NCBI GenBank assembly: GCA_963516105.1
Contig: CAUPZP010000003.1
Coordinates: 58,046-122,045 of the forward strand
DNA from: an uncultured Campylobacter sp.
GTDB taxonomy: Bacteria > Campylobacterota > Campylobacteria > Campylobacterales > Campylobacteraceae
DNA length: 64,000 bases
Direction: 5' to 3'
Made by a program: the position numbers and the translations under genes. This document shows positions 1 to 64,000 of this stretch, one piece after another. Numbering within the stretch: the first letter of the stretch is position 1; every line of letters starts with the position of its first letter. The notes below the pieces were generated by a model that saw only the letters and a list, made by a program, of their open reading frames with translations, was not told the DNA's origin and did no database searches.

Positions 1-770
1 TAACCGCGGGCATAACATTTGCTATGTATGAAATTTACGCTAAAGCAGCGGGCGCAAGAGTCTTTAAAGCCCAGAGCAAAGAGCATGATCTGGGCGAGTT
101 TTTGCAAATTTACAAGGCTAAAAAAGACGAGATCGGCATTATATTTTTGTGCGTGCCAAATAACCCTCTAGGAGGCTGCCTAGATGCCGAAGAAATTTAT
201 AAATTTTTAGAGCAAATCGATCCCGACACGCTCGTGGTTATCGACGGCGCGTATCAGGAGTTTGCTAAATTTAAAGACGCGAAAAAAGAGATAAAGCCTA
301 GTGAGCTCATAGCTAAATTTCCAAACGCGATATATCTAGGTACGTTTTCTAAGGCTTACGGTCTTGGCGGTATGCGCGTAGGATACGGCATCGGCGAAGA
401 AAGCGCGATGAGCGAGCTGGGCAAACTAAGAGCGCCTTTTAACATAACGACGCTTAGCCTAAAAGCAGCTATCGAGGCGCTAAAAGACGAAGGGTTCGTA
501 AAAATGACGCTTGAAACAAATTTTAAAGAGATGAAAAAGTATGAAAAATTTGCCGACCTTCACGGCATAAAGCGTCTGCCGAGCTTTACGAATTTTATCG
601 TTTTTGAGCTTGAGCGTCAAAACGCGAGCGAGCTTGCTCAAAATCTGTTAAAAAAAGGTATAATTTTACGTGATCTAAAAGCTTACGGATTAAACGCGGT
701 TCGCATAACGATCGGACTGCCGAGTCAAAACGACGTAGTTTTAAAACAAATTGGGGGAAATTTAAAGTAA
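1..770 (+). CDS. hisC: histidinol-phosphate aminotransferase (5' part outside window)
   Basis: Class I/II PLP aminotransferase motifs PNNPLG, DGAY and [15 protein letters not shown]. The frame is open back to the window edge, and the gene lies upstream of fliF as in Campylobacter. Confidence 0.92.
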
Positions 771-2465
771 ATGGATTTCAAAACCGCAATTCAACAAATC
801 GGACAGGTCTATCACAACCTCTCATTAAGGCAGCGCCTAGTCGCCGCGGGCTCGGTCGTGCTCGTGGTCGGTTTTTTAGTGTTTTTGAGCATTCACAAAA
901 GCTCAAACGAAAACTACGACGGCTATAGCGTACTTTTTGAAAACACTTCCGCCGCAGACTCTGCGCTGATAATCCAGCAGCTTGAAAAAGATAAGGTAAA
1001 GTATAAAATTTTAAACGAGGGCACGATTTTGGTGCCAAACTCGGACGTTTACCGCGAGAGGATCTCGATCGCGTCGCTTGGGATTTTAAAGGACGGTAAG
1101 GTCGGATTTGAGATTTTCGATAAGCAAGAATTTGGTGCGACGGATGCCGAGCAAAAGGTCAAATTTCAGCGTGCTTTAGAGGGCGAGTTAGCTCGCACGA
1201 TCGAAAGTCTAGCGCCGATAAATAAAGCCATCGTGCGTATCGCGATACCCAAAGAAACGATTTTTACCGAGCGAGCCACGCCGCCAAGCGCCTCTATCGT
1301 GTTAAATTTAAAAGACGGGCAGAGCTTAAATTTAAAACAAATCACGGGCATTAAAAATTTAGTCGCCGCAGCGGTGGCAAATTTAAAACCCGAGCAAGTA
1401 AAAATCGTAAGTCAAGACGGAGTGCCGCTTGGCGAGGAGGACGGTGAATACGATAGCGATCAGATCACGCAACAAATCCGCTACAAACGCGACGCCGAGC
1501 ACAATCTCGAAGAAAAAATTATAAACGTCCTATCGCCTATCGTGGGCGGCTCGGATAAGGTCGTAGCCAAAGTAACGATAGACTTTGACTTTGCTAGAAA
1601 AGATAGCCAAAGCGAGACCTTTGATCCAAACTCTGTAGCTAGAAGCGAGCAAAACGTCGAAGAAAAACGACAGGGTAGCAAAGAAGCCGAAGTACAAGGC
1701 GTGCCTGGGGCCGTGAGCAATATCGGTCCGGTCGAAGGCCTGCAAGACGGTAAAATGAAAGAGCTGTACTCAAAAAGCTCATCTACGACAAACTATGAAA
1801 TCTCAAAAAAAGTCGAGCGCGTCAAGGATCAGTTTGCTAAGATAAACCGCCTAAGCGCCGCTGTCGTCGTGGATGGAAAATACGAAAATAAAAAAGACGA
1901 AAAAGGAAATCCAACTAGCGAAATAGCCTACGTACCGCTTGATAAAGAGCAGTTAGCGCGTATAGACGCTCTTATTCGCCAGTCTATCGGCTTTGATCAA
2001 AACAGAGGCGACGAGGTTACTGTTAGTAACTTTGAGTTCCAGCGTCAAGACGGACAGACGCCGGCTAGCAAAGTTCAGTCCTTTTTCGAGCTTTACATAG
2101 TGCCGTTTTTGCCTATCTTAAAGTATCTTTTTGTAGCGATCTTACTATATGTATTCTACAAGAAAGTCATTACGCCGTTTATGACCAAAATGCTTGAGGA
2201 CGTAAAAGAAGAAGAGATCGATCTATCCGAAAACGAGGTTCAGCTTGAGGATAGCGAAGATACGCTGGAGAAATTTCAAGCAGCTAGGAAAAAGGTTGAG
2301 GAGCAACTGGGTATCGGAGATAACTTTAACGAGGACGACCTGCGCTACGATGTATTACTAGAAAAGATGAAACTAGTCGTTCAAGATCGCAGCGAAGAGA
2401 TAGCCGTATTGCTTCAAGATATGATAAAAAACGATTCTGACTTTAGCAACCGTAAGGACTTTTAA
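771..2465 (+). CDS. fliF: flagellar MS-ring protein FliF
   Basis: Two TM segments, GFEIFD and ALEGELARTI motifs, fliF-fliG-fliH order. Confidence 0.97.
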   Translation: MDFKTAIQQIGQVYHNLSLRQRLVAAGSVVLVVGFLVFLSIHKSSNENYDGYSVLFENTSAADSALIIQQLEKDKVKYKILNEGTILVPNSDVYRERISIASLGILKDGKVGFEIFDKQEFGATDAEQKVKFQRALEGELARTIESLAPINKAIVRIAIPKETIFTERATPPSASIVLNLKDGQSLNLKQITGIKNLVAAAVANLKPEQVKIVSQDGVPLGEEDGEYDSDQITQQIRYKRDAEHNLEEKIINVLSPIVGGSDKVVAKVTIDFDFARKDSQSETFDPNSVARSEQNVEEKRQGSKEAEVQGVPGAVSNIGPVEGLQDGKMKELYSKSSSTTNYEISKKVERVKDQFAKINRLSAAVVVDGKYENKKDEKGNPTSEIAYVPLDKEQLARIDALIRQSIGFDQNRGDEVTVSNFEFQRQDGQTPASKVQSFFELYIVPFLPILKYLFVAILLYVFYKKVITPFMTKMLEDVKEEEIDLSENEVQLEDSEDTLEKFQAARKKVEEQLGIGDNFNEDDLRYDVLLEKMKLVVQDRSEEIAVLLQDMIKNDSDFSNRKDF

Positions 2466-3496
2466 TGGCAATAAAGCTAAATGAACAACAAAAGATGATT
2501 TACGACGACCTTTCGATGCCCGAAAAGGTCGCTATTTTGCTTATTCAGCTAGGCGAAGATGTCACGACTCTGCTTTTTTCGCATATGGAGGTTGACGTCA
2601 TAACCGAAATTTCGCGCTATATAGCTACCGCAAAGAGTACCGACAAAAGCGTAGCTGCTGCGGTTTTAGAAGAATTTTACGCTCTCATGCAGTCAAATCA
2701 GTATATGAGAAGCGGCGGCTTAGAGTACGCGAAAGAAATTTTATACCGCACCTTTGGTCCTGAAGCCGCGCAAAAGATACTCGACAAGCTCGCAAAAAGC
2801 ATGGAAAACACAAAGAGCTTCGGCTATCTTACTAAGGTCAAGCCTCAGCAGCTTGCAGACTTTATCGTTAACGAACATCCGCAGACTATCGCGCTTATTT
2901 TGGCGCATATGGACTCAACCAGCGCGGCCGAGACGCTTTCGTTTTTTAATAACGAGCTTAGAAGCGAGGTCGTCGTGAGAATGGCAAATTTGGGCGACAT
3001 TAGCCCGTCTATAATCAAACGCGTTTCAACGGTACTAGAGGGCAAACTAGAGAGCCTCACGTCCTACAAGGTCGAAGTCGGCGGCCCGAGAGCCGTGGCG
3101 GAGGTGTTAAACCGCCTCGGACAAAAGGCGTCCAAAGCTACGATCGAATATATCGAGGACGTCGACGACAAGCTCGCTACGACGATCAAAGAGCTTATGT
3201 TTACCTTTGAGGATATTAACACCCTCAATCAAGCAGCTATCCGCGAAATACTTAAAAACGTCGATAAAAAAGACCTCATGGTCGCTCTAAAAGGCAGCGG
3301 CGACGCATTGAGAGATAAATTTCTCTCCAGTATGTCTCAGCGCGCCAGCGACTCGTTTAAAGAAGAAATGCAGTTTTTGGGAGCGGTGCGCGTAAAAGAC
3401 GTCGAAGAGGCGCAGCGCCGCATAGTAGAGCAGGTTCAGGCCTTAGCGGAGAGCGGGGCGTTCCAAATAGGCGAAAGCGATGAGATGATAGAATGA
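2465..3496 (+). CDS. fliG: flagellar motor switch protein FliG
   Basis: EHPQTIALILAH and MFTFED motifs. Confidence 0.98.
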   Translation: MAIKLNEQQKMIYDDLSMPEKVAILLIQLGEDVTTLLFSHMEVDVITEISRYIATAKSTDKSVAAAVLEEFYALMQSNQYMRSGGLEYAKEILYRTFGPEAAQKILDKLAKSMENTKSFGYLTKVKPQQLADFIVNEHPQTIALILAHMDSTSAAETLSFFNNELRSEVVVRMANLGDISPSIIKRVSTVLEGKLESLTSYKVEVGGPRAVAEVLNRLGQKASKATIEYIEDVDDKLATTIKELMFTFEDINTLNQAAIREILKNVDKKDLMVALKGSGDALRDKFLSSMSQRASDSFKEEMQFLGAVRVKDVEEAQRRIVEQVQALAESGAFQIGESDEMIE

Positions 3497-4305
3497 AAAG
3501 TAGCGTAATAACAAATGAGCGCTCAAAAGAGCACTTTATAGAAAACTATCGGTTTAAAATTTTAGGCCAGGAAAAAAGAAGCGAGGATACACACTCGGCC
3601 CACGAAAGCGAATCCGGCCGCGCGACCGAGCATAACGAGCGAGCTTTAAACGGCGGGCAGGAGGGCTCAAATTTAGGCGAAGCAAAAGAGCAGGGCGGGC
3701 ATTTTAAGCCTGAGTCAAGCTTCATCGAGGAGCTGCTAAAGCGTACCGACGAGATGAGCGGCAGTATGATAAAGCTGCAAATGCAAATCGAAAACCAAGA
3801 AAACGAATTTGCTAAACGCCTAGAGAGCGAGATCCAGCGCGCTAAAGAGGACGGCATAAAGCAGGGCAGAGACGAGGCGGCGGCTAAATTTGACGAGGAG
3901 TTAAGAGCGCTTGAGAGTAGATATCTAGGCTCGATAAATAAGCTAGAGGAGCAGGCGGCTAAATTTGAAAGCCTCATCTCATCTAGCGAGGCGCAGTTAC
4001 CCGCTACCGCAGTTGATATAGCCAAAGAGGTCGTGAAAAAAGAGATTTCGCTAAATTCGGCAAACATCGCCGCAGCTATCTGCAAAGAGCTTTTTAGCGA
4101 GATAAAAGACGCCAAAGAGGTGCAGGTTAAAGTAAATCCGAAAGATTACGAGTTTATCAAAGAAAATTTCTCCGGACAAAACGTCAAAATCTCCGCCGAC
4201 GAAGCCATCAGCGCGGGCGGAGCGATCGTGCTTAGCGACGCGGGTAACCTCGAGGGCACGATCGAAGCCAGACTAGAAAAAATCAAAAAGATAATAGGAC
4301 AATGA
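3493..4305 (+). CDS. fliH: flagellar assembly protein FliH
   Basis: Follows fliG; AxxxGxxxG helix; C-terminal VNPKDY...GGAIV FliH domain. Confidence 0.93.
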   Translation: MKSSVITNERSKEHFIENYRFKILGQEKRSEDTHSAHESESGRATEHNERALNGGQEGSNLGEAKEQGGHFKPESSFIEELLKRTDEMSGSMIKLQMQIENQENEFAKRLESEIQRAKEDGIKQGRDEAAAKFDEELRALESRYLGSINKLEEQAAKFESLISSSEAQLPATAVDIAKEVVKKEISLNSANIAAAICKELFSEIKDAKEVQVKVNPKDYEFIKENFSGQNVKISADEAISAGGAIVLSDAGNLEGTIEARLEKIKKIIGQ

Positions 4306-6152
4306 TAGACGTAAAATCTATGAATATGGAGGAGCTTGAAGCGCTTTGCGGAAAGCTCCGTGATAAAATTTTACAAACCGTCAGCGCAAACGGCGGGCAT
4401 CTGAGCTCAAACATCGGCGCAGTCGAGCTTATCGTCGCGATGCACTATGTTTTCGACGCCGCAAAAGATCCGTTTATATTTGACGTTAGCCACCAAAGCT
4501 ACGCGCACAAGCTAATCACCGGACGCTGGGATAAATTTGACACGCTTAGAAAATTCGGCGGTATCAGCGGCTACACCAAGCCATCCGAGAGTAAATACGA
4601 CTACTTTATCGCCGGTCACAGCTCCACCTCGATCTCGCTAGCAGTCGGCGCGTCAAAGGCGATCAAGCTAAAAGGCGAGGATCGCATCCCCGTGGCCTTT
4701 ATCGGCGACGGCTCGATGAGCGCGGGCATCGCGTACGAGGCGCTAAACGAGCTCGGCGATATCAAAAACCCATGCGTCATCGTCCTAAACGACAACGAAA
4801 TGAGCATCAGCAAGCCCATAGGCGCCTTTAGCAACTACCTCTCGCAGATGATGGCCGGTCCGTTGTATCAGAAGTTTAAAAGCCGCGTAGAGCGATTTTT
4901 GAGCTATATGCCAGACGGCGCCGCATATATGGCGCGCAGGATGGAGGAGGGTATCAGGATCTTTACGCCGGGGATGTTTTTTGAGGAGCTGGGGCTTGAG
5001 TATATCGGTCCCGTAAACGGCCACGACGTGAGGGCGCTCATCGAGGCTTTTAGCGTCGCAAAAGGGATGAAAAAGCCCGTCGTCGTGCACGCGCAGACGT
5101 TAAAGGGTAAAGGCTACGAAAAGGCCGAGGGGCACCTAGCAAACTGGCACGGCGTTAGCCCCTTTGATCTGCGAAGCGGCGAAGCTATCAAAAAATCAGC
5201 TGCCAAATCGGCCACCGCGCTCTTTGCAGAAAATTTGACCCAGCTAGCTAGCGAACATAAAAATATCGTCGGAGTAACTGCCGCGATGCCTACTGGCACG
5301 GGTATCGACGCGCTGATGGAGAGATTTCCGGATAGATTTTGGGACGTCGCGATCGCCGAGCAGCACGCCGTCGCCTCGATGGCAGCGATGGCAAAGGAAG
5401 GCTTTAAGCCATTTATCGCGATTTATTCGACTTTTTTACAGAGGGCGTTTGATCAGGTCGTGCACGACTGCGCGATCATGAACCTAAACGTCGTCTTTGC
5501 GATGGACCGCGCGGGCATCGTCGGCGAGGATGGCGAGACGCATCAAGGCGCCTTTGACGTGAGCTATCTAAATTTGATCCCGAATTTGACGATTTTCGCG
5601 CCTCGTTGCGCCGATAGTTTTAGGCTCGCGATGCGCTACGCTTACGCTCACGAGGGGCCTTGCGCTTTTCGCTATCCGCGCGGAGCTTTTGCACTGGCGC
5701 AGGGCGAATTTAAGGCGCGAGAGCTTGGGCTTGGTAAAGGCGAGATTTTGGTCGAGGGCGGCGGCGAAGCGGCATTTATCGCTTACGGTAACGCCGTTGG
5801 CAAGGCAAATGCTGCGCGCAAAATTTTGCTTGAAAAAACGGACGGCAAATTTGACCCGAGCCTTGTTGATCTAGTGTTTGTTAAGCCGCTTGATGGCAAA
5901 CTTTTGCAAGAGCTCGCGCGCAAGCATAAAATTTGGTACGTCTTTTCAGATACCGCAAAAAAGGGCGGCGTAGGCGAGATTTTGGCTGCATTTTTGCAGG
6001 AGCGGCGCATTTTTGACGTGCGCATCGTTAGCTTTGAGTTTGACGACGCCTTTATCCCGCATGGCGCTACGGCCGACGTCGAGAGGGCTCTGGGCATCGA
6101 CGCGGCAAGCATTTGCGAGAAAATTTTAGCCAAGTCTGCGGATCAAATTTGA
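4302..6152 (+). CDS. dxs: 1-deoxy-D-xylulose-5-phosphate synthase
   Basis: GGHLSSNIG, DVSHQSYAHK, GDG...NDN TPP motif, DRAGIVGEDGETH. Confidence 0.98.
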   Translation: MIDVKSMNMEELEALCGKLRDKILQTVSANGGHLSSNIGAVELIVAMHYVFDAAKDPFIFDVSHQSYAHKLITGRWDKFDTLRKFGGISGYTKPSESKYDYFIAGHSSTSISLAVGASKAIKLKGEDRIPVAFIGDGSMSAGIAYEALNELGDIKNPCVIVLNDNEMSISKPIGAFSNYLSQMMAGPLYQKFKSRVERFLSYMPDGAAYMARRMEEGIRIFTPGMFFEELGLEYIGPVNGHDVRALIEAFSVAKGMKKPVVVHAQTLKGKGYEKAEGHLANWHGVSPFDLRSGEAIKKSAAKSATALFAENLTQLASEHKNIVGVTAAMPTGTGIDALMERFPDRFWDVAIAEQHAVASMAAMAKEGFKPFIAIYSTFLQRAFDQVVHDCAIMNLNVVFAMDRAGIVGEDGETHQGAFDVSYLNLIPNLTIFAPRCADSFRLAMRYAYAHEGPCAFRYPRGAFALAQGEFKARELGLGKGEILVEGGGEAAFIAYGNAVGKANAARKILLEKTDGKFDPSLVDLVFVKPLDGKLLQELARKHKIWYVFSDTAKKGGVGEILAAFLQERRIFDVRIVSFEFDDAFIPHGATADVERALGIDAASICEKILAKSADQI

Positions 6153-6484
6153 GCAGAAGCGTTTTTCACGCTTTAGTTTTACGAGTTTTCTCGAGAGTAT
6201 ACGGGCACCCCCAAGGCTCAAATTTGGGCTAAATCATCCTTTTGTACTCGCTATTTTTAAATGATGCGGGCAAATTTACTTAAAACATAAGATCAAATTT
6301 GGCAGAACACACCAAAACCAAAAAGCAAAATTTGACTTCAAACATCACGCCAAAATTTATAAAAAGTGCAAGTTTAAACCCAAAACCGACACAAATTTTA
6401 GTAAATAATAATTTATATTACCAACTATAAAGAAGTTTTAAATAAAATTTTTGTATATTTAGTTAAAAAATATCAGGAAAAATT

Positions 6485-6895
6485 ATGAACTATATGGAAC
6501 TTCTCAAAAATCACGGGCTCAAAGCCACCCCGCAACGCCTCAGCGTGCTCAAGATCCTCGACCGCCACACGCATCCGACGATCGACGAGCTTTATGAGGA
6601 GATCTGCGCCGAAAACCCGTCCGTATCGCTCGCGACAGTGTATAAAAACCTAAATATGCTCAAAGACGAGGGGCTCGTCGTCGAGGTCAATATGCCGAAC
6701 CAAAAGGCGCGCTACGATATCTTTAGTTACCCGCACATCCACGTCGTGTGCGAGAGCTGCGGACACGTCGAGGACTATAACTTCTGTGAGGCGCTGAGCG
6801 AGTACAAGGAAAGCTTGGAGAGAAAGCTCGGAAATTTCATCGAAAAGATGAATGTGCTAGTAACTGTAAAGGACTGCAAAAACTGCCGCCATTAG
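6485..6895 (+). CDS. perR: Fur-family peroxide-responsive regulator
   Basis: LKATPQR, SLATVYKNL, HIHVVCESCG and C-terminal CxxC; position after dxs as for C. jejuni perR. Confidence 0.85.
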   Translation: MNYMELLKNHGLKATPQRLSVLKILDRHTHPTIDELYEEICAENPSVSLATVYKNLNMLKDEGLVVEVNMPNQKARYDIFSYPHIHVVCESCGHVEDYNFCEALSEYKESLERKLGNFIEKMNVLVTVKDCKNCRH

Positions 6896-6902
6896 GCTTT
6901 TG

Positions 6903-6931
6903 GCTCGCTTTTTTGGCGAGCTAAATTTTTC
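6903..6931 (+). terminator. probable intrinsic terminator after perR
   Basis: GCTCGC/GCGAGC stem followed by a T-rich run, 7 nt after the stop. Confidence 0.55.
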
Positions 6932-7104
6932 TCTCGTTTATAGCTTTACAATGAATTAAATTCGTGCTTGTGCTGATAAAATTTGCCGCTATTTTTGATC
7001 CTGCAAGCGAGCTTTTTGCCAAGAACAAGTTATACTTGCAGGTGCTTAGCGGCGCTAAAACAGCGATCTTTTGCATCTTAACCTGCTTAAATTTATACTA
7101 AACC

Positions 7105-7788
7105 TCACTTCGCGACGCGATTTACCCAGATCAAAAACTCATCGCTTGAGTTCTCGTCGTCTAGATGCGCGGGAGTGACTAGCTCAAGTGCAGTCTGCGG
7201 GATCGTCGTTTTAAACGTCTCTATTACCCACTGCTGAAATTTCGCGTTTGGATGCACGATAAAATCCTCGCTGTTTGGCGGCGCGCTAAAATCCTCGTCC
7301 CAGCAGATCTCGTCGTATCCGATCGCAAGCAGCCGTAAAAAATCAAGCCCGCTGCGAGCCAAAACGCAGGTCATCGTCGAGCCCGAGCCGGAGCCCATGT
7401 GCACGATCTTTGTTTCCCCTGCATCATCCAGCCACAGCGCACACATCGAGCCCTCCGAGCCGCTGCCTGCGAACACGCAAAGCCGCTACTTGATCTCTGC
7501 GGCAAGCTCGCGATCCTCGCCGTAAAACCAATACCTTAGCTCCTCGTCGCGATTTTTCGGCTCATCCGTGAAAAAGACGATGTCCGTGCCGCCCTCGCGC
7601 TCATCGTCGCTCCAGCTCTGCCGTAGCCGATCCTGCGGGTAGAGATAGCCGCGTCTGCGCCCGCCAACATCGTCATAAAAGCCGTTTGTTTCGATCCACG
7701 CATAAAGCGCCTCAAGTTCGCTCGGCACGCACATGCCCTGCGGTAGCGCCTCGCGCAGCTGCGCTAACAATAAATTTTCCACGATCAC
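7105..7788 (-). pseudogene. SMI1/KNR4 (SUKH)-like protein interrupted by one in-frame TAG
   Basis: ORFs 7486-7788 and 7105-7476 are in the same frame, separated only by TAG at 7486-7488 (…AEIK*RLCVFAGSG…). The family call rests on the 'PSELEALYAW…FAGSGSEGSMCALW…IVHMGS' pattern. Confidence 0.65.
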
Positions 7789-8148
7789 TCCTTTTGCTAA
7801 ATTTGCCGCTCAAATTTTACTGCGTTTTGGCTAAATTTACGGATATTTTGTCTGATATTTGCGGCGTTTTGCGCGCCCCGCCGCCGCAAGCGCAAATCGG
7901 GCTCTTTAAATTTAGCCTTTTGCTTGTGATATACGAGCCGCAGAAATGAGTGTATTTTGACAGATGGAAATGCGTCAAATTTCACGATCTAAGTTTACTA
8001 CTACTTTAAGGTCTCTTAGAAATTTTCTGTTTTAATTTATCGCGTTTATGATATACTGGCGATACCGTCATCAAATTTGGTTTTCAGCGTCGCTAAAAGT
8101 TAAATTTGCAAATTTTGCCGCCGTTTGATCGGACGGGCGAAATTTCGT

Positions 8149-8813
8149 CTAAATTCCTAGCTCAGCCCTCACGAGCGCTTCGTTTTGCGGCGTCAAAAAG
8201 CCCGCGATATCCTGCCACATGGAGTGAAAGCCGTATCCGCCCTCTATCATCTCGCTGCGCGCGGCATCTAGCCCCGATCAGATCACGCGGTACATCGCCA
8301 CCACAAGCCCCGTGCGATCGGCTCCGTGATAGTAGTGCACGAGCACGGCGCCCTCCTTTTGGCGCTCGCGAATGGTGCGCAAAACGTCCGCTATTTGCGC
8401 GGGCTTACTCCTGGCTTTGAAGCGGCTTGTTCGCGAGCCAAAATTGATCCCCAAACGCCCTTTTATCGCCGCCTCTGCTAAAATGGCGCAGATTTACGAT
8501 GCTTTTGATGCCAAGTTCGTGCAGCTTCGCGGCGTAGCTTCCGTCAAGCTGAGCGCTGCGAAACAGCAGCTCGTCCACGCGGTAGAAATTTTTCGCTTCG
8601 TCGATGAGGGTTGCTTTTTGCGATGAGTTTGTGCCGCGCACTGCGGTATCTGCGTCTTGAAATTTGGCACCTTTTGCGTCCGCGAGATTTAACTCCGCGC
8701 CGCTCGTTTTTATAAAATTTATGGAATTCGCTTCTTTCGCAAGCTCAGCATTTACGCCGGTCGCAAAGAAAAATACGACCGCTAGCGCAAGGGTTTTAAA
8801 TTGCAAATTTCAT
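8149..8813 (-). pseudogene. exported dual-specificity/tyrosine phosphatase pseudogene
   Basis: The N-part (signal peptide, FYRVDELLFRSAQL, GIKSIVNLR) stops at 8405. A shifted frame continues …VLVHYYHGADRTGLVVAMYRVI*…GGYGFHSMW…ELGI* to 8149. The RBS-preceded ATG at 8813 is out of frame with the body. Confidence 0.8.
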
Positions 8814-9004
8814 CCTTTAAATTTGGCTAAATTTTATGATTTTTGTAAAATTTGACGCCAGATTAGTCAAAATACAAAATGGCAAGCGCGCCTAAATTTA
8901 GCATAAAATTTAAGCGTCAAACCCGCCAAAATCGCTGCTAAATTTTGCCGCGAGCCAGCAATCCGCACCGCAAAAATCAAAATTTCGTCTCAAAATTTCC
9001 CCGT

Positions 9005-9176
9005 TCCCGCCCTCGGTATCGCTAGATCAGTACGCGGTAGTTACATTGCGTAGTTACATTGCCCTTGTAAATTTACTGAAAATAAATCGTAAAAGGGATG
9101 CGCCCGTTTCCGCGAGCGCTGCCATAAACCTGTTTCACAGGTGAGTTTCGTACTCGCCTCTTGCAATACTTACCCG
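9005..9176 (-). ncRNA. candidate structured non-coding RNA downstream of the DIP1984-family gene
   Basis: Nested long-range stems, three internal hairpins and a 13-nt tandem repeat (see findings). No ORF of 60 aa or more is present. Confidence 0.6.
9037..9062. repeat. 13-nt perfect tandem repeat GTAGTTACATTGC x2
   Basis: Read directly: 9037-9049 and 9050-9062 are identical. Confidence 0.95.
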
Positions 9177-9228
9177 AAATTTTAATTTTCACGAAATTCT
9201 TTCAAATTTCGCCGCTAAATTTGACGAT

Positions 9229-9684
9229 TTAGTCGATCAGACCGGTCTGCCAGTTCGCGCCTTGCAGCGTCGTGTCAAGCTGTCTGATCTGCTTTGCTAG
9301 CTCATCCACCTGCTTTTGTAGCGCCGCGACATCGACCGTGCTTAAAATTTTAATCTCGCTGCGCGAATAAATTTCCACTTTTTGCGCGGCGACTTGCGCG
9401 AAAGCCCGCAGCGCTCCCGCTTTTAGCGTGAGTACGTCGCGTTTGGCGATCAGCTCAGTGAGGCTCTTGCCGTCCGCTTTTGCGGTGCAGTTGGTTAAAT
9501 TTATCCGAACGATTAGCCGCTCAAGCTCGCTTGTGAGCGCGTCTAGCTCGGCTAGCAGCGCCTTTGGCTCTTCGCTAGGATTCTCGCCCTCCTGCACTTT
9601 TGCGTTATCCGCGAGCCTTGATTTTAGCTGCTCGATGCGTTTTTGTATGTCGGCGCGCAGTATCAGCGCCTCGGCTAGTTTCAT
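9229..9684 (-). CDS. DIP1984-family (DUF6847-like, often mis-annotated 'septicolysin') coiled-coil protein
   Basis: Characteristic MKLAEALILRAD start, INLTN, RYSRSEIK-like 'IYSRSEIK' and Q-x-x-NW end; AAGGA RBS upstream. Confidence 0.8.
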   Translation of the reverse strand: MKLAEALILRADIQKRIEQLKSRLADNAKVQEGENPSEEPKALLAELDALTSELERLIVRINLTNCTAKADGKSLTELIAKRDVLTLKAGALRAFAQVAAQKVEIYSRSEIKILSTVDVAALQKQVDELAKQIRQLDTTLQGANWQTGLID

Positions 9685-9702
9685 TTTCGTCCTTTTTAAA
9701 AT

Positions 9703-10383
9703 TTATTTGCCGCCGCCAAGCTGTCGATCTTGTCCGTAGTGCGGTGAATACGGGCCGTAGAGCAGGCAGTCTCGGCAATCGGTGCTAAACAAAATCGCGT
9801 CCGCGCGCGCCGATAGGTCAAAGCTCGCGTCCGAGACCGAGTCTGCGATCTGTTTAACTAGCGCGGAGACTAGCATGCCGATGAGGTTGCCGCCACCGTC
9901 GCCGGAGTCGTTTGCCGCGGTGGCACTTTTTTGCCAGAGTACGGCGCCGGTGTTTAGATTGACTAGAGTCGCCGCTACGCTCACGCGCGTGACGCTGCTA
10001 ATGAGCATATACGAGGTGCCGTAGTCCGCGACGTTTAGATACAGCGCGGCATCGGCGCCAAATATCTGCTTTAGCTTGTGCGTGGAGACTTGTGCGATCT
10101 CCGCCGCGTCGTAGATGCCGTTGTTTTTAAAGGTCTCGTTTACGAGCGCGGGCGAAAATACGTAATACCCCGCCTCGCTAAGCGGATAGAGCGCGTTTGC
10201 CAGCACCGCTGCAGAGGCCTTTATCTCGGATGAGTCGCTGGTTGGCATCATGACTACGATCGAGCGAGGCTTGGTCTGTAAAAACGTCGAGTAGTCGTAA
10301 ATCTCTGGCTGCGAGCCGGCGCACGCGCCCAGAAACAGCACTGCAAACGCGCCAAGGAGCGCCGATTTTATTTTATTTTTCAT
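9703..10383 (-). CDS. DUF799 / GNA1162-family lipoprotein
   Basis: Lipobox FLGAC; KPRSIVVMMP, PLSEAGYYVF, IFGADAALY and LLYGPYSP. Confidence 0.85.
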   Translation of the reverse strand: MKNKIKSALLGAFAVLFLGACAGSQPEIYDYSTFLQTKPRSIVVMMPTSDSSEIKASAAVLANALYPLSEAGYYVFSPALVNETFKNNGIYDAAEIAQVSTHKLKQIFGADAALYLNVADYGTSYMLISSVTRVSVAATLVNLNTGAVLWQKSATAANDSGDGGGNLIGMLVSALVKQIADSVSDASFDLSARADAILFSTDCRDCLLYGPYSPHYGQDRQLGGGK

Positions 10384-10942
10384 TTTGGCTTCCTTTTGCG
10401 GTTTTGCTCGTTTTGGCAGGCTTTGATTGTTTGTTTTTTACATTTTGCTTGCTCGTTTGCTCGCCTAAATTTGAGCTTTTGTCGTTTGAATTTGACTCGC
10501 TCGCTTTTTCCTGCGACTTCGAGCCTAAATTTGCATCTTTAGTGTTTAAATTTGCCGCAGTTTTGACCGCTGCACCTGCCGTTTTGCCGTTTTGATTTAG
10601 CAAAAATATTGCGTAGTCGCGCGACTCAGGATAGAGCTCGGCCTCTTTTTCGACGTAGGCTTTAAATTTCGCCCCGTTTCCTTGCGAAAGATAGAGCAGG
10701 CCCAGATGCGCGTGCAGTCCCGGCGGGACCTTGGCGGCTCTTTGATAGGCTTTTTGCAGGCTTTCCTCGAGTGCGGCGATCTGTGCGCCCGCGTCGCCCT
10801 CTTCGGTTAGATACTCGTAGACCGAGCCCGTGTATGCGCCGTCCCAGTAGTATAGCTGCCTAGGCGAGTCGTCCGCGCAGCCAGATAGTAGCATGGCAGC
10901 GGCGGAGGCGAGCGCGAAATTTGCTAGAGTTTTAAAGCGCAA
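10373..10942 (-). CDS. DUF4810-family lipoprotein with low-complexity C-terminal tail
   Basis: Lipobox LLSGC; LYYW, VPPGLHAHLGLLY and EAELYPES. Confidence 0.85.
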   Translation of the reverse strand: MRFKTLANFALASAAAMLLSGCADDSPRQLYYWDGAYTGSVYEYLTEEGDAGAQIAALEESLQKAYQRAAKVPPGLHAHLGLLYLSQGNGAKFKAYVEKEAELYPESRDYAIFLLNQNGKTAGAAVKTAANLNTKDANLGSKSQEKASESNSNDKSSNLGEQTSKQNVKNKQSKPAKTSKTAKGSQNEK

Positions 10943-10951
10943 AATTTATCC

Positions 10952-11620
10952 TTATTTCGCGTTGAAAGCGCCGCTTTCAAGCCCGCGCGTTAGGTTGTTT
11001 ACGGCCTCGATGATGGCTAGGCTTAGCACCTTGCCGTTTAGCGTAGAATCATACCCAGCGCTTCCGCCAAAGCCCAGTACTTCGCGGTTTGAGAGCTCGT
11101 ACTCGCCAGCGCCCTGAGTGGAGTAGATCACCTCGGAGTTTTTCACGTCCACGACGTTAAGGTTTACCTTCGCGTAGGCGGTTTGGGTTTTGCCCTTGCC
11201 AAGTATCCCAAAAAGCTGATGATCGCCCGTAGTTTTGCGGCCAAACTCCGTCACGTCGCCTGTGATGACGTATCTTGCGCCCTTGATGTTTTGCGCCTCT
11301 TTGTTTAGCGCGCTTTCTTCTTTGATGGCGCGCATGTTGCTGCGGTCAAGCACCGAAAAGCGCCCGCTTTGCTGTAAATTTGAGATGAGGATGGTCTGGG
11401 CTTGGTTGCCTAGTCTATCCTCGCCGTCTGAAAATACGCCGTTTTGGTATGAGGACTGGTTACTAAAGCGGCCGATCGAGACGGCGATCTTTTGTCCTTG
11501 GTAGTTGGTATTTATGGTTTGAACTTTTGGCGTTTCGACTACGCGAGATCGCTCAGTCGCGCAGCCTGTTATTAGCATCGCGGCGCATGCGGCTAGTAAA
11601 AATTTTACATTCGTTTTCAT
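10952..11620 (-). CDS. CsgG/HfaB-family lipoprotein
   Basis: Lipobox LITGC; RFSVLDR and GDVTEFGR; first gene of the CsgG-DUF4810-DUF799 trio. Confidence 0.85.
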   Translation of the reverse strand: MKTNVKFLLAACAAMLITGCATERSRVVETPKVQTINTNYQGQKIAVSIGRFSNQSSYQNGVFSDGEDRLGNQAQTILISNLQQSGRFSVLDRSNMRAIKEESALNKEAQNIKGARYVITGDVTEFGRKTTGDHQLFGILGKGKTQTAYAKVNLNVVDVKNSEVIYSTQGAGEYELSNREVLGFGGSAGYDSTLNGKVLSLAIIEAVNNLTRGLESGAFNAK

Positions 11621-11727
11621 ATCGCTCCTTTAAATTTTGATTTGCGTTATTATCTTACTATTTTTAGCTTAAAAATTTTTAACCTGCCTAAAAATTTGAG
11701 TCGCGGCATCGGCCGGGTAAAATTTGA

Positions 11728-12891
11728 CTATAAAATTTCCGCCTCTTTGCTTGCATTTACCGAGCTTAGAGCGATGCGGTCGCCCGGTTTTAGCTCGCTT
11801 ATATTTACGGTTTTGCCCTCTTTTTGCACTCGGACGAAATTTGAAATCTGCGCGAAAAAGGACTCTTGCTGCGCGTATGCGGCGTGGGCGAGTTTGAGCG
11901 CGTTTTCAAATTTGAGCAGTTTGGTTTGCACGGCGGTGTCTAAAACCTGCCTTAAATTTAGTAAAATTTGCTCCTTGCGAGCGATTTTTTGCGTGAGGCT
12001 CGCCTGCGAAAATCTCGCTCTCATCATCGCTAGAGCGTTAAATTTACGCCCCCAAACGCGCATAAAGGCCGCGTCTGCCGCCTCGCTTAGCCTATCTATG
12101 CTTTGCATTAGCTCGCCCGTATCGGGCAGTAGCGCAGCCATCGCCGCACTTGGAGTCGGAGCGCGAAAGTCCGCTGCAAAGTCGCTGATGACGTAGTCAA
12201 TCTCGTGTCCGACGGCTGAGATCACGGGCGTGCGCGCCGCGTAGATCTCGCGGGCTAGATTTTCGTCGTTAAAGCACCACAGATCTTCTCTGCTGCCGCC
12301 TCCTCGCGCCAATACGATCGCGTCGGCTCCGCTTGCGTCGGCTCTTTTTAGCGCGCGTATGAGCGAGGCGGGCGCGGTTTCGCCCTGCGTTAGCGAATCA
12401 AAAACTATGATTTCAGTCAGCGTCCAGCGCTGCGAAGCGATACGTAGCATGTCTTGCAACGCGGCTGAGGTTTTTGAGGTAATAAGCGCGATTTTGCGCG
12501 GAAATTTGGGTAGCGGTTTTTTGCGCGAGACGTCAAAAAGCCCTTCGCTCTCAAGCCGAGATTTTAGCTGTTTAAAGGCAAGCTCGAGCTCGCCCTCGCC
12601 GCTTGGGCGTATTAGGGTCGCGATAAACTGATAGCTGCCGCTTGGCGAGTAGAGCGAAATTTTGCCGTAGAGAGCGACTTTCATACCGTCTGCGACGTCA
12701 AATTTGAGCTTGGCGGCGTTAAATTTATAAATGACCGCCGAGATCGCGGCCTTTTCGTCTTTTAGCGTGAAGTACCAGTGGCCAGAGCCGTGTTTAACGA
12801 GCCGCGAGATCTCGCCCTCTACCTCGACGTAGGAAAACGTCGTCTCAAGCAGCGTTTTAGCCTGCTCGTTTAGCTCGCTGACGCTTAGCAC
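11728..12891 (-). CDS. xseA: exodeoxyribonuclease VII large subunit
   Basis: SGHWYFTLKD, RGGGSREDLWCFN, SAVGHEID and RAPTPSAA. Confidence 0.97.
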   Translation of the reverse strand: MLSVSELNEQAKTLLETTFSYVEVEGEISRLVKHGSGHWYFTLKDEKAAISAVIYKFNAAKLKFDVADGMKVALYGKISLYSPSGSYQFIATLIRPSGEGELELAFKQLKSRLESEGLFDVSRKKPLPKFPRKIALITSKTSAALQDMLRIASQRWTLTEIIVFDSLTQGETAPASLIRALKRADASGADAIVLARGGGSREDLWCFNDENLAREIYAARTPVISAVGHEIDYVISDFAADFRAPTPSAAMAALLPDTGELMQSIDRLSEAADAAFMRVWGRKFNALAMMRARFSQASLTQKIARKEQILLNLRQVLDTAVQTKLLKFENALKLAHAAYAQQESFFAQISNFVRVQKEGKTVNISELKPGDRIALSSVNASKEAEIL

Positions 12892-13601
12892 TCACGGGCC
12901 TTTTGCGCGATAAAAAGGGTAGAAATATCCATCGAAAAGCTCTTGCAAAGGCGCATTTCAAAGCCCGCGCTAGCGAGTTCGTCCGCAAAGCTTTTTGCGT
13001 CTAAAAAGCCCTCGATCGAGCTTGGCAGGTACTCGTAGGCTTCCTGATTTTTGGAGATAAAGCCGCCGATTTTAGGCAAAATTTTACCTAGATAAAAGTC
13101 GCGAGCGCCAGTTAAAATCCCGCTTTTTTTACGTTTGGTAAACTCAAGCACCACGACATACCCGCCCATTTTTAGCACTCTGTTAAACTCTCTTAGAGCG
13201 GCTTCTCGCTCGACCACGTTTCTGATGCCGTAGCTGATGCTTAGCACGTCCATCGAGCCGCTATCAAGCGTCGTTTGCGTGGCTAGCGCCTCGATAAATT
13301 TAAACTCGGGAAATTTTTGCTTGGCGACTGCGAGCATGCCGCTTGAGGGATCGACGCCGATTAGATTTTCGATTTTTACGTTAAATTCGCCCGCCGTCTT
13401 TTGCCAAAAGCCCATCATATCGCCCGTGCCGCATGCGATGTCCGCGATATTTACGCTTGAGTCTTTGAAATTTGACAAAACCGTTTTGCACGCGATCTTG
13501 CGCCAGCTCACGTCTGCGCCCATGCTTAGCACGCGGTTTGCCAGATCGTAGGTGGGCGCAATGTCGTTAAACATCTGAACTATTTTTTCTTGTTTTTCCA
13601 T
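12885..13601 (-). CDS. ubiE: demethylmenaquinone methyltransferase UbiE/MenG
   Basis: MFNDIAPTYDLANRVLSMG, DIACGTGD, YGIRNV and AYEYLPSSI. Confidence 0.93.
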   Translation of the reverse strand: MEKQEKIVQMFNDIAPTYDLANRVLSMGADVSWRKIACKTVLSNFKDSSVNIADIACGTGDMMGFWQKTAGEFNVKIENLIGVDPSSGMLAVAKQKFPEFKFIEALATQTTLDSGSMDVLSISYGIRNVVEREAALREFNRVLKMGGYVVVLEFTKRKKSGILTGARDFYLGKILPKIGGFISKNQEAYEYLPSSIEGFLDAKSFADELASAGFEMRLCKSFSMDISTLFIAQKAREC

Positions 13602-13610
13602 TTTTTCTCT

Positions 13611-15029
13611 TTAGATATAGTAGATTTTTAAGCTACGCGAAAGCTTTGTAAGGCTTTTTAAAATTTTAGGTTTTGAGCCCAAAATTTCGCTTCGCAGCTC
13701 GTAGATTTTTTTGTAAATTTTAGCTTGGAGTTTGTCTATTCGCTTTTGTTCGGCACCGCTTTTTACGTGCTCTAGCAGGCCTAGCCAGATGTCGGCGTCT
13801 TGCAGCGAGCCAAAGGTTTCTTGTAAAATTTTGCTCTTTTTAAAGCACTTTTTAGCTGCAGCAAAACCAAAACCGCCGCCAAAAATCTCGCTTAGATACC
13901 TTAGCCTTTTTATCTCGATGCGGCACTTGTGAAACTGCGCATTTTCGGTGGTTTCGCTCAAATTTGAGAGAGATTTTTTGAGGCGTAAAATTTGAGCTCG
14001 CATAGATTTTGCGGCAAGTTTTTTTATCGGCGCGTCTCCGAGTTCGCCTTTAAAAAAGTCGCTTCCCTCGCGTAAAAACACCTCCCAGTCGCGCAAAATT
14101 TCGTTCGCTTCATCGCTTTGTAGCTCGGCCTGGACGCTTTGGGCTAGGGTTTTGCTTAAAATTTCTAGCTCGCTAGCTAGCGACTCAAAGCCTTTTTGGC
14201 TTTGCAAAAACTCGCAAAATACGTCTATATCGCGTTTTTGGTTAGTTAGCTCGGCTAGTTTTTTAAAATTTAGCAGAAAATAGCAAGCCGTTTTCCGGTC
14301 GAAAACTGGAGTGAAAATTTTAAGCAGCGAGCGCGTTTTGCGTAGATTTACGCGGATCTGATGCAGCGCCTCGGCATCGCCAGAGCTTGCGTACTCGTTT
14401 AGGTGTTTGTTTAGCGCCGTAAAAATCTGAAAAAACACCATCCGCATCGCGTCCATCGCGCCGATGTAGCTTGGTAAATTTAGCTCCAGCCCCGGGCTAT
14501 TTTGTAAAATTTCAATGCTCTTTTGTGCGTCAAATTTGCCCTGCGGCAAGCCAAAAAGTGCTAAATTTTTATTTTTATAGCGCTCATCCTCCGTGACCTC
14601 GCTAACTATGTGCGCGGCGATAAACTCAGGCAGGTTAAACTCCGCGGCTTCGCGCTCGCTTACAAACTCGGCCTCAAAAGTAACAAGCCCCTCTAAAGCG
14701 CCGTGAAAAATATCGACGTTGCAGGCGGCGCCGTCAAGCCTAAATAAAAATCTCGTCTTTTTTATTGGAGCGGCGACCGCGTTTTTTAGGGCTTTTTTAA
14801 AGCTTTTGGCGTCTGTTTCGCTCTCATTTTCCTCACGCGCTAGACCGATGCCGGATTTTTGCGTGATCGTAAAAACGCCCGAAGCCTCGCGAAATCTAAT
14901 CTCCTCAAGCGGAGTGATTTTGACGTAAATTTGCGTCACCTCTTTTTGCTCGGTGCCGATGTCGCGGGCCTTTAGCTCGCTTATGACGGCGGCGTCACGC
15001 AGGATAAATTTACGCTCGATCTCTATCAA
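13611..15029 (-). CDS. CYTH + CHAD domain protein
   Basis: N-terminal EIERKF (ExExK) CYTH motif; C-terminal LHQIRVNLRK, HKCRIEIKRLRY and LQETFGSLQD CHAD motifs. Confidence 0.85.
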   Translation of the reverse strand: MIEIERKFILRDAAVISELKARDIGTEQKEVTQIYVKITPLEEIRFREASGVFTITQKSGIGLAREENESETDAKSFKKALKNAVAAPIKKTRFLFRLDGAACNVDIFHGALEGLVTFEAEFVSEREAAEFNLPEFIAAHIVSEVTEDERYKNKNLALFGLPQGKFDAQKSIEILQNSPGLELNLPSYIGAMDAMRMVFFQIFTALNKHLNEYASSGDAEALHQIRVNLRKTRSLLKIFTPVFDRKTACYFLLNFKKLAELTNQKRDIDVFCEFLQSQKGFESLASELEILSKTLAQSVQAELQSDEANEILRDWEVFLREGSDFFKGELGDAPIKKLAAKSMRAQILRLKKSLSNLSETTENAQFHKCRIEIKRLRYLSEIFGGGFGFAAAKKCFKKSKILQETFGSLQDADIWLGLLEHVKSGAEQKRIDKLQAKIYKKIYELRSEILGSKPKILKSLTKLSRSLKIYYI

Positions 15030-15172
15030 ATTTCGCTCCTTAATATGAAAAATTGTATCAAAAGGTAGCTTAAAGTGTAAAATTTGCGAGCTTTTGTCGC
15101 CGCCCTTGCGACGCGAAATGATTTTTTAACGCAAATAACGCTAAAATCAGCTCAAATTTGAAAGGAGTTTGG

Positions 15173-16249
15173 ATGAATAGAAAGCTAAATTTTAGCGCGG
15201 GACCTTCGGCTCTGCCTCTTAGCGTGCTCGAGCGCGCGCAAAACGAGCTCACGGACTATCAGGGCAAGGGCTTTTCGATAATGGAAATCAGCCACCGAAG
15301 TAAAATTTACGAAGAGGTGCACTACGGCGCGATGGCGAAGGCACGCGAGCTATACGGCATCGGCGAGGAATTTGACGTGCTATTTTTGCAAGGCGGCGCG
15401 CATTTGCAGTTTGCGATGATACCGCTAAATTTAGCCGCCAAAGGCGTCGCACAGTACGCAGATACGGGCGTCTGGACGAGCAAGGCGATCAAAGAGGCCG
15501 CAAACGTCGGCGTATCCTACGAAGTGGTCGCCAGCAGCAAGGAAACCTCCTACGACCGCATCCCTGAGGTTAAATTTAGTGATGACGCCGCGTACGGCTA
15601 CCTCTGCACGAACAACACCATCTACGGCACGCAGTACCGCGAGCTACCTCGCTCCAAAGCTCCGCTAGTCGTCGATGCATCGAGCGATTTTTTCTCGCGG
15701 CCGGTTGATTTCAAGGACGTGGGGTTGCTCTACGGCGGCGCGCAAAAAAATGCCGGCCCAAGCGGCGTAACCGTCGTCATCATCCGCAAGGACATGCTCG
15801 AGCGAGCCTGCATGGATCGCACTCCGACGATGCTTCGCTATGATACGCACGCCAGCGCCGCGTCGCTATATAACACGCCGCCGACGTTTGGCATATATCT
15901 ACTAAATTTGACGCTGGGCTGGGTGCAAGAGCAGGGCGGTCTAGCGGGCGTAAACCGGATCAACGAGCAAAAGGCGGCGCTGCTTTACGGCGCGATCGAC
16001 GGTTCTGGCGGCTTTTACAAAGGTCACGCGCAAAAAGATAGCCGCTCGCTGATGAACGTTAGCTTTACTATCGCAAACCGCGAGCTGGAGGCGGCCTTTA
16101 TCTCCGAGTCCGAAAGTGCGGGCATGTTGGGCCTAAAAGGACACCGTCACGTAGGCGGTATCAGAGCATCCATCTACAATGCCGTGAGTATCGAAAACGT
16201 GCGGACTTTGGCTGAGTTTATGAAAGAATTTGCTAGGAAAAACGGGTAA
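15173..16249 (+). CDS. serC: phosphoserine aminotransferase
   Basis: [22 protein letters not shown] and [14 protein letters not shown] at 15173 after AAGGAG. Confidence 0.97.
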
Positions 16250-16678
16250 GTTAGGGTAAATTTGACGGGGCGCGCGAATTTGGATTTGTTTCGGGTAAAT
16301 TTAAACTCGGGGTTTTAAATTCGGGGCGCGTCAAATTTGGCTTTTTGCTCAAATTTAAGCGGCTTTGGCTTGACGGCGGTCGCTTAAATTTGCTTTGGTT
16401 TTACGGCGAGCTGATTTTTAAATTTACCGAGCTAAATTTGGCTTGTGCTCGTCGTTAGGTTTAGAGCGATGCTCAAACGATATGCAGACACCAAAAGACG
16501 ACTGGAAGCGTAAGATGAGGCGATTTTTTAGTTTGGAGTAAATTAGGCTTGAGTTTTTTGTCAAATTTGCATATAAATTTGCTTTTAGTTGTCGCGCGAC
16601 TTTTGCCTCTTAAATTTTCTTTTATCAAATTTTGCCGCTCAAATTAGCCCCTAGCAAACGCAAATTTTACAAATAAAA

Positions 16679-17911
16679 TCATCTTTTTATCTCCAAATTT
16701 ATTTTGCCGTTTGCCTCTGAAAATTTATATTCCAGCCCATCCGAGCGATAGGTTATGCTTTTATTTTCGCAAATTTGCTTCTCGCGAGAGGTTATCTTTT
16801 CTAGCATCGGCGGTAGCTCCTTGGCGATCAAAAGCTTGATAGACATCTCCAGGCCGTGCGTTAGCTTTTTGAGAAACCTGCCGTCAAGCTCGCTCTCGTC
16901 TTTTATCATATGCAAGGTCGCGTCAAAACCGAGTTTTTGCAGTTCCTCGTAGAGCTGTGCTTTTTCCTCGGGCGGCGCGCAGTGGTCGTTTACGGCGCAG
17001 TGGTAGCCGACATAGATAGGCTTTGGATACTCGCTTTGGACTTTCAGATGTGCGGCGTCTAGGGCGTTTCGTATATCTTCGCGCGCCTGTGAGAAATATC
17101 GAGGCGAGGATTTATCCAGTAGCGTCCACATCGTTTTGGTAAAGACGTAAATTTTGATATTTTTAAAATATATATCGGTCGAGTATTCGCGAAATTTGAG
17201 ATAATCTACCTCTTTGCCTAGGCCTATGAGCTCCCAGTTTAGCTTCGCGTAGCTACTGTTGTCGATGAGGCCGTTCACGAGCCACGGCGCAAATTTGGCC
17301 GCTAAGGCGTTTATGTATGCGCCGTGCGAACTGCCGACTAGGACAACTGGCAGCTCGTTTATATCGGCCGCGGATTTAAACGGCGGATCTGCCTTGATAA
17401 AAAGCGCTGCATTTATCACGTCTTGAGCCTGCATAACGCCGAAATTTTGATATTCGTTTTTGGTCGGTTGCAACGTGACGGATATTTCTAATTTAAAATC
17501 GCTCGGCAAACCGCCGCTTGATTTTATATTACCCAAGTAGTCATCTAGCACCGAAAGTTCGCCGTAGCTGATATCGTTTGGGATTTCTATACCGATTTTC
17601 GAGCATTTGTTTTTAAGGATGATTTTGTCTAAATCGTTTAAAAAATACTTCGCCCCCGTCTGCGGTCTGCTGCCGATACAGTGGTAGTTTGGACTCGCTA
17701 CCGCTACCTCAAATTCGCTCGCGACAAACTGCGCTAAGTGCTCTCTATAGTTTTCATTCGCATCTCCGCCAAGCCCAGGCACTATGAAAACTAGGGCTCT
17801 AGCTGGCTTTTCGTCGTCGTAGCAGAGCTTAAGCTCAAGTAGCGAATCTCGCTTTATGCCAAGCTCTACATCGTCGCAGGATGGGATCTCGTATGTTTTA
17901 TTTATTATCAT
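16679..17911 (-). CDS. DUF2920-family alpha/beta-hydrolase-like protein
   Basis: SCDDVELGIKR, EYQNFGVMQAQD, GSSHG nucleophile motif and THG. Confidence 0.85.
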   Translation of the reverse strand: MIINKTYEIPSCDDVELGIKRDSLLELKLCYDDEKPARALVFIVPGLGGDANENYREHLAQFVASEFEVAVASPNYHCIGSRPQTGAKYFLNDLDKIILKNKCSKIGIEIPNDISYGELSVLDDYLGNIKSSGGLPSDFKLEISVTLQPTKNEYQNFGVMQAQDVINAALFIKADPPFKSAADINELPVVLVGSSHGAYINALAAKFAPWLVNGLIDNSSYAKLNWELIGLGKEVDYLKFREYSTDIYFKNIKIYVFTKTMWTLLDKSSPRYFSQAREDIRNALDAAHLKVQSEYPKPIYVGYHCAVNDHCAPPEEKAQLYEELQKLGFDATLHMIKDESELDGRFLKKLTHGLEMSIKLLIAKELPPMLEKITSREKQICENKSITYRSDGLEYKFSEANGKINLEIKR

Positions 17912-20432
17912 GATTTTGCTGCGGTAGATTTTGTTCTTTTATCTCTAAATTTATCTTGTCGTTCGCTTCAAAAAATTTATATTCTAAATCGTCTGAAACG
18001 TAACTTATGCTTTTATCCTCGCAAGGCTGTTTCGGTCGAGCTGTGATTTTAGCCAGCATCGGCGGAAGCTCTTTTGAGATTAGCGTTTTTATCGACATAT
18101 CTAAACCGTGCGTCAGCGTTTTGATAAATTTACCGTCAAGCTGACTTTCATTTTCTATTATATTTAGAGTAGCGTCGTAGCCTAAATTTTTCAGTTCGTC
18201 GTAGAGCCGTTGTTTTTCGCTAGCCGGAGCGTAAAAATCGTCATAAGCGTAATGATAACTCGTGTAAATTTGCTTTTTATAGCCGCTTTGGACTTTGAGG
18301 TGTTGCGGCATTAGAATTTCTCTTATGCATTTTCTCGATTTAGAAAAATAAGCCGGCGAAGCCTTGTCTAGCGTCCAATGCGTCTTGTCGAATAAATAAA
18401 GCTCGATATTGTGATAGCATTCGCTGGTGTAGCCGCTGTAATATTTCATGTAATCTATCTCTTTGCCAAAGCCGATAAAAGGCCAGTGCGCTAGCGCATA
18501 ACTGCTGTTATCTATGACGCCGTCTATGAGCCACGGGGCGATTTTGGCGGCCATATGCGATAGATAGCCTCCGTGCGAGCTGCCGATCATGACGACTGGT
18601 AGGTCGTTTATGTCGGTTGTGCACTCAAAAGGAGCGTTGGCTTTTACGAAAAGTAGCGCATTGATCAAATCCTGTGCCTGCATAATGCCGAAATTTTGAT
18701 ATTCGTTTTTAGTCGGTTGAAGAGAAATTGATAGTTTAAGCGACAAGTCTTGAGGTGCTGTCTTATCGCGTTTTCTTGCGTCTATTAGATTGTCGATATC
18801 AAGCAGGGTTTGCGTATCGATTACGCTTAAATTTTCCGGGAGCTCTATGCCGCACCTGGCGCATTCTTTTTTTAATATCGATCTATCTAAATCGTCAAAA
18901 AATATCGTCGCTCCTGTTTGCGGTCTATCTCCGATACAGTGGTAGTTTACGCCTACTACGGCTACACTAAATTCGCTCGCGACAAACTGCGCTAAGTGCT
19001 CGCGGTAGTTGCTGTCCGCGTCTCCTCCGTAGCCAGGGATTATAAAAACTATTGACGAGACCGGCTTTTTGGTATCAAAGCAAAGGTTAAACTCTAGCAG
19101 GCTTTCGCGCTTTATATTAAGCTCGGTATCGTCGCAGGAGTGGATTTTATACGTTTTTTTAACTACCGTGCCGTTTTGCCATATTTTTGAAACTTGTAGA
19201 TTGATTTTATCGTTAGATTCAAAAAATTTATACTCTAAATTTTCCGAGATATAGGTTATGCTTTTATCCTCGCAAGGTTGTTTAGGGCGAGTTGCGATCT
19301 TGGCTAACATTGGCGGAAGCTCTTTTGAGATCAGCGTTTTTATAGACATGTCAAAGCCGTGGGTTAACGATTTGATAAATTTGCCGTCAAGCTCGCTTTC
19401 GTCTTTTATTATTTTTAACGTCGCGTCTATGCCGCATGCGTTAAATTTGCTATAAAGTTCTGATTTATCAGCGATAGGAGCGATATCGTCTCCGGCATAG
19501 TGATAGCTTAGATAAATCGGCTTTGGATATTTGCTTTGGGTTTTTACGTGGTCTAAATTTAAAATATAACGTATCTTTTCGTGCGCTGGCATAAATCTCT
19601 TATCGGAGCCATCTTTTAAGGTCCAAAGCGTCTTGTCGGAGATGAAAAAATTTATATGTTTAAAAAGCATATCGTTTGATGAGCAGCAGTGATTCATATA
19701 GTCAAGCTCCTTACCAAATCCCACGATCCTAAGCGGATATTTGGCATAACTGCTGTTATCGATGACGCCGTCTATGAGCCACGGAGCGATCTTGGCGGCC
19801 ATATGCGATAGGTAGCCTCCATGCGAGCTGCCGATCATGACGACTGGTAGTTCGTTTAAATTTTTAATCGCTTTAAACGGCGCATTTGCTTTTATAAAAA
19901 GTAGGGCGTTTATCAAATCCTGCGCCTGCATGATGCCGAAATTTTGATATTCGTTTTTTATCGGATCAATCGTAAGGGATAAATTTAAAACAAAATCTTT
20001 TGGAAATGCTCCGCTATTTTTATTGTTATCTATATAGTTACTAACAGCAGACAAAACGCCGTTTAGCTTATCGAAATTTTTTAGCGAGCTCAGGTCGCCG
20101 CCTAGTTGTAGGTTGATCTCTCGGCATTTTTCTCTTAAAATTTCTTGATCAAATTCGTCCATATAGTATCTAGCGCCCGTAACTAATCTGTTGTAAATAT
20201 GATGATAATCTACATTAATCACGGCTACGTTATATTCCCTCGCCGTAAATTCGGCTAAGTGGTCTCTGTATGCCTTATCGACGTCGCCGCCGCATCCAGG
20301 TACTATAAAAACTATGGCGTTAACCGGTTTGTCATCGTCGTAGCATAGTTTAAAGTGTAAATTTGTAAAGCGCTTGACGCCTAGCTCCATGTCGTCGCAA
20401 GAGTTGATTTCGTAGATTTTACTGACTACCAT
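17898..20432 (-). CDS. tandem double DUF2920 protein (two fused domains)
   Basis: Two complete copies of SCDD…EYQNFGIMQAQD…GSSHG…THG in one 844-aa ORF. Confidence 0.85.
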   Translation of the reverse strand: MVVSKIYEINSCDDMELGVKRFTNLHFKLCYDDDKPVNAIVFIVPGCGGDVDKAYRDHLAEFTAREYNVAVINVDYHHIYNRLVTGARYYMDEFDQEILREKCREINLQLGGDLSSLKNFDKLNGVLSAVSNYIDNNKNSGAFPKDFVLNLSLTIDPIKNEYQNFGIMQAQDLINALLFIKANAPFKAIKNLNELPVVMIGSSHGGYLSHMAAKIAPWLIDGVIDNSSYAKYPLRIVGFGKELDYMNHCCSSNDMLFKHINFFISDKTLWTLKDGSDKRFMPAHEKIRYILNLDHVKTQSKYPKPIYLSYHYAGDDIAPIADKSELYSKFNACGIDATLKIIKDESELDGKFIKSLTHGFDMSIKTLISKELPPMLAKIATRPKQPCEDKSITYISENLEYKFFESNDKINLQVSKIWQNGTVVKKTYKIHSCDDTELNIKRESLLEFNLCFDTKKPVSSIVFIIPGYGGDADSNYREHLAQFVASEFSVAVVGVNYHCIGDRPQTGATIFFDDLDRSILKKECARCGIELPENLSVIDTQTLLDIDNLIDARKRDKTAPQDLSLKLSISLQPTKNEYQNFGIMQAQDLINALLFVKANAPFECTTDINDLPVVMIGSSHGGYLSHMAAKIAPWLIDGVIDNSSYALAHWPFIGFGKEIDYMKYYSGYTSECYHNIELYLFDKTHWTLDKASPAYFSKSRKCIREILMPQHLKVQSGYKKQIYTSYHYAYDDFYAPASEKQRLYDELKNLGYDATLNIIENESQLDGKFIKTLTHGLDMSIKTLISKELPPMLAKITARPKQPCEDKSISYVSDDLEYKFFEANDKINLEIKEQNLPQQNHDNK

Positions 20433-20587
20433 TTTTTGCCTTCCGCGGATTTTTGTTATTATACCCCCGCCGAGCTAAATTTAGCTTTTTAGGTATGTAA
20501 GCTATACGGCGTATTTATCAAAGATAATGAAAATAGTTGTTTGGGTTTTGAAAATTTGAGCGTATAAATTAAAATATAATTACGAAA

Positions 20588-21550
20588 TTAAAAATTCTTT
20601 ACGGTTTCGCCGCCGAATTTCAGTAGCGCCGAACCCCACGTAAAGCCGCCACCGAACGCATCTAGTAAAAGCAAATCGCCTTTTTTAAGTCTGCCCGCTT
20701 TATATGCGTCGTTCATCGCCATAGGTATAGAGGCTGAGCTTGTGTTGCCGTATTTTCCGACGGTTACGACGCACTGTTCGTTTGTAAAATTTAAGCGTTG
20801 CTTGACTGCTTCGATGATGCGTAAATTTGCCTGATGAGGTATAAAAAGATCTATTTTATCGCTTGGAATTTGATTTTTTTCTAGGATATCTACGACGTCT
20901 TTGGTTAGCGTCTGGACTGCGATTTTAAAGACCTCGTTGCCCGACATCTTAATAAATTTCTCTTCGCCACCTGGAGTTATGAGCAGGTTTGCGTAGTTGC
21001 CGTCGGCTGCAGTGTGAACGTCGATTATTTCGTTTTCTTCGCTAGCGCTTACGACTGCTGCACCCGCTCCGTCGCCAAATAGTATGCAAGTCGTTCTATC
21101 GGTCCAATCGACGATCTTACTTAGTTTTTCGGCTCCGATTATCAATACGTTTTTTTTGCTTCCGCTTTCAATTAGTGATTTTGCAAGCTCAAGCAGATAA
21201 ATAAAACCCGTACATGCCGCACTTATATCAAATGCTGTAATGGCATTTATACCTAAATTTTTAGCGATCTTGCACGCCGTTGAGGGCATACAAAAGTGAT
21301 CTGGCGAGATGGTCGCGCAAATAATGGCGTCGATATTTTTTGCGGTCAAATTTGCTCTTTCAAGCGCTAACTGTGCTGCTTTCGTGCCAAGATCGCTCGT
21401 ATTTTCATCCTGTGCTATGCGTCGTTGGCTAATACCTGTACGCTTAACTATCCACTCGTCGTTGGTTTCCACCATTTTTTCAAGATCGAAATTTGTTAAA
21501 ATTTTAGGTGGAGCGTATGCGGCTATGGATATTAGCGAGGCTTTTGGCAT
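20588..21550 (-). CDS. fabH: 3-oxoacyl-ACP synthase III (likely ATG start 21550; ORF open to TTG 21580)
   Basis: AACTGF, PHQAN and GNTSSAS catalytic motifs. Confidence 0.96.
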
Positions 21551-21569
21551 TAAATTTTTCTTTGTAATT

Positions 21570-22559
21570 TCATTTTGCAAAGTGCGAAAGCTCGTCTTCG
21601 ATGACTTTATTTATATCGGAGTTTGCGAATTTTAGAGCTTGAAATATCGCGTTTTTGATAGCTTTTGGTGTGCTTTTACCGTGGCTTATTATGACGCAGC
21701 CGTTCACGCCAAGTAGCGGTGCACCGCCATATTCGTCGTAATCAACTTGCTGTTTTAATGTTTTAAAAACTTTTTTCATGAGAAGCGAGCCTGCTATAGC
21801 GACCGGGGATTTTTTAACATGTTTTTTGATGATTTTAGTTATCGCGTCAGCTACGCCTTCGCTTGTTTTTAGTAGGATATTTCCGACAAATCCATCGCAA
21901 ATAACGACATCGACACTTCCGTCAAAAACCTGATTTCCTTCTGCGTTGCCTACGAAGCTGTCGAGTTTTGAGATCATTTCAAAGGCTTCTTTAGTCGCCT
22001 CGTTGCCCTTACTGCTCTCTTCGCCGTTAGATAAAAGTCCTAGTTTAGGGGATTTTATTTTTAAAATTTCTTTTGCGTAGGCTTCGCCCATTATCGCAAA
22101 TTGAAATAGATGCTCCGGCCTACAGTCCACGTTTGCGCCGACGTCCAAAACTAGCGTGTTGCCGCCGGTTACGTTTGGCATTAGAGTCGCTATCGCCGGG
22201 CGCGAGACATTTTTCAGTCGCCCGACTCGAAGCGTGGCAAGACTCATCGTAGCTCCGCTGTGTCCCGCCGAAACTACGGCCATAGTTTGTTTATTTTTAA
22301 GTAGCTCGATAGCCTTAAAAATACTGCTTTCTTTCCGCTTTAACGCATCGGTGGCGCCGTCGCTCATAGAAACGACCTCGTCGGCTTGAATAAATTTTAC
22401 GTATTGTTTTAAATTTTGCGGAACAAGGCTCTCTAAAATTTTCATATCGCCTACCAAAACGGCTTCAAATTTTACTTCTTTTAAAGCCTCGATCACGCCG
22501 CCGATAATAGGTTGCGGACCGAAGTCGCCGCCCATCGCGTCAATGCAAATGCTGGTCAT
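21570..22559 (-). CDS. plsX: phosphate acyltransferase
   Basis: [23 protein letters not shown] and HGKS. Confidence 0.97.
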
Positions 22560-22564
22560 TTGTA

Positions 22565-22711
22565 TTAATACTCTCCGGTAGTTTTATTTACGCGGTGAGG
22601 CATTTTCCATGAGCCGTCTTTGTCTTTTACGGGAACGGGAAGCGTTACTTTGTAGTGCGTTCTTCTCTTTGCCGCGCGAGTATGACTTACTCTTCGTTTA
22701 GGTACTGCCAT
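22565..22711 (-). CDS. rpmF: 50S ribosomal protein L32 (48 aa, not in the ORF track)
   Basis: My translation: [56 protein letters not shown]; yceD-rpmF-plsX-fabH order. Confidence 0.97.
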
Positions 22712-22722
22712 TTTATTCTCCT

Positions 22723-23079
22723 TTATAGATTTTTACATTTTTCGCAATAAAAATAATCGCTCTTAAAAGCTTCTATTTCGCTTGTCAATACTTCTTCTAA
22801 ATTTACAAAACCGTCGAAAAACTCGACCGCATCGTCGAGATTTTCTTCTTTATCTTTGTAAATTCCGTCGCTTAATATCAAATTTACATCTTCATCAAGC
22901 TTTAAATTTATATCTTCGCCGCATCGGTCGCAGTTGTGAGTTATTTCGCCTACGATTCTTCCTTTACAACTAACTAAATTTTGGGTTATTCTTTTTAGTT
23001 CGCCGTTGAAAATTACTCCCTCCGAGTTTAGCTCGAACGGCATTTGATTATTTGTGACTTTGGCGAAAGATATTTTCAA
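22723..23079 (-). CDS. YceD/DUF177-like metal-binding protein
   Basis: CDRC motif and C-terminal CxxC; lies upstream of rpmF. Confidence 0.75.
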
Positions 23080-23093
23080 AATTTAACCTAAAT

Positions 23094-23507
23094 TTAGCAA
23101 ATTTCTCTTGTTGCAAAGAAAAATGCGATCTCGTTTTTAGCGTTTTCTAGGCTGTCGCTACCGTGAACGGCGTTTGCGTCGATGCTCTCTGCAAAGTCGG
23201 CTCTAATAGTGCCCGATTTTGCTTCTTTTGGGTTTGTTGCGCCCATTAGATCGCGATTTTTGGCTACCGCATCGTCGCCCTCAAGAACCATAACTACGAC
23301 TGGTCCGCTAACCATAAAATCAACCAAATCGTTGAAGAAAGGTCTGTCTTTGTGAACTGCATAGAAAGCTTTTGCGTCGCATGTGCTTAGTTTGACTTTT
23401 TTCATAGCGGCGATTCTTAGTCCATTACTTTCGAATCTATCCACGATTTTTCCGATAACGCCCTTTTTTACGGCATCAGGCTTGATAATAGAAAGCGTTT
23501 GTTGCAT
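23094..23507 (-). CDS. ndk: nucleoside diphosphate kinase
   Basis: [15 protein letters not shown] and NAVHGSDS. Confidence 0.98.
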
Positions 23508-23571
23508 AAAATTTCCTTTTTGTGGTTTTTATAAGGCGGTGATTATATCAAAAAAAAATTAAATTTCAAAA

Positions 23572-23592
23572 TAAGCCCCGCAAAAGGGCTTA
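23572..23592 (-). terminator. hairpin after the ferredoxin gene
   Basis: TAAGCCC/GGGCTTA inverted repeat with a T-rich tail on the minus strand. Confidence 0.5.
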
Positions 23593-23602
23593 GATGCGTA
23601 GC

Positions 23603-23887
23603 TTACGAGATGACGGCAGTTTCTCCCGTTCTCATATCTGCAGTTATCTCGGCGCGAGAAGGCTGTCCTGCAAAAGGAGCGTCCCAAACGATGCAGCCGT
23701 CAGTCGGACAGGCCGAGGCGCATGCCGGTTCGTCGTTAAATCCTACACACTCTACGCATTTATCCGCATAGACGTAGTATGCGTCCTCGCCGGTCGGGTT
23801 ATCCGCGTCGTCTACGATAGCGCTCGTCGGGCACTCGTCGATGCATGAGCCGCAGCTGATGCAAATATCTGTTATTTTTACTGCCAT
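23603..23887 (-). CDS. fdxA: 2[4Fe-4S] ferredoxin
   Basis: CxxCxxCxxxCP and CxxC…CxxxCP; divergent from ahpC as in C. jejuni. Confidence 0.9.
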   Translation of the reverse strand: MAVKITDICISCGSCIDECPTSAIVDDADNPTGEDAYYVYADKCVECVGFNDEPACASACPTDGCIVWDAPFAGQPSRAEITADMRTGETAVIS

Positions 23888-24013
23888 TTTTTATCCTTGT
23901 TGGTCAAAATTTTCGCAAGAATATCAAAAACTAAGTAAATTTGATATTAAATTTTTGCGTTAAATTTTAAAACGAAAAAGTTAAATTTTTAGCTCTTTTT
24001 AATCTTTAGATGA

Positions 24014-24019
24014 TATAAT
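24014..24019 (+). promoter_or_regulatory. sigma70 -10 box (TGaTATAAT, extended -10) for ahpC
   Basis: TGATATAAT about 35 nt upstream of the start codon, in an AT-rich divergent spacer. Confidence 0.55.
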
Positions 24020-24052
24020 TTCGCTACAAATAAAAATTATTAAGGAGAAAAA

Positions 24053-24652
24053 ATGTTAGTAACAAAAAAAGCACCTGACTTTACAGCTGCAGCAGTTTTA
24101 GGAAACAATCAAATCGTAAACGATTTCAACCTATATAAAAATATCGGCGAGAAAGGCGCGGTAGTATTTTTCTACCCTATGGACTTTACATTTGTTTGCC
24201 CTAGCGAGATCATCGCGTTTGACAAAAGATACGACGAATTTAAAGCTCGCGGTATCGAAGTTATCGGCGTTTCAACAGACAACCAATTCTCTCACTTCGC
24301 ATGGAAAGAAACTCCGGTAAACAAAGGCGGTATCGGCCAAGTTCGCTACCCGCTAGTAGCCGATATGACGAAGTCTATCGCTCGCGGCTTTGACGTACTT
24401 CTAGAAGACGCTGGCGTCGCTCTTCGCGGTAGCTTCTTACTTGATAAAGACGGCACCGTTCGCCATGCGGTTATCAACGACCTTCCGCTTGGCAGAAACA
24501 TCGACGAGATGATCAGAATGGTAGATACTATGCTATTTACAAACGAGCACGGAGAGGTTTGCCCTGCCGGCTGGAACAAAGGCGATAAAGGCATGAAAGC
24601 CGATACTGCAGGCGTCGCAGACTACCTGTCTCACAACGCAGATAAACTATAA
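24053..24652 (+). CDS. ahpC: 2-Cys peroxiredoxin
   Basis: FYPMDFTFVCP and GEVCPAGW. Confidence 0.97.
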   Translation: MLVTKKAPDFTAAAVLGNNQIVNDFNLYKNIGEKGAVVFFYPMDFTFVCPSEIIAFDKRYDEFKARGIEVIGVSTDNQFSHFAWKETPVNKGGIGQVRYPLVADMTKSIARGFDVLLEDAGVALRGSFLLDKDGTVRHAVINDLPLGRNIDEMIRMVDTMLFTNEHGEVCPAGWNKGDKGMKADTAGVADYLSHNADKL

Positions 24653-24663
24653 TCATCCAAATT

Positions 24664-24685
24664 TAAGGGCGAGCTCTCGCCCTTA
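24664..24685 (+). terminator. hairpin after ahpC
   Basis: TAAGGGCGAG/CTCGCCCTTA 10-bp inverted repeat. Confidence 0.6.
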
Positions 24686-24817
24686 GTGCTTCTTTTCTAC
24701 ATCTTTACACCAAAACAACATTAAGTTTAATACAAAATATCAGTAATTAAATGAAAAAATAAGGATTTTTTACTATAATCTAGTTTTAAACTTTATTCAA
24801 AAGGAATCATATTTCAG

Positions 24818-25543
24818 ATGAACGGTACGTATAACGACAGCTCTTTTATGCGCGAGGACGCAGTGACCGTATTTGCCAGAGTACGAAACGATAACCGCCA
24901 GGTGCACTTTCTAAATCTTTACAACGGCGTAAAAGTCGAGTGCATGAGCGAAGTAGAGCATGTAGAAGACGATACGGTCGTCTGCAAGGTAACATTAGAG
25001 CAAATTTTGGCCATGAAAGAGGAACAAAACGCCTATATCGTACGCGATGAATATTTTTCCGAAAATTTAAGGGCGGATATCGTCGGATTTGATCTTGCAA
25101 ATTTGACCGTAACGCTACAAAATTTCACGTATATGCAAAATTTGCACGCGAATTTAAGAAAACATCAGCGCGTATATCCGGATCGTTACACCAAGGTGAT
25201 CCTCACGCAAAACGGTAGCGAAATACAGGGTAACCTATACGATATCTCAAGGGGAGGCCTAGGCGTCGTTAGCTTGGACGACGGCGGATTTAAAGAGAGC
25301 GAGCCTGTAAACGCCAAATTTGAGCTATATATACCGGATGAAGCCAGCGGCTCTAATAAAAACATAAAAATAGATACCGATCTAAAACTAGTCGCCGCTT
25401 TAAAATATAAAGGTGCGATGAGATATTGTTGCGAGCTAACAGGCAAAGACGGTACTACGGGCGAAGATATCGCGAAATTTACCAAAAAACGCGTAATAGA
25501 AACTCTAGAAGAGCTAAAAGAGCAGCTAAAAACTTACCAATAA
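24818..25543 (+). CDS. PilZ-domain protein
   Basis: RKHQR (RxxxR) and DISRGG (DxSxxG) motifs in the C-terminal half. Confidence 0.8.
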   Translation: MNGTYNDSSFMREDAVTVFARVRNDNRQVHFLNLYNGVKVECMSEVEHVEDDTVVCKVTLEQILAMKEEQNAYIVRDEYFSENLRADIVGFDLANLTVTLQNFTYMQNLHANLRKHQRVYPDRYTKVILTQNGSEIQGNLYDISRGGLGVVSLDDGGFKESEPVNAKFELYIPDEASGSNKNIKIDTDLKLVAALKYKGAMRYCCELTGKDGTTGEDIAKFTKKRVIETLEELKEQLKTYQ

Positions 25544-25558
25544 ATTTAACGCAAAACT

Positions 25559-25587
25559 AAAAGGCGAGCCTTGCGCTTGCCTTTTTT
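25559..25587 (+). terminator. intrinsic terminator after the PilZ gene
   Basis: AAGGCGAGC/GCTTGCCTT stem followed by a T-run. Confidence 0.6.
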
Positions 25588-25683
25588 AAATTTTACCCGC
25601 TTCGATTTCAAATTTACCCCGCAGCTTCACCCGAAATTTAAACAAAAATCAGTAAAATAGCCCAAAATCTACAAGGAAATTTC

Positions 25684-27993
25684 ATGAAAACCATTCAAGA
25701 AAATTTAAAGCTATTTTACGTAGGTCTCAAAGAAAAAGAGCCGTTTTTTTACAAAAACAAAGACCTCACGACGCACGCAGCCATCATCGGCATGACTGGT
25801 AGCGGTAAAACAGGCCTTGGTATCGGCATCCTAGAAGAAGCCTGCATCGATAATATCCCGACTTTTATAATCGACCCAAAGGGCGATATGACAAACCTTG
25901 CCTTGGCGTTTCCGCAGATGCGAGCGCAGGATTTTGCGCCGTACGTCGATGAAAACGAAGCGCAAAACAAAGGCATGAGCGTGGACGAGTTTGCCGCGAG
26001 TGAAGCGCAGACGTGGGCAAAAGGCATCGAAGGCTCGTTTCAAAGTCTAGAGCGCGTGGGACTTTTTAAAGATAGCGCCGAGCTAAAAATTTATACTCCA
26101 AAGAGCAGTAGCGGCGTCGGCGTGGCGCTGCTGGGCGATTTTGCGCGCCCAAATTTAGACGCAGGCAGCGAGGAGTTTAGCGAGTACGTAGGCTCTCTGG
26201 CTAGCTCCGTGCTCTCGCTCGTTGGCATAGAAAACGACGTAAACTCAAAAGAACACCTGCTCATTTCAAACATTTTTATCGATAAATTTACCCAGAGCGC
26301 GGACGTGAGCTTAGAGGAGCTCATCGGCTTTATCGCGACACCTCCGTTTGCTAAGATCGGCGTATTTGACGTGGAGAAATTTTATCCAAGCTCCGATCGC
26401 ATGAAGCTAGCGGTCAAGATCAACACGCTGCTTGCAAGTCCAGATTTTCGTGCGTGGCTAAGCGGTGAGCGACTCGATATCTCAAAGATGCTTTTTAACG
26501 CAAACGGCAAGGCAAAGTGCAATATCTTTACCATATCGCACCTAAAAGACAGTGAGAGGATGTTTTTCGTGACGCTGCTGCTAAATGAAATCATCGCGTG
26601 GATGCGCAAGACCGAGGGTACGAGCTCGCTTCGTGCGGTGCTTTATATGGACGAGATTTTCGGATTTTTCCCGCCAAACGGCAACCCGCCTAGCAAAACT
26701 CCGATGCTTACGCTACTCAAGCAAGCCCGCGCGCACGGCCTCGGCGTGATACTTAGCACTCAAAACCCGGTCGATCTGGACTACAAAGGCCTTAGCAACA
26801 TCGGCACGTGGTTTATCGGGCGCTTGCAAACCGCTCAGGATAAAGCGCGCGTGATCGACGGTATGACGGGGCTTGCGGGCTCTGCGATGGATAAAGGCGA
26901 GATAGAAAATCTCATCTCAAATTTGCAAAAGCGCAACTTCCTACTAAAAAACATCCACGAGGACGGGCTATCCGTCATCTCGACGCGCTGGGCCCTGAGC
27001 TACCTAAAAGGACCGCTTAGCCGCGAGCAAATTTCAAATTTGATGAAAGAGCAAAAGAGCGGGCCAAATTTGAGCGGATCAAGCCCGGCAAAAAGCTCAA
27101 ATTTCGCCGCCAAACCGGTGCTGTCGCCCGATATCGCTCAAATTTACGCCGCTAGTTCAAATTTGCAGGAGGGCGGCGAGCTGGAGGGGTATCTTTACGG
27201 TGAAGCCAAAGTGCGATTTTATGACGCTAAAAAGGGGCTTGACGAGGTTCGCGAGGTAAATTTCACGCTAAGGCTGGATGAAGCTCAAAAAAGCGCCGAC
27301 TGGAGCGAAGCTAGCGAAAATATGCATTTTACCGCGGTTTCGGAGCCAAATTTCAAGCTCTCATACGCGCCGCTACCGGGCTTTGTCGCGGGAGCTAAAA
27401 ATTTCAAAGAGCTAACCAAAAATTTTAAAGAATTTATCTATAGAAACTACAAACTTAGGCTCTTTAGCGCGCTAAATTTAAGCTCGGCGCCAAATGAGAG
27501 TAAAGAGGAATTTTACGTCCGTTTGGCCGATAAATGCAACGAAATTTTAGAGGCGCAAACGGCCAAGCTCACGGCAGAATTTGACAAACAAAAAGCGCGC
27601 CTAGAAGAGAAACTAAACCGCTCGGTGGCAAAGCTAGAAAAAGAGCAGCGAGACTTTAAAAGCAAGGGGATCGAGACCGCGATCTCGGTGGGAGCGAGCA
27701 TTTTGGGCGCGATTTTTGGCAAGGGGTTACTAAGTAGCGGCAACATCGGCAAGGTCGCGACCTCCGCGCGCTCGGCAAACAGCGTGCTAAAAGAGCGCAG
27801 CGACGTCAAACTAAGCGAGCAAGAAGTCGCCCAGCTAAACGCGCAGATCGAGGAGCTGATGGCGAAATTTGAAGAAGACGCGAGCGCGCTAAAAGCCAAA
27901 AATGACGTGCAAAACGTGGAAGTGACGGAAGTGGAGGTTAGCCCGAAGAGTAGCGATATATACGACGAAAAACTCTATCTTCTTTGGAAGTAA
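25684..27993 (+). CDS. HerA/FtsK-like P-loop ATPase (DUF87/DUF853-like) with C-terminal coiled coil
   Basis: Walker A GMTGSGKT, IDPKGD, Walker B LYMDE, KQARAHG and STQNP. Confidence 0.8.
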   Translation: MKTIQENLKLFYVGLKEKEPFFYKNKDLTTHAAIIGMTGSGKTGLGIGILEEACIDNIPTFIIDPKGDMTNLALAFPQMRAQDFAPYVDENEAQNKGMSVDEFAASEAQTWAKGIEGSFQSLERVGLFKDSAELKIYTPKSSSGVGVALLGDFARPNLDAGSEEFSEYVGSLASSVLSLVGIENDVNSKEHLLISNIFIDKFTQSADVSLEELIGFIATPPFAKIGVFDVEKFYPSSDRMKLAVKINTLLASPDFRAWLSGERLDISKMLFNANGKAKCNIFTISHLKDSERMFFVTLLLNEIIAWMRKTEGTSSLRAVLYMDEIFGFFPPNGNPPSKTPMLTLLKQARAHGLGVILSTQNPVDLDYKGLSNIGTWFIGRLQTAQDKARVIDGMTGLAGSAMDKGEIENLISNLQKRNFLLKNIHEDGLSVISTRWALSYLKGPLSREQISNLMKEQKSGPNLSGSSPAKSSNFAAKPVLSPDIAQIYAASSNLQEGGELEGYLYGEAKVRFYDAKKGLDEVREVNFTLRLDEAQKSADWSEASENMHFTAVSEPNFKLSYAPLPGFVAGAKNFKELTKNFKEFIYRNYKLRLFSALNLSSAPNESKEEFYVRLADKCNEILEAQTAKLTAEFDKQKARLEEKLNRSVAKLEKEQRDFKSKGIETAISVGASILGAIFGKGLLSSGNIGKVATSARSANSVLKERSDVKLSEQEVAQLNAQIEELMAKFEEDASALKAKNDVQNVEVTEVEVSPKSSDIYDEKLYLLWK

Positions 27994-27999
27994 ATTTAG

Positions 28000-28470
28000 C
28001 GGCTTGTCTTTTGAGCGTCTTTATAGAAACCCCGCCTGCGGCGTCGCTACGCTGGTTTTGAATGAGTTTGAAATTTTAAGTCTGCGGCAGACTACTTGTC
28101 TAGCCTTGACTTAAAATTTCTGCACAACATTCAAATCCATCTCAAAATACTTCGCCTTAACTTTTTTATTCAAATTCGAAGCCAAATTTTATTCGCCGAG
28201 ACCTGCATCTTGAAAATACAAAATTTAACTCCATTAAATTTATAAACCCGCGACGCTTTGCTCGCAGAGCAAAGCTATGTCACCACATTAAAAGCGTCGT
28301 AGGGGGAGGAAGAGGGTGGGGAGCTCTTTTGCTTCGGCTTTGCCTCGCAACTGCAAAGCAGAGCGTAATTCAAGCCCCTTTCCCCTTAACAAGAAAGACT
28401 AAAATCCAAATTTGACAAAACCAAATTTAGCACCTTAAAGGTACAGGTCTCGGTGGGTAAAATTTACAAA
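28000..28470. repeat. composite palindromic intergenic repeat (MITE-like)
   Basis: CGGCTTGTCTTTT…AAAATACTTCGCC module (28000-28156) with an internal hairpin, then a module bounded by the inverted repeat CCGAGACCTG (28196-28205) / CAGGTCTCGG (28444-28453). It shares these motifs with 44705-45040. Confidence 0.7.
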
Positions 28471-28558
28471 TTTACCGCCCTTTAAAACGACCGATTTATC
28501 AAAAAATCAGCCGAATTTAATTAATATTGCGAAATCGAAACAAAAATCAGGATAAAAA

Positions 28559-29173
28559 ATGAACGAAAATTTGATAGCTTACGCCGCGGCGTATCTGCTA
28601 GGCGGCATCCCCTCGGGCGTTATTTTGGCTTATATCTTCGGCGGCGTGAACATCAGAAGCGAAGGTAGCGGCAGTATCGGTGCGACCAACGTCTTACGCG
28701 TGCTAAAGCAAAAAGATCCCAAACTCGCCAAAAAGATCGCGATTTTGACCGTTGTTTGCGATGTTTTAAAGGGCGTTTTACCGATTTTAATCGCGAAATT
28801 TATGGGTCTAGCTCCAGCGACGCTTTGGGCGATGGCGGTACTTTCGGTGCTCGGACACTGCTATTCGCCGTTTTTAAAATTTGAAGGCGGCAAGGGCATA
28901 GCTACTGGCGCGGGCGTTTTGGCGGTATTTTTGCCGCTTGAGATCGCTATCGCGCTTGGAGTTTGGTTCGTCGTGGGCAAGCTGCTTAAGATCTCCTCGC
29001 TTGCCTCGCTAGCCGCGCTTGTGGCGTTTATCGTAGCGACTTTTGCGCTTCAGCCGCAGATTCCTGATATCGACTCCTATGCGCCGATATTTTTGATCGC
29101 GTTTTTGGTCGTTTACAAGCATCTGCCAAACATAAAACGCCTCATAACAGGGCAAGAAAAGCGCGTAATTTGA
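28559..29173 (+). CDS. plsY: glycerol-3-phosphate acyltransferase
   Basis: YLLGGIP, GSGSIGATNVLR, GHCYS…GGKGIAT and KHLPNIKRL. Confidence 0.96.
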   Translation: MNENLIAYAAAYLLGGIPSGVILAYIFGGVNIRSEGSGSIGATNVLRVLKQKDPKLAKKIAILTVVCDVLKGVLPILIAKFMGLAPATLWAMAVLSVLGHCYSPFLKFEGGKGIATGAGVLAVFLPLEIAIALGVWFVVGKLLKISSLASLAALVAFIVATFALQPQIPDIDSYAPIFLIAFLVVYKHLPNIKRLITGQEKRVI

Positions 29174-29484
29174 CGACGATTATCAAAGATTACGAGTTTA
29201 GCACTATCATAGGACTGCTTGATTTTGAGCGCGTGACGCCGCAAAAGGTAAGAGTTAGCGCAGAGTTTGAAAGCGGCGAGTTTATAGACTACGTGGAAAT
29301 GATAAATTTGATCGAGGAAATTTACGCGCAAGAAAAATTTGGCACCGTGGAGAGCTCGCTTGAAATTTGCGCGAAAAAGTTGAAGGAAAAATTTGGCTCG
29401 CTTAGCTTTTTAAAAATGGAAATTTTAAAAACCGAGATCGTCAAAAATGCGATGGTTGGCGCAAGAGCCGAGTTTAAATATTAA
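29170..29484 (+). CDS. folB: dihydroneopterin aldolase
   Basis: IIGLLDFER…PQ and IDY motifs; plsY-folB-cosR order. Confidence 0.8.
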   Translation: MTTIIKDYEFSTIIGLLDFERVTPQKVRVSAEFESGEFIDYVEMINLIEEIYAQEKFGTVESSLEICAKKLKEKFGSLSFLKMEILKTEIVKNAMVGARAEFKY

Positions 29485-29557
29485 ATTTTTTTTAAAGTAT
29501 CTTGAAATCTTGCTTAATTTATGCTACAATCCCAACAAATTTCACTGAAGGGAAAAA

Positions 29558-30229
29558 ATGAGAATTTTAATAGTTGAAGATGAGGTAACTCTAAACAAAA
29601 CCATCGCCGAGGGCTTGCAAGAGTTCGGCTATCAGACCGACAGCTCGGAGAATTTCAAGGATGCCGAATACTACATCGGTATTAGAAATTACGATTTGGT
29701 TTTGACTGATTGGATGTTGCCTGACGGCGACGGCGTGGATCTAATCAACATCATCAAACACAAATCTCCGCGCACCGCAGTAGTCGTACTGTCTGCGAAA
29801 GACGATAAAGATAGCGAAGTTAAGGCATTTAGAGCAGGCGCGGACGACTATATCAAAAAACCGTTTGATTTCGACGTTTTGGTAGCTAGAATAGAAGCTC
29901 GCTTGCGCTTTGGCGGCACCAACGTTATCAAAATAGACGACCTTATCATCGATCCAGACGAGGAGAAAATCACATATCTAGGCCAAGATATCGAGCTAAA
30001 AGGCAAGCCGTTTGAGGTGCTAACTCATCTTGCGCGCCACAGCGATCAGATCGTCAGCAAAGAGCAGCTACTAGACGCTATCTGGGAGGAGCCTGAGCTC
30101 GTAACACCAAACGTAATCGAAGTAGCAATCAATCAAATCCGCCAAAAAATGGATAAACCGTTAAATATCTCGACTATCGAGACGGTCAGAAGACGCGGGT
30201 ATAGGTTTTGCTTTCCCAAAAAAGCCTAA
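29558..30229 (+). CDS. cosR: OmpR-family response regulator CosR/HsrA
   Basis: Strong resemblance to Cj0355c/HP1043 (YIGIRNYDL, VIEVAINQIRQKMDKPL); Asp at position 51. Confidence 0.9.
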   Translation: MRILIVEDEVTLNKTIAEGLQEFGYQTDSSENFKDAEYYIGIRNYDLVLTDWMLPDGDGVDLINIIKHKSPRTAVVVLSAKDDKDSEVKAFRAGADDYIKKPFDFDVLVARIEARLRFGGTNVIKIDDLIIDPDEEKITYLGQDIELKGKPFEVLTHLARHSDQIVSKEQLLDAIWEEPELVTPNVIEVAINQIRQKMDKPLNISTIETVRRRGYRFCFPKKA

Positions 30230-31497
30230 GATTTAGGTTTATAGTGCAATTAGCATCGGCTTCTACGATGCTAATTCTCATCATCTCCGTTCTTTTATAC
30301 CAGTATATCAAGGTCACGATATACGAGGGCATCTCGCAATCGCTCGCATACGAAGCTAAAATTTTATCCACGAGCGCAAATTTATCTAAAGTAGAAAAAC
30401 CGTTTGAGTACTTCACGCTAAACGATAGTCCCACAAAGGCAAAGCTAGTCGAGGGCAAAACCGTATCGCCTTATTTTGTTACGGAAAGGGTTGGACAAAA
30501 GACTCATTTGACGTTATTTTATCCGTATATGGACGACACGAGCATAGCGCTAACTAAAGACACCACTCATCAAAGCAAACTCGTAGATCAAATTTTAATC
30601 GATATCATCATGGTAAATGCTACGTCGATACTCCTGATTATTTTTTACGTGCTGTTTTTGTCGCGGATGCTGCTGGTGCCGATCAAAATTTTAAGCAGAA
30701 AAATGACGAATTTAAATGAGCGGTTTTTGCATACGGTGAGCCTTGACGAGCTACCGCCCGAGTTTAAGCCGCTGGGCAAAAGCCTAAACCGCCTGATCGA
30801 GCGCATTCAGACGTTCGTGCTTTATCAAAAGGAGCTTTTTGTTGGCGTCGCGCATGAGCTAAAAACTCCACTTGCGGTGATGAAAACCAAAAACGAAGTG
30901 ACGCTAATAAAGCCGCGTGAGAGCGAAAAATACATCGAAGCGCTCAAAAACAACAACGAAGCCATCAATCAGATGAACAAAATGATCGGCTCGATCCTAG
31001 AGATCGGACGGCAGGAGGGCGCGCAGTTTGAGGAGGCCGTTCGTATCGACATCATCGAGTTTTTGAATCAATCTGCGAAAAATTTTAAAATTTTAGCTCG
31101 CGGCGAGGGTAAGGATGTAGCGACTGATTTTGCTCCGAGTAGTCTTGAGATGACGCTACAAACGACGCTTTTAACGCACGTTATCCAAAATTTCGTTCAA
31201 AATGCGATCAAATTTTCTCCTCAGGGCTCCGTTATCACGCTTCGCTCTCACCTTAGCGAAAACGAATTTACTATCGAGGTCGTAGACGAGGGTTGCGGCA
31301 TCGACGAGAGCAAGGACCTTTTTGCGCCGTTTAAGCGTTTCGGCGATAAGGGCGGAGCTGGGCTTGGGCTATTTTTAGCTAAGGGCGCGGCTCAGGCTCT
31401 GGGCGGCTCGGTATCTATCAAAAACCGCACCGACGGACGCAGCGGCGTGGTCTCGACCCTCACTCTAGTGATAAATAAAAATAATAAAGGTAAATAA
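30208..31497 (+). CDS. membrane sensor histidine kinase (CosS-like)
   Basis: Two TMs, HAMP, HELKTPL H-box, NAIKFS, DEGCGI and GAGLGL; overlaps the 3' end of cosR. Confidence 0.88.
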   Translation: MLSQKSLRFRFIVQLASASTMLILIISVLLYQYIKVTIYEGISQSLAYEAKILSTSANLSKVEKPFEYFTLNDSPTKAKLVEGKTVSPYFVTERVGQKTHLTLFYPYMDDTSIALTKDTTHQSKLVDQILIDIIMVNATSILLIIFYVLFLSRMLLVPIKILSRKMTNLNERFLHTVSLDELPPEFKPLGKSLNRLIERIQTFVLYQKELFVGVAHELKTPLAVMKTKNEVTLIKPRESEKYIEALKNNNEAINQMNKMIGSILEIGRQEGAQFEEAVRIDIIEFLNQSAKNFKILARGEGKDVATDFAPSSLEMTLQTTLLTHVIQNFVQNAIKFSPQGSVITLRSHLSENEFTIEVVDEGCGIDESKDLFAPFKRFGDKGGAGLGLFLAKGAAQALGGSVSIKNRTDGRSGVVSTLTLVINKNNKGK

Positions 31498-32946
31498 ATG
31501 GCAAAACGAACCGCCGTCATAGATCTAGGCTCAAATTCGATGCGAATGGCGATTTTTGAAAAGACTTCTCGTTACGCGTTTCACATCATCGGCGAATTTA
31601 AGATGAAGGTACGTCTGGGCGAGGGCGCGTACGAGCATGGCGGCGAGATCGCCCAAAAGTCGATGCAAAAGGCCTGCGAAGCGCTAAGCGAGTTTAAAAA
31701 TATCGCAAAAAACTACAAATGCTCGAAAATTTTCGCTATGGGTACCTCGGCTCTGCGCGACGCTCCAAACGCCGGCGAGCTCATAAGTATGGCGCGCAAG
31801 GAGCTTGGGATAAATTTAAAGGTCGTTAGCGGCAAGGATGAGGCGACGTTTGGCGGAGTGGCGGCGCTAAATTTGCTTGAGCCCCTAGAGGAGTTCGTCA
31901 CGCTTGATATCGGCGGAGGCTCTGCCGAGCTTGCGCTTGTTAGCGGCGGCAAGATAACTGATGCCGTGTCGCTAAATTTAGGCACCGTGCGGCTAAAGGA
32001 GCTGTTTTTCGATAAGAAAAATTTAAACGCCGCAGCGCCTTTTATCAAAGAGGCGTTTAAAAGCTTGCCTAAAAATTTTAAAAGCAAAAACCTAGTTGCC
32101 ATCGGTGGTAGCCTGCGCGCGATATCTTCTGCTATCATGTCGGCGCAAGACTATCCGCTAAAAACTGTGCACAACTTTGCCTACAAATTTCAAAACCATA
32201 AAAATTTCATCGAAAATTTAGCCCGAGCGAGCGTGCTGGAGCTTGGGAAATTCGGCATCAAAAAAGACCGCTTCGATACGATTAGAGAGGGCGCGCTCAT
32301 CTTTTTAGGAGCAGTGGATGCAGTGGGCGCGCAAAACATCTACACCAGCGGTGCGGGCTTTAGAGAGGGCGTATTTTTGAGCGATATCTTGCGACCGACG
32401 CGTAAATTTCCGCCGAATTTCAACCCGAGTGTGAGAAGCTTGCAGGATAGATTTTTGCTAGATGATAACAAGGCGATCGTAAAATACGCCAAAGATCTAT
32501 TTGCCGCGCTAGAGCCGCTGCATGGGCTTGAGGGGCGATACGAGAGCGAACTGGCGGTCGCTGCTAGATTGCATAGCGTGGCGCAGTGTTTGGGATTTTA
32601 CGGCGAGCATGCTAGTTCGGCGTTTTTTGTACTAAATGCCTTAAACTACGGCTTTTCGCATGCACAAAAATGCCTAGTTGCCGCGATCATCGCGCAAAAC
32701 GGCAAGAAAACCTCGAGCGAATTTGAGCGCTTTAAAAACCTGCTACCGAGCGAGGACGTCGTGCGCTGGCTGAGTTTTATCCTCGCTCTTGCTAAAAATT
32801 TAGACGCAAACTGCGCGCATAAAAAGCTGGAGTTTGAGTTTATCAACCACACTTTGCAAATTTACGGTGCCAAAGAGCTGTTTATGGCGAAGGAAAATAT
32901 CAAAAAGATGACCAAGCCCGATACGTTTGCGATCTGTTTTGCGTGA
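31498..32946 (+). CDS. ppx: Ppx/GppA exopolyphosphatase
   Basis: IDLGSNSMR, GTSALRDA, DIGGGSAE and GFREG. Confidence 0.93.
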   Translation: MAKRTAVIDLGSNSMRMAIFEKTSRYAFHIIGEFKMKVRLGEGAYEHGGEIAQKSMQKACEALSEFKNIAKNYKCSKIFAMGTSALRDAPNAGELISMARKELGINLKVVSGKDEATFGGVAALNLLEPLEEFVTLDIGGGSAELALVSGGKITDAVSLNLGTVRLKELFFDKKNLNAAAPFIKEAFKSLPKNFKSKNLVAIGGSLRAISSAIMSAQDYPLKTVHNFAYKFQNHKNFIENLARASVLELGKFGIKKDRFDTIREGALIFLGAVDAVGAQNIYTSGAGFREGVFLSDILRPTRKFPPNFNPSVRSLQDRFLLDDNKAIVKYAKDLFAALEPLHGLEGRYESELAVAARLHSVAQCLGFYGEHASSAFFVLNALNYGFSHAQKCLVAAIIAQNGKKTSSEFERFKNLLPSEDVVRWLSFILALAKNLDANCAHKKLEFEFINHTLQIYGAKELFMAKENIKKMTKPDTFAICFA

Positions 32947-32948
32947 GT

Positions 32949-34271
32949 TTACGGATTTTGCCCTTGAAGTTCTTTGAGGGCTTTTTCTATTTTTTTATCA
33001 AATTTATCTATTTGTTCCGATATGTAATCAGAAATTTCCTGCGCTTTATGCCTTAGTGCACATATATCTAAATTTTCTATGTCTGATTTATCAATTATTT
33101 TTAATTCTAGTTCATTGCTGCTCATATTAAATTTTTCTTTCAATCTGTTAATTTTTTCTTTTTTATCTTTATCTTTATCTTTTTTATCTTTATCTTTTTC
33201 GTAACGATAGCCAATCCATATATACTCTTTTATATGCTCTGGCTTGTTCCATTTACTCACCTGAAAGTCTATGGTATATATTGGTTGCTTTTTATCTGTA
33301 GTACTTGTTGATCCATTTATAAAATTATAAAGTTTATTTGTATTTTTTGTTTTTATAAGGTAAAAATTTTTTCTTACATCAAGCTCTATATGTTTTTCCT
33401 TTAATATATCTGCCATAAATTTGAATAGTCTGTCTATTTTTGAAAGCCTATTTTTAATTAGAATGTCAAGAGCCTTTTCGTAATCATACCAAAGATAGCT
33501 ACATAATTTTTGCAATTTTTTATCTACCATGAAATTTTCCTTTCTCAATAGTTCAATATAGCTTAATAAAATAATTTGTGCCTTAATTGATTTTAATAAG
33601 TCTTTATTGTGTAATGAGTGATTTTTGTGGTTTTTGCATAGTTCTTTAAAGACGTCTTCTGGCTTGGTAATATCTAATTTGTTTAAGCTCTGGCCTACCA
33701 TGCTGTGTGTTGCAGTTAGCCAGTATTGCTGTTCACTTTCATCTTTTGGTAAGCGACCATCTTTTGTTAAAAAAATAGGAATAAACTTTTCATACTGATC
33801 TTGAACTATTTCACGATAACCGGATAATTGCTTATCGAATTCATTTGCTTCTATTTTATGCTCTATTGTTATTGCATAGTTACCTTTGCCGTCAACTATC
33901 ATAATATCGATGTAATATTTTCTATTGTTTATTTTATAATATTTTTCTCTGAGTATTTTTATGTCTTTTATAACGCCTTGTCTTAGTTTACTTATGTATG
34001 TTTTTAATATTTTATTATTTTCTAACGATATGTTATTTTTATTTTCTGATACTGTATATAAAAATTCCTCTAAAATTTGATATTTTAGTCCGTGTTCATT
34101 ATCTCCAAAAAGCCAAGCTAGGGTGTTTGAGTGTTTTATTTCTTGATTGCCAAGACCGGCAATTTCAAAGATATTAAAGTCCATTACGCTATTTTTGATA
34201 GCGTTAAATTTTTCTTGAGCCTCTTTATCGTTTATAAATTCTTTTAAAATTTCCAAATCGTTTTTGGCCAA
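32949..34271 (-). CDS. PD-(D/E)XK nuclease-family protein (PDDEXK_4-like), AT-rich
   Basis: FNIFE…EIKHSNTLAWL, REK, IDIMI…IEHKI…QLSGY and IFLT pattern; markedly more AT-rich than its flanks. Confidence 0.75.
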   Translation of the reverse strand: MAKNDLEILKEFINDKEAQEKFNAIKNSVMDFNIFEIAGLGNQEIKHSNTLAWLFGDNEHGLKYQILEEFLYTVSENKNNISLENNKILKTYISKLRQGVIKDIKILREKYYKINNRKYYIDIMIVDGKGNYAITIEHKIEANEFDKQLSGYREIVQDQYEKFIPIFLTKDGRLPKDESEQQYWLTATHSMVGQSLNKLDITKPEDVFKELCKNHKNHSLHNKDLLKSIKAQIILLSYIELLRKENFMVDKKLQKLCSYLWYDYEKALDILIKNRLSKIDRLFKFMADILKEKHIELDVRKNFYLIKTKNTNKLYNFINGSTSTTDKKQPIYTIDFQVSKWNKPEHIKEYIWIGYRYEKDKDKKDKDKDKKEKINRLKEKFNMSSNELELKIIDKSDIENLDICALRHKAQEISDYISEQIDKFDKKIEKALKELQGQNP

Positions 34272-34286
34272 ATTTATCTCCGATTT

Positions 34287-35225
34287 TTAGTCTATACTGG
34301 CCTTATCTTTATATGCATCAAGAGGTTGACGGTTTTCGATGTAGGCGTTTAGCTTTTTTTGATTTTCTTCAAAAAAGCTCTGAAAGTCCTGCTCGCTCGT
34401 TATCTGTTCTTCGCCAAATTTGTCCAAAAGTACGTTTGAGGCGCCCGTTAGTACGAGGTAGCGCCTATCAAGGTGCTGAAAAAGTACGACTTTATTCGTA
34501 TCATCAAGCGGTTTTTCGTATATTATCTCAACTCCATCGTCGCTTTTTACCTTTTCAAACCAGCCGTTTTCGCGCTTTGTTTTTATCGTTTTTTGCTTGT
34601 TTTTTAGCTTTGCCTTGACGAACAAAAGCACGACTAAAAGTAGCGCCAAAACGCCCAAAACCGAGTAATATCTATAATCGATCATATCGCTCATGCCCTG
34701 CGTCATGAAATTTACGTCGCCGTTTTGCGCGCCTAAATTTAAGCCAGCGCCTTGAGCAGACGCGGTCAAATTTGAAGCGTTTTGATCGCCGGATAAATTC
34801 GTCGCTTCGGTTATATTTTCTCTAGTTTCTTGTGGCGAGAGTGCGGTTGCGGCGGCTGAGTTTGCCGCATTTTCAGGCGTCACGCGTATGCGCAGGCCAA
34901 AGCCGTCGGTGGTTTTTGACGCGCTAACAGCTACTTGCGCGTCGCTTTTTATCACGAGGGCTAAATTTTGCCCCCTAGGCTCAAACAAAAGCTCTTGCAG
35001 TATGTTTGAATTTACGCTTTTTTCGATATTTTGATCGTTTTGCAGGTCTTTAAAAAGTAGAGTTATCGCACCGTCTTTGCGCTCTTGCAAGATCGCTCCG
35101 CTATAAGGAGCGTCAAAGCTAAGCATGATATCGACGCGGTCGCTACGCTCGTAGACGTTATACGTGGATAAATTTGAACCCCAAAGTGCTACGAAAAACA
35201 ACAAAAGCGCGGCGAAAATCCTCAT
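34287..35225 (-). CDS. fliO: flagellar export protein FliO-like (epsilonproteobacterial long form)
   Basis: Signal peptide, periplasmic domain, single TM and cytoplasmic 'KPLDDTNKVVL…YLVL' region; directly after fliN. Confidence 0.6.
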   Translation of the reverse strand: MRIFAALLLFFVALWGSNLSTYNVYERSDRVDIMLSFDAPYSGAILQERKDGAITLLFKDLQNDQNIEKSVNSNILQELLFEPRGQNLALVIKSDAQVAVSASKTTDGFGLRIRVTPENAANSAAATALSPQETRENITEATNLSGDQNASNLTASAQGAGLNLGAQNGDVNFMTQGMSDMIDYRYYSVLGVLALLLVVLLFVKAKLKNKQKTIKTKRENGWFEKVKSDDGVEIIYEKPLDDTNKVVLFQHLDRRYLVLTGASNVLLDKFGEEQITSEQDFQSFFEENQKKLNAYIENRQPLDAYKDKASID

Positions 35226-35578
35226 AATTGCTCTCGTTTAAAGTACTGGATGACGGATTTTGAGTCGAGGATTTCATTTATCCTGATGGCGAGGTTTTTT
35301 TCGTAGACCATTACTTCGCCCTTGCCGAAAATTCGGTTGTTTATAAAAAGCTCCACACTCTCGCCGGCAGGTTTTTCCAGGTCGATTACCGAGCCAACTT
35401 CGAGCTTTAAGAGCTGCTTTACGCTAATAGTCGTGGTGCCCAGCTCCGAGATAAAATCCACTCCGATATCCATCAGCTCGTCGTAGCTTTTAAAAAGCCC
35501 GCCGCGCTCTTGCAACATCTCTTGAACCCCTTGCGGCGCCGTTTCTGCGGCGGTTACCTCTTGTAGTTCTTCGCTCAT
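35222..35578 (-). CDS. fliN: flagellar motor switch protein FliN
   Basis: SpoA domain: ELG…GSVIDLEKPAGE…GEV. Confidence 0.93.
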   Translation of the reverse strand: MSEELQEVTAAETAPQGVQEMLQERGGLFKSYDELMDIGVDFISELGTTTISVKQLLKLEVGSVIDLEKPAGESVELFINNRIFGKGEVMVYEKNLAIRINEILDSKSVIQYFKREQL

Positions 35579-35991
35579 CCTTTTTTGTATCCTATTTGAA
35601 ATGTTCTATTTTTGATTTTATAGATGCGTTTGTCTTCTAGCTTGATGCGAAAATTCGTCCTGCCTAGATACTCGGGAGTGCCTAGTTTGTAGGCGTTTGC
35701 TTCGCGCTCGTTTAGTAGATTTTTGGCGTATCCGATCGTGAGATTAGCCACCTCTTTGCAGATGTCGCTTAGCTCGTCTTCGGCTAGTTTATCGACGCCA
35801 AGAAGCACACCGGCAAAGCGATTTAGCGTATCTTTTTTAAAATAAAGATAAAAGTGAAACTCCTCTTTGCCCTTAAAAATCGGCAAGCTCGAGCCGTAAA
35901 ATTCGCCTTCCGCGCTCTTTGCGCCCTCTACCTTGTAGCCCAGAGTATCCTCGCACAGATGCTTGATCCCAAGCTCCGCAACGTCCATCAT
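35575..35991 (-). CDS. CheX-like chemotaxis phosphatase-family protein
   Basis: EVANLTIG (ExxN) motif and LGTP; lies between trpA and fliN. Confidence 0.55.
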   Translation of the reverse strand: MMDVAELGIKHLCEDTLGYKVEGAKSAEGEFYGSSLPIFKGKEEFHFYLYFKKDTLNRFAGVLLGVDKLAEDELSDICKEVANLTIGYAKNLLNEREANAYKLGTPEYLGRTNFRIKLEDKRIYKIKNRTFQIGYKKG

Positions 35992-36053
35992 CGCGCCGTC
36001 CTTTAAACGAAATTTTTTGATTATACTTAAATTTAACGCAAACGCGGCTAAAT

Positions 36054-36803
36054 TTAAAAAAGTTTATTGATTTGCTTTATCAGCTCTTCGCCCTCAAATT
36101 TGGCCGTGAGCTTTACTATCTCGGTGCCGATTATCGCGCCGTCGGCATAGGTTTTTACCTCGTCGGCGTCGTTTTTATTTTTCACGCCAAAGCCCACCGC
36201 GACAGGCAGCTCGCTTCTTTTTTTTAGACCCTCTACTAGCGCTTTTAGTCGCTCCTCGCTAGCTCGCTGCGACCCGCTCACGCCGATAGCGCCCAGAGCA
36301 TAGACAAATCCTGAGCCAAATTTTAAAATTTTATCCGCGCGGTTTTGCGAGGTGACGCTGATGAGCGGGATGAGATCAAGATCAAATTTAGCGCATAGCC
36401 CCGCTACCTCCTCGCTCTCCTCAAACGGCAGATCGGGGATGATAAATCCTGCGATACCGACATCTTTTGAGCGGGCGATAAACCTCTCTACGCCGTAGGC
36501 AAACACGATGTTAAAATACACGAGAAATACGACCGGTTTATTTATTTTGCCTTTGCACTCTTCTAGTATGGAAAATATCGCGTCGGTGTTTACGCCCTTT
36601 GCAGCGGTTTCAAAGCTAGCTTGCGCGATGAGTTTGCCGTCTGCGAGCGGATCGGAGTAGGGGATGCCAAGCTCTAGTAGATCTAGGCAGCTGCTGTTTA
36701 AATTTAATAAAAACTCCTTCGTCGCCTTGGCGCTAGGATATCCCGCCACGACGTAGCCGATGTTTGCTTTTTTGCCCGCGAACGCGTCTTTTACCTTAGC
36801 CAT
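36054..36803 (-). CDS. trpA: tryptophan synthase alpha chain
   Basis: [17 protein letters not shown] and VGFG. Confidence 0.97.
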
Positions 36804-37977
36804 AAATTTTTCCTTTCTCGTAGCTCATCACGGTGTTTATGTCTTTGTCGCCGCGTCCCGAGACGTTTACGACGATGACGCTTTTTTTCGTCAAATTCGG
36901 GCAGAGCTTCTCCAGATACGCTAGCGCGTGCGAGCTCTCGATCGCCGGGATGATGCCCTCTAGGCGGCTGGTTAGATATAGCGCGTTTATGCACTCGTCG
37001 TCTGTGACGCCGTAGTAGGCGGCTCGCTTGCTCTCGTGCAGGTGTGCGTGCTCAGGACCCACGCCCGGGTAGTCAAGCCCCGCAGAGATACTATGCACCG
37101 GCTCGATCATGCCGTATTCGTCTTGAAGGACGATCGTTTTCATGCCGTGGATGATGCCTGTGCGGCCCTTGGTTAGCGTTGCGGCGTGATACGGCGTGTG
37201 CGCGCCTAGACCTGCGGCTTCGACTCCGATCAAATTTACGTCCGAGTCGTCCAAAAACGCGCTAAAGATACCGATGGCGTTGCTACCGCCGCCGACGCAG
37301 GCAATGACGTAGTCCGGATGCACGCCGTACTCTTTTAGCTGTGCTTTGGTCTCGCGGCCGATGATACTCTGGAAGTCGCGCACGATCCTAGGATACGGGT
37401 GCGGGCCGACTGCCGAGCCGATGACGTAAAATGCGCTTTCTATCTCGTTTACCCACGCTTGGATCGCTGCGGTGGTGGCCTCTTTTAGCGTTTTTAGGCC
37501 ATCTTCTACGCTCACGACGTGAGCGCCTAAAAGCTGCATGCGAAACGCGTTTAGCTGCTGACGCTCGACGTCTGTCGCGCCCATATATACGTCGCACTCA
37601 AGGCCGAGCAATGCCGCCGCCGTCGCAGTTGCTACGCCGTGCTGACCCGCGCCCGTCTCTGCTAAAACCTTCTTTTTGCCCATTTTTTTGGCTAGAAGTG
37701 CTTGAGCCAGGGCGTTATTTATCTTATGCGCGCCCGTGTGGTTTAGATCTTCGCGCTTGAGGTAAATTTCGTGCCCATAGTGCTCGCTTAGGCGTTTTGC
37801 GTGATATAGTGGACTCGGACGTCCGACGTAGTTTTTTAGTAGGTCGTCTAGTTCGGCTTTAAATTCAGCCGTTTTTGCGATACTCTCGTACGCGGCCTCG
37901 AGTTCGTCTAGCGCGAACATCACGGTTTCTGGCACGAACTGGCCGCCGAATTTGCCGAAATATGCTTTGGTGTTCAT
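36796..37977 (-). CDS. trpB: tryptophan synthase beta chain
   Basis: [22 protein letters not shown] and [13 protein letters not shown]. Confidence 0.99.
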
Positions 37978-38004
37978 GGGTTTCCTTTTGGGTTTTTTGT
38001 AATT

Positions 38005-38901
38005 TTATTTCTCGAATTTATTCCGCATATCAAGCAAATATCGTTTATATTTTATTATATCTTCTCTTATCTTCTTGCATAGCGTATCATCAAATATATT
38101 GTCATCAGTGTTACTTTTAAAGTATTTTTTTCCATCTTTTTCTTTTAATGCAACGTGTGCAAATTTGTTTCTCATTTGTATAATATCTTTTTCGTAGCCA
38201 TCGGCAAAATTTTCTAGCTTCATATTATCTAAAATGTATGATATCGTTTTTATCTTATAGGAACTACTAAAAACAAAATTATCTTTGATTAGTTCTTTAA
38301 ATCCAGTGCTACCATCTTTCCACTTATTAATTTTACTAATTTTAGTATTAAATTGTTGATCTATGTCTGATAAAATATCTGATTTTAAACTTGAAGTATC
38401 GTTTTCTTCATCATTAATAAAACGCTTAATAATGTCTAATTTTACTTCGTCCATATAGCTAACTTCATTCATTATCATACCACGCATTATCACTATGTCA
38501 TTAAATTTTTTAAGAGTTAGCTCTATAAGGCTTTTTATTTTATCAGCCACTTCTTTATAGTGGTTATTGCTTGTTTGAAAAAAAGTTATTCTGTCTATTT
38601 TATCTGTATCTTTTAAATTAGCTCTGGCCGTATAAAATAAAATTTCAGTAAATATCCCTTTGTCTTTTCTAATTTTTTCAATAACCTCATCTCCATTCAT
38701 TCCATCCATATGATAATCGGTTAAGATCAAGTCATATGTATCGTTTAAATTATTTAAAAAATTTTGTTGTTCAGAATATGTATCAATTATAGGGTTAAAA
38801 CCTTTTTCTATCAGATATTTTTTTATATTGTCTATATATTCATCGTTTTCGAAAGCTTGTATGTTATCATCAAGCCAAATGATTTTATAATCAATATGCA
38901 T
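38005..38901 (-). CDS. response-regulator receiver domain + uncharacterised helical C-terminal domain
   Basis: IIWLDD, LILTDYHM (phospho-Asp) and FYTA. The C-terminus contains 'MRNKFAH', an RxxxxH (HEPN-like) motif. Confidence 0.8.
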   Translation of the reverse strand: MHIDYKIIWLDDNIQAFENDEYIDNIKKYLIEKGFNPIIDTYSEQQNFLNNLNDTYDLILTDYHMDGMNGDEVIEKIRKDKGIFTEILFYTARANLKDTDKIDRITFFQTSNNHYKEVADKIKSLIELTLKKFNDIVIMRGMIMNEVSYMDEVKLDIIKRFINDEENDTSSLKSDILSDIDQQFNTKISKINKWKDGSTGFKELIKDNFVFSSSYKIKTISYILDNMKLENFADGYEKDIIQMRNKFAHVALKEKDGKKYFKSNTDDNIFDDTLCKKIREDIIKYKRYLLDMRNKFEK

Positions 38902-41200
38902 TGCTTATCCTTATTGTAAATTTTGTACCTTTATTAATTTCAGATTTTACATCTATTGTTCCATTCATCTGCCTAATGGTTTCTTTTACATTAAAAAGCC
39001 CTATTCCTGAACCATTTGTTGTAGTGTAGCCTAGCTGAAAAATATTATCCAAGTTATCCTTTGCTATTCCACACCCATCATCTTCTACTGTTAATACAAA
39101 ACAGTCTTTATTAATTAAATAGTTAAAGATAATTTTTGTTGCCTTTGCTTTTTGAGAATTCTGTATAAAATTATCTATCATAGTTGTTATCTCAAGAGGT
39201 CTTAGATTAATTTTATAAGTTGTATTCGTTTTTGGTATATTCTCTATTTTAATTTGAGAATCTATTACATGATCGCTTGATAAATATAACTCTTCTAAAT
39301 ATTCTCGTATAAAATTTATAATATCAGCATTTATAGTGCTGGCGGTTAAATTAAAATTTGCTTTTGTTATAAACTTCGATATTGACACTATTTTATCTAA
39401 TTCATGAGTAACAACACCGATATACTTCTTTTGCTTCTCTGTCATTGTAGTTTTGTCTATGGTTTTTAGTAAAAATTCTATGTTACTTTTTATTCTACTT
39501 GATGAGTGAAATATTTGATGTTGCAATGCAAGAATTTGTTCTTTTTCTGTACCTATAATTGAACTTTGAAAGATATTTATTTTGGTTTGCTGTTCGAGTT
39601 TTTTAGTAGTTAAATTACTCTTTTTTATTTCATCATCTAAATTTTGCTTAATTAGCATATTTTCATTTTTTAGTGCAGCATTTTCCTCTTTTGTCTCATA
39701 TATACGCTTTTCTAGTTCTGTTTTTTCTTTTGATAATTGACCTATTTTATCTATAGCATCCAAGATAGTGGCATCTCTTGCCTTTTTAGCTATTGATATT
39801 AAATCTTTTATTATAGGATCTTGCAAATTTGTATTTTGATTTATGATATTTAAAAAGTTTTTTCCAAAATCTAAAATTTTAACACTTGCCGAATTTGTTA
39901 AGGTTTTAATTAGCTGTATAATTTTGGACTTTGTTTCTATTGTATTTAATGCCTCTATATCATCGGAAAAATTATCAATATTTCTAACTTCCGCATCTAA
40001 CCCCCATTGAATACCAACTATATATTTTTCTAATCTTTTTAGAAGTTTCTCCCAAAAAAAGTCTTCTAGCTCGTTATATCCATCTGTTTTAATAAAGCCG
40101 CCATCTCTACTACTTTTTTCTTTAAACTGATCTGAGTATTCATTAATATTAATACTACCAACAATCGCCCTTGTGGATAGATATCTATTGTAGCCCTGTT
40201 GGTGTCTTTGATTTATTCCAAAGCTATCATCATCTATCTCTCCATAAGGGTACACTCTAAAGCCATTATTAAAAACAAGCACATGTCCAAAATTTACAGA
40301 ATGGACACCCATTTGCCTATAGAAATTGTTTTTGGCACTAGTATTTAAATATAAGAGAATTGATTTTATATTTTTAAGATGCTTGTAGTTATTATTTTCT
40401 TCTATTTTATATATCAATACCCCTCTATCTGTTAATGTTGATACTATTTTATCATCTTTTATATCAACTTCTAGTTTTGTAGTTTTTAGTGTTAAAACAT
40501 CTATAATTTCATTTTTAACTGGTTCTTCAAACATACTACCATTATGTTTGATATAAATTTGAAAATTATTTGTATGGGTATTAACCTCAAAAGGATTTAT
40601 GAGTTTTCCAAGAGAGCGCTTAAGCGTATTTATCTTGTCATTATCCCATTTTGAACGTAGTTGTGTTATCTCTACTATAACTCCGTGATTAAAATTTGCA
40701 TCTGCGATAAAATCTGCCTCAGAATAGTTAATTGAGATATCCATAAACTCTTTCTTTGCATCTTCTTCAAAATCATCCCAATTTACATCTAAAATATGAA
40801 ATTTTGTCTCGCCTATTTTTCTTGATATGATTTTTAATTTTGCACCAAGTCTATCACAAGAAAAACGACCTATACCCTTTGCACCAGCAAATCCTCTTTT
40901 TGTATTTATTTTATTTCTATAATCTCGATATCTTTCATCATCTTTATTTATATCACTGTCTTCTGTATTATCCTTTTTTGCAGAATATGCCACAAATAAC
41001 CATTTGTTTTTTATATCATCTAAATTCATTCCTTTGCCATTATCTTTGATAACTATTTTGTCTGCACCTATTTGCACATCGACTCTAGTTGCATGAGCGT
41101 CATAAGAATTTTTTACTAATTCAAAAATGGCAACTTCATCATTAACTATAAGATCTTTGCCTATTATGTTTTTTAATTCAGAGCTTATTTTAAATTTCAT
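38891..41200 (-). CDS. GHKL (MORC/MutL-like) ATPase fused to a histidine kinase
   Basis: N-terminal ELVKNSYDA/DNGKGM/GAKGIGR; coiled coil; C-terminal H-box (LQHQIFH), NFIQNS, EDDGCGI and GSGIGL; no TM. Confidence 0.85.
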   Translation of the reverse strand: MKFKISSELKNIIGKDLIVNDEVAIFELVKNSYDAHATRVDVQIGADKIVIKDNGKGMNLDDIKNKWLFVAYSAKKDNTEDSDINKDDERYRDYRNKINTKRGFAGAKGIGRFSCDRLGAKLKIISRKIGETKFHILDVNWDDFEEDAKKEFMDISINYSEADFIADANFNHGVIVEITQLRSKWDNDKINTLKRSLGKLINPFEVNTHTNNFQIYIKHNGSMFEEPVKNEIIDVLTLKTTKLEVDIKDDKIVSTLTDRGVLIYKIEENNNYKHLKNIKSILLYLNTSAKNNFYRQMGVHSVNFGHVLVFNNGFRVYPYGEIDDDSFGINQRHQQGYNRYLSTRAIVGSININEYSDQFKEKSSRDGGFIKTDGYNELEDFFWEKLLKRLEKYIVGIQWGLDAEVRNIDNFSDDIEALNTIETKSKIIQLIKTLTNSASVKILDFGKNFLNIINQNTNLQDPIIKDLISIAKKARDATILDAIDKIGQLSKEKTELEKRIYETKEENAALKNENMLIKQNLDDEIKKSNLTTKKLEQQTKINIFQSSIIGTEKEQILALQHQIFHSSSRIKSNIEFLLKTIDKTTMTEKQKKYIGVVTHELDKIVSISKFITKANFNLTASTINADIINFIREYLEELYLSSDHVIDSQIKIENIPKTNTTYKINLRPLEITTMIDNFIQNSQKAKATKIIFNYLINKDCFVLTVEDDGCGIAKDNLDNIFQLGYTTTNGSGIGLFNVKETIRQMNGTIDVKSEINKGTKFTIRISNAY

Positions 41201-42374
41201 TTATTATATCCTTTAGTGCTAATCCAACTTGTTCGGCAAATAGTGGCGGGATAGCGTTTCCTATTTGGGTATACCTTGGTACATCCTGCTTTCTTAAAAC
41301 TCCACCTGTAGTGTACTTGCCCTTAAAGCAGTAGCTATCCGGAAAAGATTGTATTCTTGCATACTCTCTGACAGTCAGTATTCTTGGCTCGCAATAGTGT
41401 ATAAAATCATCTGGATGAGTTGTCAAGGTTGGCGCAACCGATTTTGAACATAGTGGTATTATGGTTCTTTTTTTAATATTATATTTAGCTCTTATTGCAT
41501 GTGATATGTTTTTATTTGGTACAGAATTTGATAATATATGGCTAAACTTTTCAATTGTATCATCTTTGTGATTTGCAAACCTATGACTGTCAGCTATTTT
41601 CAAATTTACACCCTTTCTCATAAGTTTTTGATATGGATTTGCTATTATGCCGTAAATTCCAGCTTTAAAGTTTTTAGTATCTGGTGAGTTGACTGTTCCA
41701 TTTGACTGCAATAAGTCAGATATGGCTTCTTCTACCGATACGCACAAATTTAAATTCTTAGATTTTATAAATTGCTTTTTGTTCGCGTCTATACGCATAA
41801 AGAAATCATTTGCAATACCTTTTCTTGTTCCAACTAGTATAAATCTTTGCCTTCTTTGTGGAACACCATACATAGAAAAATCTAAAATTTTTGCTTCAAT
41901 GTCATATCCAAGCTTTTTAAGTTCGAATATAATATAATCAGAATACGCATTTCCTCTTTGCCCATTATTTGTAAAACCAACCATAAAACCTCTTACATTT
42001 TCAAAAAATATAACCTCTGGTTTTACTATTTTTATAAATTCGATATAAGACTTTACTAGTAAATTTCTCTCATCGCTCTCTTGCCTTCTTCCTGCCATAG
42101 AAAAGCCCTGACAAGGTGGTCCACCCACTATAAGCAAAACCTTATTTCTTAGTTTTTTTAAATTACTAATATTATTTATAATTAGCTGATTAATATCCAA
42201 ATTTGTATCAGGAAGCCAAGACGGCCAATCAAAATGGTTATTCTGATCTATTAAATTATATTTCAAAGTAGAAAAAGCATCGTGATTTTTCTCTACAGCA
42301 AACATACCTCTCAAACCCGCTTTATGAAGCCCTAGAGATAGACCTCCGCAGCCAGAAAATAAATCTATATACAC
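41190..42374 (-). CDS. DNA (cytosine-5)-methyltransferase
   Basis: Motif I DLFSGCGG, motif IV GGPPCQGFS, motif VI ENV, QRRQR, RIQSFPD and motif X QIGNAIPP. Confidence 0.96.
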   Translation of the reverse strand: MYIDLFSGCGGLSLGLHKAGLRGMFAVEKNHDAFSTLKYNLIDQNNHFDWPSWLPDTNLDINQLIINNISNLKKLRNKVLLIVGGPPCQGFSMAGRRQESDERNLLVKSYIEFIKIVKPEVIFFENVRGFMVGFTNNGQRGNAYSDYIIFELKKLGYDIEAKILDFSMYGVPQRRQRFILVGTRKGIANDFFMRIDANKKQFIKSKNLNLCVSVEEAISDLLQSNGTVNSPDTKNFKAGIYGIIANPYQKLMRKGVNLKIADSHRFANHKDDTIEKFSHILSNSVPNKNISHAIRAKYNIKKRTIIPLCSKSVAPTLTTHPDDFIHYCEPRILTVREYARIQSFPDSYCFKGKYTTGGVLRKQDVPRYTQIGNAIPPLFAEQVGLALKDIINEI

Positions 42375-42398
42375 TCTATACCTCTAAATAATCAACTA

Positions 42399-43079
42399 CT
42401 ATATTTTGCTATTACATATTTTAAAAATTCGCTCTATTTTATCTGGGTCTTTTTGCAGATTTTCGCTCTCGGCTTTACTATTTATATCCAGTACGCAGGG
42501 ATTAAATTTAATCGCCTCTCGCACGTTATCTTCGCCGATGCCGCCCGCAAGCGCAAAGTCAAATTTAACTCCCTCTAAAATCCTCCACTCAAAGCTGATG
42601 CCATTACCGCCTAAATTTACCCCCTTGCAGTCAAATAGCGGCATATCGCAAAGGCTAAAATCCACGCTCGGCAAAGTGTCAAGCACGCTATAAACCTTCC
42701 AAATTTTAATGCTTTCACGCGCTAAATTTTGCCTTAAATTTGCCGAATACTCGCCGTAAATTTGCGCTACATCTAAATTTGCCTCTTTGCAAATTTCTAA
42801 AATCTCGTTTTCTGAGATTTCAGCAAAAACCCCGACGCATTTTACGCCGTAGTCGTGGGCTAAATTTGCGATTTCACGTGCGATTTGCGGGGTTACTTTT
42901 CGCTTGCTAGGAGCAAAAATGACGCCTAAAAAACTTACGCCATTTTGCAAATCTATCTTGCCATCCGCACCAAAAACATCCAAATTTGAGCCTAAATTTC
43001 GCCCAAATTTAGCCCCTGCTTTAAGCACGGCGCGCGCCTCCGCAGGAGTTTTGATACCGCAAATTTTAATCAGCGTCAC
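42399..43079 (-). CDS. trpF: phosphoribosylanthranilate isomerase
   Basis: IKICGI, SKRKV, LAGGI and LDINSKAE…KD. Confidence 0.92.
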   Translation of the reverse strand: MTLIKICGIKTPAEARAVLKAGAKFGRNLGSNLDVFGADGKIDLQNGVSFLGVIFAPSKRKVTPQIAREIANLAHDYGVKCVGVFAEISENEILEICKEANLDVAQIYGEYSANLRQNLARESIKIWKVYSVLDTLPSVDFSLCDMPLFDCKGVNLGGNGISFEWRILEGVKFDFALAGGIGEDNVREAIKFNPCVLDINSKAESENLQKDPDKIERIFKICNSKI

Positions 43080-44689
43080 GCTTCGCCTCGCACGTAGTCC
43101 TCAAAATATCGATAAACTTTACCGCTTTTTATCGCGTCCAAGATGAGTTCTTTTGCCTGCGCTGGACTATCAGCGACGCCAGCGGCATAGAGCGCAAACA
43201 TCGCGTTTAGCACGACTACGTCAAATTTCGGTCCGCTAATCTCGCCTTTTAAAATTTGCTTTAAAATTTCGGCGTTTTGCTCAGGCGTGCCGCCCTCGAT
43301 CTCGCTGTGAAACGCCCGTCTAAAGCCAAACTGCTCGGGCGTGATGCTGTACTCGCTGATCTGGCCGCCGCGTAGCTCCACGACGCGCGTCTCGTCGCAT
43401 AGACTGATCTCGTCTAGTCCGTCCTCGCCGCGAACTACTAGCGCTCGCTCGCGTCCCAGCAGCTGCAGCGTCTCGGCATATAGGCGTAAAACCGGCTTAT
43501 GATAGACGCCCACGAGCTGATTTTTGAGCGCCAAATTTGGATTTAGCAGCGGGCCAAGTACGTTAAAAACCGTGCGGATGCCCAGGCGCTGGCGCACCTC
43601 GCGCACCTCGCCTACTAGCGGATGGAAAAACGGCGCGTGGAAAAAGGCTAAATTTTTATCGTTTAGCAGCTCGCGCTGTCGCAGGAGCGAATTTGAGCTA
43701 TGAATGCCCAAAATCTCAAGAACGTCCGAGCTGCCTGATTTGCTAGAAACGGCTTTGTTGCCGTGCTTTGCGACTTTGACACCTAGGCTTGCTAGGATAA
43801 ACGCGACGGTGGTTGAGATATTTATCGTCTTAAAGCCGTCGCCGCCAGTGCCGCAAAGATCGATCATCGGCGAAGGATCGCGGTAGGTCTGCGAGTATTT
43901 TAGGATGTTTTTAGCGAGGCTTGCGAGGCTTTGCGGATAGAGGCTTTTTTCGCTGATTAGCACCAAAAGTGAGGCTAGCTGCGTGATCTCGTACTCTTTG
44001 CTAGCGATGATTTCGCAAATTTGCTCAAAGTCGCGGTCGTCCAGACGTTCGTTTTCTTGCAGCTTGATTAGAAACGGCTTGAGCGGGCGGATCTTTGGCT
44101 CTTTGACGACGTCTGCTGTAGGCGCGGCTTCGTAGTTTATGAAATTTTCGATGATTTTTTTGCCGTACTGCGTGAAGTAGCTCTCGGGGTGAAACTGGAT
44201 ACCAAAAATCGGCCTATCTTTCGCGCTAAGCGCCATCACTACGCCATCCTCGCTCACGGCTGAAGCCTGCAAATTTGACGGTAGCTCATCCACGTAAAGC
44301 GAGTGGTAGCGCATGACCTCAAATTCATCGGGCAGTCCCGTAAACAGAGGCTCTTTGCAACTAACTTTTATGAGCGAAGTTTTGCCGTGATAGGGCTTTT
44401 CTAGGTGTTTGATTTTGGCGCCGTAAACGAGCCCGATCGCCTGATGTCCGAGGCAGATACCAAGGATCGGCGCTGCGATATCGCTTTTTAAAATCTCTAG
44501 GCAGATGCCGCTATCTTGCGGGTGTTTTGGTCCTGGACTTAATACGATTTTGCTCGGATTTAGCCTGCGGATCTCGTCTAGCGTGATTTTGTCGTTGCGC
44601 ACGCAGCGCACTTCCTCGGAAGTTAGTTCGTGTAGGTATTGTTCTACGTTGAAGACGAAGCTGTCATAATTGTCTATCAATAAAATCAT
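43076..44689 (-). CDS. trpD: bifunctional anthranilate synthase component II / anthranilate phosphoribosyltransferase (TrpG-TrpD)
   Basis: IDNYDSF, SPGP, GICLGHQ and QFHPES, then CGTGGDG, KHGN and GLDE. Confidence 0.96.
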   Translation of the reverse strand: MILLIDNYDSFVFNVEQYLHELTSEEVRCVRNDKITLDEIRRLNPSKIVLSPGPKHPQDSGICLEILKSDIAAPILGICLGHQAIGLVYGAKIKHLEKPYHGKTSLIKVSCKEPLFTGLPDEFEVMRYHSLYVDELPSNLQASAVSEDGVVMALSAKDRPIFGIQFHPESYFTQYGKKIIENFINYEAAPTADVVKEPKIRPLKPFLIKLQENERLDDRDFEQICEIIASKEYEITQLASLLVLISEKSLYPQSLASLAKNILKYSQTYRDPSPMIDLCGTGGDGFKTINISTTVAFILASLGVKVAKHGNKAVSSKSGSSDVLEILGIHSSNSLLRQRELLNDKNLAFFHAPFFHPLVGEVREVRQRLGIRTVFNVLGPLLNPNLALKNQLVGVYHKPVLRLYAETLQLLGRERALVVRGEDGLDEISLCDETRVVELRGGQISEYSITPEQFGFRRAFHSEIEGGTPEQNAEILKQILKGEISGPKFDVVVLNAMFALYAAGVADSPAQAKELILDAIKSGKVYRYFEDYVRGEA

Positions 44690-44704
44690 TTTTTTCCTTT
44701 TATA

Positions 44705-45040
44705 CGGCTTGTCTTTTTGCCCTATACTTCGTTGCTTTTAAATTTGGCTCGGTCATTACCTACATGGTAACTCCCGTCGCCAAATTTAAAAGCGCCTCGT
44801 CTAGAACAAAAATACTTCGCCTTATCGTTTTACGCTCAAATTTGAAGTTAAATTTGCAAATTTTATCCACCGAGACCCGCACCTTGAAAATATCAAAATT
44901 TGAAAAACTTACTTTCTCTAAAACTGAATTTTTGGGAGAGGAAGGGGGTTCTACTTACGAAGCGTCGCCCCTTCCTCTCCCAAGCCCTCTCTAACCCCAC
45001 TGCACGTGAGAGGTTGCTGCACTACGTGCAGGTCAAATTT
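44705..45040. repeat. composite palindromic intergenic repeat (MITE-like) between trpE and trpGD
   Basis: CGGCTTGTCTTTT (44705)…AAAATACTTCGCC (44809-44821), CCGAGACCCGCACCTTGAAAATA (44870 onward) and a GGGAGAGGAAGGGG/CCCCTTCCTCTCCC hairpin; same module order as at 28000. Confidence 0.7.
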
Positions 45041-45041
45041 C

Positions 45042-46409
45042 TCAAATTTCCCTTGCGTTTTTCGCAAATACGTTTAGCACCGAGGCGCGTTTTTTGCAAA
45101 TCTCTTTATATTCATATTCCGGAACGCTATCTATCACGATGCCCGCTCCGGCCTGTACAAAAATTTCGGCGAAATTTCCCTCGAGATCTCCGCTTTTTAA
45201 ATTTGACTCGTTTGCTCCGTCAAGGTGCGGGTTATGCCCGCTAGCGTCAAATTTAGCGTCAAATTTGCGCGCAAATATCGCGCTTCTAATCAAAATCGCC
45301 ATTTGCGCGTCGCCATTAAAGTGGAAAAATCCGATACCGCCACCGTATGCGTTGCGCCTATAGGGCTCAAGCTCGGCTATGATCTCCATGGCGCGGATCT
45401 TGGGCGTACCGCTGAGCGTACCTGCGGGGAAGATACTGCCGACTGCGTCAAATGCGTCTATATCGTCCGATTTTGTGCCGTAGACGTCGGAGACGATATG
45501 CATCACGTTCTCGTAGCGCACGATGCGCATGGCGTTCTTGACCGCGACGCTTTTTGGCTTGCTAACGCGGCCGATGTCGTTGCGGGCGAGGTCTATGAGC
45601 ATCTTGTGCTCGGCTAGTTCCTTCTCGTCGCTTAGCAGTTCGCGCTCGAGCGCGGCGTCCTCGATCGCGTCTTTGCCGCGTCCGCGCGTGCCGGCGATAG
45701 GCGCGACGTAGATTTTGCCCTCTTTGATCTCGCAGACTAGCTCGGGGCTAGAGCCCGCGACGTCGCCGTAGGGGGTCGGGAAGTGAAACATATAGGGGCT
45801 CGGATTTGCCTCGCTTAAGGCTCGGTAGAAGTCCAGGCTATCCATATCCGAGGATAGTTTTAGCTGTTCGCTTAGCACGACTTGAAAGACGTCGCCGCTT
45901 TTTAGGTACTCTTTGGCGCGCTTTGCGATGTTTAGAAAATGCTCTTTTTCGCCGTCCAAATCGGTTAAAATTTTATATTTGCTCTGCCGTTTTGCGTGCT
46001 CTTCGGCAGCTTTTGCTTCGTCCTCTGCGCTAAATTTAACTAAAAAATCGTAATACCGCTCGCTATCGCCGTAAAAGCTGTAAATTTTGCTATTTTTATC
46101 AAAATGCAGGTAGGCGCGGGCGTTGGCGTAGAAAAAGTCGGGGAAACCATACTGCGAGGCGTTAAAATCGGGGATTTTTTCAAAATATTTTATCCCGCCG
46201 TAACCCAGCACTCCAAACAGTCCCGCAAAAGGCGCATCAAATTTTTGAGCTTTAAAATAGCTCTTAAGCCCCGCAAAATCGGTTTGCTCGCTGCTGATAT
46301 ACTCGCAATCTATGCCGATAATGGTCTGCGTCGTGTCCTCGGCGAGGTAGGAGTTGGCAAATCTCTCTCGGATCTTTTCGTAATAAAAAACTGGGCTCAA
46401 AAGTAGCAT
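45042..46409 (-). CDS. trpE: anthranilate synthase component I
   Basis: NPSPYM, SSPE, PIAGTR, EHKMLIDLARND, GTLSGTPKIRAM and QAGAGIV. Confidence 0.96.
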   Translation of the reverse strand: MLLLSPVFYYEKIRERFANSYLAEDTTQTIIGIDCEYISSEQTDFAGLKSYFKAQKFDAPFAGLFGVLGYGGIKYFEKIPDFNASQYGFPDFFYANARAYLHFDKNSKIYSFYGDSERYYDFLVKFSAEDEAKAAEEHAKRQSKYKILTDLDGEKEHFLNIAKRAKEYLKSGDVFQVVLSEQLKLSSDMDSLDFYRALSEANPSPYMFHFPTPYGDVAGSSPELVCEIKEGKIYVAPIAGTRGRGKDAIEDAALERELLSDEKELAEHKMLIDLARNDIGRVSKPKSVAVKNAMRIVRYENVMHIVSDVYGTKSDDIDAFDAVGSIFPAGTLSGTPKIRAMEIIAELEPYRRNAYGGGIGFFHFNGDAQMAILIRSAIFARKFDAKFDASGHNPHLDGANESNLKSGDLEGNFAEIFVQAGAGIVIDSVPEYEYKEICKKRASVLNVFAKNAREI

Positions 46410-46457
46410 AAAATATCCTTTAATGAGCGTTGATTATATAAAATTTAAGCTTAATTT

Positions 46458-46886
46458 TCATTTGACGGCGGCGTCAAAAAGCTCGTGCTCTAGCCTTTGC
46501 GCCGCGTCTAGGGCGGGGCAGTCCGAGGCGCCGTATCTGGCTGCGACGCTTTTTATATCCTCAAAGCTCACGACCGTTTTGCCCTCTCTTTTTTGAAATA
46601 AAAACTTAAACGGAAGCTCTAGCGCAAGGCGCGGTTCGCACTCTATCAAAGGCGCAAGTACGCTAGGAACGCCGAAAATCACAGTGACCGACGGTGTCAA
46701 ATTTACTCCCGTTTGCGCGGCGAAAACGTGATGAGGCACTACGGCAAATTCGCTAATATCTCTCATATCAAGCAGTCTTTGAAATCTCTTAACCGCGGCT
46801 TCTAGCTCTAACTCGCTCTGGCCTGTCGTGACGCCGGCAAAGGCTAAATTTAACCCCGCAAAAATCATCAAAACCAATCTTTTCAA
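46458..46886 (-). CDS. exported DUF302-family protein
   Basis: Signal peptide; VIFGVP…ALELPFKFL pattern. Confidence 0.65.
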   Translation of the reverse strand: MKRLVLMIFAGLNLAFAGVTTGQSELELEAAVKRFQRLLDMRDISEFAVVPHHVFAAQTGVNLTPSVTVIFGVPSVLAPLIECEPRLALELPFKFLFQKREGKTVVSFEDIKSVAARYGASDCPALDAAQRLEHELFDAAVK

Positions 46887-46963
46887 TAACTTCCTTTTTT
46901 TAAATTTTAAAATTAATTTTACCCAAAAACGGCTAAAATCTAATTTTACTTTAAGGCTAGATT

Positions 46964-47716
46964 ATGGAAATTTTATCGGTTGCGTCGGTCGGTTACGTTT
47001 GTTTGGGGTTATTTGTCGGCTTTTTGTCCGGATTTTTGGGTATCGGAGGCGGCGCGGCGGCCGTACCGATACTCGTATTTTTGGGCTTTGACGTCAAATA
47101 CGCAATCGGCGTAAGCGTCCTTCAGATGATGTTTAGTTCGGTCTACGGCTCGCTTTTAAATCTCAAAAATAAGACCCTAGATCTAAAGCCCGCTTTGGTA
47201 CTTGGCAGCGGCGGCTTTTGCGGGGCGAGCGCGAGCGGCTTTATCGTAGCGAGCGTTCCATCGAAATTTTTGCTTCTTACTCTCATTTGTATTCAAATTT
47301 TTAACGTTATTAAGCTATTTTTTAAAAATCCGGAGCCAAAAGGCGCGCATAATCCATCTCTCGTGCCGCTTTTTTTCGTCGGACTTTTTGTCGGCGCGGT
47401 AGCGATCAGCGTGGGTATCGGAGGCTCGGTTATCATCATGCCGGTTTTGATAAATTTCTTAAACTACGATATAAAAAAGGCGATCAGCACGGGACTGTTT
47501 TTTGTGATATTTTCGTCGATTTCGGGCTTTATCAGTCTAACTTTGCAAGGGCTCGTGCAGTACGAGGTTGGCGTTTTGGTCGGTATCGGCTCGCTTATAA
47601 GCGTGAGGTTTGGGGTGGCTTTGGCGCAAAAGATCGACCGTGCTATCCAAAAAAGATGCCTGCTTGCGCTTATTTGCACGACGCTACTTATAATGATAAA
47701 TAAGCTTTTTGCTTAA
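46964..47716 (+). CDS. TauE/SafE sulfite-exporter-family membrane protein
   Basis: Two GIGG repeats and about 8 TM segments. Confidence 0.85.
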   Translation: MEILSVASVGYVCLGLFVGFLSGFLGIGGGAAAVPILVFLGFDVKYAIGVSVLQMMFSSVYGSLLNLKNKTLDLKPALVLGSGGFCGASASGFIVASVPSKFLLLTLICIQIFNVIKLFFKNPEPKGAHNPSLVPLFFVGLFVGAVAISVGIGGSVIIMPVLINFLNYDIKKAISTGLFFVIFSSISGFISLTLQGLVQYEVGVLVGIGSLISVRFGVALAQKIDRAIQKRCLLALICTTLLIMINKLFA

Positions 47717-47805
47717 ATTTGAGTTTATGGATTTAAAACAATACGATTAAATTTGCGATAAATAAGAGAGCGAGGTAAATTTACCCCGCCCGCTTCCAAG
47801 TAAAA

Positions 47806-49389
47806 TCAGAAATATTCTAAAAATCCGCCGTCGCTTAGTTTTAGCTCGAGATCTTTTATATACTCTTCGGCTGCTTTTTGGTATTCGTTTTTGCTGACGG
47901 TTTTTATTGCTTCACCGTTTTTGCCGGCAAACTCCAGATTCCTTTCGCGTGCAAATTTTACCGTTTGTTTTATGATATTTTCGAGCGAGTTTTCACCGTT
48001 AAATTTAAGCGCGATAAAGGCGTCAAACTGCGAAAAATTTGCCGGCACGTTTAGTTCGTCGGCGATTTTTATCACTGGTTCGCCTGTAGTGCTGAAATAC
48101 TCGAAGTATCCACGTACTCGCTCTTTTAAGCGGCTTTTGCCTGCTTCGTAAACAACCTTTGGACGATCGTAGGTCGTTAGCTTGGCGCAGTCTGCGGCTA
48201 AAATCTCCATAAAACCAAAATACGCTGATTTTACGGCGTTTTCGTCGTCTTTTAAAAGCGCTGCGACGTCGGCGAAATTTACGCTTGCCGGATATACGTC
48301 GGTAAAGACTTGATAAAGCCAGTCATAATCCGGCTTCATTAGAGCATTTTTTGCATCCACGTAACCATCTTTCGTTTTATTGAAACCTGTAGATATGTGT
48401 AGTTTGCAAAGCTCATCTACGCCGATATTTACGCTAAAATCACTTGGGAAGATTTCTTTGTGTACTATCATGCTGCTTCTAAAAACTCTATTGGTTAAAA
48501 AGTCAAGTATCTGTTCTCTTTCGATACGCGAGTTAAAATTTGCATTTATATATGAGTCGAATTCTTCTAGGCCTAAATTTGACTGAAAAACGTCCTCGAG
48601 CCCCACTTCGGCTAGATAAGCAAGGTTGTTTTTTGTCAAGTGATCTATAAAATGTCTAAAATAAATCGGGTTATTAAAAGCTTCTAAGTATTCGTGCGCA
48701 ATGTATGAGTCTGCGGTAGTTAGAATGTGATCGATATGAAATTTTAAGCTATCGAAATTTACCCAAACTTGACTTACGTTACCGTCTTTTTGGCAAAATT
48801 TGGCGTATTCTCCCAGCACCTTTAAAAGCTCCCTTGCTTTTGCTACCTTTGCCGTTTCGCTCTCTATGTCGCGCGTACCGAAAATCAAAAAATCTCTGAT
48901 CGTGTCTTTTATTTTCCAGCCGGGATACGTATTGTAGCTTACGTAGGCGACGCCGTTAGGACTCAAAAATCGCTTGATGGTTTTTAGGATTGCGTCCTTT
49001 ACCATATCGGGCACCCAACTATAAACGCCGTGGCAGATGATATAGTCGAATTTACCGTAATCGCTCACGTCCGCATCCGTAAAATCGCAGATATCTTTTG
49101 CTTTAAATTCGATATTATCCACGCGCATTTGCGCGGCTAGCTCTTTGGCTTTATTTATCTGCACTTCGCTTAGGTCTATGCCTAGCACCTTTGCCTGCGG
49201 ATTTGCAATGGCAAAAGGAAACAAATTTCCGCCGTAGCTGCAGCCGATTTCCAGTACTTTAGCCGTTTTGGACGGCGGCGGAGTTAGCGATAAAAACGAA
49301 GCCAAAGCCTCAAGCCGCGCAGGCGAAGTGCCAGGGAAGGCAGCCGAGATATATGGAAGCTCGTCGTAGGATTTTTGGATGTCGTTCAT
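47806..49389 (-). CDS. class I SAM methyltransferase with methyltransferase regulatory domain
   Basis: VLEIGCSYGGN, FDYIICHGVYSWV, SYNTYPGW and YIAHEYL. Confidence 0.85.
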   Translation of the reverse strand: MNDIQKSYDELPYISAAFPGTSPARLEALASFLSLTPPPSKTAKVLEIGCSYGGNLFPFAIANPQAKVLGIDLSEVQINKAKELAAQMRVDNIEFKAKDICDFTDADVSDYGKFDYIICHGVYSWVPDMVKDAILKTIKRFLSPNGVAYVSYNTYPGWKIKDTIRDFLIFGTRDIESETAKVAKARELLKVLGEYAKFCQKDGNVSQVWVNFDSLKFHIDHILTTADSYIAHEYLEAFNNPIYFRHFIDHLTKNNLAYLAEVGLEDVFQSNLGLEEFDSYINANFNSRIEREQILDFLTNRVFRSSMIVHKEIFPSDFSVNIGVDELCKLHISTGFNKTKDGYVDAKNALMKPDYDWLYQVFTDVYPASVNFADVAALLKDDENAVKSAYFGFMEILAADCAKLTTYDRPKVVYEAGKSRLKERVRGYFEYFSTTGEPVIKIADELNVPANFSQFDAFIALKFNGENSLENIIKQTVKFARERNLEFAGKNGEAIKTVSKNEYQKAAEEYIKDLELKLSDGGFLEYF

Positions 49390-49449
49390 TTTGTAGCCTT
49401 AAGTCAAAATATTTTTACGATGATACAGCAACGGCTATTAAATGTGGGT

Positions 49450-49479
49450 AAATTTAGGCGGTTAAGGCCGCCTAAATTT
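49450..49479. terminator. 12-bp hairpin after the DASS transporter
   Basis: AAATTTAGGCGG/CCGCCTAAATTT. Confidence 0.55.
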
Positions 49480-49481
49480 GA

Positions 49482-51140
49482 TTAAAATTTAAGTCCGAAA
49501 ACAGCCGAAGCAATAAAGACGACAGTTGCCGTGATAAGAAAAATTCCGATGATATTTAGCCAGATTCCGGCTTTTATCATCGAGCTGATTTTTACGTAGC
49601 CAGAGCCGTATGCGATGGCGTTTGGCGGCGTGGCGACGGGCAGCATAAATGCAAACGTAGCTGCCATAGCGACCGGGATCGTAAACAGCATAACGTTTGC
49701 GCCGGAGTATCCAAGCCCCGCGCTAACGCCTGCGATGACGGGCAAAAAGGCCGCTGCGGTAGCGGTGTTTGACGTGATCTCGGTTAGGAAAATGACGAGC
49801 GTTACGACGGCTATGATGATCGCCGCGATAGGCAGTGCGCCGAGCGCAGAGACCTGATGACCGATCCAAAGCGACAGTCCGCTGCTGCTAAACTGCGCCG
49901 ATAGCGACAGTCCGCCGCCAAAGAGTATGAGGATATCCCACGGCAGCTTTTTGGCGCTATCCCAGTCGATGAGACGCTCGCCGCTTTTGTTTGCCGGCAC
50001 GATAAATAGCAAAATCGCCGTACTCATCGCGATTATCGCATCAAGGCTAGCGATTTTTACGTCAAAGGACTTTAGGATAAAACCTAGTGATATCCAGCAC
50101 GCAGCCGCTGCAACGAAGATGACTCCGACAAGCTTTTCGGGCGTGGTTATGGGTCCTAGTTTATCTAGCTCGTCTTGGATCACTTTTTTGCCGTTTGGTA
50201 TCTCGCCGATTTCTGGCCTAAAGAGTACGTAGGTGAGCAAAAACCAGCACGCCGTAAGCATAACGACGCTAAGCGGCACGCCCACTAGCATCCACTCAAA
50301 AAAGCCGATCTCGATGTTAAATTCGTTTTTCATGTATGCGACCAGAAGGGCATTTGGCGGAGTGCCGATGATGGTGCCAACCGAGCCGATCGAGGCGGCG
50401 TAGGCGATGCCTAGCATCAGCGAGATACCGAAATTTGAACTAAAGGTGCTCGTTTTTTCTTTTATCTCCTTTGCGATGTCGCGGCCTTTGTGAAATACCG
50501 TATTCATAAAGCCGCCTTGCACGCCTTTGCGTGAAATTTCGTCCAAATTTGCCACATCCTCAATTGCCGTAAACGTCCATTTCTGTGTCGTTAGGCGTCC
50601 GACCAAATGCAGTACGCTAAGACCCACGGGCAGCATCATTATGGCGGTTGCGGTGTTGCTCACCCACATGGATAAAAATCCCGTCGCCACCATAAATCCA
50701 GCCACCAGCCGCCTAGGGCTCGTGCCGACTAAAAGCACGATGCCAATGGCGATTCTAGTGTGTAGATTCCACCTTTGCATCGCAAGAGCCAGCACGAAAC
50801 CGCCCATAAAAAGATAGATCGTGTCCGAAGCATACGGCGCCGCGACAACCTTAAACGCATCGACGCCTAGCACCGGAAACGCCACCATCGGCACCAGTGC
50901 GGTTGCGGGCAGGGCGATGGCCTCGGTCATCCACCATGCCGCCATCAGTGCAGCTACCGCGGCGACGACTGGCATAGCTTCTACATGTAGCTTTTTGCCC
51001 TTGGCCGCCGCTAGAGCGATGTCTCCGGCGTTTGCGGGGAAGATTTTATAAACCCAAATCGCTAGCAAAACGCCTAGCACCAGCCCGATGAGCTCGACTC
51101 GGTTTGTTCTTCTGTCGATAGGAATGTTTGGATTTGCCAT
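49482..51140 (-). CDS. SLC13/DASS sodium:dicarboxylate (or sulfate) symporter
   Basis: Two SNT motifs, GTPPN and PVATPPNAI. Confidence 0.92.
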   Translation of the reverse strand: MANPNIPIDRRTNRVELIGLVLGVLLAIWVYKIFPANAGDIALAAAKGKKLHVEAMPVVAAVAALMAAWWMTEAIALPATALVPMVAFPVLGVDAFKVVAAPYASDTIYLFMGGFVLALAMQRWNLHTRIAIGIVLLVGTSPRRLVAGFMVATGFLSMWVSNTATAIMMLPVGLSVLHLVGRLTTQKWTFTAIEDVANLDEISRKGVQGGFMNTVFHKGRDIAKEIKEKTSTFSSNFGISLMLGIAYAASIGSVGTIIGTPPNALLVAYMKNEFNIEIGFFEWMLVGVPLSVVMLTACWFLLTYVLFRPEIGEIPNGKKVIQDELDKLGPITTPEKLVGVIFVAAAACWISLGFILKSFDVKIASLDAIIAMSTAILLFIVPANKSGERLIDWDSAKKLPWDILILFGGGLSLSAQFSSSGLSLWIGHQVSALGALPIAAIIIAVVTLVIFLTEITSNTATAAAFLPVIAGVSAGLGYSGANVMLFTIPVAMAATFAFMLPVATPPNAIAYGSGYVKISSMIKAGIWLNIIGIFLITATVVFIASAVFGLKF

Positions 51141-51315
51141 GATAACTCCTATGCTTGGGATAATTTATAATACATCCAAAAAGCTTATAGCTTAAAAAAT
51201 TCTTTTGCTTTAAAATTGATTTTTTACTAAAGTGTTGATAAAAGTAACAGCGATTTTAGTTAAAGCGATTTTAGGTATAATTACGGGTTAAAAATTTAAA
51301 ATCACGGAAGCGAAA

Positions 51316-54171
51316 ATGAACGCAAACGACACCATAAAAATCACGGGCGCGCGCGAGCACAACCTGAAAAATTTAAATTTAGAAATCCCGAAAAACAAGC
51401 TCGTAGTTTTCACCGGACTTAGCGGCAGCGGCAAGAGCACTCTAGCGTTTGATACGCTTTATGCCGAGGGGCAGCGCAGATATATGGAGAGCCTTAGCAG
51501 CTACGCCAGGCAGTTTCTAGACCGCGTGGGTAAGCCAGACGTCGATAAGATCGAGGGCCTCACGCCCGCCATCGCGATAGATCAAAAAACCACATCCAAA
51601 AACCCGCGCTCAACCGTTGGCACGATAACGGAAATTTACGACTACCTGCGCCTTCTTTACGCAAGGGTCGGCATCCAGCACTGCCACAAGTGCGGCAAAC
51701 CGATCTCTAAAATGTCGGCTAGCGACATCATAAACGAGATCCAAAAGCTGCCTCAAGGCGCTAAAGTCGTCATATACGCTCCGCTTGTGCGCGAAAAAAA
51801 GGGCACGTGGGCGGATTTGATCGAAAATTTACGCGGCAAAGGCTACGTGCGAGCTCAGATAGACGGCGTGCAGGTGAGACTAGACGAGGAGATCGAGCTA
51901 GCCAAAACCAAAAAACACACGATAAAGCTCATCGTAGACCGAATCGTGATAGACGCCGATAACGCGCAGCGCCTAGCCCAAGACGTGGAAAAAGCACTCG
52001 GCGAGAGCTACGGCGAGGTCGAGATCGAGATCGCAAACGCGCAGGAACTCGGGTTAAAAGAGAGCTTCATCCACTACAGCGAGCACTCGGCATGCTTTGA
52101 TTGTAAAATTTCATTTACGCCGCTCGAGCCGCTTAGCTTTAGCTTTAACTCCCCAAAAGGCGCGTGCGAGAGGTGCGACGGGCTAGGCATCAGGTATAGC
52201 CTGGATCTCACCAAAGTGATCGACGAGGAAAAAAGCATCGAAGGCGGCGCGATAAAGCTGCTTTACGGCTACAACATGAGCTATTATTATAAATTTTTGC
52301 TAGCTTTTTGCGAGCAAAACGGCATCGACGTAAAGCGCCCCTACTGCGAGCTTAGCGAGGACGAGAAGCGCCTCGTGCTCTACGGCAACGTAAAAGAGGT
52401 CGAGTTTTTCTGGAAGCGAAACAAGCTACTGCGTAAATTTGAAGGCGCGTTAAAGATTACGCACGGACTGCTAAAGGACTACAAGGACTTCGACGAATAC
52501 ATGAGCGAAAAAGTCTGCGACGACTGCGGCGGACACAGGCTAAAGCCCCAAAGCCTAGCCGTCAAGGTCGCAGGGCGCGGGATCGGCGAAATTTTAGACA
52601 TGAGTATCGAAAACTGCACCGCGTTTTTCTCCGACGAGTCAAATTTCAGCTACCTTAGCGAATACGATAAAACGATCGCAAAGCCGATATTTAAGGAGAT
52701 AAACGAGAGGCTGTTTTTCCTCTACGACGTGGGGCTGGGCTACCTCTCGCTAGGACGCGACGCGCGCACGATCAGCGGCGGCGAAGCGCAGCGCATCAGG
52801 ATCGCTAGTCAGATCGGATCGGGCCTTAGCGGCGTGATGTACGTGCTAGATGAGCCTAGCATCGGTCTGCACGAGCGCGATACGCTAAAGCTCATCAAAA
52901 CGCTGCGAAATTTGCAAGCCAAAGGCAACTCCGTTATCGTTGTCGAACACGATAAAAAGACGATAGAGGAGGCCGACTATATCGTAGATATCGGGCCTGG
53001 AGCTGGGAAATTTGGCGGGCAGATAGTTTTTGCCGGCGACGTGAAAAGCTTGCTAGGCTCAAGCACGCAAACGGCGCTTTACATAAACGGCGAAAAGGAA
53101 ATCGACTACCGAAAAGACCGAAAAATCGACACTTGGCTTGAAATCTCAAACGTAAATATCAACAACATATCAAATTTAAGCGCTCGCTTTCCGCTGCGAA
53201 ATTTAGTCGGTATCACGGGAGTTTCTGGCTCTGGTAAAAGCTCGCTCGTGCTGCAAACCCTGCTGCCTGAAGCCCAGGAGCAGCTAAACCGCGCCAAAAA
53301 GGTAAAAAAGGTCGCGGGGGTAAATTTGAGCGGGCTTGAAAATCTAGATAAAGTGATCTACCTCGATCAAAGCCCGATCGGACGCACTCCGCGCAGTAAT
53401 CCAGCTACCTACACGGGCGTGATGGACGAGATCAGGGGGCTTTTTGCGCAGACTAAAGAGGCCAAACTGCGAGGCTACAAGATCGGCAGGTTTAGCTTTA
53501 ACGTCAAGGGCGGTCGCTGCGAAAAGTGCCAAGGCGAGGGCGAGATCACGATCGAGATGCACTTTTTGCCCGACGTAAACGTCGTTTGCGACTCGTGCGG
53601 CGGCACCCGCTACAACGCGCAGACGCTAGAAATCCTCTACAAAGGCAAAAGTATCGCGGATGTGCTAAACATGAGTATCGACGAGGCGGTGGAGTTTTTT
53701 AAATCCGTGCCCAAAATCGCCAGCAAGCTAACGACGCTGCAAGACGTTGGCCTAGGCTACATCACTCTAGGGCAAAACGCCGTGACGCTAAGCGGCGGCG
53801 AGGCACAGCGCGTAAAGCTGGCAAAGGAGCTCAGCCGTTCAGACACGGGAAATACGCTCTATATCCTCGACGAGCCGACTACGGGGCTGCATTTTGCCGA
53901 CGTCGATAGGCTCGTGCGCGTGCTGCACCACCTGGTCGATCTTGGCAACTCGGTCTTTGTCATCGAGCACAACATGGACGTTATCAAAAACTGCGACTAC
54001 ATCGTAGATATGGGGCCTGAAGGCGGCGCAAAGGGCGGTAAAATCATCGCCGAGGGCAGCGTAAAAGAGGTCGCCAAAAATCACGCAAAAACGGGCAGCT
54101 ATACGGGTAAATTTTTGGCTGAGGAGCTGGAAAATATGAAAAACGCGGCAAAAAAGGCGAAGAAAAAATAA
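51316..54171 (+). CDS. uvrA: excinuclease ABC subunit A
   Basis: Two ABC cassettes ([16 protein letters not shown]), SGGEAQR twice, and zinc fingers. Confidence 0.99.
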
Positions 54172-54286
54172 GCGAAGTTATGAGATTTGCGGCAGGCAAA
54201 TTTGCGATATAAATTTGACGGTTTGCGGGCTTAACCGCGCCAAATTTAGCCCGCAAAAACGGCTGTAAATTTAACGAAAGGCAAAA

Positions 54287-54727
54287 ATGAGGCTTTGGAC
54301 GATAAACTTTAAATATCTCGACGCAAAGGGGCTCGTAGCGCTTTGGCGAGAGGCGCTACTAGCTAAAAACGTGCTAGCTGGACTCACCAAGGGCTACAAA
54401 AATCACCCGCAGCTTGACCGCTTTTACGCGCACGAAAATGCGCTAGAGGCGATAAATGCGTATCTGGGGGAGGTTTATGCGCAGGCCTGCGCTCGCGGCT
54501 ATAAATTTGACGCGGCAAAAGTGGGCGAATTTGACGAGCGAAATTTAGCCAGGATAGCCGTCACTCGTGGGCAAATCGAGTATGAATTTGCCTTTTTGCA
54601 AGAGAAGCTAAAATCACGCGATATCAAGGCTTACGAGCGAAATTTAAGCGTAAAAAATATAGAAATCGCAAGCATTTTTAAAGAGGTCGAAGGTAAAATC
54701 GAGCCGTGGGAGAAGGTAAAAAATTAG
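54287..54727 (+). CDS. pyrimidine-dimer DNA glycosylase / endonuclease V (DenV-like)
   Basis: MRLW…YLDAKGLVALWREALLA…GYKNHPQLDRF…RGYKFD family signature. Confidence 0.85.
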   Translation: MRLWTINFKYLDAKGLVALWREALLAKNVLAGLTKGYKNHPQLDRFYAHENALEAINAYLGEVYAQACARGYKFDAAKVGEFDERNLARIAVTRGQIEYEFAFLQEKLKSRDIKAYERNLSVKNIEIASIFKEVEGKIEPWEKVKN

Positions 54728-55186
54728 CGCCGTTTCGTGCTAGGTTTTTTTGGCTGCCTAGGCAAATTTGATTAAAAACGCCAAAATAAATTACGCCGAT
54801 TTTGCCGAAAATTTGACGCAAGAATCTGGAAGTCAAATTTACGTCTGACGGCCATTTTATCAAATTTCGAGTGTTAAATTTGGCTTTTAAAACTGCTATG
54901 CTGATAGAGTGCTACTTCTTGTATGACGCTTGAATTTTTCCGCGACTTTGAGCGGTAAACATGCACGGTTTGAAAAGGCGCCGAAGCCAACCGACGTAAC
55001 TCTTATTTTTACTATGTCCGCTGTTAAATTTAGCGTTTTAAATTTGATGGCAAATTTAGGGCAAACAAGTCAAATTTAAAAAGGCGAACCCGGCGTTATC
55101 TCCGCCAAATTCTCCTTTGTTTTTTAGAAATCAAACTTCGCCGACTGGCCAAATTTACAATCAAATTTGACGAATCGGAGCTCGTT

Positions 55187-56815
55187 TTACTCCGCTTTCA
55201 TCTGCTCGGCGGCAGGCACTTTAGGCAGTCCCGGCATCAGCATCGTCGATCCGCTGACCGCCACGATAAAGCCAGCTCCGCCGCGGATCTCAAGCGCGCT
55301 AACCTCGAAGCTAAAGCCCTTCGGTCGTCCTAGTAGCTTGGCGTCCGAGCTAAAGCTATACTGTGTTTTTGCGACGCAAACAGGCAAACTCTCAAAGCCT
55401 AGACGCGAAATCTCGGCCAGATCCTCCTGCGCGCGCGGGCTAAATACGACATCTTTGGCGCCGTAAATTTTAGTCGCGATCTTTTCGATCTTGGTTTTGA
55501 CGGGGTCGGCGGGCTCATATGTGAAGTTTATCTCATGCGCCTGTTTTTCGCAGATTTGCGCGACTTTTTTAGCTAGATCCTCTGTGCCCACGCTTCCTTT
55601 TAAAAAGCCTTCGCACAGGCTAAACTCAGCCCCCGACTCCTCGCAAAGAGCGCGGACGTGAGCGATCTCCTCGTCCGTATCAGTCGCGAATTTATTTAGC
55701 GCGACGATGACGTTTTGATTGAAATTTTTGAGATTTTCTATGTGGGCTTTTAGGTTTTCGCTGCCTAGCTTTAGCGCGTCTAAATTTGGCTGCGAGATGC
55801 CGTCTTTATCGCATCCGCCGTTATATTTTAGCGAGCGGATAGTGCTTACTAGTACGACGCATTTTGGCGCAAGTCCTGCGGTGCGGCACTTGATATCGAG
55901 GAACTTTTGCGCTCCTAGCTCAGCGCCAAATCCCGCCTCGGTCACGACGTAGTCGGCTAAATTTAGCGCCGTTTTGGTTGCGATCACGCTGTTGCAGCCG
56001 TGCGCGATGTTTGCAAACGGTCCCCCGTGGATGAGCACTGGCGTGCCTTCTAGCGTTTGCACGAGGTTTGGTTTTATCGCCTCTTTTAGCAGTACGCATA
56101 CGGCGTCGGCGCAGTTTAGGGATTTTGCGCGCACAAGGCCGCCCTCTTTATCGTAGGCTACGACGATGTTTTCGACGCGCTCTTTTAGATTTTTTAGATC
56201 GGTTGCGAGGCATAGGATCGCCATTATTTCGCTAGCGGCGGTGATGACGAATCCGTCCTTGCGGGTAAATTTATTGCTCTTTTCAAGGCCGATTTCTATC
56301 TCTCTTAGCGAGCGGTCGTTCATATCCATGCAGCGTTTGAAAACGACGCGCGCAGGGTCGATATTTAGGGCGTTGCCGTGGTGGATGTGATTATCTAGCA
56401 TCGCCGCGATGAGGTTGTTTGCCGAGGTGATAGCGTGAAAGTCGCCGTTAAAGTGCAGGTTGATATCCTCGCTAGGCGTCACCTGCGAGTAGCCTCCGCC
56501 AGTCGCTCCGCCCTTTATACCAAAAACCGGCCCAAGGCTCGGCTCTCGAAGCACGGCGCACACGCGTTTGCCGATACGCGCTAAGCCGTCAGATAGCCCG
56601 ACAGTCACGGTCGTTTTGCCCTCGCCGTAGGGCGTCGGGTTGGTCGCGGTAACTAGGATGAGGTTTGCGCCCGGTGCGCTGCCTAGTCGTGGTTCGATCT
56701 TGGCTTTTAGCTTGCCAAAGGTATCTAGCGCCTCCTCGCCTAGCCCCAGTTTTGCACCGATTTTTACGATATTTTGTGGCTTTGCGCTCGCTTCTATTTC
56801 TCTGTCGCTTAGCAT
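55187..56815 (-). CDS. fhs: formate--tetrahydrofolate ligase
   Basis: TPYGEGKTT, GIKGGATGGGY, HGGPFANIAHG and AKTQYS. Confidence 0.98.
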   Translation of the reverse strand: MLSDREIEASAKPQNIVKIGAKLGLGEEALDTFGKLKAKIEPRLGSAPGANLILVTATNPTPYGEGKTTVTVGLSDGLARIGKRVCAVLREPSLGPVFGIKGGATGGGYSQVTPSEDINLHFNGDFHAITSANNLIAAMLDNHIHHGNALNIDPARVVFKRCMDMNDRSLREIEIGLEKSNKFTRKDGFVITAASEIMAILCLATDLKNLKERVENIVVAYDKEGGLVRAKSLNCADAVCVLLKEAIKPNLVQTLEGTPVLIHGGPFANIAHGCNSVIATKTALNLADYVVTEAGFGAELGAQKFLDIKCRTAGLAPKCVVLVSTIRSLKYNGGCDKDGISQPNLDALKLGSENLKAHIENLKNFNQNVIVALNKFATDTDEEIAHVRALCEESGAEFSLCEGFLKGSVGTEDLAKKVAQICEKQAHEINFTYEPADPVKTKIEKIATKIYGAKDVVFSPRAQEDLAEISRLGFESLPVCVAKTQYSFSSDAKLLGRPKGFSFEVSALEIRGGAGFIVAVSGSTMLMPGLPKVPAAEQMKAE

Positions 56816-56949
56816 CGTTTTTCCTTAAAAATTTGATTTAAAGTGATTTTGTAATTTTACCTCGCTAATGCGAAAAGTCTCATTAAATTTTAGCCGCTCG
56901 TAATCAAATTTGGGCTAAATTTGAAACTAAAATCGGCAAAGGGGCGACG

Positions 56950-57546
56950 ATGAAGGCTGTGAATGTTTTGCTTTACGAGGGATTTACGACGATGGACGCG
57001 CTAGGACCCGCCGAGGCGCTATCTAGGGCGCTGGATGGCGAGCAAAAGTGCTATGAGATAGAGTATTTCTCGGCTACTGGCGGACTAGTGGGCAGCAGTA
57101 CGAACGCTAAAATTTGGACGCGAAAGCTAAACGAGATCGCCAAATTTGACGTTTTGATAGTGCCGGGCGGTTTTGCGGTTAGAGAGCTTGCGCATGAGGC
57201 CGAATTTATCGCGGCTCTGGGCGAGCTAGCGCGCAGACACGAGTACGTGATCGCGGTATGCACGGGCTCGGTGCTGCTAGCTAAAACGGGACTTTTAGGC
57301 GGCATGGAGGCCACGAGCAATAAACTATCATGGCAGTGGGTTACTTCAGAGGCTCCTAGCGTGCGCTGGGTGCGTGCGGCCAGGTGGTGCGTTAGCGGGA
57401 AATTTTACACCGGCTCGGGCGTGAGCGCGGGTATCGACGAGGCTCTGGGTTTTATCGCCGATATGCACGGGCTGGACGAAGCGCAGAGGATCGCTCGGAC
57501 GATGGAGTATGTGTGGAATAGCGACAAAAACGAGGATCTGTTTTAA
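56950..57546 (+). CDS. DJ-1/PfpI-family protein
   Basis: VPGG, VCTGS and SGVSAGID. Confidence 0.88.
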   Translation: MKAVNVLLYEGFTTMDALGPAEALSRALDGEQKCYEIEYFSATGGLVGSSTNAKIWTRKLNEIAKFDVLIVPGGFAVRELAHEAEFIAALGELARRHEYVIAVCTGSVLLAKTGLLGGMEATSNKLSWQWVTSEAPSVRWVRAARWCVSGKFYTGSGVSAGIDEALGFIADMHGLDEAQRIARTMEYVWNSDKNEDLF

Positions 57547-57661
57547 ATTTTAGTTTGCGGCGCCCGCTAAAATTGAGCACTAAATTTAATCCGAGTCAAA
57601 TTTACCGCGCCGCGCGCCAAAATCGTAATTTTAAAACAAACTGCTCGTATCTTGCCCCGCG

Positions 57662-57997
57662 CTACCACAGTTTTAGGCAGACTTGCCCTATTATAACGGC
57701 GATAGGAGCTTTGTTTATGTCATAGGTGTTGCTCGAGTTTGAACCAAAATCGGGCTTAACGACATTACCTTGTATCACCCAAGTGTTGCTCGAGTTTGCG
57801 CCGTATTTGGGTTTTATTTTTCTCCCGTCAAACTCAAAGGTATTAGAGGAGTTGGCTCCTGTTTTGGGCTTTAGCACGCCGCCGTCAAATTCAAACGTAT
57901 TGTGCGTGGTTGCGCCGTATTTGGGCTTTAGCTCGTTGCCCTCGTATACCCAAGTGCCGTTGCCCGCAGACCTTCCGTCCCAGTTGATTTTCGGCAT
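57662..57997 (-). CDS. small hypothetical protein of four 19-aa repeats
   Basis: (W/F)xxxGxxxKPxxGxxxxNT x4; AGGAGG RBS. Confidence 0.75.
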   Translation of the reverse strand: MPKINWDGRSAGNGTWVYEGNELKPKYGATTHNTFEFDGGVLKPKTGANSSNTFEFDGRKIKPKYGANSSNTWVIQGNVVKPDFGSNSSNTYDINKAPIAVIIGQVCLKLW

Positions 57998-58026
57998 TTT
58001 ATCCTCCTAAAATGAGTTATAATCAA

Positions 58027-59943
58027 TCACTTTGCGCGGCTTGCTTCTTTTGCTTTTACGGCTTCGTAAATTTTATCCGCGTTCGTCAAATTTGCGTCCA
58101 AAAAATCCTGCGCTTTTTTTAGCGTGCGTGCGCCCATGATGCCGTCGGCCTTGACGCCGATAGCCTTTTGCACGTATAAAATTTTATCTTTTTGCGTCAT
58201 CTGCGGCGCGGTTTTAGCTGCGGCGGTGGAGTTTGCTTCTCGCTCTTGGTCGCTAGAGCCCTCAAATTTAGCCGTCATCTCGCGAAATTTGGCCTCCAGG
58301 CTACGCGACGCCTCAAACCGCTCGTCAAGCTGCACAAGAGTCGGCGCGTAACCAAAGCTCGATATCGCGCCGTAGATCGCGCCGACTGCTCCAAAGCCGG
58401 CTAAAATTTTAAAAAACAGCGAAAAAGCCTCTTTGTTTCGCATGCTTTGGCGGTACTCTTTAGGCACGGCACTACGGCGAATCAGCGTAACCAGCGCGCT
58501 AAGAGGCGCCAAGACGCACAAGGCAACGCCCGCGCAAAGGGCCAGAAATATAAGCGTATAAATAGGCGACATGATGTAGCGGTCGGCTAAATTTTCGCCT
58601 AAAAATCCCGCCGTAAAAACTAGCGCAAGCAGCCAAAATAGCGAGCCCAGCCCAAACCAAACCGCAGGCGAATAAACGGGGGAGATTTTATCCAGGCATT
58701 TTTTCATCGTTTCGCCCAGTTTGCTCGCCGCGCCTCTTGAGACGTAGCCGTCGCAGGCCTCTATCACGGCGTTTGCGGCCTCGTTTTGCGCGCCGTCCGT
58801 CTTAGCGATACGCTTTAGCGCGGAGTCAAGAGCGGGCTGTGAGCAGTAGCGCGTGAAAAATTTAAACGCCTCGCGCCTAGTTATCTTGCCGTCGGCATCG
58901 ATCTTTTCTAGCATAGAAATCTCGTCTGCGAAAAGATCATCAAAAAACGGCGGCCTGATAAATGCGTAGGGCGGGTTGCTAAAGCCCACCGCCTCGTACT
59001 CCTTGCCTAGCAGGATAAAATTTAGCCGCGTTATCGCGCTAGAACCCACGTAGGAAAACAGGTGCGAGCTCTCATCGCCGCTCTCTTCGTCTTGATAAAA
59101 CGGTATCGTTTGCGAGATAAATTTGCAACTGCGAGCGCATAAAAAGTCCAAAAGCTCGTCGGCGTAGGCGCGCGATTTTATTCGTAAATTTACGCTTGGT
59201 TTTGCGTATGCGCCGATGTTTGCTACCGTGGTAAAGTATCCGTGTCCGCTGCACTGGGCGCACTGCACGTAGCCTGATCCCCCGCATCCGCCGCATCTAA
59301 CCGTGCCAGATCCCGAGCAGCCGTAGCAGGTATTTGAGCCGCTACCGCCGCATGACGAACAGCTCTCGTAGCGATACGTCACGTAGGTGCTGCCGTCTGA
59401 GTTATATTGCGTGTGAGGGCGATTTACGCCGCCGCTGCCGCCGCACGTAGAGCAGCTTTGTCGGCCGCGTCCGCCGCAGCTAGAGCAGGTTTTTTTACCT
59501 CGTCCACCGCACTCGTCGCAACGCGTCTGCCCGTCTCCTCCGCACTCGTCGCAACGCTCGCTCATGCTAAACGGCTTAAAATCGTAATACCTAACCGCGC
59601 CGCCTGATTTTGCGACTGCCTCTTTTGCGTCTTGGCGTAGTTCGGTGAGTAAAATTTCACGCAGATCCGCGCTATCTCTAGCCTGCAACAAGCACTCTCT
59701 GGCGTGGTTTTCGTAGCCTCGCACGTCGTCGCCAAAGTGTATCTGCTCTTTTGCGCCGCCTGCGATCTTGCTCTCCTCGCGCTTGCCGTAAAACTCCCAC
59801 GTCACGCTAGCTGTGGCTTCAAAATCAAAAATTTCGTGCGAAATTTCTACCAAATCCTCAGGCTTAGCTTGGTTGCCGTTTATTAGATTGCGTAGCCCTT
59901 TTAAAAACGGCTCGTGTAAACTTAGGTCGTCAAATTCGCTCAT
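58027..59943 (-). CDS. membrane protein with eight DnaJ-type CxxCxGxG zinc-finger repeats and a putative C-terminal peptidoglycan-binding motif
   Basis: Eight CxxCxGxG repeats, about 3 TM segments, C-terminal VQKAIGVKADGIMGARTL; no J-domain HPD. Confidence 0.75.
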   Translation of the reverse strand: MSEFDDLSLHEPFLKGLRNLINGNQAKPEDLVEISHEIFDFEATASVTWEFYGKREESKIAGGAKEQIHFGDDVRGYENHARECLLQARDSADLREILLTELRQDAKEAVAKSGGAVRYYDFKPFSMSERCDECGGDGQTRCDECGGRGKKTCSSCGGRGRQSCSTCGGSGGVNRPHTQYNSDGSTYVTYRYESCSSCGGSGSNTCYGCSGSGTVRCGGCGGSGYVQCAQCSGHGYFTTVANIGAYAKPSVNLRIKSRAYADELLDFLCARSCKFISQTIPFYQDEESGDESSHLFSYVGSSAITRLNFILLGKEYEAVGFSNPPYAFIRPPFFDDLFADEISMLEKIDADGKITRREAFKFFTRYCSQPALDSALKRIAKTDGAQNEAANAVIEACDGYVSRGAASKLGETMKKCLDKISPVYSPAVWFGLGSLFWLLALVFTAGFLGENLADRYIMSPIYTLIFLALCAGVALCVLAPLSALVTLIRRSAVPKEYRQSMRNKEAFSLFFKILAGFGAVGAIYGAISSFGYAPTLVQLDERFEASRSLEAKFREMTAKFEGSSDQEREANSTAAAKTAPQMTQKDKILYVQKAIGVKADGIMGARTLKKAQDFLDANLTNADKIYEAVKAKEASRAK

Positions 59944-59951
59944 TTTAAATC

Positions 59952-60533
59952 CTAAATTTTATTTTGCGCGTCTAGCTTCGCACGCTTTTTTATCTCGCTT
60001 AAAAACTCCGCTCCGCCGCCTGCAAAAGCCTCTCGCGGCATGGCGCAAAACATAGAGTTTGCGATGATAACGACGACAAACTCGCCCACATATCGAGCGT
60101 CGCTGATGATGCCGTACTTGTATCTGCCCTCGCCGAATTTGCTTTTTTGCACGAAAAACTCATCCTCTAAAATCACGCTTTTTTGCCCAAATTCGCTGTA
60201 GTTTGCCTTGCTTAGCATAGCGCGAATCAGCAGCCAAGGACGAAGGCCCGTGGCGTAAAGTACCGTCAAAAACGCGCCTATCCACGCAAGATAGGGCAGG
60301 ATCGCCGCGCTTTCATAGCCGTAGTCTTCGAGCAAGTAGCCAAGGTTGCTAAGGTAAAATTTGACGCACAAAAGCGTGATAAAAATCATCCCGATAACAA
60401 TCGCAGCAAAGTCGCAAAGGCTGATATAGCGCATAAATTTATCGCCTTTATAAATGATTTTAGCGACCTCGCGCGCCGTCTTTTTATACTCGGCGCTAGG
60501 CTTTAGCTCAAAGTCGGCTTTCAAATTTGACAT
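59952..60533 (-). CDS. YcxB-like two-TM membrane protein
   Basis: Two TMs, then a beta-rich C-terminal domain ending MPREAF. Confidence 0.6.
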   Translation of the reverse strand: MSNLKADFELKPSAEYKKTAREVAKIIYKGDKFMRYISLCDFAAIVIGMIFITLLCVKFYLSNLGYLLEDYGYESAAILPYLAWIGAFLTVLYATGLRPWLLIRAMLSKANYSEFGQKSVILEDEFFVQKSKFGEGRYKYGIISDARYVGEFVVVIIANSMFCAMPREAFAGGGAEFLSEIKKRAKLDAQNKI

Positions 60534-60758
60534 CTGCTTCCTTTAAATTTTGATGAGATATTATCAAATTTGGCCTAAATTTACGCTATTTTTAAAAGCC
60601 GCCGCTAAAACGATAATTAAGCCCAAATTTAGTAAAATCACCGCCAAGACGCGAGGTCGCGTAATACGTTAAAAGGCAAACCATGCAAAACTCAACCGCG
60701 TAAATTCCGCTAAATTTAAACCAAATCAACCAATCAAATTTAAATTTAAGGCAGAATC

Positions 60759-63212
60759 ATGAAAAGACGAGACTTTCTAAAACTAGGCGCGCTCGCGGCA
60801 GCTTCAGCGCAGGCGAAGCAATTTAATGCAGCAGCGCAGGCGATATTTGACGAGCAGATGGGGCTTTGCGCGAATAAATTCGGCGCATTTTATGTGAAAA
60901 CCATCGGCGGCAGAGTCGTTGGTACCGAGCCGTTTGAGGGTGACGCGATGCCTACGGTGCTAAACAACGCCCTAAGCGATCACATCCAAAACGAAACGTG
61001 CGTGAAATACCCCTACGTGCGCAAAAGCTTCCTCGCAGACCCGTCAAATCCAAAACCAGAGCTTCGCGGTAAAGAGCCCTTCGTGCGCGTTAGCTGGGAC
61101 GAGGCGATCAAGCTAAGCGCTAAAATTTTAAAAGAAAACTTCGACAAATACGGCTCGGAGGCCATTTACGGGCAGCTTTATCAGTGGGGCAGCCTCGGCA
61201 AAGTCGGCCACTCGCAGCGCACCGCAAAGCGCATGCTAAACGCGCTAGGAGGCTACGTGAGCGAGCTTGGCGGCTACTCTTACGGCGCGGCGACGGCGTT
61301 TTTGCCTCACGTGACGGGCTCTATCGATCCGACGCATAATCCTACGCGCTGGGAGGGCGTGGTAAAGGAGGCCAAAACGATCGTATTTTGGGGTACGAAC
61401 CCGGTCGTTTCAAACAAGATCGCTATCGGCGTTCCGATGCACAACTCCTACGCTTACTACGAGATTATGAAGGATAAATTTAAAAAAGGCGAGATGAAAA
61501 TTTACAGCGTCGACGTTTATCGCAACGAAACGGCGGAATATTTCGGCGCGCACTATCTTGCCGTGCGCCCTTGCACCGATACGGCGATGCTGATCGGGCT
61601 TTGCGATTATCTCTACGAAAACGGGCTTTACGACAAGGAATTTATTGAGCGCTACACGGTCGGGTTCGATAAATTTAAGGAGTATTTCACCGGCGCGAAA
61701 GACGGCGTGAAAAAAGATCTTGCGTGGGCGAGTAAAATTTGCGGCGTGAGCGAAAAGGAGCTAAAAGAGCTAGCGGGTACGCTAGCTAAAAAAGATACGC
61801 TCATAGTCACGGGCTACGCGATACAGCGACAGCACCACGGCGAGATGGCGTACTGGGCGCTCATAGCGCTAGCTGCGATGCTAGGCGACATCGGCAAGAC
61901 GGGGCGCGGCTACGTGATGAACGATCAGATGCATAAAAACGCCGACATTAGCTTCATCGCGCCAAAGCTTCAGGCTTTTAATCCCGCGGTAAACGAAAAA
62001 TACCTTGCCCCGCAGGGCAAGCTAGCCAAAGCCAAATACCACGAGATACCAAACAGCAGGATCATAGACGCGATCATGGAGCCAGGCAAGCAAATCGAGC
62101 GCAACGGCAAAAAATACGTCATGCCGCACATCCGCGTGATGTTTAACGCCAACGGCTCGACCTTCACCCGTCACCCCGACACCAACCGCGCGGTCGCGGC
62201 GATGCGCAAGATAGAAGCGATCATCACCACCGAGCCCTTTTGGACGAGTACGGCGAGGCTTAGCGACATTGTGCTGCCGGCAGCGCTAGAGTGCGAGCGC
62301 ACGGATATCGAGTTTGCAAACTCGACTAGCGAGTACCTCTTTGCGATTAAGCCGCTAGTAAAGCCCGCGGGCGAGAGCAAGAGCGACTTTGAGATCGCGC
62401 GGCTCATCTGCGCGCAGTGGGGCGAGGAGTACGAGCAGGCCTTTAGCGAGGGCAAAACAGAGCTAGAGTGGGTGAAGGAAATCTACGAAAATGCCGCAAA
62501 GCAAGCCGAGGGCATGGGCATAGCGATACCGAAATTTGAGGAGTTTTGGCAAAAGGGCTACGTCAAATTTGATAAGATCGACGAGAAAAAGCGCTACTTT
62601 ACAAACTACGCTGACTTCCGCGCCGATCCAGAGAAAAATGCGCTAAAAACGCCGTCTGGCAAGATCGAGCTCTACTCCGAAGCGGTCGAAAAGCTAGGTT
62701 ATCCCGACTGCCCGCCGCACGCGACGTGGATGGAGCCGTTTGAGTGGCTGGGCGGCGACGTGAGCAAGTATCCTATCGCCATCAGCGGCGCGCACTCTAA
62801 ATTTAGGCTCCACTCGCAGCTAAACAGCTCGCTGCTTCGCAACTACTCCGAGATCGCAAACCGCGAACCCGCACTCATCAGCCCCGCCACGGCAAAGGCG
62901 CGCGGCATAAAAACGGGCGACGTGGTGAGGATCTACAACGACCGAGGCGAGATACTCTGCGGTGCGCTGGTGAGCGATACGGCGCAAGATAACGTCGTGA
63001 TCGTAAGCGAGGGCGCGTGGTACGACCCTGCCGTTTGGGGCGAGCGTAGCCTGTGCAAACACGGCAACATAAACGTGCTAACCAAGGACGTGCCTAGCTC
63101 GCAGCTCTCGCAAAGCAATACCGCGCACACGAGCATGGTGCAGATCGAGAAATTTAAAGGCGAACTGCCGAGCATAACGGCGTTTGATAGGCCTGCGACG
63201 GTAGAGGCTTAG
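60759..63212 (+). CDS. Tat-exported molybdopterin S/N-oxide reductase (DMSO reductase family type III, TorZ/MtsZ/BisC-like)
   Basis: KRRDFLK twin-arginine signal; no N-terminal Fe-S cysteines; RVSWDEA, GGYSYGA Ser ligand, TPSGKIE, RLHSQ and EGAWYDP. Confidence 0.88.
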   Translation: MKRRDFLKLGALAAASAQAKQFNAAAQAIFDEQMGLCANKFGAFYVKTIGGRVVGTEPFEGDAMPTVLNNALSDHIQNETCVKYPYVRKSFLADPSNPKPELRGKEPFVRVSWDEAIKLSAKILKENFDKYGSEAIYGQLYQWGSLGKVGHSQRTAKRMLNALGGYVSELGGYSYGAATAFLPHVTGSIDPTHNPTRWEGVVKEAKTIVFWGTNPVVSNKIAIGVPMHNSYAYYEIMKDKFKKGEMKIYSVDVYRNETAEYFGAHYLAVRPCTDTAMLIGLCDYLYENGLYDKEFIERYTVGFDKFKEYFTGAKDGVKKDLAWASKICGVSEKELKELAGTLAKKDTLIVTGYAIQRQHHGEMAYWALIALAAMLGDIGKTGRGYVMNDQMHKNADISFIAPKLQAFNPAVNEKYLAPQGKLAKAKYHEIPNSRIIDAIMEPGKQIERNGKKYVMPHIRVMFNANGSTFTRHPDTNRAVAAMRKIEAIITTEPFWTSTARLSDIVLPAALECERTDIEFANSTSEYLFAIKPLVKPAGESKSDFEIARLICAQWGEEYEQAFSEGKTELEWVKEIYENAAKQAEGMGIAIPKFEEFWQKGYVKFDKIDEKKRYFTNYADFRADPEKNALKTPSGKIELYSEAVEKLGYPDCPPHATWMEPFEWLGGDVSKYPIAISGAHSKFRLHSQLNSSLLRNYSEIANREPALISPATAKARGIKTGDVVRIYNDRGEILCGALVSDTAQDNVVIVSEGAWYDPAVWGERSLCKHGNINVLTKDVPSSQLSQSNTAHTSMVQIEKFKGELPSITAFDRPATVEA

Positions 63213-63225
63213 GCTTTTATGATTT

Positions 63226-63259
63226 AAATTTGAGCGGTTAAATTTGGCCGCTCAAATTT
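63226..63259 (+). terminator. hairpin after the oxidoreductase
   Basis: AAATTTGAGCGG/CCGCTCAAATTT. Confidence 0.5.
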
Positions 63260-63417
63260 GACTGCTTTTTAAATTTACCCGCTCAAATTTAGCGTCAAAT
63301 TTGGCTCAAATTTGACCGCGTCCGCGCTTGACCCGCGCCACTAAATTTTAAATTTGCCTCAAATCAGCCGTTTTTTTGCCTAAAATTTGTAAAATTAGCC
63401 CAAAAAAAGGATAAAAA

Positions 63418-64000
63418 ATGAGCCAAAAAACGCTAACGATCATCGACACTTTCGGATTTTTTTTCAGACTTTACTACGCGATGAGCGGACTAAAAAATCG
63501 CGAGGGCAAGCCAAGCGGCATGGTGAGCGGCTTTGCTAGCTTTATCATGAATTTGCGCCAGGAGTTTGCCAGCGACTACATCATCTTCGCGCTAGATAGC
63601 AAGGGCAAGACGCTACGCCACGAGATCCTGGGCGAGTATAAAGCCAACCGCTCCGAGCCGCCCGCCGCGCTAAAAGAGCAGCTGCCCGTGTGCATCGAAA
63701 TGATAGAAAAAATGGGCCTAGCCGCCGTGAGCCGCGAAGGCTACGAGGCCGACGACATCATCGCTAGCGTCGTAAAGGAGTGCAAGCAGCGGGATATATT
63801 TGTACGTATCGTGACGCACGATAAAGACCTATATCAGCTCATCGAGGACGGCAAAGTGAGCATCTACAGCCCCCAAAGCAAGATCGACCACGATAGCGCG
63901 AGCTGCATAGAAAAATACGGCGTTCCACCAAGCTGCATACGCGATTTTCTCGCGATCGCGGGCGATAGCTCGGATAATATCCCGGGCGTCAAAGGCATCG
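63418..64000 (+). CDS. polA: DNA polymerase I (5' part; runs off the window)
   Basis: My translation MSQKTLTIIDTFGFFFRLYYAM…YKANR…EADDIIAS…DKDLYQL…GDSSDNIPGVKGI is the 5'-3' exonuclease domain. Confidence 0.95.
   Translation, partial: MSQKTLTIIDTFGFFFRLYYAMSGLKNREGKPSGMVSGFASFIMNLRQEFASDYIIFALDSKGKTLRHEILGEYKANRSEPPAALKEQLPVCIEMIEKMGLAAVSREGYEADDIIASVVKECKQRDIFVRIVTHDKDLYQLIEDGKVSIYSPQSKIDHDSASCIEKYGVPPSCIRDFLAIAGDSSDNIPGVKGI

Follow-up and report, generated by a model that had tools for sequence, protein, structure and literature searches.

Sequence comparison with relatives shows that positions 8992-9183, minus strand, contain a conserved non-coding element that is structured and lies immediately 3′ of a gene of the DUF6847/DIP1984 family; coordinates refer to the window, the whole stretch of 64,000 nucleotides from an uncultured Campylobacter sp. 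that was analysed. With a probability of about 55%, we favour the interpretation that the element belongs to a family of structured non-coding RNAs with a wide distribution, is carried on the DUF6847/DIP1984 mRNA as its 3′ extension and acts in concert with the encoded protein, most likely in a putative protein–RNA particle. The original prediction had described gene and element as a two-part module in which a coiled-coil oligomer binds a cognate RNA presenting short single-stranded repeats, as an RNP scaffold, an RNA-antitoxin-like system or a defence module. The module itself is retained, as a genome with the element has one copy of it, on the strand of the gene and just behind it, and only genomes holding the gene have one; binding and the oligomeric coiled coil stay putative, while the repeat presentation and the antitoxin and defence roles lost ground, as described below. 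The gene, the element and its parts are arranged as follows.

9700-9727, minus strand: promoter-like site 5′ of the gene, TCGACA-16-TAAATT, 9/12, a consensus match only
9229-9684, minus strand: DUF6847/DIP1984-family gene, 151 aa, with matches to Pfam PF20935, NCBIfam NF038048 and PDB 3kdq
8992-9183, minus strand: whole conserved RNA element, bounded by comparison with relatives and by the R1 match
9177-9183, minus strand: 5′ strand of helix P0, AAAAUUU, putative in the window, where the sequence is of low complexity; partner 8992-8998
9170-9175, minus strand: GGGUAA, local form of the conserved (U)UGGUAG motif; GGUA lies 5′ of P1 in the printed copies
9159-9169, minus strand: 5′ strand of helix P1, covarying with 9016-9026
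9155-9158, minus strand: GGCG, strand of the P1/P2 internal loop, opposite GA at 9027-9028
9150-9154, minus strand: 5′ strand of helix P2, AGUAC, covarying with 9029-9033
9128-9142, minus strand: variable hairpin (the first hairpin of the original prediction), 4/6 pairs compensated
9100-9119, minus strand: hairpin Hb (the second hairpin of the original prediction), whose loop contributes to pseudoknot PK-b
9107-9110, minus strand: 5′ strand of PK-b, GAAA in the Hb loop; partner 9078-9081
9078-9081, minus strand: 3′ strand of PK-b, UUUC; partner 9107-9110
9050-9062, minus strand: first copy of the 13-nt repeat GCAAUGUAACUAC, lineage-specific and different among close relatives
9036-9049, minus strand: second repeat copy plus C, containing the conserved block UGUNACUACC, which ends in ACC
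9029-9033, minus strand: 3′ strand of P2, GUACU, covarying with 9150-9154
9016-9026, minus strand: 3′ strand of P1, covarying with 9159-9169
8999-9014, minus strand: G-rich tail GAGGGCGGGAACGGGG, family consensus GAGGGYGGG-N3-GGGG
8992-8998, minus strand: 3′ strand of P0, AAAUUUU, putative in the window; partner 9177-9183

The RNA element has a length of about 190 nt. Its 5′ boundary was derived from indels in relatives and its 3′ boundary from the locus L012, where synteny is lost immediately past GGGGAAATTT. The match of covariance model R1 (G000:C3:67040-67228) corresponds to window positions 8995-9183; this model, used for all model searches, was built from Campylobacter copies only and is insensitive outside the genus. 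The element extends beyond the structure drawn originally, reaching 8992 and taking in the G-rich tail at 8999-9014.

The evidence for a defined structure comes from covariation, as the folding energy of the element (−46.6 kcal/mol, z −0.97) is not above chance, with 33/200 shuffled sequences folding as well. In 40 copies from several phyla, 16/16 modelled pairs change on both sides and 93.4% of the cells are paired, compared to 59.6% after shuffling and no more than 49% when the registers are slid, these counts being taken from related sequences in alignments fitted to the model. The compensatory substitutions are also visible in the unfitted sequence printouts, and P2 appears elsewhere as AGCAU/AUGCU, AGUAA/UUACU, AGUAU/AUACU and AGUGU/ACACU. 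RNAalifold on a plain MAFFT alignment recovered P2 alone, because the other helices were misaligned. The sequence and coordinates of the original prediction were all correct, and both of its closing stems fall on covarying helices: the outer stem (9163-9169/9016-9022) lies within P1 (9159-9169/9016-9026), and the second stem (9149-9154/9029-9034) overlaps P2 (9150-9154/9029-9033). In the internal loop between them, the genus alignment A1 shows no variation at G27, G29, A30 and G31 and hardly any at C28, and in other phyla GCGAG-like text is found just 5′ of P2. Outside the genus, P0 comprises at least 7 bp in 23/42 copies, compared to 11.5% for mismatched flanks. A candidate GGUA/UACC pairing has nearly invariant sides and is therefore beyond a test by covariation.

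The three hairpins that had been proposed inside the closing stems fared differently. The first (9128-9142) is real in the window's clade, with both-side changes in the 4/6 pairs listed above; several close relatives have lost it by deletion (L044, L050, L055 and L057), and in other phyla an H-type pseudoknot, read by eye, occupies its position. The second (9100-9119) is kept, and both-side change is seen in 0 of its first four pairs. In the inner stem of the third, compensatory change is found in 0/7 pairs, and this hairpin is, on the comparative evidence, replaced by the covarying pseudoknot PK-b (9107-9110/9078-9081), with which it competes. In 15 genus sequences, 100% of the PK-b cells are paired and 3/4 pairs are compensated; further compensated examples outside the genus were read by eye, and an unanchored script search for pairings between the loop and downstream sequence was too noisy.

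The strand of the RNA had been deduced from non-Watson–Crick positions that are G-U on the minus strand and would be A-C on the plus strand. This argument holds, with 36 G-U/U-G cells against 8 A-C/C-A cells in 455. The element starts at a median of 11 nt past the stop codon in other phyla and 22 nt in the genus (in the window the stop codon is at 9229-9231 and the RNA begins with the GGG at 9175), and we infer that it is co-transcribed with the gene, because a typical gap of 11-22 nt is too short for a promoter or terminator and because terminator-like hairpins lie beyond the RNA in roughly one locus out of three (14/45 and 16/51). Small shares and contigs of sequencing runs showed no transcript ends, strand or level.

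Within Campylobacter, PF20935 is present in 107/121 genomes, once in each and always at the one syntenic position, and exactly one R1 match is found in 106/121 genomes. All of these matches (106/106) are on the contig and strand of the gene, downstream of the Pfam match by 5-64 nt (median 9), and R1 has no match in the 14 genus genomes that do not have the gene (0/14). The element was present in 51/51 genus downstream regions that were read, down to 43% protein identity. Two genomes, G093 and G131, retain the RNA beside a broken gene, which could indicate a role of the RNA in its own right or merely recent decay of the gene. A dispersed repeat of the REP or MITE type was rejected as an identity for the element, as the window's genome has one full-length copy and each of the 106 genomes has one R1 match.

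Outside the genus, the element was found in 64/64 other-phyla loci for which the downstream sequence covered 200 nt or more, in agreement with the original prediction, which had pointed to comparable text after homologues there. In two of these loci it lies behind an insertion, 445 nt downstream of the gene in L158 and about 335 nt in L133. A rule-based descriptor recovered the core in 47/64 loci, compared to 4-6/64 in reverse-complemented or shuffled sequence; its 17 misses comprise 14 loci with the tail motif, L110 with a variant tail, and L158 and L133 with their insertions. Over 68 other-phyla and 5 genus loci, R1 gave 40 matches at E ≤ 1, and in 22 other-phyla loci the match was full-length, directly after the gene and below E 0.01. 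In one cyanobacterial order, the gene occurs in 16/101 genomes and R1 matches occur in 10/101, all adjoining the gene, with 0/85 in gene-less genomes. The single genome-wide R1 match adjoins the gene in 3/5 distant genomes, while the model missed elements that are present in G137, G138 and the Bacteroidales and A. baumannii variants. No conserved neighbour genes were found across 21 loci, and the gene–RNA pair is therefore self-contained; RtcB and RNA ligase neighbours are each limited to one lineage.

Particular segments differ in how widely they are conserved. The 13-nt tandem repeat (9050-9062 and 9037-9049) is present as predicted but is lineage-specific and local to the window's clade: it differs from one close relative to the next, the L068 and L070 groups have dissimilar sequence there, and at least two copies of its core motif in the strict form occur in 12/46 distinct genus copies and 9/46 other-phyla copies. 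As a local feature it weakens the proposal that the RNA presents short single-stranded repeats, and its 3′ copy alone overlaps the widely conserved block. This block, UGUNACUACC, was found again in other phyla; in the genus alignment T141, A143, T145, C147 and C148 never vary, and T139, C144 and A146 hardly do. The G-rich tail pattern occurs in 51/51 genus copies and 48/68 other-phyla loci and is absent from the Bacteroidales and Acinetobacter-plasmid variants. A tRNA-like T-arm is present in 25/64 copies outside the genus, and many copies there have UUGGUAG, a motif that we take, by comparison with the tRNA consensus, to resemble the tRNA D-loop.

The gene product matches Pfam PF20935 with 183.6 bits (cut-off 27, residues 10-149), NCBIfam NF038048, the DIP1984 family, with 192.3 bits (cut-off 70, residues 2-149) and PDB 3kdq with an E value of 4.8e-28. 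The AF2 model, a compact four-helix protein, superimposes on 3kdq with a TM score of 0.96 and an rmsd of 1.1, and 3kdq is its sole resemblance, as fold searches otherwise returned generic helical hairpins alone, with Z ≤ 9.3, below the stated noise level for helical proteins. Known RNA-binding proteins were absent from these fold resemblances, an Atlas search gave no lead, and a PHROGs search gave chance-level matches only. The protein is not basic, with a pI of 6.4 in the window and 5.1-6.8 in 42/45 representatives, the majority of family members being mildly acidic. The N-terminal protein motif served as the search pattern for related loci (12-sequence alignment), and its conservation there is partly a result of this selection. 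Co-variation between protein and RNA was not found, the same protein residues being conserved with tailed and tail-less partner RNAs, and stop-codon usage is unremarkable.

The element has no match to any Rfam 15 family. In the window, nothing was found on the element at E ≤ 10, and the whole window has 0 gathering-level matches; twelve other-phyla loci gave nothing on the element at E ≤ 1, and L104 gave chance-level partial matches only. The parts of the literature that were available contained no description of an RNA behind a DUF6847/DIP1984 gene. A tRNA or tmRNA was rejected, as ARAGORN calls none on the element in 17 loci and only the isolated T-arm hairpin is tRNA-like. A riboswitch or 5′ leader of the downstream gene was rejected because the genes beyond the element vary from locus to locus, many of them lying on the opposite strand, and because synteny is broken immediately past the element in L012. 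An intrinsic terminator was rejected as well, as the sole terminator-like hairpin (9100-9119) is internal and conservation and pairing continue to 8992. Type III toxin–antitoxin systems have an RNA tandem-repeat array upstream of an endoribonuclease toxin gene, with a terminator in between; a ToxIN-like identity was dismissed, as the RNA is downstream of the gene, the 13-nt repeats are found in one clade only and PADLOC has no match.

Known protein–RNA pairs offer partial parallels. The smpB gene is directly upstream of ssrA in many bacteria, and the present locus likewise has a small protein gene followed by a same-strand structured RNA with pseudoknots, including, outside the genus, the T-arm (25/64) and the D-loop-like GG motif. 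In contrast to tmRNA, no CCA acceptor end and no tag reading frame were seen in the element, its only Rfam tmRNA match is the 15-nt T-arm with 8.5 bits, and the four-helix protein DUF6847 is distinct from SmpB. Rsr (Ro60) with Y RNA or YrlA is another protein gene with an adjoining non-coding RNA that partly mimics tRNA (T-arm and D-arm), with a similarly patchy spread across phyla; RF02553, however, has no match to the element and the partner protein is unrelated. OLE RNA with OapA is a large orphan structured RNA with a partner protein. Both are long, highly structured bacterial RNAs that have no known biochemical function and are conserved alongside one particular protein gene; the element differs in sequence, architecture and partner, is much shorter and has no sign of a membrane protein. 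Finally, the last 12 model positions of RF02950 (D12-methyl RNA), AGGGCGGGAACG, are like the G-rich tail, but the match scores 13.1 bits (cut-off 57, E 4.4) at one locus and does not occur in the window, and the likeness probably reflects a shared short G-rich string, not homology.

Among the alternatives to a joint function of protein and RNA, it is possible, although in our judgement rather improbable, that the element is a cis-acting 3′-UTR structure controlling mRNA stability, 3′-end formation or translation, perhaps through ligand sensing or protein feedback, with no separate particle. Since the element starts 11 or 22 nt past the stop codon, a terminating ribosome would cover P0 and the junction, and the absence of the RNA without the gene and the terminator-like hairpins after it fit such a role. 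Yet the helices, pseudoknots, optional T-arm and cross-phyla conservation exceed the needs of known stabilising 3′ structures, and the RNA is kept at 335-445 nt from the gene in two loci and beside a broken gene in two genomes. The same survival beside the broken genes in G093 and G131, together with no sign of RNA binding in the protein, would fit a non-coding RNA or single-stranded DNA element that is independent of DUF6847, with only the locus in common and an unrelated function; we regard this as very unlikely, given that adjacency and orientation are constant across distant phyla despite unrelated surrounding genes and that none was found without the gene.

A toxin–antitoxin-like or anti-phage module, with an RNA that either neutralises the protein or arms it, is hardly more probable. 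The presence of homologues on 371 plasmid records, the patchy presence in the cyanobacterial order (16/101) and toxin–antitoxin genes close by in L102 and L109 would suit such a module, but PADLOC has no match, the RNA is downstream of the gene with no repeat array, conserved neighbours are lacking, the 21 loci that were read are outside defence islands, and a near-universal single copy at one syntenic locus in the genus (107/121) argues against both the defence and the RNA-antitoxin readings. That the region is simply an intrinsic terminator with AT-rich filler, or a small open reading frame (9041-9166, 41 aa), is contradicted by the comparative data: the terminator scan does flag 9100-9119 and the 41-aa frame is listed, but the covarying structure continues for about 100 nt past that hairpin, and indels of 1 nt and 17 nt interrupt the frame among close relatives.

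In the preferred interpretation, the RNA would be the bound partner of the DUF6847 protein, the two forming a ribonucleoprotein, with a gene-pair arrangement like that of smpB upstream of ssrA or of rsr beside Y RNA genes; the protein, while still being made, could encounter its RNA on the transcript that they share. The likeliest contact surface would be the universal core, made up of the long P1 helix, the GCG/GA internal loop and the UGUNACUACC block. The peripheral modules, comprising the D-loop-like UUGGUAG, the opposing G-rich strand and the optional T-arm, may form a tRNA-like elbow for tRNA-handling or translation machinery. Extending this further, DUF6847 and its RNA might represent a new, ancient class of bacterial ribonucleoprotein that uses such an elbow for docking, a proposal that we put forward tentatively and consider doubtful. 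The junction would then consist of the UUGGUAG strand, the GGGYGGG-N3-GGGG strand and an exchangeable T-arm, possibly with a split G-quadruplex, and the docking targets could be the ribosome, tRNA-processing enzymes or RNA-repair enzymes. If true, this would add a third tRNA-mimicking ribonucleoprotein to tmRNA–SmpB and Y RNA–Ro.

DUF6847/DIP1984 is a large family, with 2236 clusters at 50% identity matching at E ≤ 0.001, whose structure has been solved since 2009 and whose function is still unknown; an obligatory folded RNA partner would be the first concrete functional handle on it. The RNA class, new to Rfam 15, is widespread and has tRNA-like and pseudoknot modules, and structured RNA classes of this kind have frequently been a route to new biochemistry. 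Being small and self-contained, the pair lends itself readily to binding, structure and knockout tests.

Some minor observations concern the surroundings of the gene and its homologues. The evidence for the promoter-like site at 9700-9727 is weak, as the region has three such sites compared to 1.2 expected. At L149, a separate element 2.4 kb upstream of the gene has a YrlA-like match of 51.5 bits, below the cut-off of 69. DUF6847/DIP1984 proteins frequently carry the wrong label septicolysin. Of the plasmid records with homologues, 342 are Acinetobacter plasmids, many of them small, and in three records an unannotated gap of 269-496 nt follows the gene, which is accounted for by the RNA partner behind it.

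The sequence quoted in the original prediction was found after the stop codon of the DUF6847 gene exactly as stated, and the pair lies at the following window positions.

9229-9684, minus strand: DUF6847/DIP1984 gene, encoding a 151-aa protein
8992-9183, minus strand: RNA element, directly 3' of the gene

As evidence by itself the fold did not hold: its minimum free energy of −46.6 kcal/mol corresponds to a z-score of −0.97, with 33 of 200 shuffles equal or better, which is chance level, so comparative evidence carries the case. The window's genome has one copy of the element, and BLAST found it in 7 of 24 same-genus genomes; because the 2.1-kb region around it is 88–90% identical throughout in those seven, its conservation among them carries little information. 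Their alignment already shows compensation at two positions of the second stem, and hairpin 1 (9128-9142) is wholly replaced or deleted among them. A 41-aa ORF was ruled out as coding sequence by 1-nt indels in these relatives. At locus L012, synteny is lost exactly past GGGGAAATTT, placing the 3' boundary of the element near 8992.

Across Campylobacter, PF20935 was found in 107 of 121 genomes. Reading 450 nt past the stop codon in 50 loci and the window, we found a related element in 51/51, even where protein identity was only 43–49%. The copies share a GGUA at their 5' ends, GCGAG ahead of the second stem, the block UGUNACUACC and a tail GGGYGGG-N3-GGGG. Both closing stems vary in sequence with complementarity kept. 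A covariance model, R1, built from 15 genus sequences with 11 + 5 base pairs, gave exactly one match in 106 of the 121 genomes, always on the contig and strand of the gene and 5–64 nt (median 9) past the Pfam match; the 14 genomes without a DUF6847 gene gave none, and the sole gene lacking an R1 match, in genome G109, runs off the end of its contig. Two DUF6847 genes with internal stops (G093:C1:108240-108648 and G131:C14:5366-5751) keep an adjoining RNA, scoring 82.3 and 37.3 bits, respectively.

At E ≤ 0.001 the DUF6847 family takes in 2236 clusters of 50% identity, making it a large one. A search using the N-terminal peptide as pattern, and hence skewed to proteins bearing that motif, yielded 80 loci, of which 68 were non-Campylobacter, spanning Fusobacteriota, Bacillota, Chloroflexota, Deinococcales, Cyanobacteriota, Bacteroidota, Acidobacteriota and one Methanomassiliicoccales MAG. 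Of these 68, 64 extend 200 nt or more past the gene. A core descriptor requiring GNG, P2 of 5 bp, a triplet like ACC and P1 of 6 bp or more matched 47/64, compared to 6/64 for the reverse complement and 4–6/64 for shuffles. Among the 17 loci missed, 14 carry the tail motif and L110 a variant tail; in L158 the complete RNA lies 445 nt downstream of the gene, past an inserted 148-aa ORF, and in L133 about 335 nt downstream, past an insertion with inverted-repeat ends. Taken together, the RNA is present in 64/64 loci. The L158 ORF (2953-3399) overlaps the DUF6847 stop codon; the L133 insertion, between stop codon and RNA at about 2953-3285, is MITE-like.

Applied to the 68 other-phyla and 5 genus loci, the Campylobacter-trained R1 gave 40 matches at E ≤ 1, and in 22 other-phyla loci the match was full-length, directly behind the gene and at E < 0.01. 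The original prediction was therefore right that similar text stands behind homologues in other phyla. In a cyanobacterial order, 16 of 101 sampled genomes have the gene; R1 matched 10 of the 101 at E ≤ 0.1, all 8–262 nt behind the gene on the same strand, and none of the 85 without a gene match. In three of five distant one-gene genomes the sole genome-wide R1 match adjoins the gene; in the other two the element is seen by eye and missed by R1. Three plasmid records leave 269–496 nt past the DIP1984 gene unannotated, and the RNA sits in this gap.

L173, 1962-2458: unannotated gap holding the RNA
L174, 1950-2267: unannotated gap holding the RNA
L175, 1959-2228: unannotated gap holding the RNA

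The genes around the pair are unrelated between the 21 loci compared. These comparisons show that gene and RNA form an obligatory, oriented pair, that the fold is complex and conserved, and that the module, carried by chromosomes and plasmids alike, is self-contained; such pairing supports the two-part arrangement originally proposed.

In 40 R1-aligned copies, P1 (9159-9169/9016-9026) and P2 (9150-9154/9029-9033) form standard pairs in 93.4% of 455 cells, against 59.6% in shuffles and at most 49.4% in slid registers, and the two predicted closing stems covary, with two-sided changes at 16/16 pairs (185 cells versus 55 in shuffles); since the alignment is model-fitted and the sequences are related, these figures are upper bounds, and the substitutions are also legible in unfitted sequence printouts. 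G-U/U-G cells outnumber A-C/C-A cells by 36 to 8, so the strand argument made from G-U positions holds and is consistent with an RNA on the same strand as the gene. In many copies the whole element is closed by a further, outermost helix (P0), with at least 7 bp in 23/42 versus 11.5% for mismatched flanks; the window's candidate, AAAAUUU/AAAUUUU (9177-9183/8992-8998), is too low in complexity for judgement.

The predicted inner hairpins fared unevenly in the genus alignment: hairpin 1 stands in its own clade and is dispensable, hairpin 2 (9100-9119) is kept, and hairpin 3 (9062-9097) was not borne out, its inner stem being without any compensatory change. The hairpin 2 loop (9107-9110) forms a pseudoknot with 9078-9081, paired in 15/15 genus sequences with 3 of 4 pairs compensated. 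This loop-to-downstream pairing was also read by eye, with different letters, in other lineages (for example GAGAA/UUCUC, GAGCGU/ACGCUC, GGGCA/UGCCC, GGAC/GUCC), some cyanobacterial copies allowing alternatives, and printouts of many copies show an apparent H-type pseudoknot at the hairpin 1 position.

A hairpin with the T-arm consensus GGYUCRANUCY occurs in 25/64 other-phyla loci and 0/51 genus loci, and in the printouts the 5' junction strand is commonly UUGGUAG, which we take to resemble the tRNA D-loop. The G-rich junction is absent from Bacteroidales copies and an A. baumannii plasmid copy; these tail-less copies retain P1, the GCG loop, P2 and ACUACC, which thus constitute the universal core. 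In the E. faecium plasmid copy (L174, 1955-2160), a GGGUGGG string lies 5' of P1 and a shortened 3' tail is followed by a strong terminator. The 13-nt tandem repeat (9050-9062 and 9037-9049) is present in the window as predicted but is a local feature, not general to the family: the strict repeat core motif has two copies in 12/46 distinct genus sequences, and in other phyla at least two in 9/46 and none in 21/46.

No Rfam 15 family matches the element, and ARAGORN called nothing on it. A dispersed repeat was ruled out by the single copy in its own genome and one R1 match in each of 106 genus genomes, a leader of a conserved downstream gene by the unrelated neighbours and the L012 synteny loss, and a mere terminator by the relatives' alignment, in which conservation runs about 100 nt beyond the internal hairpin (9100-9119) flagged by a terminator scan. 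No paper tying a DUF6847/DIP1984 gene to an RNA was found in the literature covered. The original observation holds, its inner fold being corrected: this is a real RNA family, for which that literature gave no description, linked to a widespread, functionally uncharacterised protein.

The 151-aa protein matches Pfam DUF6847 (PF20935; 183.6 bits, cut-off 27), NCBIfam DIP1984_fam (192.3 bits, cut-off 70) and the uncharacterised structure 3kdq (E 4.8e-28); its closest named relatives are proteins from Campylobacter showae and C. concisus that certain sources call 'septicolysin'. Its AlphaFold model is a confident four-helix fold (pLDDT 97) that superposes on 3kdq, the only significant match in fold searches. 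Conserved residues are mainly polar or charged (R10, D12, R23, Q31, E32, N62, N65, E110, D127, R134, Q141, N144, W145). A promoter-like match immediately precedes the gene's start, and CsgG-like, DUF4810 and GNA1162-like lipoprotein genes lie upstream on the same strand.

We infer that gene and RNA are co-transcribed, as the gaps between them leave no room for separate signals and, at 30 of 96 loci, a hairpin resembling a terminator follows the RNA. Our favoured reading, put at roughly 55% probability, is that the RNA is a bound partner of the DUF6847 protein in a putative ribonucleoprotein, whose tRNA-like modules would make contacts with other machinery. A chief weakness of the ribonucleoprotein reading is the acidity of the protein, the family being mildly acidic. 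The main rival, a purely cis-acting 3'-UTR element, is less likely, if well ahead of the others; against it stand the RNAs found beyond insertions in L133 and L158. A toxin-antitoxin or defence role is a minor alternative; the pair does occur on plasmids, and the protein has no match among defence-system models. That the RNA is unrelated to the protein is likewise minor; the RNAs kept next to broken genes speak for it and the obligatory pairing against it.

Downstream of the element, the gene at 8278-8806 (minus strand) starts as a signal-peptide-like 133-aa ORF (8405-8806) and runs on in another frame (8278-8454) with phosphatase-motif-like text (HGADRTG); it may be frameshifted or mis-assembled, and neither piece matches Pfam or NCBIfam, nor do two neighbouring ORFs of 100 and 123 aa at 7105-7788 (minus strand). 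In L149, a Pyrinomonadaceae MAG, three tRNA genes flank the pair, and RtcB, also present in the related L157, and a YrlA-like RNA, scoring 51.5 bits where the cut-off is 69, lie 1–2.4 kb away.

L149, 24-167, 254-1429, 2303-2476 and 3209-3285: three tRNA genes, RtcB and YrlA-like RNA near the pair

In a Coleofasciculus genome (L162, 1452-2441), an RNA-ligase gene (PF09414 and OB fold) ends 60 nt ahead of the DUF6847 start, and no other fetched locus has one; this, like the L149 neighbours, is a single-lineage association. In G244, the cyanobacterial MAG containing L166, AGGGCGGGCACGGGG and AGGGTGGGGATGGGG occur 40 times on many contigs, versus once for a control pattern, which looks like a short genome-wide repeat unrelated to the RNA.
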